A stretch of DNA of 64,000 nucleotides. It comes from Deferribacterales bacterium (lineage in GTDB: Bacteria > Chrysiogenota > Deferribacteres > Deferribacterales > Geovibrionaceae). Below the pieces are notes generated by a model. That model saw only the letters and a program-made list of their open reading frames with translations. It made no database searches and was not told where the DNA came from. The translations under genes were made by a program, and so were the position numbers. This document shows positions 1 through 64,000 of this stretch, one piece after another; the first letter of the stretch is position 1; the number at the start of each line of letters is the position of its first letter. The stretch spans positions 160,001 to 224,000 of the forward strand of contig JBFWJS010000001.1 in NCBI GenBank assembly GCA_050253075.1. Direction: 5' to 3'.

Positions 1-136
1 CTGTGAGCGAGAGCTCGGGGAACATAACGAGGTCACAGCCGCTTGCCACGGCCTCTTTTATAATCTCAAAGTGTTTCTCTGCATTCTTCTCTACATTGCC
101 TAATATAGGGCTTGTCTGAGCAATGTGAACTTTCAT
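1..136 (-). CDS. carbon-nitrogen hydrolase (nitrilase family), 5' part; runs off the window edge
   Basis: Manual translation from ATG at 136: MKVHIAQTSPILGNVEKNAEKHFEIIKEAVASGCDLVMFPELSLT; FPEL catalytic-Glu motif. Confidence 0.85.
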   Translation of the reverse strand, partial: MKVHIAQTSPILGNVEKNAEKHFEIIKEAVASGCDLVMFPELSLT

Positions 137-226
137 AGGGTCAGCACCTTTTATATATTTAGCTATATTTTAAGCTAATTCATCGGATATTCCACCCGAT
201 TCATGCGAAGCTAGAGTTTCGTGAGG

Positions 227-294
227 GTTATTGCGAACCTTGTGAAGCAATCCTAGTTCTAAGATTGCCGCGTCGCAATGCTCCTCGCAATGAC
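227..294. repeat. GTC-tagged palindromic repeat, inverted pair (REP/REPIN-like)
   Basis: GTTATTGCGA..GCAATC spacer GATTGC..TCGCAATGAC; related copies at 5020, 20416, 29084, 36970, 37996, 38193. Confidence 0.8.
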
Positions 295-321
295 ATTTCC
301 AGCCATGCTTCTTCCTGAAGC

Positions 322-804
322 CTAGTCCTCTTGCCTTATGAATGTGCCTGACTTTCCGCCTGTTTTCTTCATCACACGGATGTCACCAATGACCATGTTC
401 TTATCCACGGCTTTGCACATGTCGTATATGGTGAGACCGGCGACAGAGACGCCTGTGAGGGCTTCCATCTCTACGCCTGTCTTGCCTGCCATCTTAACTT
501 TTACCTGAATATCTACTTTGGAATTTTCTTTGTCAGGGGTGAAATAGACATCCACGCCTGTTATCTGTAGCGGGTGACACATGGGGATGAGGTTATGTGT
601 CTGTTTGACTGCCATGACGGCTGCCACGCGCGCCACTTCAAATACGTTGCGCCCCTTTGCCATCTTTCCGTCTATCAGCAGCTGCAGCGTTTCGGGCGCC
701 ATGCTGATATAGCCTTCTGCAATCGCTTCTCGGACTGTCTCACCCTTTTCGGTGACGTCCACCATGCGGCTTCTCCCCTCTTCGTCAAAGTGTGTCAAAG
801 GCAT
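322..804 (-). CDS. moaC: cyclic pyranopterin monophosphate synthase MoaC
   Basis: LTHFD..MVDV, LIPMCHPL, TGVEMEAL, TIYDMCKAVD, GGKSG motifs. Confidence 0.97.
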   Translation of the reverse strand: MPLTHFDEEGRSRMVDVTEKGETVREAIAEGYISMAPETLQLLIDGKMAKGRNVFEVARVAAVMAVKQTHNLIPMCHPLQITGVDVYFTPDKENSKVDIQVKVKMAGKTGVEMEALTGVSVAGLTIYDMCKAVDKNMVIGDIRVMKKTGGKSGTFIRQED

Positions 805-825
805 GTTACTCTCCTGCCGTTTTGG

Positions 826-1581
826 CTAATGCGGGTAGTCTACGAGCATCTCTTCGGGGCGTTTCTGGCTGTGTACATAGTCCCATATGCTCCCGGAGCC
901 GCTCTTTATCTCATCTATGTTTGCGAAATTCTTATCAAGTATCAAAGTGTCGTAAGTCTCTGTACGCCCTCTGTATGTGCCGCCGACAAAGTCAGGCACG
1001 AGGATGGTTATCCTGTATTTGTTATAGGGCATCACGAGCATCTTCATATATATCAGCTCGATCAATTTCAGCATATCTTTCTGCAGCGGATTATCCTTCA
1101 GCGAAGGCACATGCTCGCCGTCTGCATTCACGGCACTGTAAAGGAGATAAACATCGTCACCCCTTTTAGCAGAGCTGAGGTAAAGGGCAGGTATAACCTT
1201 CTGTTTTTCGGCAAACCATGAAGACTGGACTGTGTCGTTGAACTGGTCGAGGAGTGTCTGTATATCTATCACGACCTTGCTTTCGGATTCGTTCCTCGTA
1301 ACATTCTCGCTGAATGAGACATACTTAGCATACACCCATGCAGCCGATTTGTTAAAAAGACGGATATGAAGCCAGTCCCCGTCCTGCTTTATTATTAATA
1401 CTTTTGAGTTTTTACTGAGTCTGGCCACAGCCTTACTGTCGAAAGAAGGCTCTTCATAGGCAAAGGTCTGGGTCACTGAAACATTCCCCATAACCTCGAC
1501 GATGTCTTCGAAATCGTCTTCTGCCAATGCGTTCACGGCAAAAAGTAATATAAGAGTTAATACCAGCAGTCTTTTAAACAT
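826..1581 (-). CDS. exported SH3-domain protein, function unknown
   Basis: Signal peptide (..AVNALA); SH3b-like segment KVLIIKQDGDWLHIR..AWVYAKYV; start overlaps ychF stop. Confidence 0.65.
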   Translation of the reverse strand: MFKRLLVLTLILLFAVNALAEDDFEDIVEVMGNVSVTQTFAYEEPSFDSKAVARLSKNSKVLIIKQDGDWLHIRLFNKSAAWVYAKYVSFSENVTRNESESKVVIDIQTLLDQFNDTVQSSWFAEKQKVIPALYLSSAKRGDDVYLLYSAVNADGEHVPSLKDNPLQKDMLKLIELIYMKMLVMPYNKYRITILVPDFVGGTYRGRTETYDTLILDKNFANIDEIKSGSGSIWDYVHSQKRPEEMLVDYPH

Positions 1582-2665
1582 TGAACCTAAAGTAGATTAT
1601 GTCTCCGTCCTGAACGATGTATTCTTTCCCTTCAAGCCTCATCTTACCGAGTTCCTTTGCTTTTGTCAGGGACTTTATCTCTTCGAAATCTGCGTATCCG
1701 ACAGTCTCCGCACGGATGAATCCACGCTCGATGTCAGAGTGTATCTTACCTGCTGCTTTCGCCGCAGTTGTACCTTTTGTAATGGTCCAAGCACGAACCT
1801 CTTTCTCGCCCGCTGTGAAGAATGTGATGAGCTCGAGCAGTTTATACCCCTGCTCTGTCATCTCTGCCAGACCTGACTTTTCCAGTCCGAGGTCTGCGAG
1901 GAATTCCCTCGCTTCTTCCTCTTCCAGCTCAGAGATCTCCTGCTCTATCTTTCCGCATATTTTAACGCAGACAGCGCCCTCTTTTGCGGCGTATTCACGT
2001 ACTTTTTTAGCGTAATCGTTATCTTCGAGGAGGTCTTCTTCCTCTACGTTCATAACGTACATCACAGGCTTTGCAGTGATGAACTGGTATTCGTACAGGT
2101 CTTTCACTATATCTTCATAGCCTTTGATCTCACGGATGAGTTTTCCCTCACCCACAGGTCCCTGAAGCTGTGTAAGCAGTTCGAGTTTTTTTATCTGCTC
2201 TTTATCGCCCCCTTTGGACGATTTCTTCAGACGCTCTACGGCACGGTCTATTATCTCCATGTCGCTGAGGAGCAGCTCTGTGTTGATGATCTCTATGTCA
2301 CGGATAGGGTCTACGGAGCCTTCGACGTGTGTAACTTCACCGTCGAAGCAGCGGACAACGTGTGCAACAGCGTCTACCTGACGGATGTTTGTCAGGAACT
2401 GGTTGCCGAGTCCTTCGCCTTTACTGGCGCCTTTTACAAGCCCTGCGATATCCACGAACTCTATTGTGGTGCGAACTACTGATTTTGGTTTTACATATTG
2501 GATGATGAAGTCCTGTCTGTCGTCCAGAACAGGTACGATGCCCGTGTTCGGGTCGATAGTACAGAAAGGATAGTTTGCACTGGCGGCTCCCGCCTTTGTA
2601 AGTGCGTTGAATATTGTGGATTTACCGACGTTTGGAAGCCCCACTATACCGCAGTTGAATCCCAT
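1574..2665 (-). CDS. ychF: ribosome-binding ATPase YchF
   Basis: GIVGLPNVGKST, NYPFCTIDPN, DIAGLVKGASKGEGLGNQFL, C-terminal FRFNV. Confidence 0.98.
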   Translation of the reverse strand: MGFNCGIVGLPNVGKSTIFNALTKAGAASANYPFCTIDPNTGIVPVLDDRQDFIIQYVKPKSVVRTTIEFVDIAGLVKGASKGEGLGNQFLTNIRQVDAVAHVVRCFDGEVTHVEGSVDPIRDIEIINTELLLSDMEIIDRAVERLKKSSKGGDKEQIKKLELLTQLQGPVGEGKLIREIKGYEDIVKDLYEYQFITAKPVMYVMNVEEEDLLEDNDYAKKVREYAAKEGAVCVKICGKIEQEISELEEEEAREFLADLGLEKSGLAEMTEQGYKLLELITFFTAGEKEVRAWTITKGTTAAKAAGKIHSDIERGFIRAETVGYADFEEIKSLTKAKELGKMRLEGKEYIVQDGDIIYFRFNV

Positions 2666-2759
2666 TTATGATGTCTCCGTTGTTTCAGAATTTTATGTTA
2701 GGGTACTCTACAGAAAAACATACCGTTTTTCCAGAGAAATGTACCATTTCAAAACACAA

Positions 2760-2882
2760 AAGACTAACTAGAAGCAAGCAGTACAAAGAAGATTTTATCT
2801 GACGAAGGCGAGCATACATACTAGTATGTGAGCCAAGCAGATGAAATCAGCATGAAGTAATGCGCGGCTTATAGATAGTCTT
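2760..2882. repeat. ~123-bp ERIC-like palindromic miniature element
   Basis: Terminal inverted repeats AAGACTAACTAGAAGC / GCTTATAGATAGTCTT (14/16); central perfect palindrome ACATACTAGTATGT at 2816-2829. Confidence 0.6.
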
Positions 2883-2911
2883 AAAAAAAAGGCGGTCATT
2901 TCTGACCGCCT
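2883..2911 (-). terminator. intrinsic terminator of hppA
   Basis: Minus strand AGGCGGTCA-GAAA-TGACCGCC followed by a T8 run. Confidence 0.9.
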
Positions 2912-2932
2912 GTTACTTTCGTTAATCTGCTC

Positions 2933-4966
2933 TTATATTATAAGAGGAGCGATGATAAGAGATACAATGGACATCAGCTTGATGAGAATGTTCATCGCCG
3001 GGCCTGATGTATCTTTGAATGGGTCACCTACAGTGTCGCCTGTAACAGTAGCTTTGTGCTGGTCAGAGCCTTTACCTGCACTGCCCCAGTCGCCTTTCTC
3101 TACAGCTTTTTTAGCATTGTCCCATGCACCGCCGGCGTTAGCCATAAGGAGCGCAAGAAGAACACCTGTAACTGTAGCACCTGCAAGCATACCGCCGAGA
3201 GCTTCTTTACCGAGAAGGAAGCCTACGACAACAGGAGCAAGAACTGCGATAACACCAGGAAGGATCATTTCTTTAAGTGCAGCACCTGTAGAGATATCCA
3301 CACATGTCTTAGGATCCGGCTTAGCGCCTGGCTTGCCTTCGAGAAGACCCGGGATCTCACGGAACTGACGACGAATCTCTTCAACCATCTGCTCAGCAGC
3401 CTTACCAACGGATGTCATTGTAAGAGCGCCTACGAGGAATGGGAGGAAACCGCCTATGAAAAGACCGATAACAACAGTAGGAGTTGTTATGTCGATTGTT
3501 GTAACTTTAGCACTGGAGCTGTAAGCAGCGAAAAGTGCAAGAGCTGTAAGAGCAGCAGAACCGATAGCGAAACCTTTACCGACAGCAGCAGTAGTGTTAC
3601 CGATTGCGTCGAGGTTGTCTGTGATCTTACGAACATCAGGGCCGAGTTCAGCCATTTCAGAGATACCGCCTGCGTTGTCAGCAATAGGTCCGTATGCGTC
3701 AACAGTCATTGTAACACCGACTGTAGCAAGCATACCGACAGCAGCGATACCGATACCGTAGAGACCTGCTGTGTAGTTAGCTACATAGATACCCACACAG
3801 ATGAGTATGATAGGAGCAACAACAGACTCGAGACCAACAGCGAAACCTGTGATGATGTTTGTAGCCGGTCCGGTTACGGATGCTTCAACGATTCTCTTAA
3901 CAGGGCCTGCAGCAGTGTAGTACTCTGTTACGAGACCTACAAGGATACCTACGAAACAACCTGCAAGAAGTGCCCAGAAAACGCCTGAAGTAACGCCTAC
4001 GGATGTGATAACAAAGTAAGCGGCAACAAGGAAAAGTCCGGCACCGATATATGTAGAGTTACGCAGAGCAGCAGCAGGCTCGGAGTTCTTCAGGAGCTTC
4101 ATAGAGAAAACACCGATGATAGAAGAAACAAGACCTACAACAGCGAGGAATACAGGGAGGAACATAAGTGTTCCTGTGAATCCCGGTGTAGGAATGCCTG
4201 TTGCAGAGAGCTTCGCCAGAAGCATAGGAGAAGCTGTAGCTGCGATTGTAAGTGTAGCGATGATAGAACCAACGTATGATTCGAAGATGTCCGCACCCAT
4301 ACCTGCGATGTCACCAACGTTGTCACCAACGTTATCAGCGATAACACCGGGGTTTCTAGGGTCGTCTTCAGGAATACCTGCTTCTACTTTACCGACAAGG
4401 TCAGCACCAACGTCAGCAGCTTTTGTATAGATACCGCCGCCCACTCTTGCGAAAAGAGCGATAGAGGAAGCACCCATTGCGAATCCGTTGATGTATTTAG
4501 CTGTTTCAGGCTTGCCGAAGATGATGAAAAGTACACCGACTCCGAGAAGACCAAGTGAAGCAACAGCAAGACCCATAACCGCACCACCGTTATAAGAAAC
4601 GGAGAGAGCAGCAGCAAGTCCGCCTGTTCTGGCAGCTTCGGATGTTCTAACGTTAGCTCTTGTAGCTGACTTCATACCGAAGAAACCTGCAAGGATAGAG
4701 CATATAGCACCACCAAGGAAAGAAAGTGCTGTGTATAAACCAAGGTCCTTTGCAAAAAACATAAGTACGAAAACTATAGCTATAAATACTGCAAGAACTT
4801 TGTACTCACGGCCGAGGAAGGCCATAGCACCGTCGTGAATCTGGTCTGAGATCTCTCTCATTTTCTCGCTGCCGACGGGCTGCTTTACAACGCCAGTGTA
4901 GATAACAAAGGCGATAGCAAGTCCGATCACACCAAGCACAGGCGCGAGATAAGACAAGTTAGTCAT
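2933..4966 (-). CDS. hppA: membrane-bound K+-dependent pyrophosphatase, probably Na+-translocating
   Basis: [49 protein letters not shown] motifs; many TM helices. Confidence 0.96.
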
Positions 4967-5019
4967 TATAAATTCCTCCTATGGAAACTTTTATCATTAA
5001 GCATTCGGGAAAAAGCAGA

Positions 5020-5047
5020 TGTCATTCTGAACATAGTGAAGAATCTG
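5020..5047. repeat. single GTC-tagged hairpin unit
   Basis: TGTCATTCTGAACATAGTGAAGAATCTG, nearly identical to the unit at 29084. Confidence 0.7.
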
Positions 5048-5089
5048 CAAAAACATTTCCTTCGCAAAAAAGCTCAGTATGACCAAACC

Positions 5090-5704
5090 TTATTCCGACT
5101 GCTCGTTTTCTCCATCTTTCTGCGGAGCCTTTTCGGGCTCTTTCGGGGTCTTTTTACTATTAAAGGAGTTCATCGCAGGACGCACCCCTTCATTAATACA
5201 GCAAACTACAGCTTTTACACCAATATCGATGAATTCGTCAAGTTTTTCAGCCTCTTCGGGTGAAAATTTTCCTAAAACATGCCCAACGGTGTCTCTGAGT
5301 CCGTCTTTGCCTATCCCCATCTTCAGCCTGACAAAATCTTTATCGCCAAGCATCTGTATCATAGAGCGTATGCCCTTATGACCGCCGTCGTTTCCGCCCT
5401 TTTTCAGCTTCATCCTGCCGAACTCTATGTCCATCTCGTCGTGAACGGCGATGATGTCCTCAACGTCTATTTTATAATAGGCGGCGAGCGGCTGTACGGA
5501 TTCACCCGACAGGTTCATATAAGTAAATGGTTTGAGAATATAATGTTTCTCGCCGTTTAAGAAGAACTCCGCATAGATACCCTTAAAGCCTTCTTTAAAG
5601 GATGCGGAATACTCATAGGCGAGCCTGTCTGCAACCATAAACCCCAGATTGTGCCTTGTCCGGTCGTATTTCTCGCCCGGGTTTCCAAGACCGACGATCA
5701 GCAC
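5090..5704 (-). CDS. pth: peptidyl-tRNA hydrolase
   Basis: LIVGLGNPG, TRHNLGF, KPFTYMNLSG, GGHKGIRS. Confidence 0.97.
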   Translation of the reverse strand: MLIVGLGNPGEKYDRTRHNLGFMVADRLAYEYSASFKEGFKGIYAEFFLNGEKHYILKPFTYMNLSGESVQPLAAYYKIDVEDIIAVHDEMDIEFGRMKLKKGGNDGGHKGIRSMIQMLGDKDFVRLKMGIGKDGLRDTVGHVLGKFSPEEAEKLDEFIDIGVKAVVCCINEGVRPAMNSFNSKKTPKEPEKAPQKDGENEQSE

Positions 5705-5707
5705 TTC

Positions 5708-6655
5708 TTAAACGTGACCTTTTACGAAGAGTGAGCTGATGGACTCTTTCTGGTATATCCTTGTGATAGCTTCGGCAAAGAGAGGAGCTACGGAAAGCAC
5801 CTTGATCTTGCTTACTTCGCTTTCAAAAGGGATAGAGTCTGTCACGATCACCTCTTTCAGAGGGGATTCAAGGATGCGCTCGATAGCAGGGCCGGAAAGA
5901 ACACCGTGCGCAGCACAGGCATAAACCTCAAGTGCGCCGTGGTCTATACAGGCTTTGGCAGCCTGTGTCAGGGTTCCTGCCGTATCTATCATGTCATCGA
6001 TAAGGATGACTTTTTTATCTTTTACATCACCGATAACGTGCATAGCCTGTGCGACATTGGCTTTCTCACGTCTTTTATCCACGATGGCGAGTGTTGTATC
6101 GAGGAGCTTGCTGTATGCTCTGGCTCTTGCCACACCGCCTGCATCAGGGGAAACAACTACGAATTCCTCGCCGAACATTCCCTTCTCTCTGAAGTAAACT
6201 TCGAAAACAGGTGAAGAGTAAAGGTTGTCCACAGGGATATCAAAGAAGCCCTGAATCTGTCCTGCGTGGAGGTTCATAGTAACTACTCTGTCTATACCCG
6301 ACTCTGTGAGCAGGTTAGCAACGAGCTTCGCCGTGATAGGCACTCGTGGTTCGCTTGTCCTGTCCTGACGTGCATAGCCGAAGTAAGGCATGATGGCTGT
6401 CACGCTGTTTGCAGATGCTCTTTTAAGGGCGTCTGTCATGATCATCATCTCGATGAGATGCTCTTCTGCAGGAGCACATGTAGACTGGATAAGGAAGACA
6501 TCGCGTCCCCTAACACTCTCATTGATACGAACGAAGATCTCTCCGTCGCTGAATTTACGCACATCTGCGTCTCCGAGTCTCATGCCAAGCTTTGAGACTA
6601 TGTTCTGTGCAAGTTTTTTGTTAGAGGTCCCTGCGAACACAAGATAATCCATCAC
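5708..6655 (-). CDS. prs: ribose-phosphate pyrophosphokinase
   Basis: FSDGE, PYFGYARQDR, VSPDAGGV, DDMIDTAGT. Confidence 0.98.
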   Translation of the reverse strand: MMDYLVFAGTSNKKLAQNIVSKLGMRLGDADVRKFSDGEIFVRINESVRGRDVFLIQSTCAPAEEHLIEMMIMTDALKRASANSVTAIMPYFGYARQDRTSEPRVPITAKLVANLLTESGIDRVVTMNLHAGQIQGFFDIPVDNLYSSPVFEVYFREKGMFGEEFVVVSPDAGGVARARAYSKLLDTTLAIVDKRREKANVAQAMHVIGDVKDKKVILIDDMIDTAGTLTQAAKACIDHGALEVYACAAHGVLSGPAIERILESPLKEVIVTDSIPFESEVSKIKVLSVAPLFAEAITRIYQKESISSLFVKGHV

Positions 6656-6667
6656 ATACTCCTGTTG

Positions 6668-7513
6668 TTATTGTATTAATTCTGTTTTGTACACGCCCCA
6701 AGCAGGGTGTGTCTTATTTATTTTTTCTGCGGCGTGGTCTGCCGCCTCGTCATCTCTGAAAATGCCGAAAACAGTGGCTCCGCTTCCGCTCATAAGGGAA
6801 AAGTCGGCCCCCGCGTCCAAAAGCGCGTCCTTCGCCTCCTTCACGACGGGGTAAAGCTGAAAGACAGCCTCTTCCATCCCGTTGAAAAGGATTTCGCCAT
6901 ATTCATTGTAGTCTGATATGTGGCGCATTCTATTAACTTCTGTACTGTCAGTCAACGTTAAATTTCCCGATGTAAATATCTGCCCCGTAGGCACATGCAC
7001 AGAGGGATTCACAAGGAGCACCCTGCACTCGGGTAAAGCTCCGTACGGAGTGAGTATCTCGCCACGCCCCCTGCCGACCATAGGCTCGTCATGCAGAAAG
7101 AACGCAGTGTCCGAGCCGACCCTTGCCATGATGTCTGTCATGGTATGCATATCCATCTCAATCCCTGTCAGCTCGCAGACACCTTTAAGGTACGCAGCGG
7201 CATTACCGCTCCCCCCTCCGAGTCCGCCCCCGTCGGGGATGTTCTTTATCAGCTCTATTTCAAAGTTCTCTCCCACGCCGTATTCCGTGCGTAGTATATT
7301 GTGTACTTTATTTATGATGTTGCTGTCGTCTGTGGGGATGCCTGCCTTGTCGCAGATTATTTTCTGCTCGGCAGATTTCTTTATGTGCAGAGTATCATGT
7401 ATGGATATTTTCGCAAAAAGAGTGAAGAGCTCGTGGAAGCCGTCTGACCGCTTCCCGAGTATATGGAGGAAGATGTTTATCTTTCCGTAGCTTTTCAGGC
7501 TGAGCTCGTTCAT
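6668..7513 (-). CDS. ispE: 4-diphosphocytidyl-2-C-methyl-D-erythritol kinase
   Basis: GKINIFL, KNIPDGGGLGGGSGNAA, GSD, MSGSGATVFG. Confidence 0.96.
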   Translation of the reverse strand: MNELSLKSYGKINIFLHILGKRSDGFHELFTLFAKISIHDTLHIKKSAEQKIICDKAGIPTDDSNIINKVHNILRTEYGVGENFEIELIKNIPDGGGLGGGSGNAAAYLKGVCELTGIEMDMHTMTDIMARVGSDTAFFLHDEPMVGRGRGEILTPYGALPECRVLLVNPSVHVPTGQIFTSGNLTLTDSTEVNRMRHISDYNEYGEILFNGMEEAVFQLYPVVKEAKDALLDAGADFSLMSGSGATVFGIFRDDEAADHAAEKINKTHPAWGVYKTELIQ

Positions 7514-8127
7514 CGGAGCTTTATCTCCAGCGTCATGCCGTCGCCCGTGTATGTCAGTCCGTTAAGTGTGTCTTCCTCATAGCTGTATGCAAAGGATTCT
7601 TCGCCGAAGCTGATCCTGCGTATGAGGTAATCCGCCCCCGCAGCAACAGTCACCAAGCCCTTCGTCAGGATGAATTCGTCGCCGACAGCCTTCTTTTTAA
7701 AGCTGTTGTCCACCTTTACATGGGGGTATCTGATTAGGGATATCATGCTGTCCAGCCCTTTGGAGCGCATGAAGTAGGCTATCTCGAGGCTGACGTCCTC
7801 GTCTTTTTTAAACGCCTGAACCTCGCCGTCCATATATGTGACGTCGTAGGCAACAGTATTAAAAAGTCCGAGTATCTTAAGTTTGAAATTATCAGAACAG
7901 TCTTTGTCCAGATATCCTTTAAAGCGGACATCGTCTTCGCCCTTTTGGTAAACGACGCTCACACGCCCTTTATAGGAGCATGTCGCCTCATTTTTTGCGG
8001 ATATCTTCTGAGCGAGGTCGTCGGGAACATACATGATGACCCCTTTGGGAGTACAGGCACTGAGCACAAGGAGTGCGGCAGTCAGGAATATATATAGGCT
8101 ATTTCGCCTGAATGAAGTCATCGACAC
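7510..8127 (-). CDS. lipoprotein, LolB-like by position and size
   Basis: Lipobox LSAC; beta-rich 205 aa; lies between a TPR gene and ispE, the usual lolB position. Confidence 0.55.
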   Translation of the reverse strand: MSMTSFRRNSLYIFLTAALLVLSACTPKGVIMYVPDDLAQKISAKNEATCSYKGRVSVVYQKGEDDVRFKGYLDKDCSDNFKLKILGLFNTVAYDVTYMDGEVQAFKKDEDVSLEIAYFMRSKGLDSMISLIRYPHVKVDNSFKKKAVGDEFILTKGLVTVAAGADYLIRRISFGEESFAYSYEEDTLNGLTYTGDGMTLEIKLR

Positions 8128-9697
8128 TCTTTTCCAGTCCGAGTTTATTTATGATAGCTTCCATATGGCCTCTGATCTCGTCCTCTTCAGGTGCGAGGTT
8201 CAGCGCCTTTTTCTGGTATTCGAATGCATCTTTATATTTGCCCTGCTGATAAAACACCCACGCCATGCTGTCGAGATATGCAGCTTCCTGCGGCTTCTGC
8301 TTCAGAGCTTTTGATATCATCTTTTCCGCTTCTTTCAGGTTTATCCCCTGCTCGGCATACAGATATCCGAGGAAGTTCAGCAGAGACGCATCATCAGGGT
8401 AGTATTTCATACCGTTTTTGATAACGTCTGCGGCCCTTGATTTCTCCCCCTGCTTATCTACGGCGAGGGCGAGGTCTATATACAGCTTCACTTCTGCGGG
8501 GTTCAGCTTTACAGCTTCGGTGAGGAGCGTTTCGGCTTTCTTAAACTCTTTCATGTCTGTGAGAGCCTGTGCAGATATGCGGTAATAGTCGACATCCTTA
8601 TACACATCCTCCACCTGGCTGATGGTGTCGAGTGCAGTGTCGGGGTTCCCCTGACGGATGTTTATGATAGCCAGCCTTTTTCTTGCCTCTGCGAAGTCGG
8701 GTCGGTTCTTCAGTATCTCTTCGTACCAGCCCTTTGCAGTGTCCAGCTCGGATACGGACTCTGCCAGCAGAGCCAGAGAAAATGCTGTCTGTGTGTCGTT
8801 GTTTATCTCATAGGCGAGAGAGAAGTATTCCTCTACCTTTTCGTTGTCTTTTTCATCCAGCGCCATTTTGGCAAGCTGTTTATAAACGTATAGCCTTTCA
8901 GTATCATTCAGCACATCCACTATGCTGAGAAAATAGTTTTCCGCCTCGTCCCTTTTCCCCATCTTGCCCAGCAGGACAGCTATTCTGAACTTTGCGATGG
9001 TCATGTCGGGGCTGGTCTCCAGAACCATACGGAGGTATTTGATAGCCTCTGTGTCATTGTTCTGATCCATGTAATAGTCCGCCAGCTTCGCCGCAGCGGT
9101 GAAGTTTCCGTCCAGCTCGGCTGCTGCACGGTAGTCGTCAATAGCCTCTTTCTGCAGTCCGAGTTTTTCAAAGTTTCTTGCACGCTGAACGTAATAGTCA
9201 GACTTTTTATCTATATCGATGAGTGTGCCGTAGATGTTTATGGCACTGTTATAATCTTTTTTCTGAGAATATGCTCTGGCCTCTGCCTCGGCATATATAG
9301 GGTTTCCCGAGAGCTTGTAAGCCTTGCGGAAGAGTTCGAATGATTTGTCTATGGTGGTTTCGTCCATGCGGTAGACATCCGCCAGTGCTCCGATGAGCAT
9401 GTAGGACTTAGGGAGCTTTCTCACCGCTCTTTCAAGGGTGAACTTCACCATCTCGTTATCTTCGAGCTGGCTGTATATGTCTGCGAGCTTAACGTATATA
9501 TACTCGTCGTCCACAGACTCGAGAACGGCCTCCAGCAGTTTGGAGGCCTCCTCAAAATTTCCATCCTGCTCATACAGTGATGCTTTGATATACGCTGAAT
9601 CAACGGATTGACCCTGTGTAAGGAATCCGGCAGCGCCGGCGTCGGTTAAAAACATAGAAGCCAGAAGCAAAACTATAAGAAGCGGGGTTTTTCTCAT
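8099..9697 (-). CDS. exported tetratricopeptide-repeat protein
   Basis: Signal peptide; many TPR-like helices; [14 protein letters not shown] end motif typical of TPR genes upstream of lolB/ispE. Confidence 0.88.
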
Positions 9698-11031
9698 CCA
9701 AAGTACCTGTCGATAAACTCTGTACTGATGTCACCGTCGATGAACGCATGGTGCTCCAGTATCCTTTTATGCAGAGGGATGGTTGTTTTTATGCCGTCCA
9801 CGACAAATTCGTCGAGGGCTCTGTTCATCCTGGCGATAGCCATCTCTCTGTTTCTTCCGTATACGATCAGCTTTGCTATCATGCTGTCGTAGTAAGGAAG
9901 TACATAGTAGCCGTCATAGCATGCAGAGTCTACCCTTGTGCCGAATCCGCCCGGGTTCACATATCCTGTGACAGCGCCGGGGCAAGGCATGAATGTCTTA
10001 GGGTCTTCTGCGTTTACACGGCATTCTATAGCGTGCCCGTGAAGGACGATGTCCTTCTGCTCAAGGTTCAGCCCTTCGCCTGCGGCGACTCTAAGCTGAA
10101 GCTGAACAAGGTCGGTGTTTGTAACCATCTCCGTAACAGGGTGTTCCACCTGAATACGGGTGTTCATTTCCATAAAATAGAAGTTTTCATCCTTATCCAC
10201 AAGGTATTCTATTGTTCCGGCGTTCTCATATTTCAAAGATTCCACCGCAGCAACGGATATAGCACCCATTTTTTCTCTCGTATTCTGGCTTACGGCTGTG
10301 GACGGAGCTTCCTCGAGGAGCTTTTGGTGACGGCGCTGGATAGAGCATTCACGTTCGAAGAAGTGGAGTCCCTTTCCTTTTCCGTCGCCGAAAACCTGAA
10401 CCTCGACGTGTCTTGGGTTTTCGATGAATTTTTCTATATATATCTCGTCAGAGCCGAATGCGTTCATCGCCTCTGTTCTTGCCATTTCGAAAGCGTTCAT
10501 GAAGCTGAGCTCGTTATGCGCCACACGCATACCTTTACCGCCGCCGCCTGCGGATGCCTTGATCATTACAGGGAATCCCATAGCCTCGGCTATCTCTTTC
10601 GCATGCTTCACATCCTTCACGGCTCCCTCAGAGCCGGGAACGACAGGCACGCCGAATTTCTTCATAGCTTCCTTTGCGCTGGATTTGTTACCCATCATGT
10701 TGATGTGCTCAGCGCTAGGTCCGATGAATTTGAATCCGCAGTCTTCACAGATAGCTGCGAACTCGGCATTTTCAGCGAGGAAACCATAGCCCGGGTGTAT
10801 AGCATCGACGTTTGCTATCTCCGCAGCAGCAATGATGCTTTTTACGTTCAGATAGCTGTCTTTCGATGCAGCAGGCCCGATACAAACGGCTTCGTCAGCC
10901 ATTGCGACGTGAAGGGATTCTCTATCCACATCGGAATAGACCGCTACGGTCTTTATGCGGAGTTCCTTACACGCTCTTATGATACGCAGGGCGATCTCTC
11001 CCCTGTTTGCGATCAATACTTTGCTAAACAT
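9694..11031 (-). CDS. accC: acetyl-CoA carboxylase biotin carboxylase subunit
   Basis: [50 protein letters not shown]. Confidence 0.98.
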
Positions 11032-11041
11032 TCAGCACTCC

Positions 11042-11509
11042 TTAAAGAGGCTCGACTACGAATATCGTCTCACCAAATTCAACAGGTACGCCGTTCTGAC
11101 CGACTATTTTGACGATCTTGCAGTCGTACTCTGCTTCTATTTCATTCATTATCTTCATCGCTTCCACGATGCAGAGTGTCTGACCTTTGCTTACTTTATC
11201 TCCCTCTTTAACGAATGCAGATGCACCCGGTGACGGAGCTGCGTAGAATGTACCCACGATAGGGGAGACAACTTCGTTGCCCGCAGGTTTTGCAGGTGCG
11301 GCAGCCTCGGCAGGAGCAGCAGCCACAGCAGGAGCCGCAGCAGGTGCAGCAGCCACAGGAGCCATAGCAGGCGCTGCGGATGTGTATATGTTCTGAGCCT
11401 CACCTACTTTAGAGATGTAGATGCTCTCTTCACCGTTTTCGTATTCAAATTCTTTGATGTCGGACTTTTCAATATACTTAATTAATTCTTTGATCTCTTT
11501 GATATCCAT
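11042..11509 (-). CDS. accB: biotin carboxyl carrier protein
   Basis: EAMK biotinylation motif; Ala/Pro-rich linker. Confidence 0.97.
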   Translation of the reverse strand: MDIKEIKELIKYIEKSDIKEFEYENGEESIYISKVGEAQNIYTSAAPAMAPVAAAPAAAPAVAAAPAEAAAPAKPAGNEVVSPIVGTFYAAPSPGASAFVKEGDKVSKGQTLCIVEAMKIMNEIEAEYDCKIVKIVGQNGVPVEFGETIFVVEPL

Positions 11510-11519
11510 TACTCTACTC

Positions 11520-12089
11520 CTATTTAGCTGAGCTGACTCTTTCGAGATATACTCTGTCTCTTGTATCTATTTTGAGAACGTCGCCGATGTTGATGAACAG
11601 AGGCACGTTGACTGTTCCGCCTGTGCTGATTGTGGCAGGCTTGTTTCCGCCGGAAACAGTGTCGCCTTTCAGACCGGGCTCAGTGTATGTGACCTCAAGC
11701 TCGACAAAGTTAGGAAGGTCTACACCGATAGGCTGTCCGTTGAAAAGCTGAACGCTTACCATGCAGTTTTCAGGCATAAAGTCTACATCGTCGCCGATAG
11801 CGTCAGCGCCGACTTCGACCTGCTCATAGTTTTCGTTATCCATGAAAAAGAATGTAACGCCGTCGTTGTAAAGATACTGCATAGCCTTATCTTCGAAATC
11901 AGGCTGCTTTATCTTTTCATCTGATTTGAAAGTACGCTCAAGCACTGCACCTGTACGGAGGGATTTAACCTTTGTACGTACTGTCGCACCGCCGCGTCCG
12001 CATTTAATGTGAAGATACTCGACAATGCTGTACGGTTCGCCGTCGAGTTCGATTTTTGCTCCTCTTTTAAACTGGTTCGGAGTGATCAT
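11520..12089 (-). CDS. efp: elongation factor P
   Basis: MQYLY, LPNFVEL, EPGLKGDT, KPAT..TG..VPLFI, IDTR; loop reads KCGRGGA. Confidence 0.96.
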   Translation of the reverse strand: MITPNQFKRGAKIELDGEPYSIVEYLHIKCGRGGATVRTKVKSLRTGAVLERTFKSDEKIKQPDFEDKAMQYLYNDGVTFFFMDNENYEQVEVGADAIGDDVDFMPENCMVSVQLFNGQPIGVDLPNFVELEVTYTEPGLKGDTVSGGNKPATISTGGTVNVPLFINIGDVLKIDTRDRVYLERVSSAK

Positions 12090-12097
12090 TTAACACC

Positions 12098-13150
12098 TCA
12101 TACTACTTCATAAATGTATTTTTCAAAGACCGCCGTGAGATTTTCACAGCCGTCGTCCTTAACAACAACAGTATCCTCCAGACGAACGCCGAAACGCTCG
12201 GGAAGATATATACCCGGTTCTATAGTGAGCACCATATTAGGCTCGAGAACAGTCTTGTCCCTCGGGTTGAACACTGGCTTTTCGTGTACGTCTATGCCGA
12301 CGCCGTGCCCCAGCCCGTGATTGAAATAAGCTCCATAGCCGGTGGAGTCGATGTATTCTCTAGCGATGGCGTCTATATCAGAGCAGACTATGCCTGTTCT
12401 GACGGCGTCCTTCGCCTTCTGCAGAGCAGTGTATACTATGTCGGCGACTTTCCTCACCTCTGCGTCAGGGGCTGTCATTACCAGCCTTGTGACATCACTG
12501 CAATACTCTTTTTTACTGCCGAAGTCCACAACAACTGCATCACCTTTTTCAACTACCTTCTGCGATGCTGTCCCGTGGGGCATGGCTCCTCTGTATCCGC
12601 TTGCGATGATGGTCTCGAAAGAGGCATACTTCGCACCGTTTATCTTCATATTGCGCTCGAGCTCCGCCGCCCAGTGCATCTCGCTCACGCCCGGCTTAAA
12701 AGCGGGGAGTGACTGCACGAACGAATCGTGGGCACACTTGAACTGCTCACGCAGCATGACGAGCTCTTCCTCATCCTTCACTGCTCTCAGCCTGTCTATC
12801 ATACCCTTTGCGTCGATGGACACCTTGTCCACATTTTCCGAAAGGTATTCGAAGTCCTGCAGCTGACAGTCGTATGTGACAGTCACTGCGGAGAGCTTTT
12901 CTGCGTACTCGGCCACCATCTTGCGGTAGTCCTGTACAATCATTATCTCGGCATCCCTCACCTGAGCCTTTGACTGCTCAGAGTATCGCCCGTCGGAGAC
13001 AAAGACGGCTCCGTCTGTGTCCACCAGCAGATACGCCGTGCTCCCTGTGAAGCCGGTGAGGTAATATATATCTGACAGAGATGTGACGAAAAGGTTTGAA
13101 ACACCTTCTCCGCGCATCATCTCACGAAGTTCTGTTAATCTGTTTCTCAA
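12098..13150 (-). CDS. M24 family Xaa-Pro aminopeptidase
   Basis: [44 protein letters not shown]. Confidence 0.94.
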
Positions 13151-13587
13151 GAATTCTGCTCCAGAAAGTAATCGAGGGCAAAGGCATAAGACATGGCACC
13201 AAAGCCTGTTATAACGCCCTTTGCAACATCGGAAAGATAAGATGTGTGTCTGAACTCCTCTCTGGCGAAAACATTAGAGAGGTGCACTTCGATGAACGGT
13301 TTTGAAACAGAGAGAAAGGCGTCACGTATGGCAACACTGGTGTGTGTGTATGCGCCCGCATTGATGATGATACTGTCCGCATCTGTGCGCTGTATCATGC
13401 TAACAATCTCCCCTTCGTGGTTAGACTGAAAAAACTCTAAGACGCATCTGCCGCCTGCACGCTGGCTCAGCATTTCATTTATGCTCTCCATCGTAGCCTC
13501 GCCGTAGATGCTCTTTTCTCTTTTGCCCAGCATGTTAAGGTTCGGACCGTTGATAACAAGTATCTTCACAAATCTCTCCATATTCAT
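13147..13587 (-). CDS. aroQ: type II 3-dehydroquinate dehydratase (start uncertain, 13581-13605)
   Basis: [43 protein letters not shown]. Confidence 0.96.
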
Positions 13588-13693
13588 GCGTTCATATCTG
13601 AACACAGCTTTACTGACATTTTTAAAAATGCATGTAGATTATAACGTAAATATAGGATTTATCCAGTGGTAAGAGTTAGTTTGTTAAACTTTC

Positions 13694-15550
13694 TCAGTTT
13701 GATGCATTATTTTTTATAGTTTCCAACAGGTTTTCAAGCCTGTTCACCTGTTCACGTGTTTCGGGATCAAGGTTTTCCACCCCGTTTTCGTCATCTTCGG
13801 GGGCATTTTCCATCAGTTCGTCCATAGAAGCTTCATAAATTTCCTCTGAGGTCTCAGACACATCTGGGGATTCTTCTTCAGCATCTGTTAACATTTCAAC
13901 ATGCGCATCCGCTTCTTCGGGTTCTTCATCTTCGGCGGGTATCTCTGCATCCTCAGACACAGGTTCGAATCCTTCGAGGTCTTCTATATCCTGAAGCTCA
14001 GCGACATGCTCTGCCTCCGCCTCAACGGTATCTTCGACAGGTTCAATATCTTCGCCAAGGAGTGCTTTCAGATCGTCGTCAAGTTCGGGTTCGGCCACGG
14101 CAGGCTCTTCTACGGCTTCTTCCGCAACAGCTTCTTCTACAGGTTCGACATCTTCACCAAGGAGTGCTTTCAGATCGTCGTCCAGTTCGGGCTCGGCAAC
14201 GGCAGGCTCTTCTACGGCTTCTTCCGCAACGGCTTCTTCTGCAACAGGCTCGACATCTTCACCAAGCAGTGCTTTCAGATCGTCGTCAAGCTCAGGTTCG
14301 GCAACGGCAGGCTCTTCTACGGCTTCTTCCGCAACGGGTTCTTCTGCAACAGGTTCAACATCTTCACCAAGCAGTGCTTTCAGATCGTCGTCAAGCTCAG
14401 GTTCAGCAACGGCAGGCTCTTCAATGGCTTCCTCTGCGACAGATTCTTCAGCTACAGCTTCCTCGGCAACGGGCTCTTCTGCCACGGTTTCCGTTTCAGC
14501 GACAGCTTCATCCACGCCCAGCATAGCCTTAAGCTCATCGTCTAGCTCTTCAGGAGCCTCTGCATCTACCCCGTCAAAGAAGGATTTCTCCTCTTCGGTC
14601 TTCTCTTTCTCTTCGCCGAAAACTTCGTCCAGTGCCTCGTCTATATCATCAGGCGGCAGTGCGCTCTTAGTCTCCAGCCCGAGGTCTGCACCAAGCTCTG
14701 CAGCTAGGGCGGCGACCTCATCATCATCAGGAGCAGCCTCTGTGCCGTCTCCCATTATCTCTTTATCCAGCTTAACAGCTTTATCCACGTCCTCTTCGCC
14801 CATTTCGTCCGGACTGAGGTCTGTGTGTATTATCTCGTCGTCAAATGATGCGACAAGCTCTTCCTCGAGCTCATCAGCGGCTCCCGCAGACGATGATTCC
14901 TGATAATTGTCCAGGCTCATATCTTCCATGCCGGATGAATCATCCACGCCGACAATTGAGTCGACAGTACTGCTGATCTCGTCGTCGCTCGCCTCTACTT
15001 TACCGAGTTCCTCTTCGCCGACCTCCTGTCTGACCTCTTCTGCCAGTTCGCTTCCGAGCTGGTCGAGGAGTTCATCATCAGCATCCATAAGGTTCGGCTC
15101 TGCCGATATCTCTCCTGCGGATATGCCCGCAGCTTCCATAAGCTCATCCATAAGTGCTCGGAGCTTTGTATCCTCAGGCGCTACCATCAGAGCATTGCGG
15201 TAGTTCACCAGAGCTTTCTTTATATTCTCTTCGTTTCGGAATAGGTCTCCCATCAGCTTACACGCAAGATAATTGTGCGAATCCGTAGCGAGAACGCCAG
15301 TAAGAATAACCTTTGCCTCGTCTACATCGCCCTGCCCCATATAAGCCTGTGCCAGCATGGTTTTAGCAGCGTAGACCTCAGGGTTTTCATCTATCCCTGT
15401 TTTGAGGACACTGACGGCTTCGTCGTATTGTTCCAGTTTGATATATGCATTGGCGAGGGGGACAAAGAGCGTAGAGGATGGGTTCTGCTCAACTTTCGCA
15501 GAAAAGTATTCGACGTCTTTAAGATAAACAGACTTCTCTTGCTCTTCCAT
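13694..15550 (-). CDS. TPR protein with a long acidic low-complexity/repeat region
   Basis: N-terminal TPR helices (NPSSTLFVPLANAY..); >400 aa Asp/Glu-rich; short C-terminal helix RLENLLETIK. Confidence 0.85.
   Translation of the reverse strand: MEEQEKSVYLKDVEYFSAKVEQNPSSTLFVPLANAYIKLEQYDEAVSVLKTGIDENPEVYAAKTMLAQAYMGQGDVDEAKVILTGVLATDSHNYLACKLMGDLFRNEENIKKALVNYRNALMVAPEDTKLRALMDELMEAAGISAGEISAEPNLMDADDELLDQLGSELAEEVRQEVGEEELGKVEASDDEISSTVDSIVGVDDSSGMEDMSLDNYQESSSAGAADELEEELVASFDDEIIHTDLSPDEMGEEDVDKAVKLDKEIMGDGTEAAPDDDEVAALAAELGADLGLETKSALPPDDIDEALDEVFGEEKEKTEEEKSFFDGVDAEAPEELDDELKAMLGVDEAVAETETVAEEPVAEEAVAEESVAEEAIEEPAVAEPELDDDLKALLGEDVEPVAEEPVAEEAVEEPAVAEPELDDDLKALLGEDVEPVAEEAVAEEAVEEPAVAEPELDDDLKALLGEDVEPVEEAVAEEAVEEPAVAEPELDDDLKALLGEDIEPVEDTVEAEAEHVAELQDIEDLEGFEPVSEDAEIPAEDEEPEEADAHVEMLTDAEEESPDVSETSEEIYEASMDELMENAPEDDENGVENLDPETREQVNRLENLLETIKNNASN
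14032..14500 (-). repeat. intragenic tandem repeat: 4 units spaced 102/105/105 bp plus 15-bp sub-repeats
   Basis: GTGCTTTCAGATCGTCGTC at 14062, 14164, 14269, 14374; encodes EEPAVAEPELDDDLKALLGED(V/I)EPV. Confidence 0.95.
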
Positions 15551-15582
15551 ACAGATCTGGTCCTTTTGTAAGCGGCTTGTGA

Positions 15583-16632
15583 TCAGAGATTATTGAAATA
15601 ATCTACAACAGACTGCTGGGAAATATTTTTTAGGATTTTACCTGAGCCTATCTTTGGTGTCAAGGCTAGGGTAAGCCCTTTTTTACCCGCTTTTTTGTCC
15701 AGCTTCATTGCGCTGAAAAAGAGCTCTTTGTCTTCTATCTCATAGGAAAGGTCAAAACCGTATGCAGTAAGGATGCGCTCCATGTTTTCGAGGGTCTCTT
15801 TTGTCGCTTCGCCTGTCTTAACTGCGAAGTCTGTCTCGAGATACATCCCCGTGGCGACAGCGTATCCGTGTTTTACCCCGTGGTGGGAATCTGTCTCTAT
15901 GGCGTGGGCGAATGTATGCCCGAAGTTAAGGAGGGCTCTGTCGCCAGTCTCCTTTTCGTCCCTTTTCACCACTTCTGCCTTCATCTCACAGCAGCGCCTG
16001 ACAACATAAGCGAGGGTCTCTGCGTCTCTGTCCAGTATGCTCTCTCTGTTGTCTTCGAGGTATTTAAAGAATTCGGCGTCGAATATCGCACCGTATTTGA
16101 TAACCTCTGCCACACCGTTCAGGAACTCTTCGTCCGAAAGGGTGTAGAGGAAGCTCATGTCTATGTATACGTGTACCGGCTGGGCAAAAGCGCCTACGTT
16201 GTTTTTCGCCCCTCGGAAGTTTATACCTGTTTTACCGCCGACACTGGAATCCACCATGGAAAGGAGCGTCGTAGGTATCTGAACAAAGCTGATGCCGCGC
16301 ATGTATGTCGCAGCGACAAATCCGCCCACGTCGCCTGTTATCCCGCCTCCGACGATGGAGAACATAGCGTCACGCTTTGCCCCTTCTCTGAAAAGGAAGC
16401 CTAGCACGGCGACAACGGATTCGTGAGTTTTATTATGCTCGTCCGCACGGAAGCGGAACGTACTGTCATGGGTGAAGTAGTCTCCGTAAAGGTCAAACAC
16501 ATTCTCATCCACCATGAAAAATGCGCCGTCTTCACGCAGCTTCGCTATCACATCCTTTACAAAGGATGAGCCAATTGTGATCTCATAAGAGGAATCAACC
16601 TCTTTCTTAAGGTCTACTTTGACAGTCTGCAT
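15583..16632 (-). CDS. aroB: 3-dehydroquinate synthase
   Basis: GGGITGDVGGF, PTTLLSMVDSSVGGKTG, LLNFGHTFAHAIE, HGYAV. Confidence 0.97.
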   Translation of the reverse strand: MQTVKVDLKKEVDSSYEITIGSSFVKDVIAKLREDGAFFMVDENVFDLYGDYFTHDSTFRFRADEHNKTHESVVAVLGFLFREGAKRDAMFSIVGGGITGDVGGFVAATYMRGISFVQIPTTLLSMVDSSVGGKTGINFRGAKNNVGAFAQPVHVYIDMSFLYTLSDEEFLNGVAEVIKYGAIFDAEFFKYLEDNRESILDRDAETLAYVVRRCCEMKAEVVKRDEKETGDRALLNFGHTFAHAIETDSHHGVKHGYAVATGMYLETDFAVKTGEATKETLENMERILTAYGFDLSYEIEDKELFFSAMKLDKKAGKKGLTLALTPKIGSGKILKNISQQSVVDYFNNL

Positions 16633-16646
16633 AATTCTAATTCAGC

Positions 16647-17159
16647 CTATGCCTCGTTTTTCACCGTTTCGAGGATCTTTTCGGCTGCCTCTCTTGGTGT
16701 TATATCGGATGTATCTACGATTTGATGAGCATTAATGTAGAAAGAAGCTCTGTCGAAGAGCAGTCTTTTGATCTCTTCGAACGGCTCGGCCACCTCCAGA
16801 AGCGGTCTACAGGTCTCGTCGCCCTGTATGCGCTCGAGGATAGTATTTGCATCTGCGATGAGCGTTACGACTATTCCCGTCTGCTTCATCATCTCCAGAT
16901 TGCCCCTTGTGACGACGATACCGCCCCCTGTGGAAACGACCAGCCCGTCCCTGTCTGTTATCTCACGGAGCACTTCTGTCTCCAGAGCACGGAACTCCTC
17001 TTCGGAATCCTCCTCAAAGATATCGGCTATCTGTCTGCCTGTCTTATCCACTACCATCTGGTCAGTATCTACGAACTGAGAACCGAGCTCTTCGGCGAGT
17101 ATCTTACCCACTGCGCTCTTTCCTGTTCCCATGAATCCTATCAGATATATATTTTTCAT
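16647..17159 (-). CDS. aroK: shikimate kinase
   Basis: MKNIYLIGFMGTGKS, STGGG, RPLL; start placed at ATG 17159. Confidence 0.95.
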   Translation of the reverse strand: MKNIYLIGFMGTGKSAVGKILAEELGSQFVDTDQMVVDKTGRQIADIFEEDSEEEFRALETEVLREITDRDGLVVSTGGGIVVTRGNLEMMKQTGIVVTLIADANTILERIQGDETCRPLLEVAEPFEEIKRLLFDRASFYINAHQIVDTSDITPREAAEKILETVKNEA

Positions 17160-17160
17160 T

Positions 17161-19089
17161 TCAGCTCCCCTGATTATTATTAGTCGTTTCAAATGCCGTA
17201 CGGCTCTTTTCACATGTTTCGGGCACATTCTCTTCGAGGAACGCCTCAGTATAGCTTCTGCCACCTGAGCACCCCTTCCCTACGACAGCCCCCGAACGGG
17301 TGTCCACTCGTTTAAATACAATACCTTGCGGAACATTGAAATCTATTTTTTTCACATTCTGCTTCACTATCTTCTGAAACTCGGCTATCACAGGCGCCGC
17401 ACGTCCGCCGCCAGTCCCTTCGTCGCCCATGCTGCGGTGGTCGTCAAAGCCCACCCAGCAGACGACTGCATACGGAGGGAAAAGAGCGACTGTCCATGCA
17501 TCACGGTATTCGTCCGTTGTCCCAGTCTTTGCCGCCGTACCTGTTATGAGTCCGCTCCCTCTAGCCGTCCCTCTGCGGACGACATCTTTCATCATGTATA
17601 TTACCTGATACGTCTCACGTTCGGGTGCTACCCTTTTGGGCAGTTCTCTTTTGATATAGACCTCTTCGCCCTGCGCATTCACAATGCGGTTTATAAAGCC
17701 GATCTCACGGCGCACGCCGTACGTGCCGAATGCGGAGTAGACCTTTGCCAGATTCAGCGGTGTGATGGGGAATATGCCGAGAGGCATAGCAAGGTATGGC
17801 TTTATCCTAGCCTTCATCCCCAGGTCCACAGCCATCTGCCCGACCTTTCTCAGCCCTGTGGTCTTCGCCAGACGTATCGTGGCATTATTCAGCGAATGCA
17901 CCAGCCCGAAGCGGAGGGGAATGCTCCCCATGTAATAGTCTTCGAAGTTTGCAGGGGCATATGTATAGTTCCCCAGATTATATTTATATTGCTTGTCGAT
18001 TATTATCTCATTGGGCATTGCGCCCTCTGTCATAGCTGTCAGATATACGATAGGCTTGAATGTAGAGCCTATCTGACGGCGCATCTCCATAGTGCGGTAC
18101 TGCCATTTATCATTAGCGGCGAGGGCTTCCACGCCACCTGTCTCATAGTTCACCACCGCCATGGCTATGTTCACCCCTTCGGGGTATTTCACCAGTCTTT
18201 TGCTTATGGCATCATTGGCAGCATTTATGGTGGAGACTCTGATATTAGCATGCACCACGAGCTGTCTGTCCGTACGGATGCCTTTTTCCCGCATCTCTTC
18301 CAGTATCAGCGACGTGTATTCGGGGAGAGTGTCCACATTTCTGTGCAGTGCATACTCAGGATGTTTTGATGCCGCCTGATATGCATCGTAGGATATCATC
18401 CCGTTCTCATACAGCCTGTACGAGAGCATGTCTTTACGTTTGTAAAAAGCGGGGATGTCGTCATCGGGCATATGCCCCAGAGTCAGCACGGATACCAGCC
18501 ACGCCTTCTCCTCTATCGGAGCGAACCTTACAGAGTGTCCGAAATAGCTCTGTGATGCGGCCTCTATCCCCCATATGTCGTTCTGCATATATGTGTTTTC
18601 CATATATGACAGCAGTAGTTTACGCTCGCCGTATCTGGATATGATGTCCGATGCGGTCTTCCATATGCGCAGACTATTCGTCTTTTCACCTTTGGAGGCG
18701 AGAGCCTTTTCGGCTATGTTCAGGATTATGCAGTTATTGAGCCCCTCGGCCGGCACACCGTGAAAGCGTAAGAGCTTCAGCTCGGCTGCCGTGTCGGGAA
18801 TGTCGCAGGTGAACAGATTCTCCCCTGCGAATTTAACCATATACATCACGTCTTCGGGCATTTCAGCGGGGAGTTTCGCCGTTTTCTCATATACCTGTTC
18901 GTATATCTTATAGCCGTCTGCGGAGTATATCGTGAGTGATTTACCCTCTCTGCCCCCTTTGAGTATGTCGTCAAGGTCGACAACACACCTCTCCAGAGCA
19001 GACCTCTCCCCCTTTAATACAGCACCTATCCCCGCCAGAAAGAGCAGGCATACGGCCATCGTCAGGATGAGAAATCTTTTCAGGGTCAT
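17161..19089 (-). CDS. class A PBP1A-like protein; transpeptidase intact, transglycosylase degenerate
   Basis: N-terminal TM; STFK (SxxK), SLN (SxN), KTG motifs; GT51 remnant WGIEAASQSYFG. Confidence 0.85.
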   Translation of the reverse strand: MTLKRFLILTMAVCLLFLAGIGAVLKGERSALERCVVDLDDILKGGREGKSLTIYSADGYKIYEQVYEKTAKLPAEMPEDVMYMVKFAGENLFTCDIPDTAAELKLLRFHGVPAEGLNNCIILNIAEKALASKGEKTNSLRIWKTASDIISRYGERKLLLSYMENTYMQNDIWGIEAASQSYFGHSVRFAPIEEKAWLVSVLTLGHMPDDDIPAFYKRKDMLSYRLYENGMISYDAYQAASKHPEYALHRNVDTLPEYTSLILEEMREKGIRTDRQLVVHANIRVSTINAANDAISKRLVKYPEGVNIAMAVVNYETGGVEALAANDKWQYRTMEMRRQIGSTFKPIVYLTAMTEGAMPNEIIIDKQYKYNLGNYTYAPANFEDYYMGSIPLRFGLVHSLNNATIRLAKTTGLRKVGQMAVDLGMKARIKPYLAMPLGIFPITPLNLAKVYSAFGTYGVRREIGFINRIVNAQGEEVYIKRELPKRVAPERETYQVIYMMKDVVRRGTARGSGLITGTAAKTGTTDEYRDAWTVALFPPYAVVCWVGFDDHRSMGDEGTGGGRAAPVIAEFQKIVKQNVKKIDFNVPQGIVFKRVDTRSGAVVGKGCSGGRSYTEAFLEENVPETCEKSRTAFETTNNNQGS

Positions 19090-19092
19090 TGT

Positions 19093-19680
19093 TTATTCCG
19101 TTTTTGTCTTTAAATATTCTTTGAGGCTCTGCAGAGCCATATTTCTGTGGCTTATGCTGTTCTTCTCTTCTTCGGACAGCTCTGCCATGTGTCTTCCGTC
19201 GGGGAGCATGAACATCGGGTCGTAGCCGAATCCGTTTTCCCCTTTATATTCCTTTGCGACGAAGCCTTCGCACAGCCCGCTGAATGTACGCTCCACAAGA
19301 CCGCCCTCTGCGAGTGCTATCACGCACACATAGCTCGCCCCGCACCTTTCAGGCGGGAGATCGTGCATTATCTTCATCAGCTTTTCGTTGTTTTCCCTGT
19401 CTGTGGCCTTCGGGCCTGCGTATCTGGCGGAGTAAACGCCCGGCGCACCCTCCAGTATATCCACGGAAATGCCAGAATCGTCCGCTATGACATATCCGTC
19501 CACCATCTTCGACAGTGTCCTCGCCTTCAGCGAAGCATTCTCTAAAAATGTAACGCCTGTTTCCTCTACGTCGATGGAATCATCCACCACGTCATAAACA
19601 GACACTACATCTATATCATCTAATATTTGACTAATTTCCTTTAATTTGTGTTTATTTTTTGTAGCTACATAAAGTTTCAT
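19093..19680 (-). CDS. rdgB: non-canonical purine NTP pyrophosphatase (RdgB/HAM1)
   Basis: [29 protein letters not shown]. Confidence 0.96.
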
Positions 19681-20393
19681 ATTCCGAGCACCTGTTTCTG
19701 AGCTTTTGTGAGCGCCTCTATCCCTTTGAATCCGAGGTCGAGCATGCGGTTCAGCATGTCTCTGTCGAATGTCACCTTCTCTGCAGAGCCCTGTATCTCT
19801 ACTATCTCTCTCACATCTTTAACCACCAGGTTCATGTCTACGTCTGCCATGCTGTCTTCGACATATTCGAGGTCGAGCAGGGGCTCGCCCATCACTATCC
19901 CCACGCTGACGGCAGACACCATCCCCGTCACCGGATTTTCCTCTATCATATTATGCTCCACCATCCATTCACACGCCATATACAGAGCGCAGAATCCGCC
20001 CGTGATGGCTGCTGTTCTCGTTCCGCCGTCTGCCTGTATTACATCACAGTCGATCGTGACGGTGTTTTCGCCCATTTTGTCAAAGTCCACTGCGGCACGG
20101 AGCGAGCGTCCTATCAGTCTGGATATCTCCTGAGATCGTCCGTCCTGCTTCCCACGCTTAGACTCACGCTGGTTTCTCGTGTGTGTGGCTCTGGGGAGCA
20201 TGGCGTATTCAGCCGTTACCCAGCCTTTCCCCGTGTCTCTGAGGAATGGCGGCACGCCCTCTGTCACTGTTGCATTGCATATAACCTTTGTATCGCCGAA
20301 AGAGACCAGCACAGACCCCTCAGGGTGGCTGATGTAGTCTCTGATGATTTTTACGTCTCTCATCTGATCGTTCTTTCTTATCTTTCTTATCAT
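19677..20393 (-). CDS. rph: ribonuclease PH
   Basis: [40 protein letters not shown]. Confidence 0.97.
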
Positions 20394-20415
20394 ATATTCC
20401 CTCTGTTGTCGAAAT

Positions 20416-20513
20416 CGTCATCACGAAGCCAAAGGCTGAAGTGATCTTCCACGTTTGAAGAGTCAAACGATGCCGGAAGATTGCTTCGTCGGTCGAGCCT
20501 CCTCGCAATGACG
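20416..20513. repeat. GTC-tagged palindromic repeat, inverted pair
   Basis: CGTCATCACGA..GTGATCTTCC spacer GGAAGATTGC..TCGCAATGACG. Confidence 0.8.
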
Positions 20514-20528
20514 GTTGATATTATAAGT

Positions 20529-21293
20529 TTAGTCCTCAGCGATTACAAGTGCGCCGGGGTATCTGGAGGAGACTTTAGATTTGTAGTTTTCTGCTGCACT
20601 GCGGGAATTAAATCCTGTGACCTTAACACGATAGTAAGGCTTTCCGTTCACATACGCCATAACAACCTTTGAATTGCTGATGCCGTCTGCCAGATCACGG
20701 GCGTATTCCCTCTGGCTGAATGATGCGAGCTGTACGGAGAAATGTCCGTCCACGGGGTCTTCGTCGGCTCCGTTCAAGAGCTCCAGCGTCACCCTTGTGA
20801 GCCCCTTATCCACAATGCCCAGCCTCTGTGCGCCTGTGTATGAGAGGTCGATGATGCGCCCTCTCACATGGGGGCCTCTGTCGTTTATGGAGACTATGAT
20901 GTCCCGCCCTGTCTCAAGACACCTCACGAGAACCTTGCTCCCCAGAGGGAGCTGTTTATGGGCTGCGGTCATGGCATACATATCATACTTTTCCCCGCTG
21001 GCGGTGAGCTTTCCGTGCTCTTCCTTGCCATACCAGCTGGCGAGACCTGTCTGTGTAAACGATTTAACTGATTTAAGACGATAGTATGTGACACCCCGCA
21101 CGGTGTATGGTCTGTCGAAGACTGCACCGTCCATGACAGCGCCCGCAGGGGTTCTATTACCGCTCTGCACCGTGCCGTAGCTCGAGTGTGACGGTGTGGA
21201 TGTACACGCAATAAGCAGCAGGCAGAGACTAGTCAGCCTGAGAGCTTTTGTAGATATCGGCAAGTTTTTCAGCGCCTTCTTCAATGCTGTCAT
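20529..21293 (-). CDS. rlpA: septal ring lytic transglycosylase RlpA with C-terminal SPOR domain (start uncertain)
   Basis: Lipobox LIAC; GLASWYG, TASGE, TAAHKQLP, INDRGP, RIIDLS; SPOR-like VQLASF. Confidence 0.93.
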   Translation of the reverse strand: MTALKKALKNLPISTKALRLTSLCLLLIACTSTPSHSSYGTVQSGNRTPAGAVMDGAVFDRPYTVRGVTYYRLKSVKSFTQTGLASWYGKEEHGKLTASGEKYDMYAMTAAHKQLPLGSKVLVRCLETGRDIIVSINDRGPHVRGRIIDLSYTGAQRLGIVDKGLTRVTLELLNGADEDPVDGHFSVQLASFSQREYARDLADGISNSKVVMAYVNGKPYYRVKVTGFNSRSAAENYKSKVSSRYPGALVIAED

Positions 21294-22278
21294 ACTTTAT
21301 CACATGGTCCGGTTTCTGTGGTATTGAACGCAGATAGAGCGGGTCGTAATACTCCACCAGCAGGTCACGGGTAAATGTCTCGTAGTCCTGCCTGTCAAGC
21401 ATTGCCGACAGCTCCGCCACCTTTGTATTGCCTATATAAGGCTTAAGGCGCAGGAGCGACACTCTTATCTCATCTATATATCGGTCGGGTTTATAGTTTT
21501 CTACAGTAAACGAAATGCGGAAATCAAGGCTTGTGTCTGCCACAACGCTGATCCCCGACTGCATCCTGTCGAAAATCGGGTTCGGGATGCTCACCTTTCC
21601 GATCTTTTTGCTTTCACCTTCTACTAAAAAGAGCCTCCCCCCTTTTCTATAGAATGTATGCCAAATTTTCGATTCGAAATTCTTCTGTGTGACGCTTTCA
21701 TAGTCCGGCTCGTCCACCTTGCCGAAGCTGGAGCCTTTGTGTGCGGCATGCTTCTCAAGGTCCAGCACGTTCAGCCCCTCGCTTTCCAGCCTGCGCAGTA
21801 TCTCTGTCTTTGCGCATCCTGTCGGGCCGTAAAGGTTTATGAAGCGGTATTCGGGCGGGAAGTTATCCATAAAATCCGCAACATGTATGCGGTAGCTCTT
21901 CCATCCGCCTTTTATAACGTATATCTGCATCCCTGCTATGCGCACGAGCCCCGCAGAGCTGTTGCTCCGCAGACCGCCCCGCCAGCAGTAGCAGACTGTC
22001 ATCTTATTATTCTGTTTTATCGTGAGGAACTGACGTATGAAGTCGGGCAGCTTCGGGCTGACCAGCTCCACACCGAGCATTCTGGCGTCCTTCGGGCCTT
22101 CGTGCTTATAGCAGATGCCCACCTGTTTACGCTCTTCGTCGTCGAGCAGAGGTATATTCACCGCCGTGGGGATATGATCCTCGGCAAACTCAGAGGGCGA
22201 ACGCACATCGATAAGGTTGATGCTGTCCAGCCCCTTTTCCAGAATATAGCTCAGCTCCAGCTCTTCGTTCAGGCTCAC
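21229..22278 (-). CDS. selU: tRNA 2-selenouridine synthase
   Basis: Rhodanese DVRSPSEF..HIP, CYCWRGGLRS; P-loop GPTGCAKT; DLE..A.HKGS.FG; EGESKKIG. Confidence 0.95.
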   Translation of the reverse strand: MSLNEELELSYILEKGLDSINLIDVRSPSEFAEDHIPTAVNIPLLDDEERKQVGICYKHEGPKDARMLGVELVSPKLPDFIRQFLTIKQNNKMTVCYCWRGGLRSNSSAGLVRIAGMQIYVIKGGWKSYRIHVADFMDNFPPEYRFINLYGPTGCAKTEILRRLESEGLNVLDLEKHAAHKGSSFGKVDEPDYESVTQKNFESKIWHTFYRKGGRLFLVEGESKKIGKVSIPNPIFDRMQSGISVVADTSLDFRISFTVENYKPDRYIDEIRVSLLRLKPYIGNTKVAELSAMLDRQDYETFTRDLLVEYYDPLYLRSIPQKPDHVIKYDSIEEGAEKLADIYKSSQAD

Positions 22279-23165
22279 TTGAATTTCAGTATCGTATCGA
22301 TGAAATGCTTAAGGAGTTTTTTGTTCGTTCTGTTTTTGCTGTAGACGACATAAACATCCTTTTCCACCATAAGGTCTGTGACGGGGATCGCCTTAACAGA
22401 GGAATCATGCTCCTCTTCGGCGAGAGCCATTTCAGACATGAAGGCTATACCCAGCTCACGCTTCACCGCATTACGTATGGAGAACGTACTGCTGAGAACA
22501 GCCACGGCGTTCAGACTGTCGAAGTCGTAGCCCTTGTTCTTAAAAGCGTGCTCCACTGATGCTCTGGTTCCCGAGCCCACCTCACGTGTGATGAACTCCT
22601 CGCCCAGTATCTCTTCGATAAAGACGGAGTCACGGGTATAGAATTTATGATTTTTGTGCACGATGAGCACTATCTTATCTTTGGTGAGAACCTTATACTC
22701 GATATCTTTCTTAGGTATCTTTCTCGCTACGATGGCGAGGTCGAGTATACCGTCGGAGAGCCTCTGTATAACATTCTGAGTGTTTCCGTTATCAATGGTA
22801 AAGAAGGTCTTGTAGTAGTCTTCTTTGAATTTCTTTATAACCTCGGGGAGGATGAACTCCGCAGCGACGGTGCTGTAGCCGATGTGCAGGTGTCCGCTCA
22901 CTTCGTTGAGGAACTCTTTGACCGCTTCGTGAGAACGCTCACGAAGGTCGAGTATATCGACTGCATAGGGATAAAAGACCTGCCCCGCCTCTGTCAGCAC
23001 TACTTCCTTTGAAAGTCTGTCAAAGAGCTTTACCCCGAGCTGTTCCTCAAGGGTGCTGATGTGTGTAGAGATGGTGGGCTGAGATAAAAGGAGCTTTTCC
23101 GCTGCTCTCGAAAAAGATTTGTACTTTGCCACAAATACAAATGCTTCGATCTGTTTGAAATCCAT
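22275..23165 (-). CDS. LysR family regulator, selenium-metabolism-associated type
   Basis: SFSRAAEKLLLSQPTISTHI HTH; REVGSGTR; stop overlaps selU start. Confidence 0.9.
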   Translation of the reverse strand: MDFKQIEAFVFVAKYKSFSRAAEKLLLSQPTISTHISTLEEQLGVKLFDRLSKEVVLTEAGQVFYPYAVDILDLRERSHEAVKEFLNEVSGHLHIGYSTVAAEFILPEVIKKFKEDYYKTFFTIDNGNTQNVIQRLSDGILDLAIVARKIPKKDIEYKVLTKDKIVLIVHKNHKFYTRDSVFIEEILGEEFITREVGSGTRASVEHAFKNKGYDFDSLNAVAVLSSTFSIRNAVKRELGIAFMSEMALAEEEHDSSVKAIPVTDLMVEKDVYVVYSKNRTNKKLLKHFIDTILKFK

Positions 23166-23257
23166 ATGCTTCTCCGTGTTATTATGAATCATGATAGCGA
23201 ATCAAGTAATCAACAATAGCATAATGATTAAGAAAATCAATAACGAAAATATATGAC

Positions 23258-24841
23258 TTAGTGAATATTGCTTTTGAGGCACCTATGGTTCAGCCTGTAC
23301 AGCCTCAAAGCACCGCCATCGGCATAAACCAGCCTGAAACACTGCATATCGGCAGTGCCTATAACAGCGAGTCTGAAATATACGGTATCCTCCAATGAGA
23401 TAGCCTGAGAGCTTTCAGCATTTCCAATACCTGTCAAAATCACTCCGTTTTTATCCTGTACTGCTTTATACCCCGCAGTGGTAAGCAGTCCGCTCATTTT
23501 TTTGTCCATATCAGGGGTAAAAAGGAGATAAATATGACTGCTTCCAGAAGCATCATAAAGCATATCTGCACTTGCTCTTTCATCCGTCTGAAATATGGCA
23601 TCGGCGTATGCCTTTGCCCCTTGTTTAAACTGGCTGGCTCCGTCGGCAAGGACTCTCCGCCCCGCAAGGTGCTCGATTGCAAAGCCTTTATCCCAGATGC
23701 CGGCTATCACGGCATCCTTTTCCGTGGCATCCAGATGCTTTATAAGGGCTGCCGTCTCCCTGCTCAGAGACGGCTCGGGAATGATATACAGGTTCTCATA
23801 AACCGGGATGAATATCAGACAGGCTGTCACCATCGCATATCCCAGAGCACATCGCTTCGGCAGGCATTTGTCGAACAGCACGCCTATCCCCGCACCGCAA
23901 AGGGGCGAGAGGAACATCGCAAAGCGGATACCCTTTGTAAAAGCAAAGAGGCCCAGCAGATAAAAAACAGCCATAAAAACCATATGCCGTCCGGATATCA
24001 CAGACAGCAGAAGCCCGATGACGGCGAGCCACCAGTATGTGCCCACATGCTTCATCGTTTCGGTAAACGGTAGCACAGTGAGCTCTGCAACATCGGCATA
24101 AACATGCTGTACGGATGAGCTGTCGACAAACTGAAATAAATTCATAAAACCTGAAAAGAAGACAAACGGAGAAGCAAGCACTATATAAACAAATGCCGAG
24201 AGTGATATAGTCCGCAGCCCATGAGTGCGCACGGCAAACATCAGCAGGAGAAAATACACAAGGGTGAACCCGCTGTGGAAATACCACAGCCAGAATATAT
24301 ACATGGTAATGCCCGCCAGAGCAGACCAGAGGACAGCCCGCCCCCTCTCCGCCATAAAGACGCACAGAGCACCCATAGAAAGGAAGAACAGGTTCAGCAT
24401 GTCCGTGTCTATCTGATAAGCCGACGTGCGGGACAGATAAGCAAATGACAATGCACCCAGAAGCCCTGCTCCGACACCGCTGGCGGGGTATCCCGCAAGG
24501 TAAAAGAACATCCCGAGGGGGAAGATGAACAGCCCCGACAAAAATACTGTCATGAGACTGCCTGCCCTCTCAAATGACAAGCCCGAAACACCGCTGACAG
24601 CGGATATCGTCCTGCTGATAAGGGGCACTGCGGGAGGTTTCGACGCAGGGGAAAGAGTATCATCACCTTTTACATATGAGCCTTCGGATATTTCCTTTGC
24701 AAAGCGCACCCAGCGGTATCCGTCGTCTGTGGTCAGCACTGTCTCCCCGATGGAGAGAACCTCATGCTGGTGAAGCCGAACACCCGTGGAAAAGCCGTAT
24801 ATAAGAACTAAAAATAAAATAAAAACACTAAGTCTCTTCAT
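23258..24841 (-). CDS. STT3/PglB-like GT-C oligosaccharyltransferase homologue
   Basis: TTDDGY, RT..DTDML, VAEL, IRF, IWDKG, LADG motifs in PglB order; multiple TM helices. Confidence 0.8.
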   Translation of the reverse strand: MKRLSVFILFLVLIYGFSTGVRLHQHEVLSIGETVLTTDDGYRWVRFAKEISEGSYVKGDDTLSPASKPPAVPLISRTISAVSGVSGLSFERAGSLMTVFLSGLFIFPLGMFFYLAGYPASGVGAGLLGALSFAYLSRTSAYQIDTDMLNLFFLSMGALCVFMAERGRAVLWSALAGITMYIFWLWYFHSGFTLVYFLLLMFAVRTHGLRTISLSAFVYIVLASPFVFFSGFMNLFQFVDSSSVQHVYADVAELTVLPFTETMKHVGTYWWLAVIGLLLSVISGRHMVFMAVFYLLGLFAFTKGIRFAMFLSPLCGAGIGVLFDKCLPKRCALGYAMVTACLIFIPVYENLYIIPEPSLSRETAALIKHLDATEKDAVIAGIWDKGFAIEHLAGRRVLADGASQFKQGAKAYADAIFQTDERASADMLYDASGSSHIYLLFTPDMDKKMSGLLTTAGYKAVQDKNGVILTGIGNAESSQAISLEDTVYFRLAVIGTADMQCFRLVYADGGALRLYRLNHRCLKSNIH

Positions 24842-24852
24842 ATTTGTCTGTG

Positions 24853-24876
24853 AAAAAAGGGGGCTCATGCCCCCTT
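24853..24876 (-). terminator. intrinsic terminator of pepA
   Basis: Minus strand AAGGGGGC-ATGA-GCCCCCTTTTTT. Confidence 0.85.
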
Positions 24877-24881
24877 ATAAA

Positions 24882-26378
24882 TTACTCTGCTGTATAGTTT
24901 GTCTTAAGAAACTCTGCGATGAGTCTCACACCGAATCCCGTGGCATGCTTGCCGAAAACGGGGTGCGGTTCGTTAAGGTATGCCGGCCCTGCGATGTCGA
25001 GGTGTATCCACGGCCAGTTGTCCACAAATTCCTGAAGGAAAAGCCCTGCTATGGTAGAGCCGGCCTCACCCTTCTGCTTTGCTATGTTGCGCAGGTCTGC
25101 GATGTCACTCTTTATGCGTCCTTCGTATGCCTCCAGAAGCGGAAGCTCCCATATATCTTCGCCCAGCTCGCCTGAAACATCAGATATATTTTTTGCGAGG
25201 AACTTTCTGTTGCTGAAGAGCCCCGCACAGTGAGAGCCGAGTGCGACGATACATGCACCTGTCAGTGTCGCAACGTCTATGATGACCTCAGGGTCTGTCT
25301 TTGTCGCTTCATACAGAGCATCGGCAAGGATCAGCCTGCCCTCTGCGTCTGTGTTTAGTATCTCTATGGTCTTACCCATTTTGCTGGTGAGTATATCGCC
25401 CGGCTTGTATGCACATGTGCCGATGATGTTTTCCACCAGAGGGATATATGTCTTTATATTCACAGCCATGTTTGTATCCGCTGCGAGCTTTGTCACGGCG
25501 AGCACTGTCGCACCGCCCGACATATCTGTTTTCATATCTTCGATAGAGCCTGTCGGCTTCAGGTTTGAACCGCCAGAGTCGAATGTCACGCCTTTACCCA
25601 CGAGGGCTACGTGCTGCTCTGTTGCCGGTGCACCGTTGTATTCCAGCTTGAGGAAACGGGGGAGGTTTGTGCTCCCTTTACCCACTGCGTATACGAGCGG
25701 ATAGTCCTTTTTCAGCACTTCGATGTCATCGATGACGCTTACTTTCAGCTTGTCGTCTGCGAGCTCCAGAGCCTTTTCGGCGAATATCTCAGGCGTCATG
25801 TCCGCAGGGGGAGTGTTGATGAGGTCTTTCGCCAGATAGATAGACTCGAAAACAGAGTTCCACCCGTCTGCACTGTCGTCCACGAACCTTTTCAGCTTTG
25901 TGAATGCGGTGATGACCTCTACCTCTTCGAACTGATAGTGCTTCTCCTGCCTGCTTTTGAAAGTATCGAAGCTGTACTGACCGAAGAAGAGACCGTCGAT
26001 GAACGACTTTGTAAAGTTTACGTCCTTTTTCTCCATATATATATCTTCGAATGAGAGGAGGGAAAAGGATGTGATGCGCTCCGCCTTAAGGAGCTTTGCG
26101 AAGCTGCTGCCGAGCTCGGTATAGTATCTGTAGCCCGCAGGGTCTTTCGGCACCGTGACTATATATACTTTTTTCAGCTTTCCGCCTATTTCCATGAAAA
26201 ATCCGGTAAATTCCTTCTCTTCGAATGAAAAATAGTCGGATGACATTACATTATTTATCTCGTCTTCTATCTTTTTACCTGTAAGGGGCTTAAGAGAGCG
26301 CATGTTCCTGTAAACAGGGATAAGAATTGCATCTTTTTTGGAATTCAGCGCCGTCTTTTTTCTGCAAGAAATCTTCAT
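24882..26378 (-). CDS. pepA: leucyl aminopeptidase (M17)
   Basis: VGKGVTFDSGG, MKTDMSG, NTDAEGRL, ATLTGA, WIHLDIAG. Confidence 0.96.
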   Translation of the reverse strand: MKISCRKKTALNSKKDAILIPVYRNMRSLKPLTGKKIEDEINNVMSSDYFSFEEKEFTGFFMEIGGKLKKVYIVTVPKDPAGYRYYTELGSSFAKLLKAERITSFSLLSFEDIYMEKKDVNFTKSFIDGLFFGQYSFDTFKSRQEKHYQFEEVEVITAFTKLKRFVDDSADGWNSVFESIYLAKDLINTPPADMTPEIFAEKALELADDKLKVSVIDDIEVLKKDYPLVYAVGKGSTNLPRFLKLEYNGAPATEQHVALVGKGVTFDSGGSNLKPTGSIEDMKTDMSGGATVLAVTKLAADTNMAVNIKTYIPLVENIIGTCAYKPGDILTSKMGKTIEILNTDAEGRLILADALYEATKTDPEVIIDVATLTGACIVALGSHCAGLFSNRKFLAKNISDVSGELGEDIWELPLLEAYEGRIKSDIADLRNIAKQKGEAGSTIAGLFLQEFVDNWPWIHLDIAGPAYLNEPHPVFGKHATGFGVRLIAEFLKTNYTAE

Positions 26379-26484
26379 TTAAACTAACCTCGTTGTAAGT
26401 TGGAGTAATTTCATACTATTAAGCTACTTTTTACCTAACATTTCAAGTGGAAAGAAATATGTAATATTTTTTTAAATTTATATG

Positions 26485-26513
26485 TTGACATAGGAATCAA
26501 AAGTTGATAATCT
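26485..26513 (+). promoter_or_regulatory. sigma70-type promoter of tRNA-fMet
   Basis: TTGACA-17bp-TAATCT with an AT-rich upstream element, 13 nt before the tRNA. Confidence 0.75.
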
Positions 26514-26526
26514 TCCATTCCCTTGA

Positions 26527-26603
<77 letters not shown>

Positions 26604-26611
26604 AAAATAAC

Positions 26612-26638
26612 AGCCCACCCTTAACAGGTGGGCTTTTT
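26612..26638 (+). terminator. intrinsic terminator after the tRNA
   Basis: AGCCCACC-CTTAACA-GGTGGGCT followed by T run. Confidence 0.85.
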
Positions 26639-26671
26639 GCTTTTAAGGGTTTATTTTCAGGCGGTGTGCTT

Positions 26672-27550
26672 ATGAGCAACGGTATGCTGTACTTTTTCCT
26701 CACCCTCGGCATGATATGCTGGGGCGAATCATGGATATCTGCAAAACTACTCGCAGGGATAGCGACACCCGAGGCACTTGTCTTCTGGCGTTTTTTCATA
26801 ACATGGCTTACGTTCATTCCGGTGCTTTACCTTTTTAAACAGCCTTTCAAAATAAACATAAAAGGACTGACAGTGGCCGCGCTCACTGCTCTGCTCATGG
26901 TTTTCTACAACGAAATGTTCTTCAGAGGACTAGTGGACGGACTGGCAGGGGCGGGAGGCATACTCGTCACAACTCTTGTACCGATACTCACATTCGGCAT
27001 AGGGTGCATCATCACTCTGAAAGCGCCGACGCTGAAAGATACATTCGGGCTTCTGCTCGGTCTCACGGGTGCTGCCATCATCATGCAGATATGGCATCTC
27101 GACATACACCTGCTCTTTAAAAGCGGGAACGCATACTTCCTTCTGGCTGCACTATCATGGGCAAGCCTCACACACCTGAGCACTAAGGCGAGGGAATACA
27201 CATCTGCATACACTTTTAGTTTTTACCTGTTTCTGCTGACTGCTGTTTTTGACCTGATAATGGTTTATACCACGGGAGGGACAGTGGCAGTGGTCGCCAA
27301 TGACACATTCGTATTGAATATCATTCTGATAGCCGTGGGAGCCACGACATTCGGCACTACGATATACTTCATCGCCGCATCCCGTCTCGGCGGGCAAAAG
27401 GCGAGCTCGTTCATATTTCTAGTTCCGCTGAACGCACTGGTGATGAGCTATGTCTTCCTCGACGAGCCTATCACGCTGAACACTGTCGTGGGCGGTCTTT
27501 CAGCTATCACTGCCGTGTATCTGATCAACCACCGCAGGAAGGCTAGATAA
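26672..27550 (+). CDS. DMT/EamA family transporter
   Basis: ~10 TM; ICWGESW..K, FWRF, ASSFIFLVP, FLDE; start at ATG 26672. Confidence 0.9.
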   Translation: MSNGMLYFFLTLGMICWGESWISAKLLAGIATPEALVFWRFFITWLTFIPVLYLFKQPFKINIKGLTVAALTALLMVFYNEMFFRGLVDGLAGAGGILVTTLVPILTFGIGCIITLKAPTLKDTFGLLLGLTGAAIIMQIWHLDIHLLFKSGNAYFLLAALSWASLTHLSTKAREYTSAYTFSFYLFLLTAVFDLIMVYTTGGTVAVVANDTFVLNIILIAVGATTFGTTIYFIAASRLGGQKASSFIFLVPLNALVMSYVFLDEPITLNTVVGGLSAITAVYLINHRRKAR

Positions 27551-29003
27551 ACATATCCGAGGCAGATTTCGCTATTGAGCTGTAGAGGTTCATATATTCC
27601 TTAGCGGAATTTTCCCAGCTATAGTCCTTTTTCATCGCCCGTTTCTGCATTATCTCTATGTGCTCGGGTCTGTCGTAATATGTGCTGACAGCCCATCCTA
27701 TCGTATCGAAAAGTGCTCCTGAGCTTATGGCATAGAATTTAAAGCCTGTCCCTTCGGCCGTCTGCTCGTCATAATTATCAACAGTGTCGTCCAGCCCGCC
27801 TGTGGCACGCACCAGAGGCAGTGTGCCGTATGCGAGGGAATACATCTGGTTCAGCCCGCAGGGTTCATAAAGGGAAGGCATGAGAAAGAAATCCGCCCCG
27901 GCCTCTACAAGGTGCGCCAGCTCCTCGCTGTATCCTATATAGCTCCCGCATTCACCGGGAAATCTGCCCGGCAGATTACCGAAGAAGTCCTCATACTGCT
28001 GTTCGCCCGAACCGACGACGACAAACTGACAAGCCATCTCCAGCACGGCACGCTCTATGGCGGGCTGCATGAGATACATTCCCTTCTGATCGGCGAAACG
28101 CCCCACAAAGCCGAACAGCGCAACGCTCGGGTCTACTGTCAGCCCGAAACGTTTCTGAAGCTCCTGCTTGTTCTTAGCCTTTTTAGCCAGTGATTTATAT
28201 GTATAATTCTGCGGAATGTACTTATCCTTCGCAGGGTTCCACACGTCTGTGTCTATGCCGTTCAGTATGCCGCTGAGGTCGCCCCCTCTATGGTTCAGTA
28301 TGTCGTGCAAACCCGACGAGCCTATCGGCCCTCTGATCTCTTCTGCGTATTTGGGGCTGACGGTGGTTATCTTGTCAGCGAATGCTATCCCGCCTTTCAG
28401 CAGGTTCACATCGTTGAATGACTCGAACGCCATAGGGTGCATATCCTCGTCCATGATGCCTGCGTAATCCCTGAATTCTCCGCCGTATATGCCCTGATAG
28501 CCTATGTTGTGTATGGTCAGCACGGATGCAGTGTCTGCAAAGTAAGGGTCAAAGTGCTTCTTAAGGTAATAAGGCACCAGAGCCGTCTGCCAGTCATTTG
28601 CGTGCATTACATCAGGTACGAATTTAATATCCTTCGCCACCTGAAAAGCCGCCTTCGAGAGGAAGCTGAAACGGTACGGATTATCCCCGTATTCGCCCGC
28701 TTTGGTATGATAAATGCCTTCACGGCTGAAATATTTGTCAAATTTTATAAAGTAGAAGTCCACCCCGCCGTCTTTGGCATGGTGGAGAGAGTAGAACTCT
28801 TCGCAGTTCCCCATGTGTACACAGCACCCCGTCATAAGCTCTGTTATGCCGTATTTCACCGTGTCGATGGAGCTGTAAAGGGGCATTACGACCTTTACGT
28901 CATTTGTTCCCGAGAGAGCCTTTGGAAGGGCAGAGCAGACATCCGCCAGACCGCCTGTCTTTGCGTATGGAGCGGCTTCGCTTGTGACAAACATTATGTT
29001 CAT
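27543..29003 (-). CDS. glgA: glycogen synthase
   Basis: SEAAPYAKTGGLADV, HANDWQT, TIHNIGYQG, PSLYEPCGLNQ. Confidence 0.97.
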   Translation of the reverse strand: MNIMFVTSEAAPYAKTGGLADVCSALPKALSGTNDVKVVMPLYSSIDTVKYGITELMTGCCVHMGNCEEFYSLHHAKDGGVDFYFIKFDKYFSREGIYHTKAGEYGDNPYRFSFLSKAAFQVAKDIKFVPDVMHANDWQTALVPYYLKKHFDPYFADTASVLTIHNIGYQGIYGGEFRDYAGIMDEDMHPMAFESFNDVNLLKGGIAFADKITTVSPKYAEEIRGPIGSSGLHDILNHRGGDLSGILNGIDTDVWNPAKDKYIPQNYTYKSLAKKAKNKQELQKRFGLTVDPSVALFGFVGRFADQKGMYLMQPAIERAVLEMACQFVVVGSGEQQYEDFFGNLPGRFPGECGSYIGYSEELAHLVEAGADFFLMPSLYEPCGLNQMYSLAYGTLPLVRATGGLDDTVDNYDEQTAEGTGFKFYAISSGALFDTIGWAVSTYYDRPEHIEIMQKRAMKKDYSWENSAKEYMNLYSSIAKSASDMFI

Positions 29004-29083
29004 ATGTGACCCCGTGATGAGTTAATACATCTAAGGTTTAACGCATTTTAGAAGGGATGTCTAGGGAAGTGGAAGAATTATTC

Positions 29084-29146
29084 ATCATTCTGAACGGAGT
29101 GAAGAATCTGATCGACACAGATCCTTCGCCCCCGCTCAGGATGACA
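29084..29146. repeat. GTC-tagged palindromic repeat, inverted pair
   Basis: ATCATTCTGAACGGAGTGAAGAATCTG spacer CAGATCCTTCG..CTCAGGATGACA. Confidence 0.82.
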
Positions 29147-29156
29147 TATTTGTTTA

Positions 29157-30044
29157 TTACTTTTCAGCCTTTACTGTCTGGCTGAGGATATTTTCAGCTA
29201 TGGCTTTGAATGCCTGTGCAGTAGGTGTATCCGTCACTTCGAGCACATAAGGCTTTCCGCTGTCGCCCTGTACCACGACCATAGGGTCGATAGGCACTCG
29301 TCCGAGGAAGTTAACTTCCATCTCGCCCGCAGCCTTTTCACCGCCGCCAGATTTAAACAGGTCTACTGTCTCGCCGCAGTGAGGGCATACCATGCCGGAC
29401 ATGTTCTCAACTATGCCGTATATCGGGATGTTGAGCTTACGTGCGAATGTCACAGACTTTCTGGAGTCGAGGAGCGCAACTTCCTGTGGTGTTGTCACGA
29501 TGACAGTACCGTCCACATTCCCCTTGCCGATGATGTGAGCCACGGAAAGAGGCTCGTCGCCTGTGCCGGGCGGAAGGTCGATGATGAGGAAATCAAGGTC
29601 GCCCCATTCCACATCGCTCATGAACTGCTCTATCATGCCGTGCTTCACAGGTGCACGCCAGATGACAGCATCGTCGTCGTCACGCACGAGGAAACCGACA
29701 GACATAACTTTCAGTCCTTCTACAGCCTCGAAAGGAACAAGCCCTTCTTCGCTGGACTGAACGCCCTTTTGTGTCATGCCGAACATTTTCGGAATGTTTG
29801 GTCCGTGGATGTCCGCATCGAGGATACCTACGGAAAAACCGAGGGCGTGGAGAGCAGATGCAAGGCTGACGCTGACGGTAGATTTACCTACGCCCCCCTT
29901 ACCGCTCATGACCATTATCTTATATTTTATTTTCGACAGTCTAGCAGTCAGCATAGCTTGGGTATGCTGCTTTTTCTCGTCTGCATCACAGGAACCCTGT
30001 GTATTGCACGAGCTGCATGAGCTGCCTGAATCACAACTACTCAT
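29157..30044 (-). CDS. mrp: Mrp/NBP35 (ApbC) Fe-S carrier ATPase
   Basis: SGKGGVGKST, DADIHGP, DLPPGTGD, VTTPQ, ENMS..CPHC; Cys-rich N-terminus. Confidence 0.95.
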   Translation of the reverse strand: MSSCDSGSSCSSCNTQGSCDADEKKQHTQAMLTARLSKIKYKIMVMSGKGGVGKSTVSVSLASALHALGFSVGILDADIHGPNIPKMFGMTQKGVQSSEEGLVPFEAVEGLKVMSVGFLVRDDDDAVIWRAPVKHGMIEQFMSDVEWGDLDFLIIDLPPGTGDEPLSVAHIIGKGNVDGTVIVTTPQEVALLDSRKSVTFARKLNIPIYGIVENMSGMVCPHCGETVDLFKSGGGEKAAGEMEVNFLGRVPIDPMVVVQGDSGKPYVLEVTDTPTAQAFKAIAENILSQTVKAEK

Positions 30045-30202
30045 GGAGTACCTCCGTTTGTTTAGGGTCAGTTTTCAAATATATAAACAATCGAATATTA
30101 TTACCAGAAGTTTTTCAATATTCTAATTTCGGTGTAAATAGATATTTTTATTGCCTGTTTTATTCTTAGAAGTTAAAATAGTTTGTAAGAGAAGGTATTT
30201 GA

Positions 30203-30613
30203 ATGAACACTGATTACATAAAAGATGTTGAGCTGCTGAAGCAGTTCTCTGTGATGCATGTTGAGGACGACACCAGCGTAAGGGAGAGCCTTATGCGTTT
30301 CCTCAAGAGACGCTTCGACAGCATTTACTCCGCAAAAGACGGCGCAGAGGGGCTGGAGCTATATATTCAGCACAAACCCGACATAGTAATAACAGACATC
30401 CAGATGCCTGTTATGGACGGTGTGGAGATGTCCCGCCGTATCAAAGAGCTGAATCCCGACGCTCTCATAATCGTCACCACCGCATTCAACGAAAAGCCTT
30501 ATATGCAGAAAACTCATGAGATCGGCATCACCGATTATCTGAAAAAGCCCGTCGTTAAAGACGACCTTATGCAGGCTCTCCGCAGATGCGCAGAAGTCCT
30601 TCTTAAGAAATAA
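30203..30613 (+). CDS. single-domain response regulator
   Basis: VEDD, ITDIQMPVMDG, TTA, KKP receiver motifs; no output domain. Confidence 0.92.
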   Translation: MNTDYIKDVELLKQFSVMHVEDDTSVRESLMRFLKRRFDSIYSAKDGAEGLELYIQHKPDIVITDIQMPVMDGVEMSRRIKELNPDALIIVTTAFNEKPYMQKTHEIGITDYLKKPVVKDDLMQALRRCAEVLLKK

Positions 30614-30634
30614 CCAACGCCAACCAACCCCAGA

Positions 30635-30835
30635 TCAACCGCCGCCTACGAATCTGATGAGTTCTATGGTGTCGCCGTCGGCAGTCTTTATCTTTCCGTA
30701 TTCGGATTTATCAGGCAGGTCGCCGTTTATCTCAACGACCACCGTCTCTCTGTTCATATCATATTTTTCTATCAGGTCGTTCAGAGTGAGAGCCTTTTCC
30801 AGCTCTACCTGTTCTCCGTTTAGCTGTATCTTCAT
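30635..30835 (-). CDS. thiS: sulfur carrier protein ThiS
   Basis: 66 aa; LNGE, VVEING, C-terminal FVGGG. Confidence 0.93.
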   Translation of the reverse strand: MKIQLNGEQVELEKALTLNDLIEKYDMNRETVVVEINGDLPDKSEYGKIKTADGDTIELIRFVGGG

Positions 30836-31645
30836 CTAATCCTCCAGTATTCCCTTTAAAACGTGTCTGACGGCGAGGTTCGCCTGTATCCCTGCGGCGA
30901 TAGTCACCCTTGTGGACATCAGCCCTCTGCCTATCTTCGCCTCGGCGACAAAGTCACCGACCAGCTGAACATTCTTCCCTGCTTTAACAACACGAAAGCT
31001 CTCGTGAGAGCCGAGCCCCGCCACACCCGAAGCACCTACGATAAGCGCATCAGAGTACAGCTTCGAGACCTCCATGATGAACATAGCCTTCGTCTCTGCA
31101 TTGTCGAATGCCTCTATGATGACATCGCATCCGTCGAAGAGCCCCTTGACGTTCTCTCTGGTGAGAAACAGGTCTTTCATCTCATATTTAATGTATGGGT
31201 TCACCCTTTGCAGGTTTGCGTGGGTGGCGTCAGTCTTTCTCATCCCTATCTGGTCTATATAGTACTGCTGACGGTTTATATTTGACGGGATTATCACGTC
31301 ATAGTCTATCAGCAGGAGCTCGCCGACACCCATCCTTGCCAGAGCAAGGGCGATGTTTGAGCCGAGCCCGCCGAGCCCGCAAACAGCCATGCGGCACTGT
31401 TTCATTCTGTCTGCAACCTTTGGCGTGTGGCGTGCTGTTATGAGGTACTGCATCTCATCCGCATCGGGTATCTCGCCCTTTTTGATAAGATATAATACAT
31501 CCCCCGACTCCAGCTCTGTGTCAGGCTTAACTATGTGTCCGTTAAGGATTATAATGTCCGTGTCGGGTTTGTGGTCACGCACTATGTCAGCGGCCTTTGC
31601 CTCTGCCCTTGCTTTCACTTCCTTTTCATTTACTCGGATTATCAA
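30836..31645 (-). CDS. thiF: ThiS adenylyltransferase ThiF with N-terminal ubiquitin-like domain
   Basis: GLGGLGS, DYD..SNINRQQY, EAFDN; extra ~60-aa beta-grasp-like N-terminus; adjacent to thiS. Confidence 0.9.
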   Translation of the reverse strand: MIIRVNEKEVKARAEAKAADIVRDHKPDTDIIILNGHIVKPDTELESGDVLYLIKKGEIPDADEMQYLITARHTPKVADRMKQCRMAVCGLGGLGSNIALALARMGVGELLLIDYDVIIPSNINRQQYYIDQIGMRKTDATHANLQRVNPYIKYEMKDLFLTRENVKGLFDGCDVIIEAFDNAETKAMFIMEVSKLYSDALIVGASGVAGLGSHESFRVVKAGKNVQLVGDFVAEAKIGRGLMSTRVTIAAGIQANLAVRHVLKGILED

Positions 31646-33329
31646 TTTTCAGGTCTCCCGTTTCGTATAACAAATAAGTGTTTTCGTCTGCACATCTGTT
31701 TTTATATAAAATGTGCACTCGGTCTTCGTCACAGCCGTATGTGTTCGATCTCGTATGATATACCGCTTTACAGCTTTCATCAAGACTGTTGACACACACC
31801 CAGCCGTAGTCCTCCGACACCTCTCCGACCGGTATAAATATATTCTCTCCGCCGTAAATGTCTATAGTCCCGGTGTCTGCCCTCTTCACCCCTATCTCCG
31901 CCAGATAAGGGAGAAAGCCGTAGACGAAATCTCCGTGATGCCCTTTATAGAACACATGCACCCTGTCGTCCACAACTACAAATCCCTTAGAGCGTCCCAG
32001 ATTAGGGAAATATCCGCCCATCTCCACATCCGAGGGGATATACGGCACGGCAAGGAGCACAAGCGCCAGCCACATAAGACGTAGCCGTGTGCAGAGAAAC
32101 AGGAAAAATGCCATAGCCAGAGCCCAGCCTATATGCGCCTTATACAGTGTAAAAAACGGAGCAAAAGCCCCCGCAAAGATATCTATCATCCACAGGTGAA
32201 TCTTTTCCAGCAGTATCATCGGCGCAAGAGACATAGATGGAAATATCAGATATATAAGGAAACATATCACCTGTGCCGACAGCACGGGGATGAGAAATAT
32301 AGTAGTGACTACGGAGCTGATGTTAAACGTGCCGAATGTGGCAGTCCCTGCGGGGATAATGAAGAGCGTCGCCACCAAGCCCACCGCAACGGGAGCCATA
32401 AACTTAGGATATTTGAGCTGATCCAGATGGAGCAGGCCGTAAACAGCGGAAAAAGACAAAAGGAACGACGGCGAAGCGAGCATAGACGGAGATATCAGGA
32501 TGAACAGCCCCGCAAAGAATAACAACAGCTTCCGCACGTCGGATGTATAGTCGAAGAACTTTGCCGTGATGATGGCAAATCCGATGAGCCCTGCACGCAG
32601 TACGGGTATCTTAAATCCCGTGAAGGGTATCAGCAGTAAAAGCACAAGCCCCGCAGGTATCAGCCGCAGCTTATAAGGGAGAAAGCCGAATATAAGATAG
32701 ACCACCATAGTATAAAGACCCACATGGAGCCCCGATATGGCGAGCAGATGCCCCAGCCCCGTCAGCTGGAACTTGTCTATCACGTCATCTTCCAGATACT
32801 GCTTATCCCCGAGGACTATCCCCTGAGTGAGACGAAGCGCACCGCCTGTCACGGCAAACAGCTTGTCTGAAAGCTCCTGTCTGTTTTCCAGTATCCCGCC
32901 GATAAATGGCAGATGTATAGAATATAGCTCCACATCAGACACAAAATACCCTCTGGCATACCGCCCTTCTGCTTCGCCCGAATATTTCTGCTTTTCATAT
33001 CCGCCGATGACGATATCGCCCGCACTGAGAGCCTGCGCCGTCACCAGCGTGCCCGATGTTGTAGTGTACAGACGTTTATCCTTGTCCGATGATTTCTCCC
33101 CAGTTATCAGCAGAGCGTTAGATGCGAAAAGGTATAGACAAAGCACGATGAGCCCTATCAGCACGCCCCGCTTCCTGCGGATGAAACCGAAGGGGAGAGC
33201 AAATGCAAAAAGCGCACCTGCGAATCTGCTCGGGTAAAATGCGAAAGAGGTAAGGATACTTAGTATGAAAAACAGCTCCACCCTGCCGTGTTTTACAATA
33301 AATATCTGGTAAAAAAGCCTTTTCATCAT
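31626..33329 (-). CDS. comEC: ComEC/Rec2 family competence channel protein
   Basis: GLGHLLAISGLHVG, VLRA, SFLLSFSAV; multiple TM. Confidence 0.85.
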   Translation of the reverse strand: MMKRLFYQIFIVKHGRVELFFILSILTSFAFYPSRFAGALFAFALPFGFIRRKRGVLIGLIVLCLYLFASNALLITGEKSSDKDKRLYTTTSGTLVTAQALSAGDIVIGGYEKQKYSGEAEGRYARGYFVSDVELYSIHLPFIGGILENRQELSDKLFAVTGGALRLTQGIVLGDKQYLEDDVIDKFQLTGLGHLLAISGLHVGLYTMVVYLIFGFLPYKLRLIPAGLVLLLLIPFTGFKIPVLRAGLIGFAIITAKFFDYTSDVRKLLLFFAGLFILISPSMLASPSFLLSFSAVYGLLHLDQLKYPKFMAPVAVGLVATLFIIPAGTATFGTFNISSVVTTIFLIPVLSAQVICFLIYLIFPSMSLAPMILLEKIHLWMIDIFAGAFAPFFTLYKAHIGWALAMAFFLFLCTRLRLMWLALVLLAVPYIPSDVEMGGYFPNLGRSKGFVVVDDRVHVFYKGHHGDFVYGFLPYLAEIGVKRADTGTIDIYGGENIFIPVGEVSEDYGWVCVNSLDESCKAVYHTRSNTYGCDEDRVHILYKNRCADENTYLLYETGDLKIDNPSK

Positions 33330-33430
33330 ACCTCTTCCGTCTGATAGTTATAATATTTTAGTTTATTTCTCCTTTCATATAAAGCCCGCTTTTGTTAAAA
33401 TATCATCAACAAAAAAATTGTGGATTTGAC

Positions 33431-36400
33431 ATGAGCGGTAACAAGGATTTCGTACATCTTCATTTACATACACAGTATTCACTCCTCGACGGTGCTATCA
33501 TCGTCGGCGACCTGATGCAAAAGATAAAAGAGACTGGCATGACACCCATGGTCGGCATATCCGACCACGGCACGATGCACGGTATAGTAGACTTCTATAA
33601 ACAGGCACTGGCAAACGATATTAAGCCCGTGCTGGGGTGCGAGGTCTATGTCTCCCCAGATTCCAGATTCAACACCAGCTACGAACGTGGACAGGACAGG
33701 AACTATCACCTTGTTCTGCAGGCGGTGAACAACACCGGTCTTTCAAACCTGCAGAAGCTCGTCTCCCTCGCCCAGTTCGAGGGATTCCATTACAAACCCC
33801 GTGTGGATAAAGAGATTCTCGCTAAATATTCCGAAGGGCTGATCGCCATGTCGGCGTGTCTGGCGGGCGAGATACCACGTAAGATAATGCGTGAGCAGTA
33901 CGACGAGGCCGTCGCTGTCGCCCACGAATACAGAGACATCTTCGGCAAGGATAACTTCTTCCTCGAAATACAGGAAAACGGCATAGAGGAACAGCTGATG
34001 GTGAACAGAAACATCATCAAGATGTCCCGTGAATCGGGCATCCCCCTCGTCGCCACAAACGACTGCCACTACCTTAACAAAGGCGACCACCTCAGCCACG
34101 AGGTACTCATTTGCATACAGACACAGTCCACCATAAACAGCCCGAACAGGTTCGAGATACACTCCGACCAGCTCTGGGTGAAAACACCGGAGGAGATGTG
34201 GGCGTCATTCGGCGAAGTGCCCGACGCTCTCACAAACACCGTAGAGATAGCCAACAGGTGCAACACATCGATTGAATTCGGCAATCTGCACCTGCCCGAG
34301 TATGAAGTGCCCGATGGGTACAGCATCGCAAGCTACCTCGAACACCTAGCACGGAAAGGACTGCATGAGAAACTGGCGAAAATCCCCGCCGACAAGCATC
34401 AGGTATACTACGACCGTATGCAGACAGAGCTGGACGTCATCATAGGTAAAAACTTTGCGGGATACTTCCTCATCGTATGGGACTTCATGAATTACTCCCG
34501 CCGTGTGGGCATCCCTGTGGGACCGGGGCGTGGTTCGGGTGCGGGCTCTCTCGTTGCCTATTCCCTCGGCATCACAGACCTCGACCCTATACATTTTAAA
34601 CTGCTCTTTGAAAGATTCCTTAACCCTGAAAGATCATCCATGCCCGACTTTGATATCGACTTCTGTGTGCGTGGACGTGAACAGGTAATAAAATACGTCC
34701 GTGAAAAATACGGCGACGACCGTGTTTCACAGATTATCACATTCGGTAAGCTGCTCGGACGAAGCACCGTACGTGACGTCGGGCGTGTGCTCGAAGTGCC
34801 CCTGCCCATAGTCGATAAACTGGCGAAAGCACTCCCTTCCGACCCGGGCATGACTCTGCGCAAAGCCCTGAAACAGGACGAAGAGCTGGAGCAGATATTT
34901 AAATCTGTGGATCAGGGGGAAGAGATACTCCGACACGCCGTAAAGCTGGAAGGGCTCGTGAGAAACACGGGTATGCACGCTGCGGGCGTTATCATTTCCG
35001 ACAAACCGCTGGATGAATACGTGCCTCTCTGCAAAGGGCAGAACAATGAGGTCGTTTCCCAGTTTGAAAAAGATACTATGGAGAGCGTCGGTCTCGTTAA
35101 GTTCGACTTTTTGGGACTGAACAACCTCACCATCATAGACGAAGCTATCAAACAGATTAAGAAGAACAGGGGGGAGGATCTCGATATTACGAGAATACCT
35201 CTGGATAATGCAGAAGTTTTCGACCTGCTCAGCCGTGGAGATGCTACGGGCGTATTCCAGCTGGAGAGCTCGGGTATGAAAAACCTGCTGAAAAAGCTGC
35301 GTCCTGAATGTTTCGAAGATATTATCGCGCTTGTGGCGCTTTACCGTCCGGGTCCTATGGAGTCAGGGATGCTTGATTCCTTTGTAAAACGTAAATACGG
35401 AGAGGAGGAGATAGACTATATCTTCCCCGATCTGGAAGACATCCTTAAAGAGACCCGAGGCGTTGTTATTTATCAGGAACAGGTAATGCAGATCGCCCAG
35501 ATCGTGGGCGGATACTCTCTCGGCTCTGCGGATAACCTCCGCCGTGCGATGGGTAAAAAGAAAGCATCCGAGATGGAAAAGCAGAAGGAATTCTTCCTAT
35601 ACGGCGACGGCGACACCATCCCCGGTGCAAAGGCACGCGGCTATGATATGGTCATGGCTGAAGACCTCTTCGACAAACTGGCGAAATTCGCCGGATACGG
35701 TTTCAACAAATCACACTCCGCAGCATATGCCCTAATCAGTTATCAGACAGCATATCTGAAGGCACTTTATCCTGTGGAATACATGGCGGCCATCCTCTCA
35801 TGCGAGATCGATAAGGGCGAAAAGATCGTAACCTTTACCGAAGAATGTAAGAGCATGGGGATAGAGGTTCTGCCTCCGAACGTAAATAAATCAGGTGCAA
35901 ACTTTGAAATAGAAGGGAAAGCCATACACTTCGGACTCGGCGCTATCAAAGGCGTCGGAGTAAATGCCATCGACGCAGCCATTCAGGAGCGTGAGGCAAA
36001 CGGAGAGTTTAAGAGCATATATGATTTCTGCGAGCGTGTTGACCTGCGTGCATGTAACAAGCGTGTCATCGAAGCACTGGTCAAGGCGGGCGCATTCGAC
36101 TGTACGGGGAAAAACCGCAGACAGCTCCTGCAGGTGATAGAGAAAGCTCTGGAGGAAGGCCAGCGTAAGCAGAAGATGGCGGAACAGGGGATAATGTCCC
36201 TCGAGGCTTTCCTGCTGGACGAGGACGAGACCGAAGAGGAACAGTATTTTTACCCTGATGTGGATGAAATGCCCGAAAACGAACTGCTGAAAATGGAGAA
36301 GGAAGTTCTCGACTTTTACATCAGCAATCACCCTCTGGCCATATATAACAACATTCTCAAGACATTCACCATACCGCTCAGCGAGGTGAACAACCCCGAC

Positions 36401-36961
36401 AGCACAGGCGATGTTGTCGTAGGCGGGCTAGTAAAGGAAGTGAAGCGCATCATGACCAAAAAAGGCGACAAAATGGCCTTTGTAAAGATAGAGGACATGA
36501 ACGCAGACGTGGAAGTGATCGTTTTCCCACGTACATTCGAGGCTTATCAGAGACACCTCGAAAACGATAAGATCATCATCATAGCTGGCAAGGTAGACCA
36601 TAAGGAAGACAGCAGCAACATTCTGGCTGATAAGATCATGGACGTGACCGAGGCTATGGAGATGCTCACAGAGGAAGTGACCATCACACTCAGCTCCGTC
36701 GGCATGACATCCGAGAGACTCTCAAAGCTGAAGACAATATTAGGCACACACCACGGCGAAGTTCCGGTGAAATTAAAACTTGAAAAGCCGAAGACGTTCG
36801 CCGTTTACATCAATACCGGCCCCGATTTTAAGATAAAGCCGGGGTACGAATTTTACAGCGAGATTGACTCTCTGCTCGGTAAAAACAGATATGACATCCG
36901 CTCCAAAGCCTATGTGCACGAAGAGCGAAAGAACGGATTCAGAAAGAATAAATCGGCTTAA
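33431..36961 (+). CDS. dnaE: DNA polymerase III alpha subunit
   Basis: HLHLHTQYSLLDG, GPGRGSGAGS, PDFDIDF, HAAG, KFDFLGL, GFNKSH; no intein-sized insertion. Confidence 0.98.
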   Translation: MSGNKDFVHLHLHTQYSLLDGAIIVGDLMQKIKETGMTPMVGISDHGTMHGIVDFYKQALANDIKPVLGCEVYVSPDSRFNTSYERGQDRNYHLVLQAVNNTGLSNLQKLVSLAQFEGFHYKPRVDKEILAKYSEGLIAMSACLAGEIPRKIMREQYDEAVAVAHEYRDIFGKDNFFLEIQENGIEEQLMVNRNIIKMSRESGIPLVATNDCHYLNKGDHLSHEVLICIQTQSTINSPNRFEIHSDQLWVKTPEEMWASFGEVPDALTNTVEIANRCNTSIEFGNLHLPEYEVPDGYSIASYLEHLARKGLHEKLAKIPADKHQVYYDRMQTELDVIIGKNFAGYFLIVWDFMNYSRRVGIPVGPGRGSGAGSLVAYSLGITDLDPIHFKLLFERFLNPERSSMPDFDIDFCVRGREQVIKYVREKYGDDRVSQIITFGKLLGRSTVRDVGRVLEVPLPIVDKLAKALPSDPGMTLRKALKQDEELEQIFKSVDQGEEILRHAVKLEGLVRNTGMHAAGVIISDKPLDEYVPLCKGQNNEVVSQFEKDTMESVGLVKFDFLGLNNLTIIDEAIKQIKKNRGEDLDITRIPLDNAEVFDLLSRGDATGVFQLESSGMKNLLKKLRPECFEDIIALVALYRPGPMESGMLDSFVKRKYGEEEIDYIFPDLEDILKETRGVVIYQEQVMQIAQIVGGYSLGSADNLRRAMGKKKASEMEKQKEFFLYGDGDTIPGAKARGYDMVMAEDLFDKLAKFAGYGFNKSHSAAYALISYQTAYLKALYPVEYMAAILSCEIDKGEKIVTFTEECKSMGIEVLPPNVNKSGANFEIEGKAIHFGLGAIKGVGVNAIDAAIQEREANGEFKSIYDFCERVDLRACNKRVIEALVKAGAFDCTGKNRRQLLQVIEKALEEGQRKQKMAEQGIMSLEAFLLDEDETEEEQYFYPDVDEMPENELLKMEKEVLDFYISNHPLAIYNNILKTFTIPLSEVNNPDSTGDVVVGGLVKEVKRIMTKKGDKMAFVKIEDMNADVEVIVFPRTFEAYQRHLENDKIIIIAGKVDHKEDSSNILADKIMDVTEAMEMLTEEVTITLSSVGMTSERLSKLKTILGTHHGEVPVKLKLEKPKTFAVYINTGPDFKIKPGYEFYSEIDSLLGKNRYDIRSKAYVHEERKNGFRKNKSA

Positions 36962-36969
36962 TCCCATTT

Positions 36970-37060
36970 GTCATTGCGAAGCCTCGCAAAGGCTGTGGCA
37001 ATCTCCCACACAGGTATACGTAATAAAGCTGGACGACTGCTTAACATTTTTTGCAGTGAC
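36970..37060. repeat. GTC-tagged palindromic repeat, inverted pair with degenerate right unit
   Basis: GTCATTGCGAAGCC..GGCAATCTC spacer GACTGC..TTGCAGTGAC. Confidence 0.72.
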
Positions 37061-37075
37061 TTTTCAGAGGTAGAT

Positions 37076-37867
37076 ATGAAAACATGTTTAACCATCGCAG
37101 GTTCCGACTCAGGCGGCGGAGCAGGCATTCAGGCAGATATAAAGACCATGAGCGCAAACGGCGTCTATGCCATGAGCGTCATAACAGCCGTCACAGCTCA
37201 GAACACCACCGGTGTTCAGGGATATGTCGACATCCCCCTTGAGTATATAGACATGCAGATAGACTCTATTTTTTCAGATATCGTCCCCGATGCCGTAAAG
37301 ACGGGAATGCTTTCAAACCCCGACACTGTGGCACTGGTAGCAAGGAAACTGCATGAGTACAGGGTGGAAAACCTTGTGGTAGACCCTGTGATGATAGCAA
37401 AGGGAGGCTCGCCGCTGCTCAGGGAAGAAGCCGTGCAGAACATGGTTCAGATGCTTTTCCCACAGGCAAAGATCATCACGCCGAACATCCCCGAAGCCGA
37501 ATTTATAACAGGCAAAAAGATCGTCACATCATCCGACATGCACGAGATATGCCTCCTGCTGACAGATATGGGTGCGAATGCCGTCCTTTTAAAAGGCGGG
37601 CACATGGGCACTGACGAAGCGAACGACCTGCTCTTTGACGGTGAAGATTTCTATACACTCTCATCACCACGGATAAATACCGAAAACACACACGGCACAG
37701 GGTGTACACTCGCATCCGCCATCGCATCGAACCTTGCGAAGGAGCTGAACATACTGGACGCCGTACGTGCGGCAAAGGGATATATTCAGGGAGCTATAGA
37801 GCACGCCGACGACCTTGAGATTGGCTCCGGTCACGGTCCTGTGCATCATTTTTATCAATTCTACTGA
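37076..37867 (+). CDS. thiD: hydroxymethylpyrimidine/phosphomethylpyrimidine kinase
   Basis: LTIAGSDSGGGAGIQADIKT, VDPVM, TPNIPEA, KGGH, HGTGCT; RBS GAGG before ATG 37076. Confidence 0.97.
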   Translation: MKTCLTIAGSDSGGGAGIQADIKTMSANGVYAMSVITAVTAQNTTGVQGYVDIPLEYIDMQIDSIFSDIVPDAVKTGMLSNPDTVALVARKLHEYRVENLVVDPVMIAKGGSPLLREEAVQNMVQMLFPQAKIITPNIPEAEFITGKKIVTSSDMHEICLLLTDMGANAVLLKGGHMGTDEANDLLFDGEDFYTLSSPRINTENTHGTGCTLASAIASNLAKELNILDAVRAAKGYIQGAIEHADDLEIGSGHGPVHHFYQFY

Positions 37868-37877
37868 TTAATTATAT

Positions 37878-37986
37878 TTTTAAGTCCGTCCATGGACTTG
37901 AAAATTCGGCGCAAGTCTGTACAAGTATTAGCCTTGCTTTCACTACGTGAGATGCGTCCTGCATCTTCATAGATTTTCAAGTCCGT
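37878..37986. repeat. structured inverted-repeat element downstream of thiD
   Basis: GGACTTGAAAAT (37894-37905) / ATTTTCAAGTCC (37973-37984) perfect 12-bp IR; internal hairpins AAGTCC-GTCCAT-GGACTT and AGATGC-GTCCT-GCATCT. Confidence 0.6.
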
Positions 37987-37995
37987 ACAATTAAT

Positions 37996-38173
37996 TGTCA
38001 CTCTGAGGAGCACTAGCCGAAGGCTGAACGAATCCATAAATACATAATTGATGAGTAGAGCGACGTGAGAGTCTCACAACCTCTGATAATCAAACCTTAT
38101 AGTCACCGTGACGTTAGACTTTGGTAAGCGTCAGCCTGAGATTCCTACGCCTGTAAACAGGCTCAGAATGACA
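37996..38173. repeat. GTC-tagged repeat pair with an expanded left loop
   Basis: TGTCACTCTGAGGAGC [~48 nt] GCGACGTGAGAGTCTC spacer GAGATTCC..CTCAGAATGACA. Confidence 0.75.
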
Positions 38174-38192
38174 AACCATACAAACAAAGCTA

Positions 38193-38275
38193 CGTCATTC
38201 TGAGCGTAGCGAAGAATCTGATACCATTAGAGAATCCACGTGTTCAGATCCTTCGGCTAAAGCCTCAGGATGACG
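38193..38275. repeat. GTC-tagged palindromic repeat, inverted pair
   Basis: CGTCATTCTGAGCGTAGCGAAGAATCTG spacer CAGATCCTTCGG..CTCAGGATGACG. Confidence 0.85.
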
Positions 38276-38295
38276 AAAGAATTTTCCTGAAACAT

Positions 38296-38331
38296 AAAAA
38301 CCCCAATCTTATTATTAAAATTGGGGTTTTT
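38296..38331. terminator. probable bidirectional terminator between convergent thiD and transaldolase units
   Basis: AAAAACCCCAAT..ATTGGGGTTTTT; second hairpin TAAGTCTCTT..AAGAGGGGCTTA at ~38364-38391. Confidence 0.65.
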
Positions 38332-38424
38332 CTTATTTTACTTCAAAATTTCAACACGTCTTTTAAGTCTCTTGCTCAAAAGAGGGGCTTATTAGTTTAC
38401 TTTAGAAACAGAGAATATATTCTC

Positions 38425-39075
38425 TTATATAGTGCCGCCGCTGGCTGACCAGTCAGCGAGGAACTGTTCGATACCTTTGTCTGTGAGAGGATGCTTCATC
38501 ATCTGCTCTATCACTTTGTAAGGTATAGTGGCGATGTCTACGGCTATCTCCTGACACTGGAGCATATGCGCTGTGCTTCTGATGGAAGCGGCGATGACTT
38601 CTGTGTCGTAGTCGTATGTATCCACAACATTCTGGCACTGGGAAACAACGTCTATGCCGTCGTGACCTATATCGTCCAGTCTGCCTGCGAACGGGCTGAT
38701 GTATGCTGCGCCTGCTTTACAAGCGAGCAGAGCCTGATTCGCTGAAAAGATAAGTGTAACGTTTACGTCGATCCCTTCGCCTGAAAGGATGCTTGTGGCC
38801 TTCAGACCGTCCTTTGTGAAAGGAACTTTTACAACGACATGTTCGCTGATGCCTGCGAGCTCGCGGCCTTCTTTCACCATGCCTTCCCAGTCGAGTGCGA
38901 TAACTTCTGCACTGACAGGTCCGTTCACGACGTCACATATCTCTTTTATCGTCTTTTTGAAATCTTTCTTCTCTTTTGCTATGAGTGACGGGTTTGTAGT
39001 AACTCCGTCGAGAATGCCGAGGTCTTTTACCTCTTTGATCTCTTCTACATTTGCAGTATCAAGGAATATCTTCAT
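38425..39075 (-). CDS. tal: small-type transaldolase / fructose-6-phosphate aldolase family
   Basis: FLDTAN, GVTTNPSL, VVKVP, NVTLIFS, YISPF.GRLDD, AASIR. Confidence 0.92.
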   Translation of the reverse strand: MKIFLDTANVEEIKEVKDLGILDGVTTNPSLIAKEKKDFKKTIKEICDVVNGPVSAEVIALDWEGMVKEGRELAGISEHVVVKVPFTKDGLKATSILSGEGIDVNVTLIFSANQALLACKAGAAYISPFAGRLDDIGHDGIDVVSQCQNVVDTYDYDTEVIAASIRSTAHMLQCQEIAVDIATIPYKVIEQMMKHPLTDKGIEQFLADWSASGGTI

Positions 39076-39323
39076 TTTTCTTCACCTTTTTTCTGTGCTA
39101 TGAATTCGTCCATTGATTCTTTAGAGCTGAAGTAATACAGCTTGTCGTAGTATTTTACCTTGAATTCCGTATCGGTGCCAACATAAACGCCGTTTATCGG
39201 ATCCTGAACAGTTTCCACTGCTGTGGGGTCTGTCTTCGGTTTTTCTTCTGTGCCTACGGGCTTTTTAAAAAGTTTAAAAGCGAGAAATCCGAGTATCGCC
39301 GCTATTACAAGCTTCATCACCAT
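39072..39323 (-). CDS. membrane-anchored YHS/TRASH-like small protein
   Basis: N-terminal TM; VQDPINGVYV..YYFSSKES pattern; abuts jag and tal. Confidence 0.7.
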   Translation of the reverse strand: MVMKLVIAAILGFLAFKLFKKPVGTEEKPKTDPTAVETVQDPINGVYVGTDTEFKVKYYDKLYYFSSKESMDEFIAQKKGEEK

Positions 39324-40072
39324 TACTCTTCTCCCTGTGCCGCCTTTGGAGCACGGTTTTCCCCGCTCCTGTTGGAAGGTCTGCGGCTTCTCGGCCTGCG
39401 GTTTCCGTTTCCGTTTCTGTTTCCGCCTGCTGATGGTGCTCCGCCGCCCTTTCTCTCAGGAACGATGAGTATCTCTTTCAGGTGCCCTTCGCCTTTGCTC
39501 ACAGTGCTGATACCCTGCACATCTTTGAGCACCATGTGTATCTCTTTGCGAACCATTGTCACCATTGGTGCCATCTTTATAGGTTTGCCTGTTCTTTTAA
39601 CTGTTTTAGCGAGTTTGAGAGCTTTCTCTTTAAGGTTTTCCACCACACGCTCTCTGTAGTCCTCTACATCCACGATGAATGTCATGTCATGGCTCTGCCA
39701 GCTGATCATCCTGTTCAGTATAAACTGGAAAGAGTCGAGTGTCTGGGCATTTTTGCCTATGAGGAGCTTAGAATCGGGGGAGATAATGTTCAGCACCACA
39801 TCAGGGTGTCTCTCTTTGATCTCTATGCTGTAGTCGGCGAAGCCTGCTTTCTCCAGTATTTCGGAGAGAGTGAGCCTTGCCTTTCTGCTGTAGAATTCTG
39901 TGTCGTTGAACTTTATCTTTACCAGAGCGTTCTTGCTGCCGAAGCCGAGGAAGCCTTTAGAGCCTGCCTCGAGAACCTCTGTCTCGATATAGTCCTTTGG
40001 TATATCGTTTTCTGCCAGGAAGTTGTCGATGGCCTGTTCGGCTGTCTTACCTTCCGCTTCAAAATATTTCAT
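39323..40072 (-). CDS. jag: Jag/EloR (KhpB) RNA-binding protein
   Basis: Jag_N EGKT..SKGFLGFG; KH LLIGKNAQTL; DVEDYR; R3H RKEIH; downstream of yidC. Confidence 0.92.
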   Translation of the reverse strand: MKYFEAEGKTAEQAIDNFLAENDIPKDYIETEVLEAGSKGFLGFGSKNALVKIKFNDTEFYSRKARLTLSEILEKAGFADYSIEIKERHPDVVLNIISPDSKLLIGKNAQTLDSFQFILNRMISWQSHDMTFIVDVEDYRERVVENLKEKALKLAKTVKRTGKPIKMAPMVTMVRKEIHMVLKDVQGISTVSKGEGHLKEILIVPERKGGGAPSAGGNRNGNGNRRPRSRRPSNRSGENRAPKAAQGEE

Positions 40073-40092
40073 ATTGAATGTGTCTCCGTTTT

Positions 40093-41628
40093 CTACGCAA
40101 GTTTTTTGTTAATAACATACTGCTGCGCTATGGTCAGTATGTTGTTTGTCAGCCAGTAGACAACAAGCCCCGAAGGGAAGTTGAGGAACACGAAAGTGAA
40201 TATCAGAGGCATGAACATGAATATCTTTTTCTGAAGTTCGTCTGTGGCTGTGTTCGGTGTCATCTTCTGCTGAAGGAACATGGTTCCGCCCATTATTACA
40301 GGCGTGATGTAGTAAGGGTCTTTCAGGGAGAGGTCTGTTATCCAGAGGACAAAAGGAGCACCCTGAAGCTCGATAGCGAGCAGAAGCGACTTATACAGTG
40401 CGAAGAATATCGGTATCTGAAGGATCATAGGGAGGCAGCCGCCTAGAGGGTTAACGCCCTCTTTTTTGTACAGCTCCATAGTAGCCTGATTTGTTTTCTC
40501 TTTATCGCCTTTATATTTCTCTTTGATCTCAGCCATCTTTGGTCCGAGTGAAGACATCTTCTTCATGCTGACCATACTCTTCTGTGTAAGAGGGAATGTG
40601 ATGAGCTTTATCACGATGGTAAGAAGGATGATGGCAACACCATAGTTCTGTACCACGCCGTATATGATCTTAAGGAATTTAAGCATTGGGATAGCGATGA
40701 ATGCGAAGATACCGAAGTCGATAGCCTTCTCAAGTTTCAGTCCGTATGACTTAAGGAGGTCATACTCTTTCGGACCTGCGAAAAGTGAGAACTCCACAGT
40801 CTCTCTCGCACCCGGGTTAACCTTATACTCTTTCGCACCCATGATGCTTGCAGAGCCGTTTTTCGGAGCCATAACAGCTTTGTCATAGTCCTGCTCTACG
40901 CCTATCATGAAGTACTTGGACATGTATCCGACCCATACAGGTTTCTCAAAAACGAGGTCTTTATCTACTTTTTCAGCCTTTTCCTTTTTCAGACGTTTAC
41001 CGTCGAAGAGGAGAGGTCCCTGAAAGGAGTATCTGTCAGACTCGAATCCGTCTACGGCATTTGCGCCTATCCCTGAGGAGAGAGGAATGCTGACTGTCTT
41101 GTCGCCTGTATTTGTGATGATGAGCTTACCGCTGATGAGGTAGCTGTCATCTTTGATCTCATAAACTTTGTTCACGACGATGTCGCCCTGCTCACCGGTG
41201 AAGGTGACGGTTGTCACGCCGTTGCTCTTTTTAACATCGGAACGGTACACACTGATGAAAGGTACATCAGCTACGAAAACATCTGCGCTTCCGCTTTTGA
41301 ATCCTACATTCTCAAGATCGCGTCCGTGGTATTTGTTTATCACGGCCTCTTTCATGTTTCCTGTATTATCATTAAATGTGTATTTTACATAGTTGGTGTC
41401 TACATCAAATGTTCTGAGGACAACAGGCTCTGCTGCCGGAGCTGCCTCTTCGATAACGACCGGCTGAACGTCCGCTGTCTGTTCGCTGGACGCCTGCGGT
41501 GCTGCCTGTTCTGTTGTAGCAGTCTGGGGAGTTTCTGTCTGGGGTGCCGGCTTGGGGGCAAAGAAAAACTGGAATACTAGAATTACAAGGGCGCTGAGGC
41601 CTATTGCCAGTACTGTATTTCTATTCAT
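40093..41628 (-). CDS. yidC: membrane protein insertase YidC
   Basis: FAGPKEY, IDFG, NYGVAII, NPLGGCLP..QIPIF, WITDLS, PSGLVVYW. Confidence 0.97.
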   Translation of the reverse strand: MNRNTVLAIGLSALVILVFQFFFAPKPAPQTETPQTATTEQAAPQASSEQTADVQPVVIEEAAPAAEPVVLRTFDVDTNYVKYTFNDNTGNMKEAVINKYHGRDLENVGFKSGSADVFVADVPFISVYRSDVKKSNGVTTVTFTGEQGDIVVNKVYEIKDDSYLISGKLIITNTGDKTVSIPLSSGIGANAVDGFESDRYSFQGPLLFDGKRLKKEKAEKVDKDLVFEKPVWVGYMSKYFMIGVEQDYDKAVMAPKNGSASIMGAKEYKVNPGARETVEFSLFAGPKEYDLLKSYGLKLEKAIDFGIFAFIAIPMLKFLKIIYGVVQNYGVAIILLTIVIKLITFPLTQKSMVSMKKMSSLGPKMAEIKEKYKGDKEKTNQATMELYKKEGVNPLGGCLPMILQIPIFFALYKSLLLAIELQGAPFVLWITDLSLKDPYYITPVIMGGTMFLQQKMTPNTATDELQKKIFMFMPLIFTFVFLNFPSGLVVYWLTNNILTIAQQYVINKKLA

Positions 41629-41655
41629 TTCTGGATAACCTCCGAAGGTTTCTGC

Positions 41656-41898
41656 TTATTTCACAGGGTCGTACCCGCCTTTCGACAGGGGGTTACAACG
41701 TGCCACTCTCCATACGGTAAGCAGCGTGCCTTTGATCAGGCCTTTCTGTTTAAGAGCCTGAACGGCATAGTCAGAGCATGAGGGGTAAAACCGGCATCTG
41801 TTTCCCAACAGAGGAGATATGAATAGTTTATATAGTCTGATCAGGCCGATGAGCCATAGTTTCAGATTTAATATTTTCAGCAAGTGAGAGGATTTCAT
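41656..41898 (-). CDS. yidD: membrane protein insertion efficiency factor YidD (start uncertain)
   Basis: [28 protein letters not shown]. Confidence 0.93.
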
Positions 41899-42202
41899 AC
41901 CTAAGTTCACCGTAGTCGGCAGCCGCACTTCGAGGTAGTGCCCTCAGGATTATGTCGCAGCCTTTCGGAAAAGTCCCCTTGTTCATCCTGAAAATTTCTC
42001 TGAAAATGCGCTTAAGCCGATTTCGGGTCACCGCTTTTTTGTCAACACGCTTGCTGACGGTGACCCCTAATCTCCGCTGGTCTTCCTTTATATATATATA
42101 ATGCAGGGCAACGTATCTACCTACGCTTTTTCTCCCCTGCCTGAAGACCATGTCAAAATCTTTTGTGTTCTTCAGCCTTTCAGCTTTTGTGAAATGCTGG
42201 TC
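41828..42202 (-). CDS. rnpA: ribonuclease P protein component (true start unresolved; first ATG at 42151)
   Basis: [32 protein letters not shown]; lies between rpmH and yidD. Confidence 0.92.
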
Positions 42203-42203
42203 G

Positions 42204-42347
42204 TTAGACTGTGAGACGCTTACGGCCTTTAGCTCTTCTTCTAGCGATAGCGAGTTTTCCGCCTCTTGTCTTCATTCTTGATCTGAAGCCGTGCTTACGC
42301 TTGCGCTTTGTGTTGCTTGGCTTTTTCATAGTCAGTTGCTGTGCCAT
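42204..42347 (-). CDS. rpmH: 50S ribosomal protein L34 (absent from the ORF track)
   Basis: Manual translation [55 protein letters not shown]. Confidence 0.96.
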
Positions 42348-42416
42348 GTCAACCACTCCTTTCTAGTGTTTATATTTAGAGACTAGTATATTGTCTTGCT
42401 AATATGTGAGCCCGTG

Positions 42417-42445
42417 ATTATATAAGCATGATTCATGTTTGTCAA
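42417..42445 (-). promoter_or_regulatory. consensus sigma70 promoter of the rpmH operon
   Basis: Minus strand TTGACA-17bp-TATAAT, exact consensus. Confidence 0.88.
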
Positions 42446-42468
42446 CAGATGAAAGTTGCATTTTTTGC

Positions 42469-42497
42469 TTGACTAATAAACTGCACTTATGTATAAG
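42469..42497 (+). promoter_or_regulatory. probable sigma70 promoter of rplU
   Basis: TTGACT-17bp-TATAAG, back-to-back with the rpmH promoter. Confidence 0.6.
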
Positions 42498-42541
42498 TGA
42501 TGTTCCCTGCATCTGGCAGGTTTCGTGGAGGTACGTATAAA

Positions 42542-42856
42542 ATGTTCGCAATTATAAAGAGTGGCGGAAAACAGTACACTGTCAAACCCGGTGACACACT
42601 GAAGGTTGACAAGCTGAACGCTGAAGAAAACTCAACTATCGAAATCAGTGATGTCCTTGCAGTTAGCGAGAATGGTCAGCTGAACGTCGGTGCTCCTTTT
42701 GTTAGCGGCGCTGTTGTTAAGGCTACTGTTGTTGCACATAGCAAAGGTGATAAAATTCTCGTTTTCAAGAGAACACGTCGTAAAGACTACAAAAAGAGAT
42801 ACGGTCACCGCTCTGCACTTACATCTATTAAGATTGAAGATATCAAAGTAGGCTAA
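42542..42856 (+). CDS. rplU: 50S ribosomal protein L21
   Basis: [33 protein letters not shown]. Confidence 0.97.
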
Positions 42857-42869
42857 GGGAGGCGTACTA

Positions 42870-43130
42870 ATGGCTCATAAGAAAGCTGGTGGTAGTACCA
42901 GAAACGGTAGAGATTCGAACTCTAAACGCCTCGGCGTTAAAAAGTACGACGGTGAGCAAGTTCTCGCCGGTAACATCATCGTTAGACAGCGCGGCACAAA
43001 ATTCAAGCCCGGTGTAAACGTTGGTATCGGTAAAGACGATACACTTTTTGCTCTCACACACGGATTTGTAAAATTCCAGGACAGAGGCAGCAAAGGTAAA
43101 TTCGTTAATATCGTAGAGGAAAGAGCGTAA
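42870..43130 (+). CDS. rpmA: 50S ribosomal protein L27
   Basis: [30 protein letters not shown]. Confidence 0.98.
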
Positions 43131-43168
43131 GTTTTTTCTTACTCTTTTCAAACCGAATAAGAAATAAC

Positions 43169-43197
43169 AAAGCTCACCTTTCAGGTGGGCTTTTTTC
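43169..43197 (+). terminator. intrinsic terminator after rpmA
   Basis: AAAGCTCACC-TTTCA-GGTGGGCTTTTTT. Confidence 0.85.
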
Positions 43198-43227
43198 TTG
43201 GTATTATGTTTCATAAAGGAACAAGAG

Positions 43228-44253
43228 ATGAAATTTATAGACACCTGTGAAATTATGGCTATCGGCGGTAAAGGCGGCGACGGATGCATGAGCTTCCGTA
43301 GGGAAAAGTTTGTCCCCCGCGGCGGTCCTGACGGCGGAAACGGCGGTCCCGGAGGCGATGTTATCCTCCGTGCAGACAGCACAAAACACACACTGATGGA
43401 CGTGCGCTACATCTATCACCGCAGAGGCGAAAGAGGCATACACGGCAAAGGTAAAGACATGCACGGACGCAAAGGTGAGAACGCCATTGTCATCGTGCCT
43501 ATCGGTACAGTCGTAAAGAATGCCGATACGGGTGAAATACTGGCCGACCTGACAAAGCAGGACGAAGAAGTGATCGTGGCCAAAGGCGGCAAAGGCGGCC
43601 GAGGCAACGCAAACTTTACATCACCTACACACCGTGCTCCCACAAGACACGAACCGGGTGAAGAGGGGGAGACGGTTAAACTGGCTCTCGAACTTAAACT
43701 TATCGCTGACGTAGGTATCATCGGATTCCCTAACGCAGGTAAATCTACATTCATCTCATCCGTATCAGCCGCAAAGGCTAAGGTTGCGGATTATCCTTTC
43801 ACCACTCTGACACCTAACCTCGGAGTGATAAAAGGTCTTTACGGCAATGCATTCGTACTGGCAGATATGCCGGGGCTCATCGAAGGCGCACACGAAGGTG
43901 TCGGTCTTGGAATTCAGTTCCTAAGACACATCGAACGTACAAAGCTGCTCCTTCACCTTGTGGATGCTTCAGCAGAGGAATCTATGATTGAGAGATACGA
44001 GAAGCTGCGCCTCGAGCTGGACAAGTTCAGCCATGAAGTGGCAGGAAAGCCTGAAGTCATCGCAGCCACGAAGATGGACTCTGTCTATCAGGAAAAGCTG
44101 GACGAGTTCAAGGCTTATCTCGCTGAGAACCACCCCGAAATACCTTTCTTTGAGGTGTCTTCCATCGCAAAGCAGGGAACGGATAAGCTCATAAAGCATC
44201 TGGACGATTCTCTCACGGATCTATTTGGTGAAGAGGATGAAGAAGCTCTCTGA
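43228..44253 (+). CDS. obgE: GTPase ObgE/CgtA
   Basis: FRREKFVPRGGPDGGNGG, GFPNAGKST, DYPFTTL, DMPGLIEGA. Confidence 0.97.
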   Translation: MKFIDTCEIMAIGGKGGDGCMSFRREKFVPRGGPDGGNGGPGGDVILRADSTKHTLMDVRYIYHRRGERGIHGKGKDMHGRKGENAIVIVPIGTVVKNADTGEILADLTKQDEEVIVAKGGKGGRGNANFTSPTHRAPTRHEPGEEGETVKLALELKLIADVGIIGFPNAGKSTFISSVSAAKAKVADYPFTTLTPNLGVIKGLYGNAFVLADMPGLIEGAHEGVGLGIQFLRHIERTKLLLHLVDASAEESMIERYEKLRLELDKFSHEVAGKPEVIAATKMDSVYQEKLDEFKAYLAENHPEIPFFEVSSIAKQGTDKLIKHLDDSLTDLFGEEDEEAL

Positions 44254-44680
44254 TATAATAGGCAAATCTATGCCTGCGAACTTCCAGTCCTATCTTAAAG
44301 TTAAGAAGGTCTGGAATGACTGCGCAGGCGAGACGCTCGCTTTCCTCACTACCGTGGGGAGCTTAAAGGAGGGCGTGCTTAATGTCGCCGTCCACGACCA
44401 GATGTGGCTCTCGGAGATCGGCTTCCTGAAAGGCGAGCTGGTGAGCAAGCTGCAGTCATACGGCGTGGATGCGACAAACATCAACTTCTATTACAAACCC
44501 AGACCAAAATCTCAGGCGGAAAAAGCCATACCTAAACGTAAGGAAATGTCCGCCAAAGAAAAGCAGTTTGCGGATAAACTCGTAAATACCGTCGAGAATG
44601 ACGCCCTGAGGGAATCATTACGCAGGGCAATTTACGCTTATTTCACCGTATACACCCTTGACGACTACTTAAACTGCTGA
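44237..44680 (+). CDS. DciA/DUF721-like protein
   Basis: MKKLSDII, W...G, G.L.VAV....W..E pattern; overlaps obgE end. Confidence 0.65.
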   Translation: MKKLSDIIGKSMPANFQSYLKVKKVWNDCAGETLAFLTTVGSLKEGVLNVAVHDQMWLSEIGFLKGELVSKLQSYGVDATNINFYYKPRPKSQAEKAIPKRKEMSAKEKQFADKLVNTVENDALRESLRRAIYAYFTVYTLDDYLNC

Positions 44681-44752
44681 TTTAATAATCTTTATAAACA
44701 ATTTCTTATTTACACCATTTTAGTATGACTTATTTTTAGAAATGGAGGCGAG

Positions 44753-45277
44753 ATGATATTAGAAGTTAAAACATTTCCGGACAAGGTTCTCAGGATAAAG
44801 GCTGAGCCTGTCGTAGATATAAATGAAGAAACCGTAAAGCTCCTCGACAACATGGTGCAGACCATGCATCATCAGAAAGGTGTCGGTCTTGCTGCGCCGC
44901 AGGTAGGCATAAGCAAAAGAATCATCGTAATAGACACATCCGCAGGCGAGGACGAAGGGATGATCCTGCGTGTCATAAACCCTGAGATAATCGAAGCATC
45001 AGGCGAGCAGGTCGGCGAAGAGGGATGTCTCAGCGTCCCCGGAGAATATGAACCTGTGCGCAGAGCAGAAAAGATAAGGGTAAAAGCCCTCAGCGAAGAG
45101 GGTAAACCATATACAATGGAGGCCGAAGGCTTCCTCGCACGTGTCTTTCAGCATGAAATAGACCACCTGAACGGAGTGCTCTTTATAGACAGACTCCCCT
45201 CCTTTAAGAAAGAGACAGTCAAAAAATCTATAAAAAGACGTATTGCCGACGGAGATTATGTAGTTACAGGTGAATAA
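44753..45277 (+). CDS. def: peptide deformylase
   Basis: GVGLAAPQVG, EGCLS, QHEIDHLNG. Confidence 0.98.
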   Translation: MILEVKTFPDKVLRIKAEPVVDINEETVKLLDNMVQTMHHQKGVGLAAPQVGISKRIIVIDTSAGEDEGMILRVINPEIIEASGEQVGEEGCLSVPGEYEPVRRAEKIRVKALSEEGKPYTMEAEGFLARVFQHEIDHLNGVLFIDRLPSFKKETVKKSIKRRIADGDYVVTGE

Positions 45278-45335
45278 TCACTATTTTTTCAACATTTAAG
45301 TGCTATCATTACTTAAAACATCTCAGGAGACAGGT

Positions 45336-45860
45336 ATGATTGAGAGTATCGCTCTTGCGCTTATGAAAACTCTGGCTACTTTTCTTTTTAAGTCTTATAT
45401 GGTCTCTCAGGCAAAGATAAACATAGAGGGAGCACCTGCATGGTACATGCAGAACGACTCTGCAAGGGTCTGCGTCTATGATTTCCAGAAAGGCGGGCTC
45501 GGAGCCGTGGATAAAGCGAAAGACGGTGCATACCTCAAAATGAACGAAGAGCTTTCAGACATCCTTGAGACTGTCATTTATCAGAATTTCTCCAACCTTA
45601 AAGATCAGAAAGAGAAAACATTCGTAATGATGTTTAAGGACGACAAAGATGCGCCCTATTTCATCAGGCAGCATATGACATTCCTAGATATAGAATATAA
45701 AAAGAATATTCAGACTGCTTTTGTCAAAGCATGCATTGATAAAGACACCATCATAGCTTATCAGGACAAGCGTGTGGGCACTATAAAGTATGAGCTGACA
45801 CATAAAAGAGCCGATAACGCATTTGAAGAACTGGACAACAGCATCACCGAAACAGAATAA
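45336..45860 (+). CDS. hypothetical protein with hydrophobic N-terminus
   Basis: AGGAG RBS; GAPAWY motif reminiscent of LPP20-like proteins. Confidence 0.65.
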   Translation: MIESIALALMKTLATFLFKSYMVSQAKINIEGAPAWYMQNDSARVCVYDFQKGGLGAVDKAKDGAYLKMNEELSDILETVIYQNFSNLKDQKEKTFVMMFKDDKDAPYFIRQHMTFLDIEYKKNIQTAFVKACIDKDTIIAYQDKRVGTIKYELTHKRADNAFEELDNSITETE

Positions 45861-45913
45861 TATCTAGCCCTCCTTCGTATTGTGTATATCTTACACTTTA
45901 TAAGGAGGGCGTT

Positions 45914-46372
45914 ATGCGTCTAATCATTACACTATTCATAATATCTGCCTTTGCCGTATCTTGTGGCGGGCTCGGCAACAAATACAGCGCAGACAGCGAT
46001 TTCTATTACAATCAGGTGACAGAGCAGAATGTTATCGACACATACATCTTTGACGAAAAGATGAAGCGTGAATTGATGTTTACACCGCCTCTGCTGCGGC
46101 CGACATACACTGACTATCTCACTATAAATGCAGACCTCAACGGCGACGGTAAAAAGGATATACTGGCAGCCGTAAACCATCGTAAATTCATGGAAGACGG
46201 TAAATACAGAATCTATGTATTCATCGCAAATGAGTACGGATTTACCCAGCTTAAGCCCTATTTCCTCTCTGATACTCTGAACATAAAAGTTTTGGGTACT
46301 TCTTCACAAGGCATGGCGGAACTTTCCGCAGGTGAACGTGTCTTTAAATATGACGGTACAACATATAAGTGA
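45914..46372 (+). CDS. hypothetical lipoprotein
   Basis: AGGAGG RBS; lipobox-like AVSC; DLNGDGKKD Ca-binding/FG-GAP-like loop. Confidence 0.72.
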   Translation: MRLIITLFIISAFAVSCGGLGNKYSADSDFYYNQVTEQNVIDTYIFDEKMKRELMFTPPLLRPTYTDYLTINADLNGDGKKDILAAVNHRKFMEDGKYRIYVFIANEYGFTQLKPYFLSDTLNIKVLGTSSQGMAELSAGERVFKYDGTTYK

Positions 46373-46379
46373 GGAAATT

Positions 46380-47045
46380 ATGCGATACTTACTGGCACTG
46401 ATGCTTCTCTTTACAGGTCTGAATGCCTATGCAGGGCAGCCTGTTAATATTAACGACACCCTTACTGTTTCAGCAGATATAACGCCGGATACTATGACAG
46501 CACACGTCACCGTGTCTACAATAGCGGACTCTTTCTCTAAAGCTGCGGCAAAGATGGAGAAGGCATCTGAGATCATTAAAAGCAACTCAGGGATATGCTC
46601 TTTCAACAGCTACAGAGTAAGCCCCAGATATCGATATACTGACGGCAAACGCATCGACGACGGCTTTGAGGGATACTTATCTTCACCATGTTCATTTACA
46701 GAGATAGACTCGTATAATGACCTGCTGAATGATCTGGACTCTCTTTCGTCTGAGCTGTCTGTATCTGTGTCTCCAATATCGTGGACAACTAACCCTGACA
46801 GGATGGATGCCATGCAGACACAGCTTAAGATGGACCTTATAAAGGAGATATACTCAATACTCCCCGCATACTCCGGTGCTACACAGAAACAGTGCTCACT
46901 GGCATCTGTAGACTATACAGGCAGTATGGACAATACTTACGCTCCCGTAATGATGCGATCAGAGGCAAAGATAAATATGTCCGTACCTGATAGATCGGAC
47001 AAAACTGTTTCCGTATCTGCAAATATATTGCTAATATGTAAATAG
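46380..47045 (+). CDS. exported protein, SIMPL/DUF541-like
   Basis: Signal peptide ..NAYA; PD motif, VSPRYRY..GFEG, final VSVSA strand. Confidence 0.6.
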   Translation: MRYLLALMLLFTGLNAYAGQPVNINDTLTVSADITPDTMTAHVTVSTIADSFSKAAAKMEKASEIIKSNSGICSFNSYRVSPRYRYTDGKRIDDGFEGYLSSPCSFTEIDSYNDLLNDLDSLSSELSVSVSPISWTTNPDRMDAMQTQLKMDLIKEIYSILPAYSGATQKQCSLASVDYTGSMDNTYAPVMMRSEAKINMSVPDRSDKTVSVSANILLICK

Positions 47046-47076
47046 ATTCTCAGATGATGATTCTGGGGAGTAAACC

Positions 47077-47364
47077 ATGAAGTATTTAGTAATCATATTC
47101 ATAGCCGTTATGGCTGTAATGCCTGCTAAAGCTATGGCGACAGACCAGGACATTCTACGGGCTATCATCTTTATGTTAGAATCAGGTAAAGCGACTAAAA
47201 GATCACCTGACAAAGATCTGCCTTCATATTATGAAAATGAAAAGGATACTCCTTATGATATGCAGGGCTATGACGAAGGGAACATACTGATCATCCATGT
47301 ACCTGTGCCTAACAGCGGCGGTTTGACCGTTCCTAAGTTCATCTTTGTAGACGACAAAAAATAA
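47077..47364 (+). CDS. small exported hypothetical protein
   Basis: GGGGAG RBS; signal peptide ..KAMA; followed by terminator. Confidence 0.7.
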   Translation: MKYLVIIFIAVMAVMPAKAMATDQDILRAIIFMLESGKATKRSPDKDLPSYYENEKDTPYDMQGYDEGNILIIHVPVPNSGGLTVPKFIFVDDKK

Positions 47365-47368
47365 CCAT

Positions 47369-47397
47369 AAAAAAAGGCCACCCGAAGGTGGCCTTTT
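47369..47397. terminator. bidirectional intrinsic terminator
   Basis: AAAAAAAGGCCACC-CGAA-GGTGGCCTTTT between convergent genes. Confidence 0.9.
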
Positions 47398-47420
47398 CCA
47401 TATCTAAAGAGCGTTAACTC

Positions 47421-47879
47421 TTAGTTCTCAAGGTTTACAATATCATCGTAGAGATACTGTATGTCCTTCTTATGACATGCGACATCGTAAGCGAGTCTTT
47501 GAAAAGCCTCACCTGCTTCGCCTTCAAACTTTTCAGCCATCTGCTCGTAGAACTTCATAGAGTTATCTTCGTGTCTGATAGCGATAAGCAGAAGCTCCTG
47601 CACGTTCAGGTCAGGTTTTACAACCTCAGAACGACCTGTTTTACCGATGCCAAGGTCTCTCAGCTTACATGTAGAATCAAGCCCCAGTTTATCCAGGCAT
47701 CCACACATAATAGAGTCTTCTATGTCCTTCTTGAATCTCTGCTTTGTATCCATAAGCTCCTGAATGATCTTCTTGGAGCTCAGTTCTGATACAAGTGAGA
47801 GAAGTTTCTCATAGAAGTCATAAGTGAGCTGTTCTTTCTGTGCGGCTTCTTTCAAAGCCTCAACAACTGTTGCTTCCAT
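47421..47879 (-). CDS. ferritin-like (rubrerythrin-fold) protein with degenerate metal ligands
   Basis: Two A...E.....FY repeats; GGAG RBS; 9 nt downstream of nuoN. Confidence 0.75.
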   Translation of the reverse strand: MEATVVEALKEAAQKEQLTYDFYEKLLSLVSELSSKKIIQELMDTKQRFKKDIEDSIMCGCLDKLGLDSTCKLRDLGIGKTGRSEVVKPDLNVQELLLIAIRHEDNSMKFYEQMAEKFEGEAGEAFQRLAYDVACHKKDIQYLYDDIVNLEN

Positions 47880-47888
47880 TTAACTCTC

Positions 47889-49328
47889 CTACACAAGCAG
47901 TGTCTTCACAAGGTTTACGAAGAACGATGGGAAGAAACCGATCGCAAGCACCATCACTGCTCCGATGAAGGAAGTGATGAATGCAGAGCGTGTTACAGTA
48001 GCGTCAACATCGTACTCAGCCTCTTTGAAGTACATAAATATTGTGACACGCATGTAGTAGTAACAAGCGAGTGCACTGTTAAGACCGCCGATGATAGCGA
48101 GCCAGTAAAGCTCAGCTTTCATAGCAGACATAAGGATCTGGAATTTACCGATGAATCCTGCAAGTGGTGGAATGCCGGCAAGAGAGAACATGAATATAAG
48201 CATTCCAAGAGCATACATTGGGTTCTTTTTAGCAAGACCAGCAAAGCTCTCGATTCTCTCGTCGTCGATCATACCTTTGTTCTTTATAAGACCGAGCAGT
48301 GTGAAAGCTCCTATGTTCATGAAGGCATAGATAAGTGCGTAAAGCGCAACAGACTGGTAGCCTTCTGGGTTCATAGAAACAAGACCGATCAGCATGAAAC
48401 CTGCGTGTGCAATGGCAGAGTAACCGAGCATTCTCTTAACGTTGTTCTGTGCGAGAGCAACGAGGTTACCGTATGTCATTGTGATAACAGCAAGGATGCT
48501 GAAGAACAGTCCCCACATTCCGCTAACCGGCTCAAGCGCGATCCATGCGAATCTTATAAGCGCACCCATAGCAGCAGCCTTAGGAGCAACTGTCATGAAG
48601 CCTGTAGCAGGTGTCGGTGCACCCTGATAAACATCAGGTGCCCACATGTGGAACGGTACTGCGGAGATCTTGAACGCGAAACCGGCAAGCATCATAACAA
48701 GACCGATCTTAAATGTGGAGAGGCCGGCAGCCTCGCCTTTAAGAGCAGCAGCTATCTCAAGGTAGTTGAGTGAGCCGGTTGAACCGTATACATAAGTAAG
48801 ACCGTACAGGAAAAGACCGGAAGAAAAAGCACCTATGATGAAGTACTTGATACCCGCTTCTGTAGATCTTACGCATTTTTTGTTAAATCCTGCAAGGATG
48901 TACATGGAGATAGCCATTGTTTCCATACCAGCGTAGAACACTGTCAGGTCGAATGCAGAAACCATGAACATCATGCCGATGATGCTGAAGAACATGATGG
49001 AGTAGAATTCGCCCTTAAGGATTCCCTTGTCTTTCAGGTAGCTAACAGAACCGAGCGATGTCAGTGTGTATGCCACGCCGAAGATCAGGAAGAACACAAA
49101 AGAGTATGAGTCCCACATAACCATGTTGTTAAAGCCGAGGAATTTCTTTCCAACCGGCGGCCAGGATATAAGAACTGTTATAGCTATGAATACGATACCG
49201 AAGTAACCTACCATAGATTTCTTCTCGCCCTTTGTCATTACGTCGAGTACGACAAGTACGAGACCGAAAACAGTCATGAACACTTCTGGGTAAATCGAAA
49301 GAAGGTTTAATAATGCTTGTTGTGTCAT
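47889..49328 (-). CDS. nuoN: NADH-quinone oxidoreductase subunit N
   Basis: EAGIKYF, FKISAVPFHMWAPDVYQGAP, KRMLGYS, SLAGIPP. Confidence 0.96.
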   Translation of the reverse strand: MTQQALLNLLSIYPEVFMTVFGLVLVVLDVMTKGEKKSMVGYFGIVFIAITVLISWPPVGKKFLGFNNMVMWDSYSFVFFLIFGVAYTLTSLGSVSYLKDKGILKGEFYSIMFFSIIGMMFMVSAFDLTVFYAGMETMAISMYILAGFNKKCVRSTEAGIKYFIIGAFSSGLFLYGLTYVYGSTGSLNYLEIAAALKGEAAGLSTFKIGLVMMLAGFAFKISAVPFHMWAPDVYQGAPTPATGFMTVAPKAAAMGALIRFAWIALEPVSGMWGLFFSILAVITMTYGNLVALAQNNVKRMLGYSAIAHAGFMLIGLVSMNPEGYQSVALYALIYAFMNIGAFTLLGLIKNKGMIDDERIESFAGLAKKNPMYALGMLIFMFSLAGIPPLAGFIGKFQILMSAMKAELYWLAIIGGLNSALACYYYMRVTIFMYFKEAEYDVDATVTRSAFITSFIGAVMVLAIGFFPSFFVNLVKTLLV

Positions 49329-49344
49329 ATCTCTGAACCTCCCC

Positions 49345-50844
49345 TTACTTCATCGCCACGGCGGCTGTCGCCATGTGGTCAACGAGGTGTTTTACACTTG
49401 CGTGCATATACTCAGTAAAGGTCTCAGGATACAGACCAATCCAGAACACTATGATCAGCAGAGGGAAGATATAAATAACTTCTCTCAGGTTCATATCTTT
49501 CAGGTTTTCCCATCTAGTGTTGAGCTGCTGATAAAGCACTCTCTGGTAAACCCAGAGCATGTAAACAGCGGAGAAGATAACACCGATCGCCGCAAGTATC
49601 GCCCAGTCGCTGAACGCCTGGAAAGCACCTACGAGAACGAGGAATTCACCGATGAATGCACCCATAGAAGGAAGACCGATAGAACCCATTGTAAAGATCA
49701 GGAAGATAGTAGCGAATACAGGTACGCTTTTAGCGATACCGCCGTAGTCGGATATCTCTCTGGTGTGTGTTCTTTCGTATATCAGACCTATCAGAAGGAA
49801 GAGTGCACCTGTGATGATACCGTGGTTAAACATCTGCAGGATACCGCCTTCAATACCGGCCTGATTAAGAGCATATATACCGAGTGTTACAAAACCCATG
49901 TGTGAAACAGATGAGTAAGCAACAAGTTTCTTAATGTCTTTCTGAACCATCGCAACAAGAGCACCGTAGATGATCGCTATGACAGACATCACTGCGACGA
50001 ACGGCATCAGCTTGATAGATGCGATAGGTGTCATTGGCAGACAGAATCTCAGCATACCGTAAGTACCCATCTTAAGAAGTACACCGGCAAGGATAACAGA
50101 TCCTGCTGTAGGCGCCTCAACGTGAGCGTCAGGAAGCCATGTGTGTACAGGGAACATAGGAACTTTAATGGCAAAGCCGAGGAAGAATGCACCGAAGATC
50201 AGCATCTGGAATCCAGGTGCGTAGCTTGCGTGCATAGCTGTTATCGACAGTATGTCGAATGTGTAGACTCCTGTAAGGGAACCGTGCTTGAAGTAGAGCG
50301 CGATGATCGCGATCATCATAAGTACGGAACCTGCAAATGTATACAGGAAGAACTTAACAGCAGCGTATACTCTTCTCTTACCGCCCCATACACCGATGAT
50401 GAGGTACATTGGGATAAGCATTGCTTCCCAAAGGATGTAGAAGAGGAAGAAGTCAAGAGCAAGGAACACACCGACCATACCTGTCTCAAGGATAAGCATA
50501 GAGATGTAGAACTCTTTCTGTCTCTTCTGGATGTAAGTAAAAGAGCCGAGTATAGCTATAGCTGTAAGCAGTGTTGTGAGGAAGATCATAAGGATAGATA
50601 TTCCGTCAACACCGACAGCATATTTAACCCCGATAGCAGGTATCCAGTCGAAACTTTCAACGAACTGCATAGCAGGGTTTGACTTATCAAAGTTAGTCAT
50701 AAGCGGAATAGTAAAGATGAACTCTACTATTGACGCTACAAAGGCAGCCCACATGGTAGCCTTTCCACTCTTAAAGAATATAAGGATGAAAAGTGCCGCC
50801 GCGAGCGGGAAGAAAATGAGAATGCTAAGAATGTTTTCCATCAT
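49345..50844 (-). CDS. nuoM: NADH-quinone oxidoreductase subunit M
   Basis: GVDGIS, WEAMLIPM, KVPMFPVHTWLPDAHVEAP, LAGVLLKMG. Confidence 0.97.
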   Translation of the reverse strand: MMENILSILIFFPLAAALFILIFFKSGKATMWAAFVASIVEFIFTIPLMTNFDKSNPAMQFVESFDWIPAIGVKYAVGVDGISILMIFLTTLLTAIAILGSFTYIQKRQKEFYISMLILETGMVGVFLALDFFLFYILWEAMLIPMYLIIGVWGGKRRVYAAVKFFLYTFAGSVLMMIAIIALYFKHGSLTGVYTFDILSITAMHASYAPGFQMLIFGAFFLGFAIKVPMFPVHTWLPDAHVEAPTAGSVILAGVLLKMGTYGMLRFCLPMTPIASIKLMPFVAVMSVIAIIYGALVAMVQKDIKKLVAYSSVSHMGFVTLGIYALNQAGIEGGILQMFNHGIITGALFLLIGLIYERTHTREISDYGGIAKSVPVFATIFLIFTMGSIGLPSMGAFIGEFLVLVGAFQAFSDWAILAAIGVIFSAVYMLWVYQRVLYQQLNTRWENLKDMNLREVIYIFPLLIIVFWIGLYPETFTEYMHASVKHLVDHMATAAVAMK

Positions 50845-50857
50845 CTTTCCATCCCCC

Positions 50858-52774
50858 TTACACTGTGTAGAATATTGTGATCAGAACTATCACACCGACA
50901 GCCATTGTAAAAATGTATGTCTGTAAACGTCCTGTCTGTACGTGTCTTACAACTCCGGATAACCACATTGGAACACGTCCGAAGGCGTTTACAATGAAGT
51001 CGATGAAGTTAGCATCGAAACCTCTCCAAAGCATGTTGGAGATTGTTACGATAGGGTGTACGAATAAGAAGTCATAAAGCTCATCGAAGTACCATTTGTT
51101 AAGAAGGAACTTGTGGATAGGCTTAAATGTCTTAACTGTTTTCTCAGGCAGTGCCGGGAACATCTTAACATAAAACAGGTAAGATACGAATATACCGGCA
51201 GCAGCAACCGCGATGGAGAGCAGCATCAGCATTGTAGCTGTAGAGTGCTCCATGTGGTGCGGATGTGCGTGAGCAGGTGTAAGCACTGGTCCGAGGAAGT
51301 GGTGGATGTATCCGTTTTCAAGCGGATATCCGAATACCATACCCACGAGAACTGAAAGTATAGCAAGGAACACAAGTGGTCCGGCCATAGTCCATGGAGA
51401 TTCGTGAGCGTGATCGTGCAGATGCTGATCTCTCGGTGTTCCCTGGAACACGAGGAAGTAGGATCTGAACATATAGAATGCAGTCATACCTGCAACAGCT
51501 GTACCAACGAACCATGCGATGTTATGTCCGCCTGCGAATGTCATGGCAAGGATCTCATCCTTAGACCAGAAACCGGCAAGTGGCGGAATACCGGCGATTG
51601 CGATACAACCTATAAGGTATGTCCAATGTGTAACAGGCATTTTCTTCTTAAGTCCACCCATTATTCTTACGTCCAGCTGGTCATGCATAGCGTGCATAAC
51701 AGAACCGGAGCAAAGGAAGAGAAGACCTTTGAACATAGCGTGTGTGAAAAGGTGGAAGATAGCTGCAACATATGCACCCACACCAGTAGCCATGATCATG
51801 TAACCAAGCTGTGATACTGTGGAGTAAGCAAGGATTCTCTTAAGGTCGTACTGTGTAAGACCGATAGAAGCACCGAGGAATGCTGTCATAGCACCCGCGA
51901 ACACAACGAACTGAGAAGTCATGTGCGCTTCAGAGAAAAGAGCGTTACATCTAGCAACCATGTAAACACCGGCTGTAACCATTGTTGCCGCGTGGATAAG
52001 AGCGGAAACCGGTGTAGGACCTTCCATCGCATCCGGCAGCCATGTGTGCAGAGGGAACTGAGCAGATTTACCCATCGCTCCGCAGAAGAGACCGAATGTC
52101 ATAAGGTCGATAAGAGGGAGCTTCATGCCGAAGACAACAAAGCCTGCCTCTTTAATATGATGAATAGCTTCTGTGTTGAAAGCATCGGAGTACTGTACGC
52201 TTCTGAAAGTCACGATCACAAGAAGGAGACCGACATAGAAACCAAAGTCACCGATACGGTTCATAACGAAAGCTTTCTTACATGCATCAGCTGCGCTCTT
52301 TTTGTGGAACCAGAAACCGATAAGCAGGTATGAAGACAGACCCACAAGTTCCCAGCCGACAAAGAGCATAAGGAAGTTGTTACCAAGAACAAGTACAAGC
52401 ATGGAAAGTGTGAACACTGAAAGATATGTGAAGAATCTCCAGAATCCAGCATCACCGTGCATATAACCGATGGAGTATATATGAACCATCAGAGAGATTG
52501 TCGTAACAACTATAAGCATGATGGATGACAGCGGATCGATCAGTATACCAAATGGTATGGTGAGTTTACCCGCTACAACCCAGGTGTATAGTGTACCGTC
52601 TACGCTGAAACCTTGAGAAACAAGGTAGAATAATATAAGCGCGCAGATCCAGGAAACACTGACACCAGCGATAGCCACGATTGGTGCGGCATTTTTGATG
52701 TATCTTCTACCGAGAAGACCGTTTATCAAAAACGCAACAAGTGGCCCGAGTAGTGTTAATACTGCAAAAATCAT
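50858..52774 (-). CDS. nuoL: NADH-quinone oxidoreductase subunit L
   Basis: GWELVG, NRIGD, GKSAQFPLHTWLPDAMEGPTPVSALIHAATMV. Confidence 0.97.
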   Translation of the reverse strand: MIFAVLTLLGPLVAFLINGLLGRRYIKNAAPIVAIAGVSVSWICALILFYLVSQGFSVDGTLYTWVVAGKLTIPFGILIDPLSSIMLIVVTTISLMVHIYSIGYMHGDAGFWRFFTYLSVFTLSMLVLVLGNNFLMLFVGWELVGLSSYLLIGFWFHKKSAADACKKAFVMNRIGDFGFYVGLLLVIVTFRSVQYSDAFNTEAIHHIKEAGFVVFGMKLPLIDLMTFGLFCGAMGKSAQFPLHTWLPDAMEGPTPVSALIHAATMVTAGVYMVARCNALFSEAHMTSQFVVFAGAMTAFLGASIGLTQYDLKRILAYSTVSQLGYMIMATGVGAYVAAIFHLFTHAMFKGLLFLCSGSVMHAMHDQLDVRIMGGLKKKMPVTHWTYLIGCIAIAGIPPLAGFWSKDEILAMTFAGGHNIAWFVGTAVAGMTAFYMFRSYFLVFQGTPRDQHLHDHAHESPWTMAGPLVFLAILSVLVGMVFGYPLENGYIHHFLGPVLTPAHAHPHHMEHSTATMLMLLSIAVAAAGIFVSYLFYVKMFPALPEKTVKTFKPIHKFLLNKWYFDELYDFLFVHPIVTISNMLWRGFDANFIDFIVNAFGRVPMWLSGVVRHVQTGRLQTYIFTMAVGVIVLITIFYTV

Positions 52775-52783
52775 AACCTACCT

Positions 52784-53086
52784 CTACCCTCTCATTGTAT
52801 TAATTTCATCAGCGTTGATGGTCTGCTTGTTTCTGAACATCGTGATGAACAGAGCAAGACCAACAGCGGCTTCAGCAGCAGCTACAGCCATGACGAACAC
52901 GATAAAAACCTGTCCGCTCATGGACTGAAGGTGGTTCGAAAAAGCTGCGAGGTTGATGTTAACGGCGTTAAGCATCAATTCCAGTGACATGAACATAACT
53001 ATGAGGTTTCTGCGAATCAGAACACCTGCCATGCCAATGGCAAAGATGATACCGCTCAGAACAAGATAATGTGCAAGCGTAAGCAT
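52784..53086 (-). CDS. nuoK: NADH-quinone oxidoreductase subunit K
   Basis: [22 protein letters not shown]. Confidence 0.97.
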
Positions 53087-53096
53087 CTTTTCCCCC

Positions 53097-53609
53097 TTAA
53101 TCCTTTTTCGCTATTACAATTGCGCCGATCATTGCTACGAGGAGCATGATAGAAACTATCTCGAAAGGCACAAGGTAAGTTGTGAAAAGTTCAATACCGA
53201 ACAGTTTTACGTTTCCGAAGTTGTGCGGATCCGCAATACCTGTAAGCTTTGCTGTTTTGATGACATCAGCACCCATGAGAGTCATTACAACCTGAAGGAA
53301 AAGAACAAGAGCTACGATTCCTCCGAGTATAACTTTAAACGGCATCTTAATGAAGCCGGTAGACTTTGGATTGAGCAGCATCACAACAAACATATACAGA
53401 ACCAGAATCGCTCCTGCATATACCATTACCTGAATAGCCGCAATGAACTCGGCGTCAAGCTGTACGAAGATACCAGCTACACAGAAAAATGTGAGCAGCA
53501 TCCACAGTGCTGAATGAACAGGGTTTTCTCTGGTTATAAGAAACAGAGCAGATACAACCGCAGTGATTCCCAGCACCCAGAATCCTATGTTTGCCAGAAT
53601 TGCGTTCAT
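53097..53609 (-). CDS. nuoJ: NADH-quinone oxidoreductase subunit J
   Basis: NPVHSAL, AEF...[15 protein letters not shown]...LLVAMIGA. Confidence 0.96.
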
Positions 53610-54112
53610 TGCTTAACTCCTTCAACAAGTTTCTTTTTGAGATGCTTATTCTTCCAGTTACCTTCAAGGTTGTCCTTGTAGTTCTGGGAAAGTGTCTTCA
53701 TGTTGATGACATAGTTGTCTCTTGTGGAGTCAACTATGTTCCACTCCCATCCCATGTGGATGGCGTCAACAGGGCAGACCTCTTCGCAGTATCCGCAATA
53801 GATACATCTGGAAAGGTCGAGCTCGTACTTTCTGATAAGTCTCTCGCCGTTTGGACCGCAGTCAGTTTCGATGTGGATACACTCTGAAGGGCAAACCTTC
53901 TGGCAGAGGTAACAACCCACACACTTTGTGCTGCCGTCAGCGTGTGTCTTTATATACTGAACACCTCTGAATCTATCCTGTATAGGAGTAGCTTCATAGG
54001 GGTATTTGTAAGTCACAGGTTTTGTAAACATGTGCTTCAGGGTAATGCTGAGACCCTTGAGGATTTCAGTAAAGAAAAGTGTTTCAAATACGTTCTTTCT
54101 CATTTTCATCAC
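53606..54112 (-). CDS. nuoI: NADH-quinone oxidoreductase subunit I
   Basis: YPYE..RFRG; CVGCYLCQKVCP and CIYCGYCEEVCP. Confidence 0.96.
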   Translation of the reverse strand: MMKMRKNVFETLFFTEILKGLSITLKHMFTKPVTYKYPYEATPIQDRFRGVQYIKTHADGSTKCVGCYLCQKVCPSECIHIETDCGPNGERLIRKYELDLSRCIYCGYCEEVCPVDAIHMGWEWNIVDSTRDNYVINMKTLSQNYKDNLEGNWKNKHLKKKLVEGVKQ

Positions 54113-54115
54113 CCC

Positions 54116-55102
54116 TTAATTCCTTACCGCGTATACAACAATACTTGTTACAAGCAGGTTGCAGAGTGCGATAGGAATAAGTATTTTCCATCCAAGGCTC
54201 ATAAGCTGATCGTATCTGAGTCGTGGGAGCGTAGCTCTCAGCCACAGATAGAAGAACATGAATGCAAGCATCTTAATGAGCATCCAAGCGAGCGGTGGAA
54301 GAAGAGGACCGTTGTAACCGCCGAGGAACATAACTGCACATATAGCAGAGATGACCCACATGTTTGCGTATTCGCCGAGGAAGAACATTGCAAACCTCAT
54401 AGATGAATACTCAGTGTGGAAACCGGAGACAATCTCTGTCTCTGCTTCCGCAAGGTCAAACGGAGCTCTGTTTGTCTCAGCAACGGCTGAGATAGTAAAT
54501 ATTACAAATGCAACAATCTGTGGAACGATGTACCACATACCGGCCTGTGCATCAACGATGCTCTTGAGGCTGAGTGAGCCAGCAAGAAGGACAGGACCGA
54601 TGAGTGAGAGTCCCAGAGCTGTTTCATAACTGATAACCTGAGCTGTAGAACGAAGAGAACCAAGTGTGGAATACTTCGAGTTAGAAGCCCAACCGGACAT
54701 AATGATACCGTAGACACCCACAGAAGAGAGTGCCAGCAGGTAAAGAAGTCCGACATTGATATCAGCTACATAAGGCTGAACCTGCATGCCGAAGAGAGTC
54801 ATCTCATCAGCAAAAGGTATAACCGCGAAGCCGGCAAGACCCGGAACCATGCCAAGAAAAGGTGCGACATAGAATACAGGTTTATCAACCATATCTGGTG
54901 TCATATCTTCTTTAGCAAAGAGTTTCAGACCGTCGGCTAAGGGCTGCAGAAGTCCTTTAGGACCTGTGTGCGATGGACCGAGACGTACCTGCATATGACC
55001 GATAACCTTTCTTTCAGCATAGGTCATATAGGCAACACCGGTAAGCGTGCACACAACTATAATCAGTATCTTGATTAGTGTGAAGACAATCGCGAGTACC
55101 AT
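54116..55102 (-). CDS. nuoH: NADH-quinone oxidoreductase subunit H
   Basis: ERKV..Q.R.GP, GLLQPLADGLK, AETNRAPFDL.EAE, PRLRYDQLM. Confidence 0.97.
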   Translation of the reverse strand: MVLAIVFTLIKILIIVVCTLTGVAYMTYAERKVIGHMQVRLGPSHTGPKGLLQPLADGLKLFAKEDMTPDMVDKPVFYVAPFLGMVPGLAGFAVIPFADEMTLFGMQVQPYVADINVGLLYLLALSSVGVYGIIMSGWASNSKYSTLGSLRSTAQVISYETALGLSLIGPVLLAGSLSLKSIVDAQAGMWYIVPQIVAFVIFTISAVAETNRAPFDLAEAETEIVSGFHTEYSSMRFAMFFLGEYANMWVISAICAVMFLGGYNGPLLPPLAWMLIKMLAFMFFYLWLRATLPRLRYDQLMSLGWKILIPIALCNLLVTSIVVYAVRN

Positions 55103-55129
55103 TCCCCTACCTCTTATCTATAACTTTCA

Positions 55130-57376
55130 TTACTTACTTATTTCCGCTTTCAGATATCTTCCGAGTGAGAAGATATCGGCTGTCGAAACAAAATCCTCAG
55201 GGAGTGTTACACAACCCTTTGTCATTTGCTTATCTATCTCAACAACAAACTCACCGGAGAAGCCGTCGCCTTTAACTTTGGCTGTGTCGCCGTTGTTAAG
55301 TCCGAGAGCTTTCGCATCGTCCACGCCGAGTGTGAGCTTCGGAGAGCCATACACCTTAGCGAGGTCAGGTGACCATCTTGTATAAGAACCTGAATGCAGC
55401 CTGAGGCTAGCGGGATAAAGGTAGAACTTGCCGTTGCCTTTGGCTGTGGCTGCGACCTTCTCAGCATCAGCTTTGAAAACTGATGGATAGGCTACAGTAC
55501 CGCCGTCCCACTCGACACCGGAGTAAAGTTTCACCTCTTTTTCAATGAGACCTCTTACAGCATAAGCGTCTGTAGGAAGCTCTGCACCGAGAGCCTTAGC
55601 GAGCTTAGCAATAACTTCAGCATCTGAAGGTACGCCTTTGTCAACAGCCTTGCTTACGAGCTGAACTCTTCCCTCAAGGTTAGTGAAGGAACCGCTCTTC
55701 TCGGCAAATGTAGCAACAGGAACGTAAACGCTCGCTGCTTTAGCTGTTTCGCTCATGAAAGGATCGGTAACCATAAGCAGATCAAGTTTCGCAAATGCGC
55801 CTGCGAGCTTGCTCCAGCCTGTTCTGGTGAGGATGTTTTCTCCGAGGCAGATCACATTTTTGATCTTTCCGGATTCAACACCTGCAGCGAATTCAGCAGG
55901 AGATTTAGCTGCGCATCCCATATCTACGATACCAACAGAGTTGTTCTTAGACTTAGCAGGGACCAGCTTGATCTTATCACAAGCCTTTTTGATGGCCTGT
56001 GCAATATAAGTGTCTGCTTCGTTGTACGGATCGAAGACAACAACAGGTCTCTCAGCGTTTACAAGCGCCTTAGCCTCTGCTGCGTATTCATTCTCCGCAC
56101 CGCCGACAGCAGCACAGAATTTCTCCATCTCGCCGTGAAGCTCTTCAGGGTTGCCTGTTACAAATTTTGTAGCGACTCTTCTGAGAGCAGTGAAGCTAGG
56201 GTAGAAAACTGTGAGAGGAGCCTCACCTTTTCTAGCCGCAACTCTTACTGCGAGACCAAGAATTGGATTGGATTCTGTAACGTTGATGTTAAGAACTGCG
56301 ACTGCATCGGAGCCCTCTACATCTGCGTATGTTGCCTCAGGGTTGATAGCGTCTGTCTCTGTGGAGTAGATGCTGCCTGTGCCGATAACGCCTGCGAGCT
56401 TAGTAGCGAGGAATGCTTCCTCGTTTGTAAGTCTAGGTGAAACAACAACAGCAACACTATCCTTAGCAGCTGCTTTAAGTTTTTCGGCAGCGTACTCGAC
56501 AGCTTCGTCTATAGAAACTTTTTTAGCTTCGCCGCTTACTTTAACCTGAGCCTCAGTTTCACGCTTTACGCTGTTCATAAAGTCGAAACCGAAACGTCCC
56601 TTAGCACACATGTATCCGTGGTTAACGCCTTCTTCAGGCATTTCATTCATACGGAATACTTCGTTTCCTTCGTAGTCTATGCTGACAGTACATCCGCAAG
56701 AGCAGAGACCGCAGACAGTCTTTTCACTTTCGAGGTTCCATGGTCTGTTTTTGAACAGGTACACTCTGTTGTTAAGTGAGCCGACCGGACATACGCTGAT
56801 ACACTGACCGCAGTATTCACAGTTCCAAGGCTGCTCGAATGAAGTACCGATGATAGTATCTGTACCTCTGTTAAGGAATGAAATAGCCTCAACGTTTACA
56901 ACCTCGTCACATATACGTACGCAGCGTCCGCAAAGTACACATCTGTCGATGTCCCTCTCGATGAAAGGGTTTGTGTGGTCAACAGGTGTATCGTTAGGAA
57001 CAGCGTCGAAACGAACTTTTGTAACACCGACTTCATAAGTAAGGTCTTGCAGAGTACACTCGCCGCCTTTGTCACAAACAGGACAGTCAAGCGGGTGGTT
57101 GATAAGAAGCAGCTCGATAGCTGTCTTACGTACTCTGGAGAGCTTCTCAGATTCGGTAACGATTTCCATTTTATCGGTTACAGGTGTTGTACAAGCGGCC
57201 TGAAGCTTTGGCATACCGACCTGCTCAACAAGACAAACCCTGCAAGCACCGAAAGGATTAAGCCTGGAGTCGTGACAAAGCACTGGAATGTGAACCCCGG
57301 CCTCTTTTGCGGCATCGAGTATCGTAGTTCCCGCTGGAACCTCAACCTCTTTTCCGTTTATTTTTACAGTAAGCAT
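55130..57376 (-). CDS. nuoG: NADH-quinone oxidoreductase subunit G, Fe-S-rich variant
   Basis: GACRVC [2Fe-2S]; HPLDCPVCDKGGEC; CVLCGRCVRIC + CEYCGQCISVCP; CGLCSCGC..CAKG. Confidence 0.92.
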   Translation of the reverse strand: MLTVKINGKEVEVPAGTTILDAAKEAGVHIPVLCHDSRLNPFGACRVCLVEQVGMPKLQAACTTPVTDKMEIVTESEKLSRVRKTAIELLLINHPLDCPVCDKGGECTLQDLTYEVGVTKVRFDAVPNDTPVDHTNPFIERDIDRCVLCGRCVRICDEVVNVEAISFLNRGTDTIIGTSFEQPWNCEYCGQCISVCPVGSLNNRVYLFKNRPWNLESEKTVCGLCSCGCTVSIDYEGNEVFRMNEMPEEGVNHGYMCAKGRFGFDFMNSVKRETEAQVKVSGEAKKVSIDEAVEYAAEKLKAAAKDSVAVVVSPRLTNEEAFLATKLAGVIGTGSIYSTETDAINPEATYADVEGSDAVAVLNINVTESNPILGLAVRVAARKGEAPLTVFYPSFTALRRVATKFVTGNPEELHGEMEKFCAAVGGAENEYAAEAKALVNAERPVVVFDPYNEADTYIAQAIKKACDKIKLVPAKSKNNSVGIVDMGCAAKSPAEFAAGVESGKIKNVICLGENILTRTGWSKLAGAFAKLDLLMVTDPFMSETAKAASVYVPVATFAEKSGSFTNLEGRVQLVSKAVDKGVPSDAEVIAKLAKALGAELPTDAYAVRGLIEKEVKLYSGVEWDGGTVAYPSVFKADAEKVAATAKGNGKFYLYPASLRLHSGSYTRWSPDLAKVYGSPKLTLGVDDAKALGLNNGDTAKVKGDGFSGEFVVEIDKQMTKGCVTLPEDFVSTADIFSLGRYLKAEISK

Positions 57377-57395
57377 ACTGAAATTCTCCTCGGTC

Positions 57396-59192
57396 CTAAT
57401 CTATCGCGTTAAATGGACAGTTCACGATACACTCGCGACACTTAACGCATTTTTCATTGTCGATAACTGCATAAGTACCTTTCTCCCATGTGATAGCATC
57501 AACAGGGCAAGCCTTTTTACAGAGACCGCATTTTTTACATCTCTCGTCGACAACAACAAACTCGATGAGCTCTGCACATTCCCTTGCAGGACACTTCTTA
57601 TCAAAAATATGAGCTTCATATTCATGTCTGAAGTATTTGATTGTCGTAAGTACCGGGTTCGGAGCTGTTTGTCCGAGACCGCAGAGAGAAGCTGTCTTAA
57701 TATCCTCACCGAGCTGAAGGAGCAGATCGATATCTTCTGCGCGTCCTTTACCGGTTGTGATTCTGTCCAGGATATCAAGCATTGTCTTAGTTCCGATTCG
57801 ACATGGTATACATTTACCACAGGACTCTCTCTGTGTGAATGTAAGGAAGAACTGTGCAACGTTAACCATGCAGTTAGTCTCATCCATTACAACCACACCG
57901 CCGGATCCCATCATAGCTCCAGCCTGGATAAGTGAGTCGTAGTCGATTGGTGTTTCAAGGTGGTCAGGTGTAAGACATCCGCCGGATGGTCCGCCGAGCT
58001 GAACAGCCTTGAACTTTCTCTTTTTAGGGATACCGCCGCCAACGTCAAAGATGAGCTCGCGTACAGTAATACCCATAGGAACTTCCACAAGACCGGAAGA
58101 TTTAATCTTTCCTGAAAGAGCAAAGATCTTTGTACCTTTTGATTTTTCAGTACCGATGTTTGCATACCACTCAGATCCCTTAAGTACGATGTTAGGGAGG
58201 TTAGCAAAAGTCTCAACGTTGTTAACGTTGGATGGTTTCTGCCAGAGTCCTCTAACAGCAGGGAAAGGAGGTCTTGGTCTTGGCATTCCTCTTTCGCCTT
58301 CGATAGATGCAATAAGAGCTGTCTCTTCACCACAAACGAAAGCACCGGCACCGGCCTTCAGCTTAAGTTTGAAGTTGTATTCTGTACCGAATACGTGCTT
58401 GCCGAGATACCCGGCAGCTTCTGCATCTGCGATAGCTTTTATAACTCTTTCAATTGCCAGCGGATATTCCGCACGGCAGTAGATGTAGCCTTCATCACAG
58501 CCGATTGCATAACCTGCAATAAGCATACCTTCGATAACGGCGTGCGGGTTACCCTCGATGATGGAACGGTCCATGAACGCTCCCGGGTCACCCTCATCCG
58601 CATTACAGATAAGGTATTTGTGATCTTCAGTTTTGCTTCCTCTACAGAATGTCCATTTAAGACCTGTAGGGAAACCACCGCCCCCACGACCGCGGAGACC
58701 GGACTTTTTAACTTCTTCGATGACATCCTCAGGCTTCATTGTGAGAGCTTTTTTGATGGCTTCGTAGCCGCCGTGCTTCACATAGTCCTCAAGGCTTTCC
58801 GGGTCTACGCGACCGCAGTCATGAAGAACATAACGCTTTTGTTTATCGTAGAACTGGAAGTAGTCAGCTTTGGCAGCCCACTTTTCAACAACATTGCCGC
58901 CGACGATGTGCTCTTCTACAATAGTAGGAACCATCTCAGCAGTAACGTGCTCGTAAGTGATGCCTTTTTCAGCGCCAGGAATGTAGACGTCTATAAGAAC
59001 GTCACGGGCACAAAGACCCCTGCATCCTGTCTGCTTAGCTTCACAGTTTCTTTCTTTAGATTCAGCGTTTTTGAGACCATGCTTCTCGAACTCAGCGTCG
59101 AGAGCCTCCATGACCTCTTTCGCGCCTGATGCCACCCCAGCGGTACCCATACAGACGTGAACTTCAACGTGATCTGTTTTATAATCGTTCAT
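57396..59192 (-). CDS. nuoF: NADH-quinone oxidoreductase subunit F, long HydB/BfuB-type
   Basis: SGLRGRGGGGFPTG, NADEGDPGAFMDR, CGEETAL, ESCGKCIPCR; extra N-terminal thioredoxin-like and C-terminal 2[4Fe-4S] domains. Confidence 0.92.
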   Translation of the reverse strand: MNDYKTDHVEVHVCMGTAGVASGAKEVMEALDAEFEKHGLKNAESKERNCEAKQTGCRGLCARDVLIDVYIPGAEKGITYEHVTAEMVPTIVEEHIVGGNVVEKWAAKADYFQFYDKQKRYVLHDCGRVDPESLEDYVKHGGYEAIKKALTMKPEDVIEEVKKSGLRGRGGGGFPTGLKWTFCRGSKTEDHKYLICNADEGDPGAFMDRSIIEGNPHAVIEGMLIAGYAIGCDEGYIYCRAEYPLAIERVIKAIADAEAAGYLGKHVFGTEYNFKLKLKAGAGAFVCGEETALIASIEGERGMPRPRPPFPAVRGLWQKPSNVNNVETFANLPNIVLKGSEWYANIGTEKSKGTKIFALSGKIKSSGLVEVPMGITVRELIFDVGGGIPKKRKFKAVQLGGPSGGCLTPDHLETPIDYDSLIQAGAMMGSGGVVVMDETNCMVNVAQFFLTFTQRESCGKCIPCRIGTKTMLDILDRITTGKGRAEDIDLLLQLGEDIKTASLCGLGQTAPNPVLTTIKYFRHEYEAHIFDKKCPARECAELIEFVVVDERCKKCGLCKKACPVDAITWEKGTYAVIDNEKCVKCRECIVNCPFNAID

Positions 59193-59201
59193 AACCTGCC
59201 C

Positions 59202-59714
59202 CTATGCTTCCGGAAGATTTGCCGCATAATCCTTAAAGATCTTTCTGGCATCTTCAGGCTTAAGGTTACCGTATGTTTTATTGTTAATCATGATAACGGG
59301 AGCCATACCGCATGCACCGATGCATGAAACCTCTTCAAGTGTGAAAAGGAGGTCAGCACTTGTTTCACCGTTAGCAATTTTAAACTCTTCGCCGACAATC
59401 TCTGAAATACGTCCGGAACCCTGAACGTGACAAGCAGTTCCTCTGCAAACCCTGATGATGTATTTACCACGAGGTTTTGTATAGAACTGTGCGTAGAAGG
59501 TGATCACACCGTAAATAGTGTGAGGAGACATATTCATATTGTCAGCAATTCTTTCAACCAGCTCCGGGAAGAGAAAACCGTAAGCGTCCTGAGTCTGCTG
59601 AAGAACAGGTATTGTTGCTCCAGGCCAGTCTTTGTACTTCTCACAGATCTCGTCGCACATAGCGGGATCGAATTCTTGAGTTTCTTCTTGTTCTACTACT
59701 TCATTCTCTGCCAT
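59202..59714 (-). CDS. nuoE: NADH-quinone oxidoreductase subunit E
   Basis: TFYAQF, CRGTACHV, CIGACGMAP. Confidence 0.94.
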   Translation of the reverse strand: MAENEVVEQEETQEFDPAMCDEICEKYKDWPGATIPVLQQTQDAYGFLFPELVERIADNMNMSPHTIYGVITFYAQFYTKPRGKYIIRVCRGTACHVQGSGRISEIVGEEFKIANGETSADLLFTLEEVSCIGACGMAPVIMINNKTYGNLKPEDARKIFKDYAANLPEA

Positions 59715-59726
59715 TTCTGCTTCCCC

Positions 59727-60914
59727 TTACCTGTCAATCTCACCGAGTACAACGTCGTTTGTACCGATGATAGCAACAAGGTCAGCCAGCATGTGGCCTT
59801 TAGCCATTTTGTTGAGAACGCCAAGGTTTACGAATGAGGGGGATCTGATCTTCATTCTGTAAGGTCTTTCTTCCCCTTCACTGATCAGGTAGAATCCAAG
59901 CTCACCTTTTGTAGCTTCGATACCCTGGTATGTCTCACCTTTAGGTGGACGGAAACCTTTGGAAACTATGTAGAATCTTCTGATAAGAGATTCCATGCGC
60001 TCGTAAACATCTTCGTGTGAAGGCATAGCGACACGAGGGTCTTCTGTCATCACGCCGCCTTCAGCAGGTATCTGCTCAAGAGCTTGTCTGATGATGCTGT
60101 TAGATACGCGCATCTCTTTCATTCTGACTTTATATCTAGCGTATGTATCGCCTTCCTGCTCAACAGGTACTTCCCATTCGAATCTATCATAGATTCCGTA
60201 TGGCTCGTCTCTTCTGAGGTCGAAGTCCACGCCGGAGCCTCTCATGATAGGTCCTGATGTACCGTAAGCCATAGCCTCTTCACCTGTGAGGTTACCGATG
60301 CCGATGGTACGTCCCATCCAGATTCTGTTTGTAGTAAGAAGGTTCTCATATGTATCAACACATGTTTCAAATCTGCTGACGAAGTCCGCAAGTTCTGTGT
60401 AGAAATCTTCCGGCATATCTTCTCTGACACCGCCGATTCTCATCCATGAAGATGTCATACGCTGACCTGTTCCCTTCTCGAAAAGATCGAGGAGTTCTTC
60501 ACGCTCACGGAAAGCATAAAGGAAAACAGTCATAGCACCAATATCGAGTGCGTGTGTAGCAATCCAAACTAAGTGGGAAACCAGTCTAGACATCTCTGCG
60601 AGGATAACACGGAGGTACTCCGCTCTCTCTGGGATTTTAACGTCAAAGAATCTTTCAACAGCGAGACAATATCCAAGGTTATTAGAAAGAGGTGATAAGT
60701 AGTCGAGTCTATCTGTCAGTGGAATAGTCTGGTGATAAGTTCTGTTCTCAGCCAGTTTTTCAGTTCCTCTGTGCAGAAAGCCTACGTCAGGGTCAACATT
60801 GACGATTGTTTCACCGTCAAGGTCTACAACAAGTCGCAAAACACCGTGTGTACTGGGGTGCTGAGGCCCCATGTTTACGGTTAATACTTCTGATACGTTT
60901 TCCATTCTACTCAT
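59727..60914 (-). CDS. nuoD: NADH-quinone oxidoreductase subunit D
   Basis: NMGPQHPSTHGVLR, GFLHRGTEK, RLDYL, GEIDR; no NiFe CxxC ligands; start at ATG 60914. Confidence 0.96.
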   Translation of the reverse strand: MSRMENVSEVLTVNMGPQHPSTHGVLRLVVDLDGETIVNVDPDVGFLHRGTEKLAENRTYHQTIPLTDRLDYLSPLSNNLGYCLAVERFFDVKIPERAEYLRVILAEMSRLVSHLVWIATHALDIGAMTVFLYAFREREELLDLFEKGTGQRMTSSWMRIGGVREDMPEDFYTELADFVSRFETCVDTYENLLTTNRIWMGRTIGIGNLTGEEAMAYGTSGPIMRGSGVDFDLRRDEPYGIYDRFEWEVPVEQEGDTYARYKVRMKEMRVSNSIIRQALEQIPAEGGVMTEDPRVAMPSHEDVYERMESLIRRFYIVSKGFRPPKGETYQGIEATKGELGFYLISEGEERPYRMKIRSPSFVNLGVLNKMAKGHMLADLVAIIGTNDVVLGEIDR

Positions 60915-60924
60915 ATTTCCGCCC

Positions 60925-61422
60925 CTACCTTGTAAACTTAAGTCCGAGACCCTGTTCGTCAGCATTGTTGAACCAGGTTCTCTCCTTAAGCGGAAAGTCT
61001 TTTCTGAGAGGGTGTCCTTCAAAGAACTCAGGCAGAAGTATTCTTCTGAGGTCCGGATGTCCTTCGAATATAACACCGACAAGGTCGTATTGTTCTCTTT
61101 CCATCAGGTTAGCACCTATCCAGGTGTCAGTGATGGTCGGGAACTTATTGTCTTCACTTGCAAGCTTCACAAAAACCCTGAGTTTGTTCTCAATAGAGAA
61201 GAGATTGTTTGTTACTTCAAACTTCTCACGTCTCTTAGGCCAGTGAGTCGCAACGACATCGACCATATATTTGAAGGAGTATTCGTCACGAAGAGCTGTA
61301 AGTACCTCTTTGTAATCAGCAACGTCCTTCACTTTGATAAAATTACACTTGAACTCTGTGTAGCAGTTAAGCTTTTCAGGGAACTGTGCAGACAGTTTTT
61401 CAGTAAGCTGTTCGAATGTCAT
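60925..61422 (-). CDS. nuoC: NADH-quinone oxidoreductase subunit C
   Basis: EREQYDLVG..F.GHPDLRRIL, GHPLRKDFP. Confidence 0.96.
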   Translation of the reverse strand: MTFEQLTEKLSAQFPEKLNCYTEFKCNFIKVKDVADYKEVLTALRDEYSFKYMVDVVATHWPKRREKFEVTNNLFSIENKLRVFVKLASEDNKFPTITDTWIGANLMEREQYDLVGVIFEGHPDLRRILLPEFFEGHPLRKDFPLKERTWFNNADEQGLGLKFTR

Positions 61423-61433
61423 AGTATTACTCC

Positions 61434-61910
61434 TTATTTCCTAAGAACTTTTTCAGTCATGATCTTAGACTGAAGAGCTACTATTGCATCTAACAGTGCT
61501 TCTGGTCTTGGAGGACATCCCGGAATATAAAAATCCACAGGAATTACTTCGTCCACACCCTGAACTGTAGAGTATGTGTTATAGATACCGCCTGATGTAG
61601 CACAGCTACCCATAGCGATAACCCACTTTGGCTCCGGCATTTGCAGGTAAACTTTGCGAACGATAGGAGCCATCTTTCTTGTAACCGTACCAGCGACGAT
61701 CATAACGTCGGCCTGTCTCGGTGTAGCACGGAATATGATACCCATTCTGTCGAGGTCATACTTCGCAGCACCGGTAGCCATCATTTCGATCGCGCAGCAG
61801 GCAAGACCAAAGGTCACCGGCCACAAGGATGATTTCCTACAATAGTTGATTACGTTATCAACTGTCGTAGTCAATACATTGTCTGGTAATTTACCGTCAA
61901 TTAAGCCCAT
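61434..61910 (-). CDS. nuoB: NADH-quinone oxidoreductase subunit B
   Basis: [27 protein letters not shown]; start at ATG 61910. Confidence 0.97.
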
Positions 61911-62254
61911 TCTAACGCTCCTTTCTGCCAAGCATAAAAATAGCCGAAGACAAGTATCACGAGAAATAGAATCATCTCGATAAGTCCAAAAAGGCCGATC
62001 ATGTCAAACGCGACGGCCCACGGAAACAGGAACACTGTCTCCACGTCAAAGATCACAAACAGCATAGCGATAATGTAGAATCTAACATTCATACGCTTTC
62101 TGTTCTCGTCGAGTGGCGGCATACCGCACTCATAAACACTAAACTTGATTTTTTCATATTTCTTCGGGCGAATAATAGCACCGGCAAACATTACTATTAT
62201 ACCGAGTGTAGACGCCACTAAAAGAAATAGCACTATAGGCAAATATCCACTCAT
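61901..62254 (-). CDS. nuoA: NADH-quinone oxidoreductase subunit A
   Basis: [27 protein letters not shown]. Confidence 0.97.
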
Positions 62255-62264
62255 ACATCACCTC

Positions 62265-62317
62265 TGTATTTTGTATACAGTATGCAGTATCTATCACGAA
62301 CACAGCAAGGGTGTCAA
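62265..62317 (-). promoter_or_regulatory. nuo promoter region with a tandem GTAT operator-like array
   Basis: TTGACA on minus strand at 62312-62317; GTAT at 62266, 62273, 62280, 62287 including TGTATACA. Confidence 0.55.
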
Positions 62318-62405
62318 CAAGAAACATCGTTTTAGGATTAAAACTTTTCCGTTTCTCACACCCTGATTTCACAAAGAATTTAAATAAGCAGACGTTCAAA
62401 AAATA

Positions 62406-63314
62406 CTATAATTTCAGTCTTTTTATAAGTTCCCTCATATCTGATGGTATCGGTGCCTCGAAAGCCACTGATTCCTTTGTGAACGGGTCTGTAAATGATA
62501 GCTTTACTGAATGCAGAGCCTGCCTATTTATAGGCATTTTCAACGACAGCCTGCTGCCATAAACTTCATCCCCCGCCAGCGGATAGCCCGCATTTGACAT
62601 ATGTACTCTTATCTGATGTGTTCGTCCAGTATAAATGCGGATTTCAGCAAGAAAAACAGACGAACCGCGTTTTAGAACACGTATTTCACTTCTGGCATTG
62701 CGTCCGTCTTCACGCACGCACATCTTCTTTCTGTCTTTCTTATGTCTGCCAATCGGCTCGTCTATGAAGAAGTGATCCTCCTTCGGATTGCCCCAGCAGA
62801 CGGCGAGGTATCGTTTATCTATCTCTCTGTCAGCAAAGACCTTTGCAAGAATCTCGCGGGCGCGTCTGTTCTTGGCGATGATCATAAGTCCTGATGTATC
62901 CTTATCCAGACGGTGAACAATCCCCGGTCTGAGATCGTTATCGTCCGTAATATCAAATTCGGCGAGCATTGCGTTCACCACTGTGTCCTCTGCGTGCCCG
63001 GGTGCGGGGTGCACCGTAACGCCTGCAGGCTTGTCTATCACGGCATAGTCGTCACAATCGTATATGATATCTATGTCCATTTTCACCGGTGTAAGCTCGG
63101 GAATTTCCTCTCTCGGAACCTCTATATATATATGGTCGCCGTCCTTCAATTTATACTTTTTCGGTTTTAATACACCGTTCACCTTTACGCATCCGTCCGT
63201 GACGAGGCGCTCCGCAAAAGAGCGGCTGATGTCTGAATTCTCCGCTATAAAAGCATCCAGACGGGGCCCTCCGGTTTCAACATTTAGTTCTATTGTTTTT
63301 TCAATGTTACTCAA
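62406..63314 (-). CDS. rluD: RluA/RluD family 23S rRNA pseudouridine synthase
   Basis: S4 domain RLD; DKPAG..VHP; RPGIVHRLDKDTSG; TGRTHQIRVH; QALH. Confidence 0.93.
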   Translation of the reverse strand: MSNIEKTIELNVETGGPRLDAFIAENSDISRSFAERLVTDGCVKVNGVLKPKKYKLKDGDHIYIEVPREEIPELTPVKMDIDIIYDCDDYAVIDKPAGVTVHPAPGHAEDTVVNAMLAEFDITDDNDLRPGIVHRLDKDTSGLMIIAKNRRAREILAKVFADREIDKRYLAVCWGNPKEDHFFIDEPIGRHKKDRKKMCVREDGRNARSEIRVLKRGSSVFLAEIRIYTGRTHQIRVHMSNAGYPLAGDEVYGSRLSLKMPINRQALHSVKLSFTDPFTKESVAFEAPIPSDMRELIKRLKL

Positions 63315-64000
63315 CTTCTGCTTCTCTTATCATTTTTATACGCTCCGCTGGCGCAGGGTGACTGGAAAGGTATGTAAACACTTTGCCATCTTTCCCCCTC
63401 CCCTCGGTCAGTCGGTCCAGCATATCTGCGAAATGCTTAACAGGAATATCGTGTTTTATCAACATCTTTATGGCGAATTTGTCTGCCTCGCGCTCGAATT
63501 CACGGGAGTATTTGGACTCCACGAGGAACGTCGGTATGCCCACCGTCAGAGAAGACACGTCTCCTGTGACTGCTATCGCCACGGCAGACATGAACGAATG
63601 CTGAAGGAGCGTCCTTATGCCGTGTCTCTGTGCCACATGCCCCAGCTCGTGTGCCATGACAGACACTATCTCTTCGTCGTTCTCCGCAAGGTTTATCAGC
63701 TCATCGGTGAATATGACCGTCCCGTTGGGCAGCGCCATTGCATTTGCGCCTATTCTCCCGCCCGATCTGAAAACCATCCTGTATCCGAAGCCTTTCGGCA
63801 TATCATCGAGCAGCTTGTTAAACCTGCCCATCAGACGCCGTTTGACCTCTTCGCTGAGGGTGCTTTCGGAAAACAAATGCTTATCCAGTGCGCTGAGAGT
63901 GCTGGTGCCCAGCCGGATGTTTGTCTCAACGGGGAGAGCAAATGCAACCCCCTTCGCCAGCATGGGCACACCGTAAAAGAACATCCCGAGCACAAATGCA
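63307..64000 (-). CDS. M48 family zinc metallopeptidase, 5' end outside the window
   Basis: NAMALPNG, AHELGH (HExxH), YSREFEREAD, SSHP...ERI. Confidence 0.92.
   Translation of the reverse strand, partial: AFVLGMFFYGVPMLAKGVAFALPVETNIRLGTSTLSALDKHLFSESTLSEEVKRRLMGRFNKLLDDMPKGFGYRMVFRSGGRIGANAMALPNGTVIFTDELINLAENDEEIVSVMAHELGHVAQRHGIRTLLQHSFMSAVAIAVTGDVSSLTVGIPTFLVESKYSREFEREADKFAIKMLIKHDIPVKHFADMLDRLTEGRGKDGKVFTYLSSHPAPAERIKMIREAEVE

Follow-up and report, generated by a model that had tools for sequence, protein, structure and literature searches.

In the Denitrovibrio-like Deferribacterales genome studied here, the NuoEFG head of a 14-subunit complex I is, judged from its sequence, built as an electron-bifurcating module of the Bfu/HydABC type. 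The locus lies in the window, i.e. the whole 64,000-nucleotide stretch that was analysed (positions 160,001 to 224,000 of contig JBFWJS010000001.1), where nuoE, nuoF and nuoG (59714-55130) sit inside a complete nuoA-N operon. We propose, with a probability of about 55%, that this enzyme would jointly oxidise NADH and reduced ferredoxin, reduce menaquinone and pump protons. The Nuo-Bfu idea itself is stated in the text of Schut et al (2022; PMC9304861), and the present locus would be a further example of that published prediction; what is added here is a genome in which Nuo-Bfu is the sole complex I, a corrected direction for the assay and a clade signature at the B5 site. If true, the proposal would describe a complex I whose proton pump runs on electron confurcation, would explain 4 H+/2e in menaquinone-using acetate oxidisers (Deferribacterales, Desulfuromonas, Geobacter), and would account for the fate of TCA-cycle ferredoxin, called poorly understood in the Geobacter Tn-seq paper.

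The operon and its membrane arm

Each of the 14 nuoA-N genes carries its expected Pfam family, in line with the complete operon originally noted, and the intergenic gaps range from -31 to +27 nt, the over-long nuoD ORF excepted (Table 1). For nuoD, the start given by the ORF finder (61082) creates a 158-nt overlap with nuoC, and the start is most likely 60914 or 60905. This nuoA-N is the one complex I of the genome, nuoD being single copy genome-wide; a second NuoF as an alternative head was discarded, the second PF01512 match being RnfC.

The arm below the head has the characters of a quinone-reducing pump. NuoB carries N2 with the tandem Cys of proton-pumping complex I. NuoD carries the quinone-site residues HPSTHG (H19, H23), DRLDY (Y72) and D124, with two Cys in all (C83, C185) and therefore no NiFe ligand pairs, whereas group 4 hydrogenases and Mbh-Bfu are defined by two CxxC NiFe motifs; the earlier reading of NuoD is thus borne out on both points. 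Across NuoA, H, J, K, L, M and N, all 19 inspected positions, which we take to be the charged pumping residues, are the same as in E. coli. The operon's last gene, a ferritin/rubrerythrin-like ORF, starts 9 nt past nuoN and is equally placed in 12 related loci. Note that the terminator scan returned 16 sites against 12.4 expected overall, the hairpin at the operon end being the sole long one, and that the promoter scan gave no excess (21 found, 25.5 expected).

Table 1. Features of the nuo locus (positions in the window).
Feature	Position	Strand	Basis or remark
nuoA, nuoB, nuoC	60925..62254	-	NuoB N2 ligands C45, C46, C110, C139
nuoD, quinone-site subunit	59727..60914	-	TIGR01962 562.7 bits (cut-off 459)
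nuoE, BfuC/HydC-like, 170 aa	59202..59714	-	PF01257 E 4e-50
nuoF, BfuB/HydB-like FMN/NADH subunit, 598 aa, extra N- and C-terminal domains	57396..59192	-	PDB matches, model
NuoF N-terminal thioredoxin-like domain	58893..59171	-	PF01257 weak; PDB matches are Bfu B subunits only
NuoF clade-specific RxC50 insertion	59043-59063	-	alignment
NuoF FMN/NADH domain; A205-F206-M207, F285, E290 (NADH-type)	58194..58712	-	PF01512
NuoF GGPSG(G) motif 400-405 in SLBB domain	57978..57995	-	bifurcating-type criterion
NuoF N3/B1 [4Fe-4S] helix bundle (C458, C461, C464, C504) and B2 linker site	57576..57872	-	PF10589
NuoF C-terminal 2[4Fe-4S] ferredoxin-like domain (B3, B4)	57402..57557	-	PF00037 twice
nuoG, BfuA-like, 748 aa	55130..57376	-	Pfam and motif reading
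NuoG N1b/A1	57191-57277	-	motif
NuoG His-ligated N5/A3	57056-57097	-	HPLDCPVCDKGGEC 94-107, PF10588
NuoG 8-Cys A2/A4 pair, residues 146-196	56789-56941	-	motif
NuoG N7/A5-type motif, residues 222-257	56606-56713	-	motif
nuoH, I, J, K, L, M, N membrane arm	47889..55102	-	charged proton-pumping residues intact
Ferritin/rubrerythrin-like ORF, 152 aa, last gene of the operon	47421..47879	-	PF02915 weak, under cut-off
Intrinsic terminator-like hairpin, 13 bp, at operon end	47370..47399	-	hairpin scan

Assignment of the NuoEFG head

The evidence for the assignment comes mainly from NuoF. All the features first read from its 598 aa (bifurcating-type motifs, linker site, C-terminal 2[4Fe-4S] domain) were located: CMGTAG at 14, CRGLC at 57, ADEGDPGAFM at 198, GGPSGG at 400, C441...H528...CPAREC (C534, C539) and CxxCxxCxxxC twice, at 552-562 and 582-592. 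Its best nine PDB sequence matches are all Bfu B subunits, headed by A. mobile HydB (7t2r_B; E = 1e-236, 790 bits, residues 10-597), and its structural model scores TM 0.81-0.89 against Bfu B chains and 0.60-0.64 against canonical NuoF. Databases label the homologues plain NuoF, and the profile NF010120 is passed above its cut-off; the canonical profile TIGR01959, in contrast, gives 514 bits, below its threshold of 558.65, and the canonical traits (~420-450 aa, T/S-Y/F-K, Tyr, no extra clusters) are lacking.

Phylogeny agrees. In a mixture-model tree, a clade of Deferribacterales and Desulfuromonadia-type rows containing NuoF (support 98/97) groups with the B subunits of NfnABC type (96/89) and separately from canonical NuoF. 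A joining of this clade with canonical NuoF is not rejected by the AU test under LG+G4 (p = 0.33); the mixture tree favours Nfn relatives, and the Nuo-linked Bfu head may have been recruited from soluble Bfu or may share its ancestry with canonical NuoF. Two separate origins of such heads were also considered and withdrawn, as the AU p value is 0.256 once row L020 is included; the earlier p = 0.002 had split a 100%-supported pair.

As far as sequence can tell, NuoF agrees with all published criteria for bifurcating B subunits. The BfuB domains named in the text of Schut et al (2022) are found, using Pfam in place of InterPro: PF01512, PF10589 and PF00037 lie over their cut-offs and SLBB below it (PF10531, E 2e-5, 24.6 bits for a 27-bit cut-off; SLBB is listed for the identical database protein P0001). 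The His and three Cys of B2, absent from non-bifurcating homologues according to the same text (PMC9304861), are C441, H528, C534 and C539 (Cys3His), a site that holds Zn in solved relatives. Ligands for B1, C1, B3 and B4 and the FMN pocket make up the minimal core as defined in 2025. Of the residues listed by Losey (2020), i.e. A/E232, M234, Phe instead of Tyr near FMN, GGPSG and extra clusters, we find A205, M207, F285, GGPSG at 400-404 and the extra clusters, with an offset of 27 to T. maritima; Losey's position 367 is incompatible with F285 at this offset, and the T. sibiricus definition of the Phe was used instead (F285 = T. sibiricus F281 = E. coli Y178). Finally, BfuABC within a full nuoA-N operon and the taxon content fit Nuo-Bfu clade 38, a number assigned from that content (Deferribacteres and Proteobacteria) and not from Schut's own sequences.

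These features are kept in two phyla. AFM, F285, GGPSG and the B2 ligands are found in 120/120 homologues, and the eight Cys of B3/B4 in 119, one partial sequence falling short. Constraint on the ferredoxin domain matches that on the FMN core: mean identities are 0.85 and 0.87, and dN/dS 0.06 and 0.05, respectively (from 30 and 29 unsaturated pairs among 351). This domain is the predicted entry point for ferredoxin, and in solved relatives its loss, or that of B4, abolishes most bifurcation. Its apparent degeneration in Desulfuromonadia, suggested by absent Pfam labels, was false, all eight Cys being found there. A basic patch proved uninformative as proof of ferredoxin binding: the net charge of the domain is similar across Bfu B subunits and, at -1 in the present protein, lies at the bottom of the clade's range (mean +2.2).

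The N-terminal domain required a correction. CMGTAG and CRGLC are present as predicted, and they supply three Cys, not four, G19 replacing the second of the thioredoxin-type [2Fe-2S] ligands. The resulting site, C14/C57/C61/D64, and C50 in the insertion occur in 35/35 clade rows, with D64 in 0/99 others; in the consulted text of Schut et al (2022) and of its supplement we found no mention of this signature. We infer that B5 probably holds one Zn rather than a [2Fe-2S] cluster. C50 was rejected as the fourth ligand, since in the model it begins strand 2 and C14 ends strand 1, probably too far apart for shared ligation; NuoE C20/C24 were rejected as partners of C50, their conservation being confined to Deferribacterales. 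The 2022 wording of the Bfu family, in the text of Schut et al, has six Fe-S clusters with a four-Cys [2Fe-2S] at B5, which NuoF lacks; we do not count this against NuoF, since active members carry Zn at B5 in the 2025 structures, where the core is newly defined as B1-FMN-C1. Removal of the N-terminal cluster from T. kivui HydABC lowers bifurcation about tenfold, and in two NfnABC enzymes Zn at B5 is compatible with activity; the ligand set of NuoF is unlike both.

The neighbouring subunits complete the module, one operon encoding a NuoE-like BfuC with C1 and a BfuA with 2Fe-2S and 4Fe-4S clusters. The NuoE C1/N1a ligands C90, C95, C131 and C135 (59310-59447) are invariant in 22/22 aligned homologues, and NuoG has the His-ligated A3 cluster that is the predicted exit in Type 3 Nuo-Bfu. 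The 8-Cys pair and N7-type motif of NuoG are present as claimed, but neither is a mark of bifurcation. The pair is found also in non-bifurcating R. capsulatus FdsA and in the genome's own SfrA-like protein; in Csac NfnA the matching side-branch clusters are off-path.

Proposed reaction and its alternatives

By homology, NADH would reduce the FMN of NuoF and reduced ferredoxin would load B3/B4, an acidic 55-aa 2[4Fe-4S] protein (G000:C4:101612-101779) being a candidate donor. The mobile [2Fe-2S] domain of NuoE would shuttle the ferredoxin electrons to FMN/B1 only with NADH bound, and the four electrons would travel via N1b-N4-N5-NuoI-N2 to menaquinone, with four protons pumped per electron pair. 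The two-donor average of ~0.3 V would be sufficient for 4 H+/2e at ~150 mV, and NADH alone insufficient: with literature potentials, NADH to menaquinone sustains 4 H+ up to 103-123 mV only, NADH plus ferredoxin up to 148-158 mV. NADH from Mdh and reduced ferredoxin from Kor, both encoded in the TCA cluster, would arise in the required 1:1 ratio. The genome carries POR, KorDABG clustered with icd, mdh and sucCD, the menaquinone genes MqnA/D and nitrogenase genes; an E1 2-oxoacid dehydrogenase was not found in it. Absence of E1 was dropped as a predictor of the Bfu head, having exceptions both ways (family f10 has no E1 yet a canonical NuoF, family f8 has E1 plus a Bfu head); the metabolic fit of such a head is not exclusive. 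Rnf occurs here and in 29/33 genomes with a full-length Bfu-type nuoF, alongside an EtfAB-type gene pair in this genome, so ferredoxin has other exits, a point against the proposal.

Both donors are downhill to menaquinone, and coupling is not thermodynamically forced because of this. It is conceivable, though rather unlikely, that the two act independently, ferredoxin via B3/B4 and NuoE and NADH via FMN, either alone reducing menaquinone. Both reactions would be exergonic, the conserved ferredoxin domain would be accounted for, and B5, whose redox state is the proposed gate in T. kivui HydABC, is remodelled clade-wide; moreover, the donors of BamGHI are approximately additive, reducing 68% of the clusters with NADH, 20% with ferredoxin and 84% with both (bioRxiv 10.64898/2026.04.10.717634). 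On the other hand, BamGHI with ferredoxin alone is largely blocked (bioRxiv 10.64898/2026.04.10.717634), and the characterised Bfu enzymes sharing this core show tight coupling, NfnABCs with Zn at B5 among them, as does Wor-Bfu, though both its half reactions are downhill. An ordinary NADH:menaquinone oxidoreductase, with the extra domains structural, regulatory or an electron buffer and with Rnf handling ferredoxin, appears improbable. Rnf in this genome and most relatives, the database name with NF010120, and the off-path clusters kept for assembly in StnC speak for it; against it, canonical NuoF and non-bifurcating FdsB are without the C-terminal domain, AFM, F285 and GGPSG are absent from canonical NuoF yet invariant in the 120 homologues, and NADH to menaquinone is marginal for 4 H+.

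We see very little room for a reaction like that of EtfABCX/FixABCX, in which NADH, the mid-potential donor, would pass its electrons to both ferredoxin and menaquinone. The nitrogenase genes and POR require reduced ferredoxin and the reaction is near thermoneutral, but at -28 mV summed over four electrons (from -280/-500/-74 mV) it leaves no energy for pumping, while the pumping residues are intact, and no Bfu enzyme in the literature examined works in that direction: in these enzymes NAD(H) and ferredoxin share one side of the reaction, opposite the third substrate. NADH-driven, quinone-dependent ferredoxin reduction, suggested initially as the assay, is this EtfABCX reaction and runs the wrong way for the family; it has no driving force left for pumping, so a negative outcome would not refute a Bfu mechanism. 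The original prediction of a pump coupling NAD(P)H, ferredoxin and menaquinone is supported as regards the Bfu/HydB head, the quinone-reducing pump and the menaquinone genes, and is not supported as regards NADPH. A head using NADPH, with or without ferredoxin, to reoxidise the isocitrate dehydrogenase product is scarcely to be expected: the isocitrate dehydrogenase is of the NADP-dependent monomeric type, T. kivui HydABC demonstrates a Bfu core able to use NADP, and one clade member (row L126) carries Ser at 290; yet E290 is present in 120/120 closest homologues and corresponds to E183 of E. coli NuoF and to E286 of T. sibiricus NfnB, for which a role in choosing NADH over NADPH is reported, and the genome has a separate SfrAB-like NADPH oxidoreductase, its SfrA-like protein standing without a Bfu partner. 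SfrAB as an NADPH head for this membrane arm was set aside, an SfrA match being found in 17/21 f7 genomes without a nuoD match, so SfrAB is independent of complex I.

Returning to joint oxidation, a more specific version can be offered tentatively, and we regard it as doubtful: the clade-38 enzyme may be a proton pump that confurcates reversibly and in strict coupling, near equilibrium at ~150 mV, and whose N-terminal metal site (C14/C57/C61/D64 plus C50) is of a third type peculiar to it. On acetate it would run from NADH and ferredoxin to menaquinone; on H2 or formate the gradient would drive it in reverse, so that a single enzyme would make NADH and reduced ferredoxin from menaquinol, to be spent on pyruvate synthesis and nitrogen fixation. 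For Geobacter-type respirers it would be the chief site of energy conservation.

Comparison with known systems

The closest description is Nuo-Bfu, BfuB clade 38, a predicted Type 3 Bfu of Deferribacteres and Proteobacteria in the text of Schut et al (2022; PMC9304861). Shared are the lineage, the 14 nuo genes with BfuABC mid-operon, A1-A5 in BfuA, and menaquinone as predicted third substrate in the same predicted reaction; that text assumes six BfuBC Fe-S clusters including a B5 [2Fe-2S], whereas NuoF here has three Cys and Asp at B5 and a Cys3His B2. The original view that such modules were predicted and lacked biochemical characterisation stands, none having been found in the literature searched; among the papers listed there, nothing concerned a Denitrovibrio complex I.

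In the tree, the nearest group is NfnABC/StnABC (C. saccharolyticus 9bp5, T. sibiricus 9n5u, S. ovata 8oh5; 55-57% identity, TM 0.86-0.87), with which NuoF has in common a three-Cys-plus-acid B5, a Cys3His B2 and the NADH-type Glu. These enzymes differ in being soluble, in having an FAD domain in A where NADP(H) reacts as the third substrate, and in keeping the second N-terminal Cys (C18 position, with E64) where NuoF keeps the first (C14, with D64). The HydABC enzymes (A. mobile 7t2r, A. woodii 7q4v, T. kivui 8a6t, T. maritima 7p5h) have the same B and C architecture, but a four-Cys B5 [2Fe-2S], H2 as third substrate and no membrane arm. Canonical complex I (E. coli, T. thermophilus) has the same 14 subunits, with the quinone site, N2 and the pumping residues in common, and differs in the head: NuoF is 445 aa without extra domains, with T98-Y99-K100, Y178 (E. 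coli) and GGAGT in place of AFM, F285 and GGPSG, and NuoG is without the second cluster of the 8-Cys pair. BamGHI of class II benzoyl-CoA reductase is likewise a Bfu module in which a proposed confurcation of NADH and reduced ferredoxin feeds a larger machine; it differs by an N-terminal [2Fe-2S] and by feeding an HdrA module, and full coupling of its reaction was not reached in vitro (bioRxiv 10.64898/2026.04.10.717634).

G. sulfurreducens Nuo-1 (GSU0338-0351), with a 591-codon nuoF and an 826-codon nuoG, matches in length the Desulfuromonadia-type operons found here (NuoF 591-594 aa, NuoG 821-854 aa), and its link to the Bfu type comes from gene length and Schut's citation and not from aligned sequence. 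Nuo-1 is highest on acetate, and in published Tn-seq on acetate/fumarate the long nuoF-1 (591 codons, 1 read) is essential, unlike the short nuoF-2 (423 codons, 19,484 reads), which may reflect mere low expression of Nuo-2; one small ferredoxin and Kor are also essential. Geobacter has a second, canonical complex I, whereas the Deferribacterales genome is without one.

The nuo operon and its NuoF

The interval for which a bifurcating-type head had been predicted coincides exactly with nuoE, nuoF and nuoG, and the surrounding nuoA-N operon is complete, as claimed. After nuoN comes a ferritin-like ORF, then a 13-bp terminator-like hairpin; since the first ExxH-type motif of this ORF is degenerate in the window (DTKQR; intact in Deferribacter, EEVNH), its product may lack catalytic activity and serve as an accessory or in assembly. 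The genome (3.04 Mb, 99.9% complete) has a single nuoD and a single nuoF, a second PF01512 match, considered as another nuoF, being RnfC. The nearest named loci are from Deferribacterales, with 94% identity to Denitrovibrio acetiphilus NuoF.

Features of the window and its genome (G000; C1, C2 and C4 are contigs)
Feature	Position	Strand	Remark
nuoA-N operon	62254-47889	minus	14 products matching expected families
nuoE, nuoF, nuoG	55130..59714		
nuoB start	61931 (ORF finder)		overlaps upstream gene; in-frame ATG at about 61910 likelier
nuoD start	61082 (ORF finder)		overlaps upstream gene; in-frame ATGs at 60914/60905 likelier
Ferritin/rubrerythrin-like ORF	window 47421-47879	-	last gene of nuo operon in 12 related loci
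icd-mdh-sucCD-korDABG (TCA cluster)	G000:C4:33500-41970	-	single run; Icd NADP-type
rnfCDGEAB operon (L083)	G000:C2:82533-87362	-	complete
SfrAB-like pair (L106)	G000:C4:228755-233009	-	749-aa NuoG paralogue (29%); 661-aa GltD-like subunit with N3-like domain
NiFe hydrogenase large/small pair	G000:C2:448157-452143	+	similar to the next
NiFe hydrogenase large/small pair	G000:C2:643562-647881	-	similar to the preceding
EtfAB and membrane Fe-S subunit	G000:C1:94401-98492	+	2[4Fe-4S] domain on EtfA

Every motif named in the original prediction was found in the sequence. In the PDB, the nine sequences that match NuoF best (594-790 bits) each come from the B subunit of a Bfu enzyme; seven full-length Bfu B chains and 9mqx align over residues ~10-597, one chain being a shorter construct, and canonical NuoF chains align with residues ~130-530 only (about 370-405 bits). 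The AlphaFold model (pLDDT 83, pTM 0.84; residues 283-319 poorly modelled) reaches TM 0.81-0.89 with the ten best-matching Bfu B chains, against 0.60-0.64 with NuoF chains. The published bifurcating-type residues A205, M207, F285 and GGPSG are present, where E. coli NuoF has T98, K100, Y178 and GGAGT. NuoF also has the ligands of both C-terminal clusters and a linker site, C441/H528/C534/C539, a Cys3His arrangement that holds Zn in solved relatives. All these residues are invariant in the best 120 of 8,000 scored homologues, save one partial sequence.

NuoG carries the A1-A5 cluster set, as does Type 3 BfuA. Its 8-Cys pair, which neither E. coli NuoG nor the canonical f10 operons possess, had been read as a mark of bifurcation; because non-bifurcating FdsA and the SfrA-like protein of the same genome share it, it is no evidence for bifurcation. 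As predicted for NuoD, His, His, Tyr and Asp of the quinone site are retained; NuoB keeps the N2 ligands, and 19/19 membrane-arm positions checked are identical to E. coli. The parts list of this complex I and its conservation are established, and by every sequence test run NuoEFG would work like a Bfu module.

The B5 site, phylogeny and distribution

The N-terminal metal site of NuoF (B5) consists of C14, C57, C61 and D64, with Gly in the second-Cys position; an extra C50 sits in a short insertion. Among 134 rows of 560-700 aa, from the 160 left after dropping 30 near-duplicate loci (fused, partial and frameshifted rows omitted), we distinguished three patterns. Most hydrogenase-linked rows have four Cys, and Nfn-type rows have C18/C57/C61/E64. 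The third, C14/C57/C61/D64 with C50, marks 35/35 rows of the window's clade, outside which D64 occurs in 0/99 and C50 in 1/99. Since the Nfn pattern is reported to bind Zn in C. saccharolyticus (three Cys, one Glu) and Zn also occupies the site in T. sibiricus, the window's B5 probably holds Zn. The alteration cuts both ways: T. kivui HydABC without the B5 cluster is described as losing about tenfold activity, whereas enzymes with Zn at B5 do bifurcate.

Core-domain NuoF trees of 159, 61 and 36 rows, with no solved Bfu subunit among them and context labels taken from neighbouring genes, unite Deferribacterales and Desulfuromonadia-type rows in one clade (98/97, careful mixture tree). The expected affinity with bifurcating B subunits held in that this clade groups with NfnABC-type ones (96/89), but joining it with canonical NuoF is not rejected (AU test, LG+G4, p = 0.33). 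Nor does the AU test reject one shared origin for this clade and a second lineage of Nuo-linked Bfu heads (p = 0.256). In the latter (L120, L121, L122, L124, L125) nuoE is followed by an additional thioredoxin-like gene (125 aa), a nuoF whose B5 site has four Cys, nuoG and finally nuoHIJKLM; L120 has upstream kinase-like and PHP-like ORFs (by eye), resembling hydrogenase-operon flanks, in place of nuoABCD. NuoF-like proteins of 1030-1044 aa at L039, L040, L041 and L043, two in Nitrospirota, carry a long C-terminal extension, GltD-like by eye.

Full-length nuoF orthologues (73-100% identity) occur in 33/68 genomes of the phylum, window included, and one further genome has it split over two contigs; each has one nuoD match, and the gene lies among nuo genes in 26/26 loci examined, a set in which some genomes appear more than once. 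Families f6 and f7 (28 genomes) gave no nuoF or nuoD match with the window's queries, the f9 operon encodes 11 subunits, with E, F and G missing, and family f10 has a canonical NuoF of 425-455 aa. The 1.3-Mb relatives G004 and G005 (L221, L222) have the 11-subunit form and no Rnf match over cut-off. Desulfuromonadia-type metagenome loci share the window's operon (NuoF 591-594 aa). Over 27 Deferribacterales sequences, mean identity is 0.85 in the ferredoxin domain versus 0.87 in the FMN core, and dN/dS 0.063 versus 0.047 (from the 30 and 29 pairs, out of 351, in which synonymous sites were unsaturated); the ferredoxin domain is thus as conserved as the core and is not decaying, whatever its role.

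Probable electron donors and metabolic context

Besides POR, KorDABG and two further 2-oxoacid oxidoreductases, the genome encodes MqnA/D, nifHDK, NiFe hydrogenases and a conserved acidic 55-aa ferredoxin; no E1 dehydrogenase was found in it, the sole weak match resembling transketolase. Each NiFe pair is followed by an ORF resembling a chemotaxis receptor, making H2 sensing possible. The SfrAB-like pair, named after the Geobacter literature, occurs across the order, including 17/21 f7 genomes without nuoD.

We favour, at roughly 55%, strict confurcation of NADH and reduced ferredoxin by this complex I; ferredoxin binding, NuoE gating, coupling and stoichiometry are all predictions. Gene content suggests that each TCA turn yields one NADH together with one electron pair on ferredoxin, the products also stated for Geobacteraceae. 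Calculated from published potentials, the ceiling for pumping 4 H+/2e is 103-123 mV with NADH to menaquinone and 148-158 mV when ferredoxin is added to NADH. This metabolic and energetic fit is suggestive, not exclusive, because Rnf is over cut-off in 29/33 genomes with full-length Bfu-type nuoF and E1 absence does not track the Bfu head: 66/68 genomes lack E1, those of f10 among them, whose head is canonical, and the two that have it, both f8, carry the Bfu head.

Uncoupled input from the two donors, which would draw on the same NADH and ferredoxin, is a weaker candidate, and plain NADH use, with its lower calculated ceiling, is somewhat less probable again. The direction originally proposed, from NADH to ferredoxin and quinone, is very improbable. 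Equally so is NADPH, once put forward as a substrate, because E290, aligned with E. coli E183, matches the reported NADH selector of T. sibiricus, E286. A clade member in a nuo operon (L126:9944-11758) has Ser at this position (CGES) and is a candidate NADPH-using variant.

Comparison with known systems

Judged on sequence, the complex is a Nuo-Bfu member whether defined by its gene cluster or by the 2025 core, the 2022 Bfu wording (four-Cys B5 cluster) being the only one from which it departs; it would be a further member of a kind already predicted, its activity likewise a prediction. Within the literature searched (subscription journals mostly outside coverage), the term occurs in Schut et al. 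only and no biochemical or structural Nuo-Bfu study was found. Comparisons drew on PMC12018979, PMC11829005, PMC10021017, PMC7311640, PMC10482914, PMC7894505, PMC4453560, PMC2669807, PMC5585712 and bioRxiv 10.64898/2026.04.10.717634.

The window genome's EtfAB cluster resembles one reported essential in Geobacter. In G. sulfurreducens Tn-seq, GSU0338-0351 is required on acetate/fumarate and the canonical nuo cluster is not (nuoF-1, 1,776 nt, 1 read; nuoF-2, 1,272 nt, 19,484 reads), ferredoxin GSU2708 (171 nt) has 0 reads, and Geobacter Nuo-1 and KorA-D are highest on acetate. From these gene lengths and Schut's citation, we infer that nuoF-1 belongs to the window's clade.
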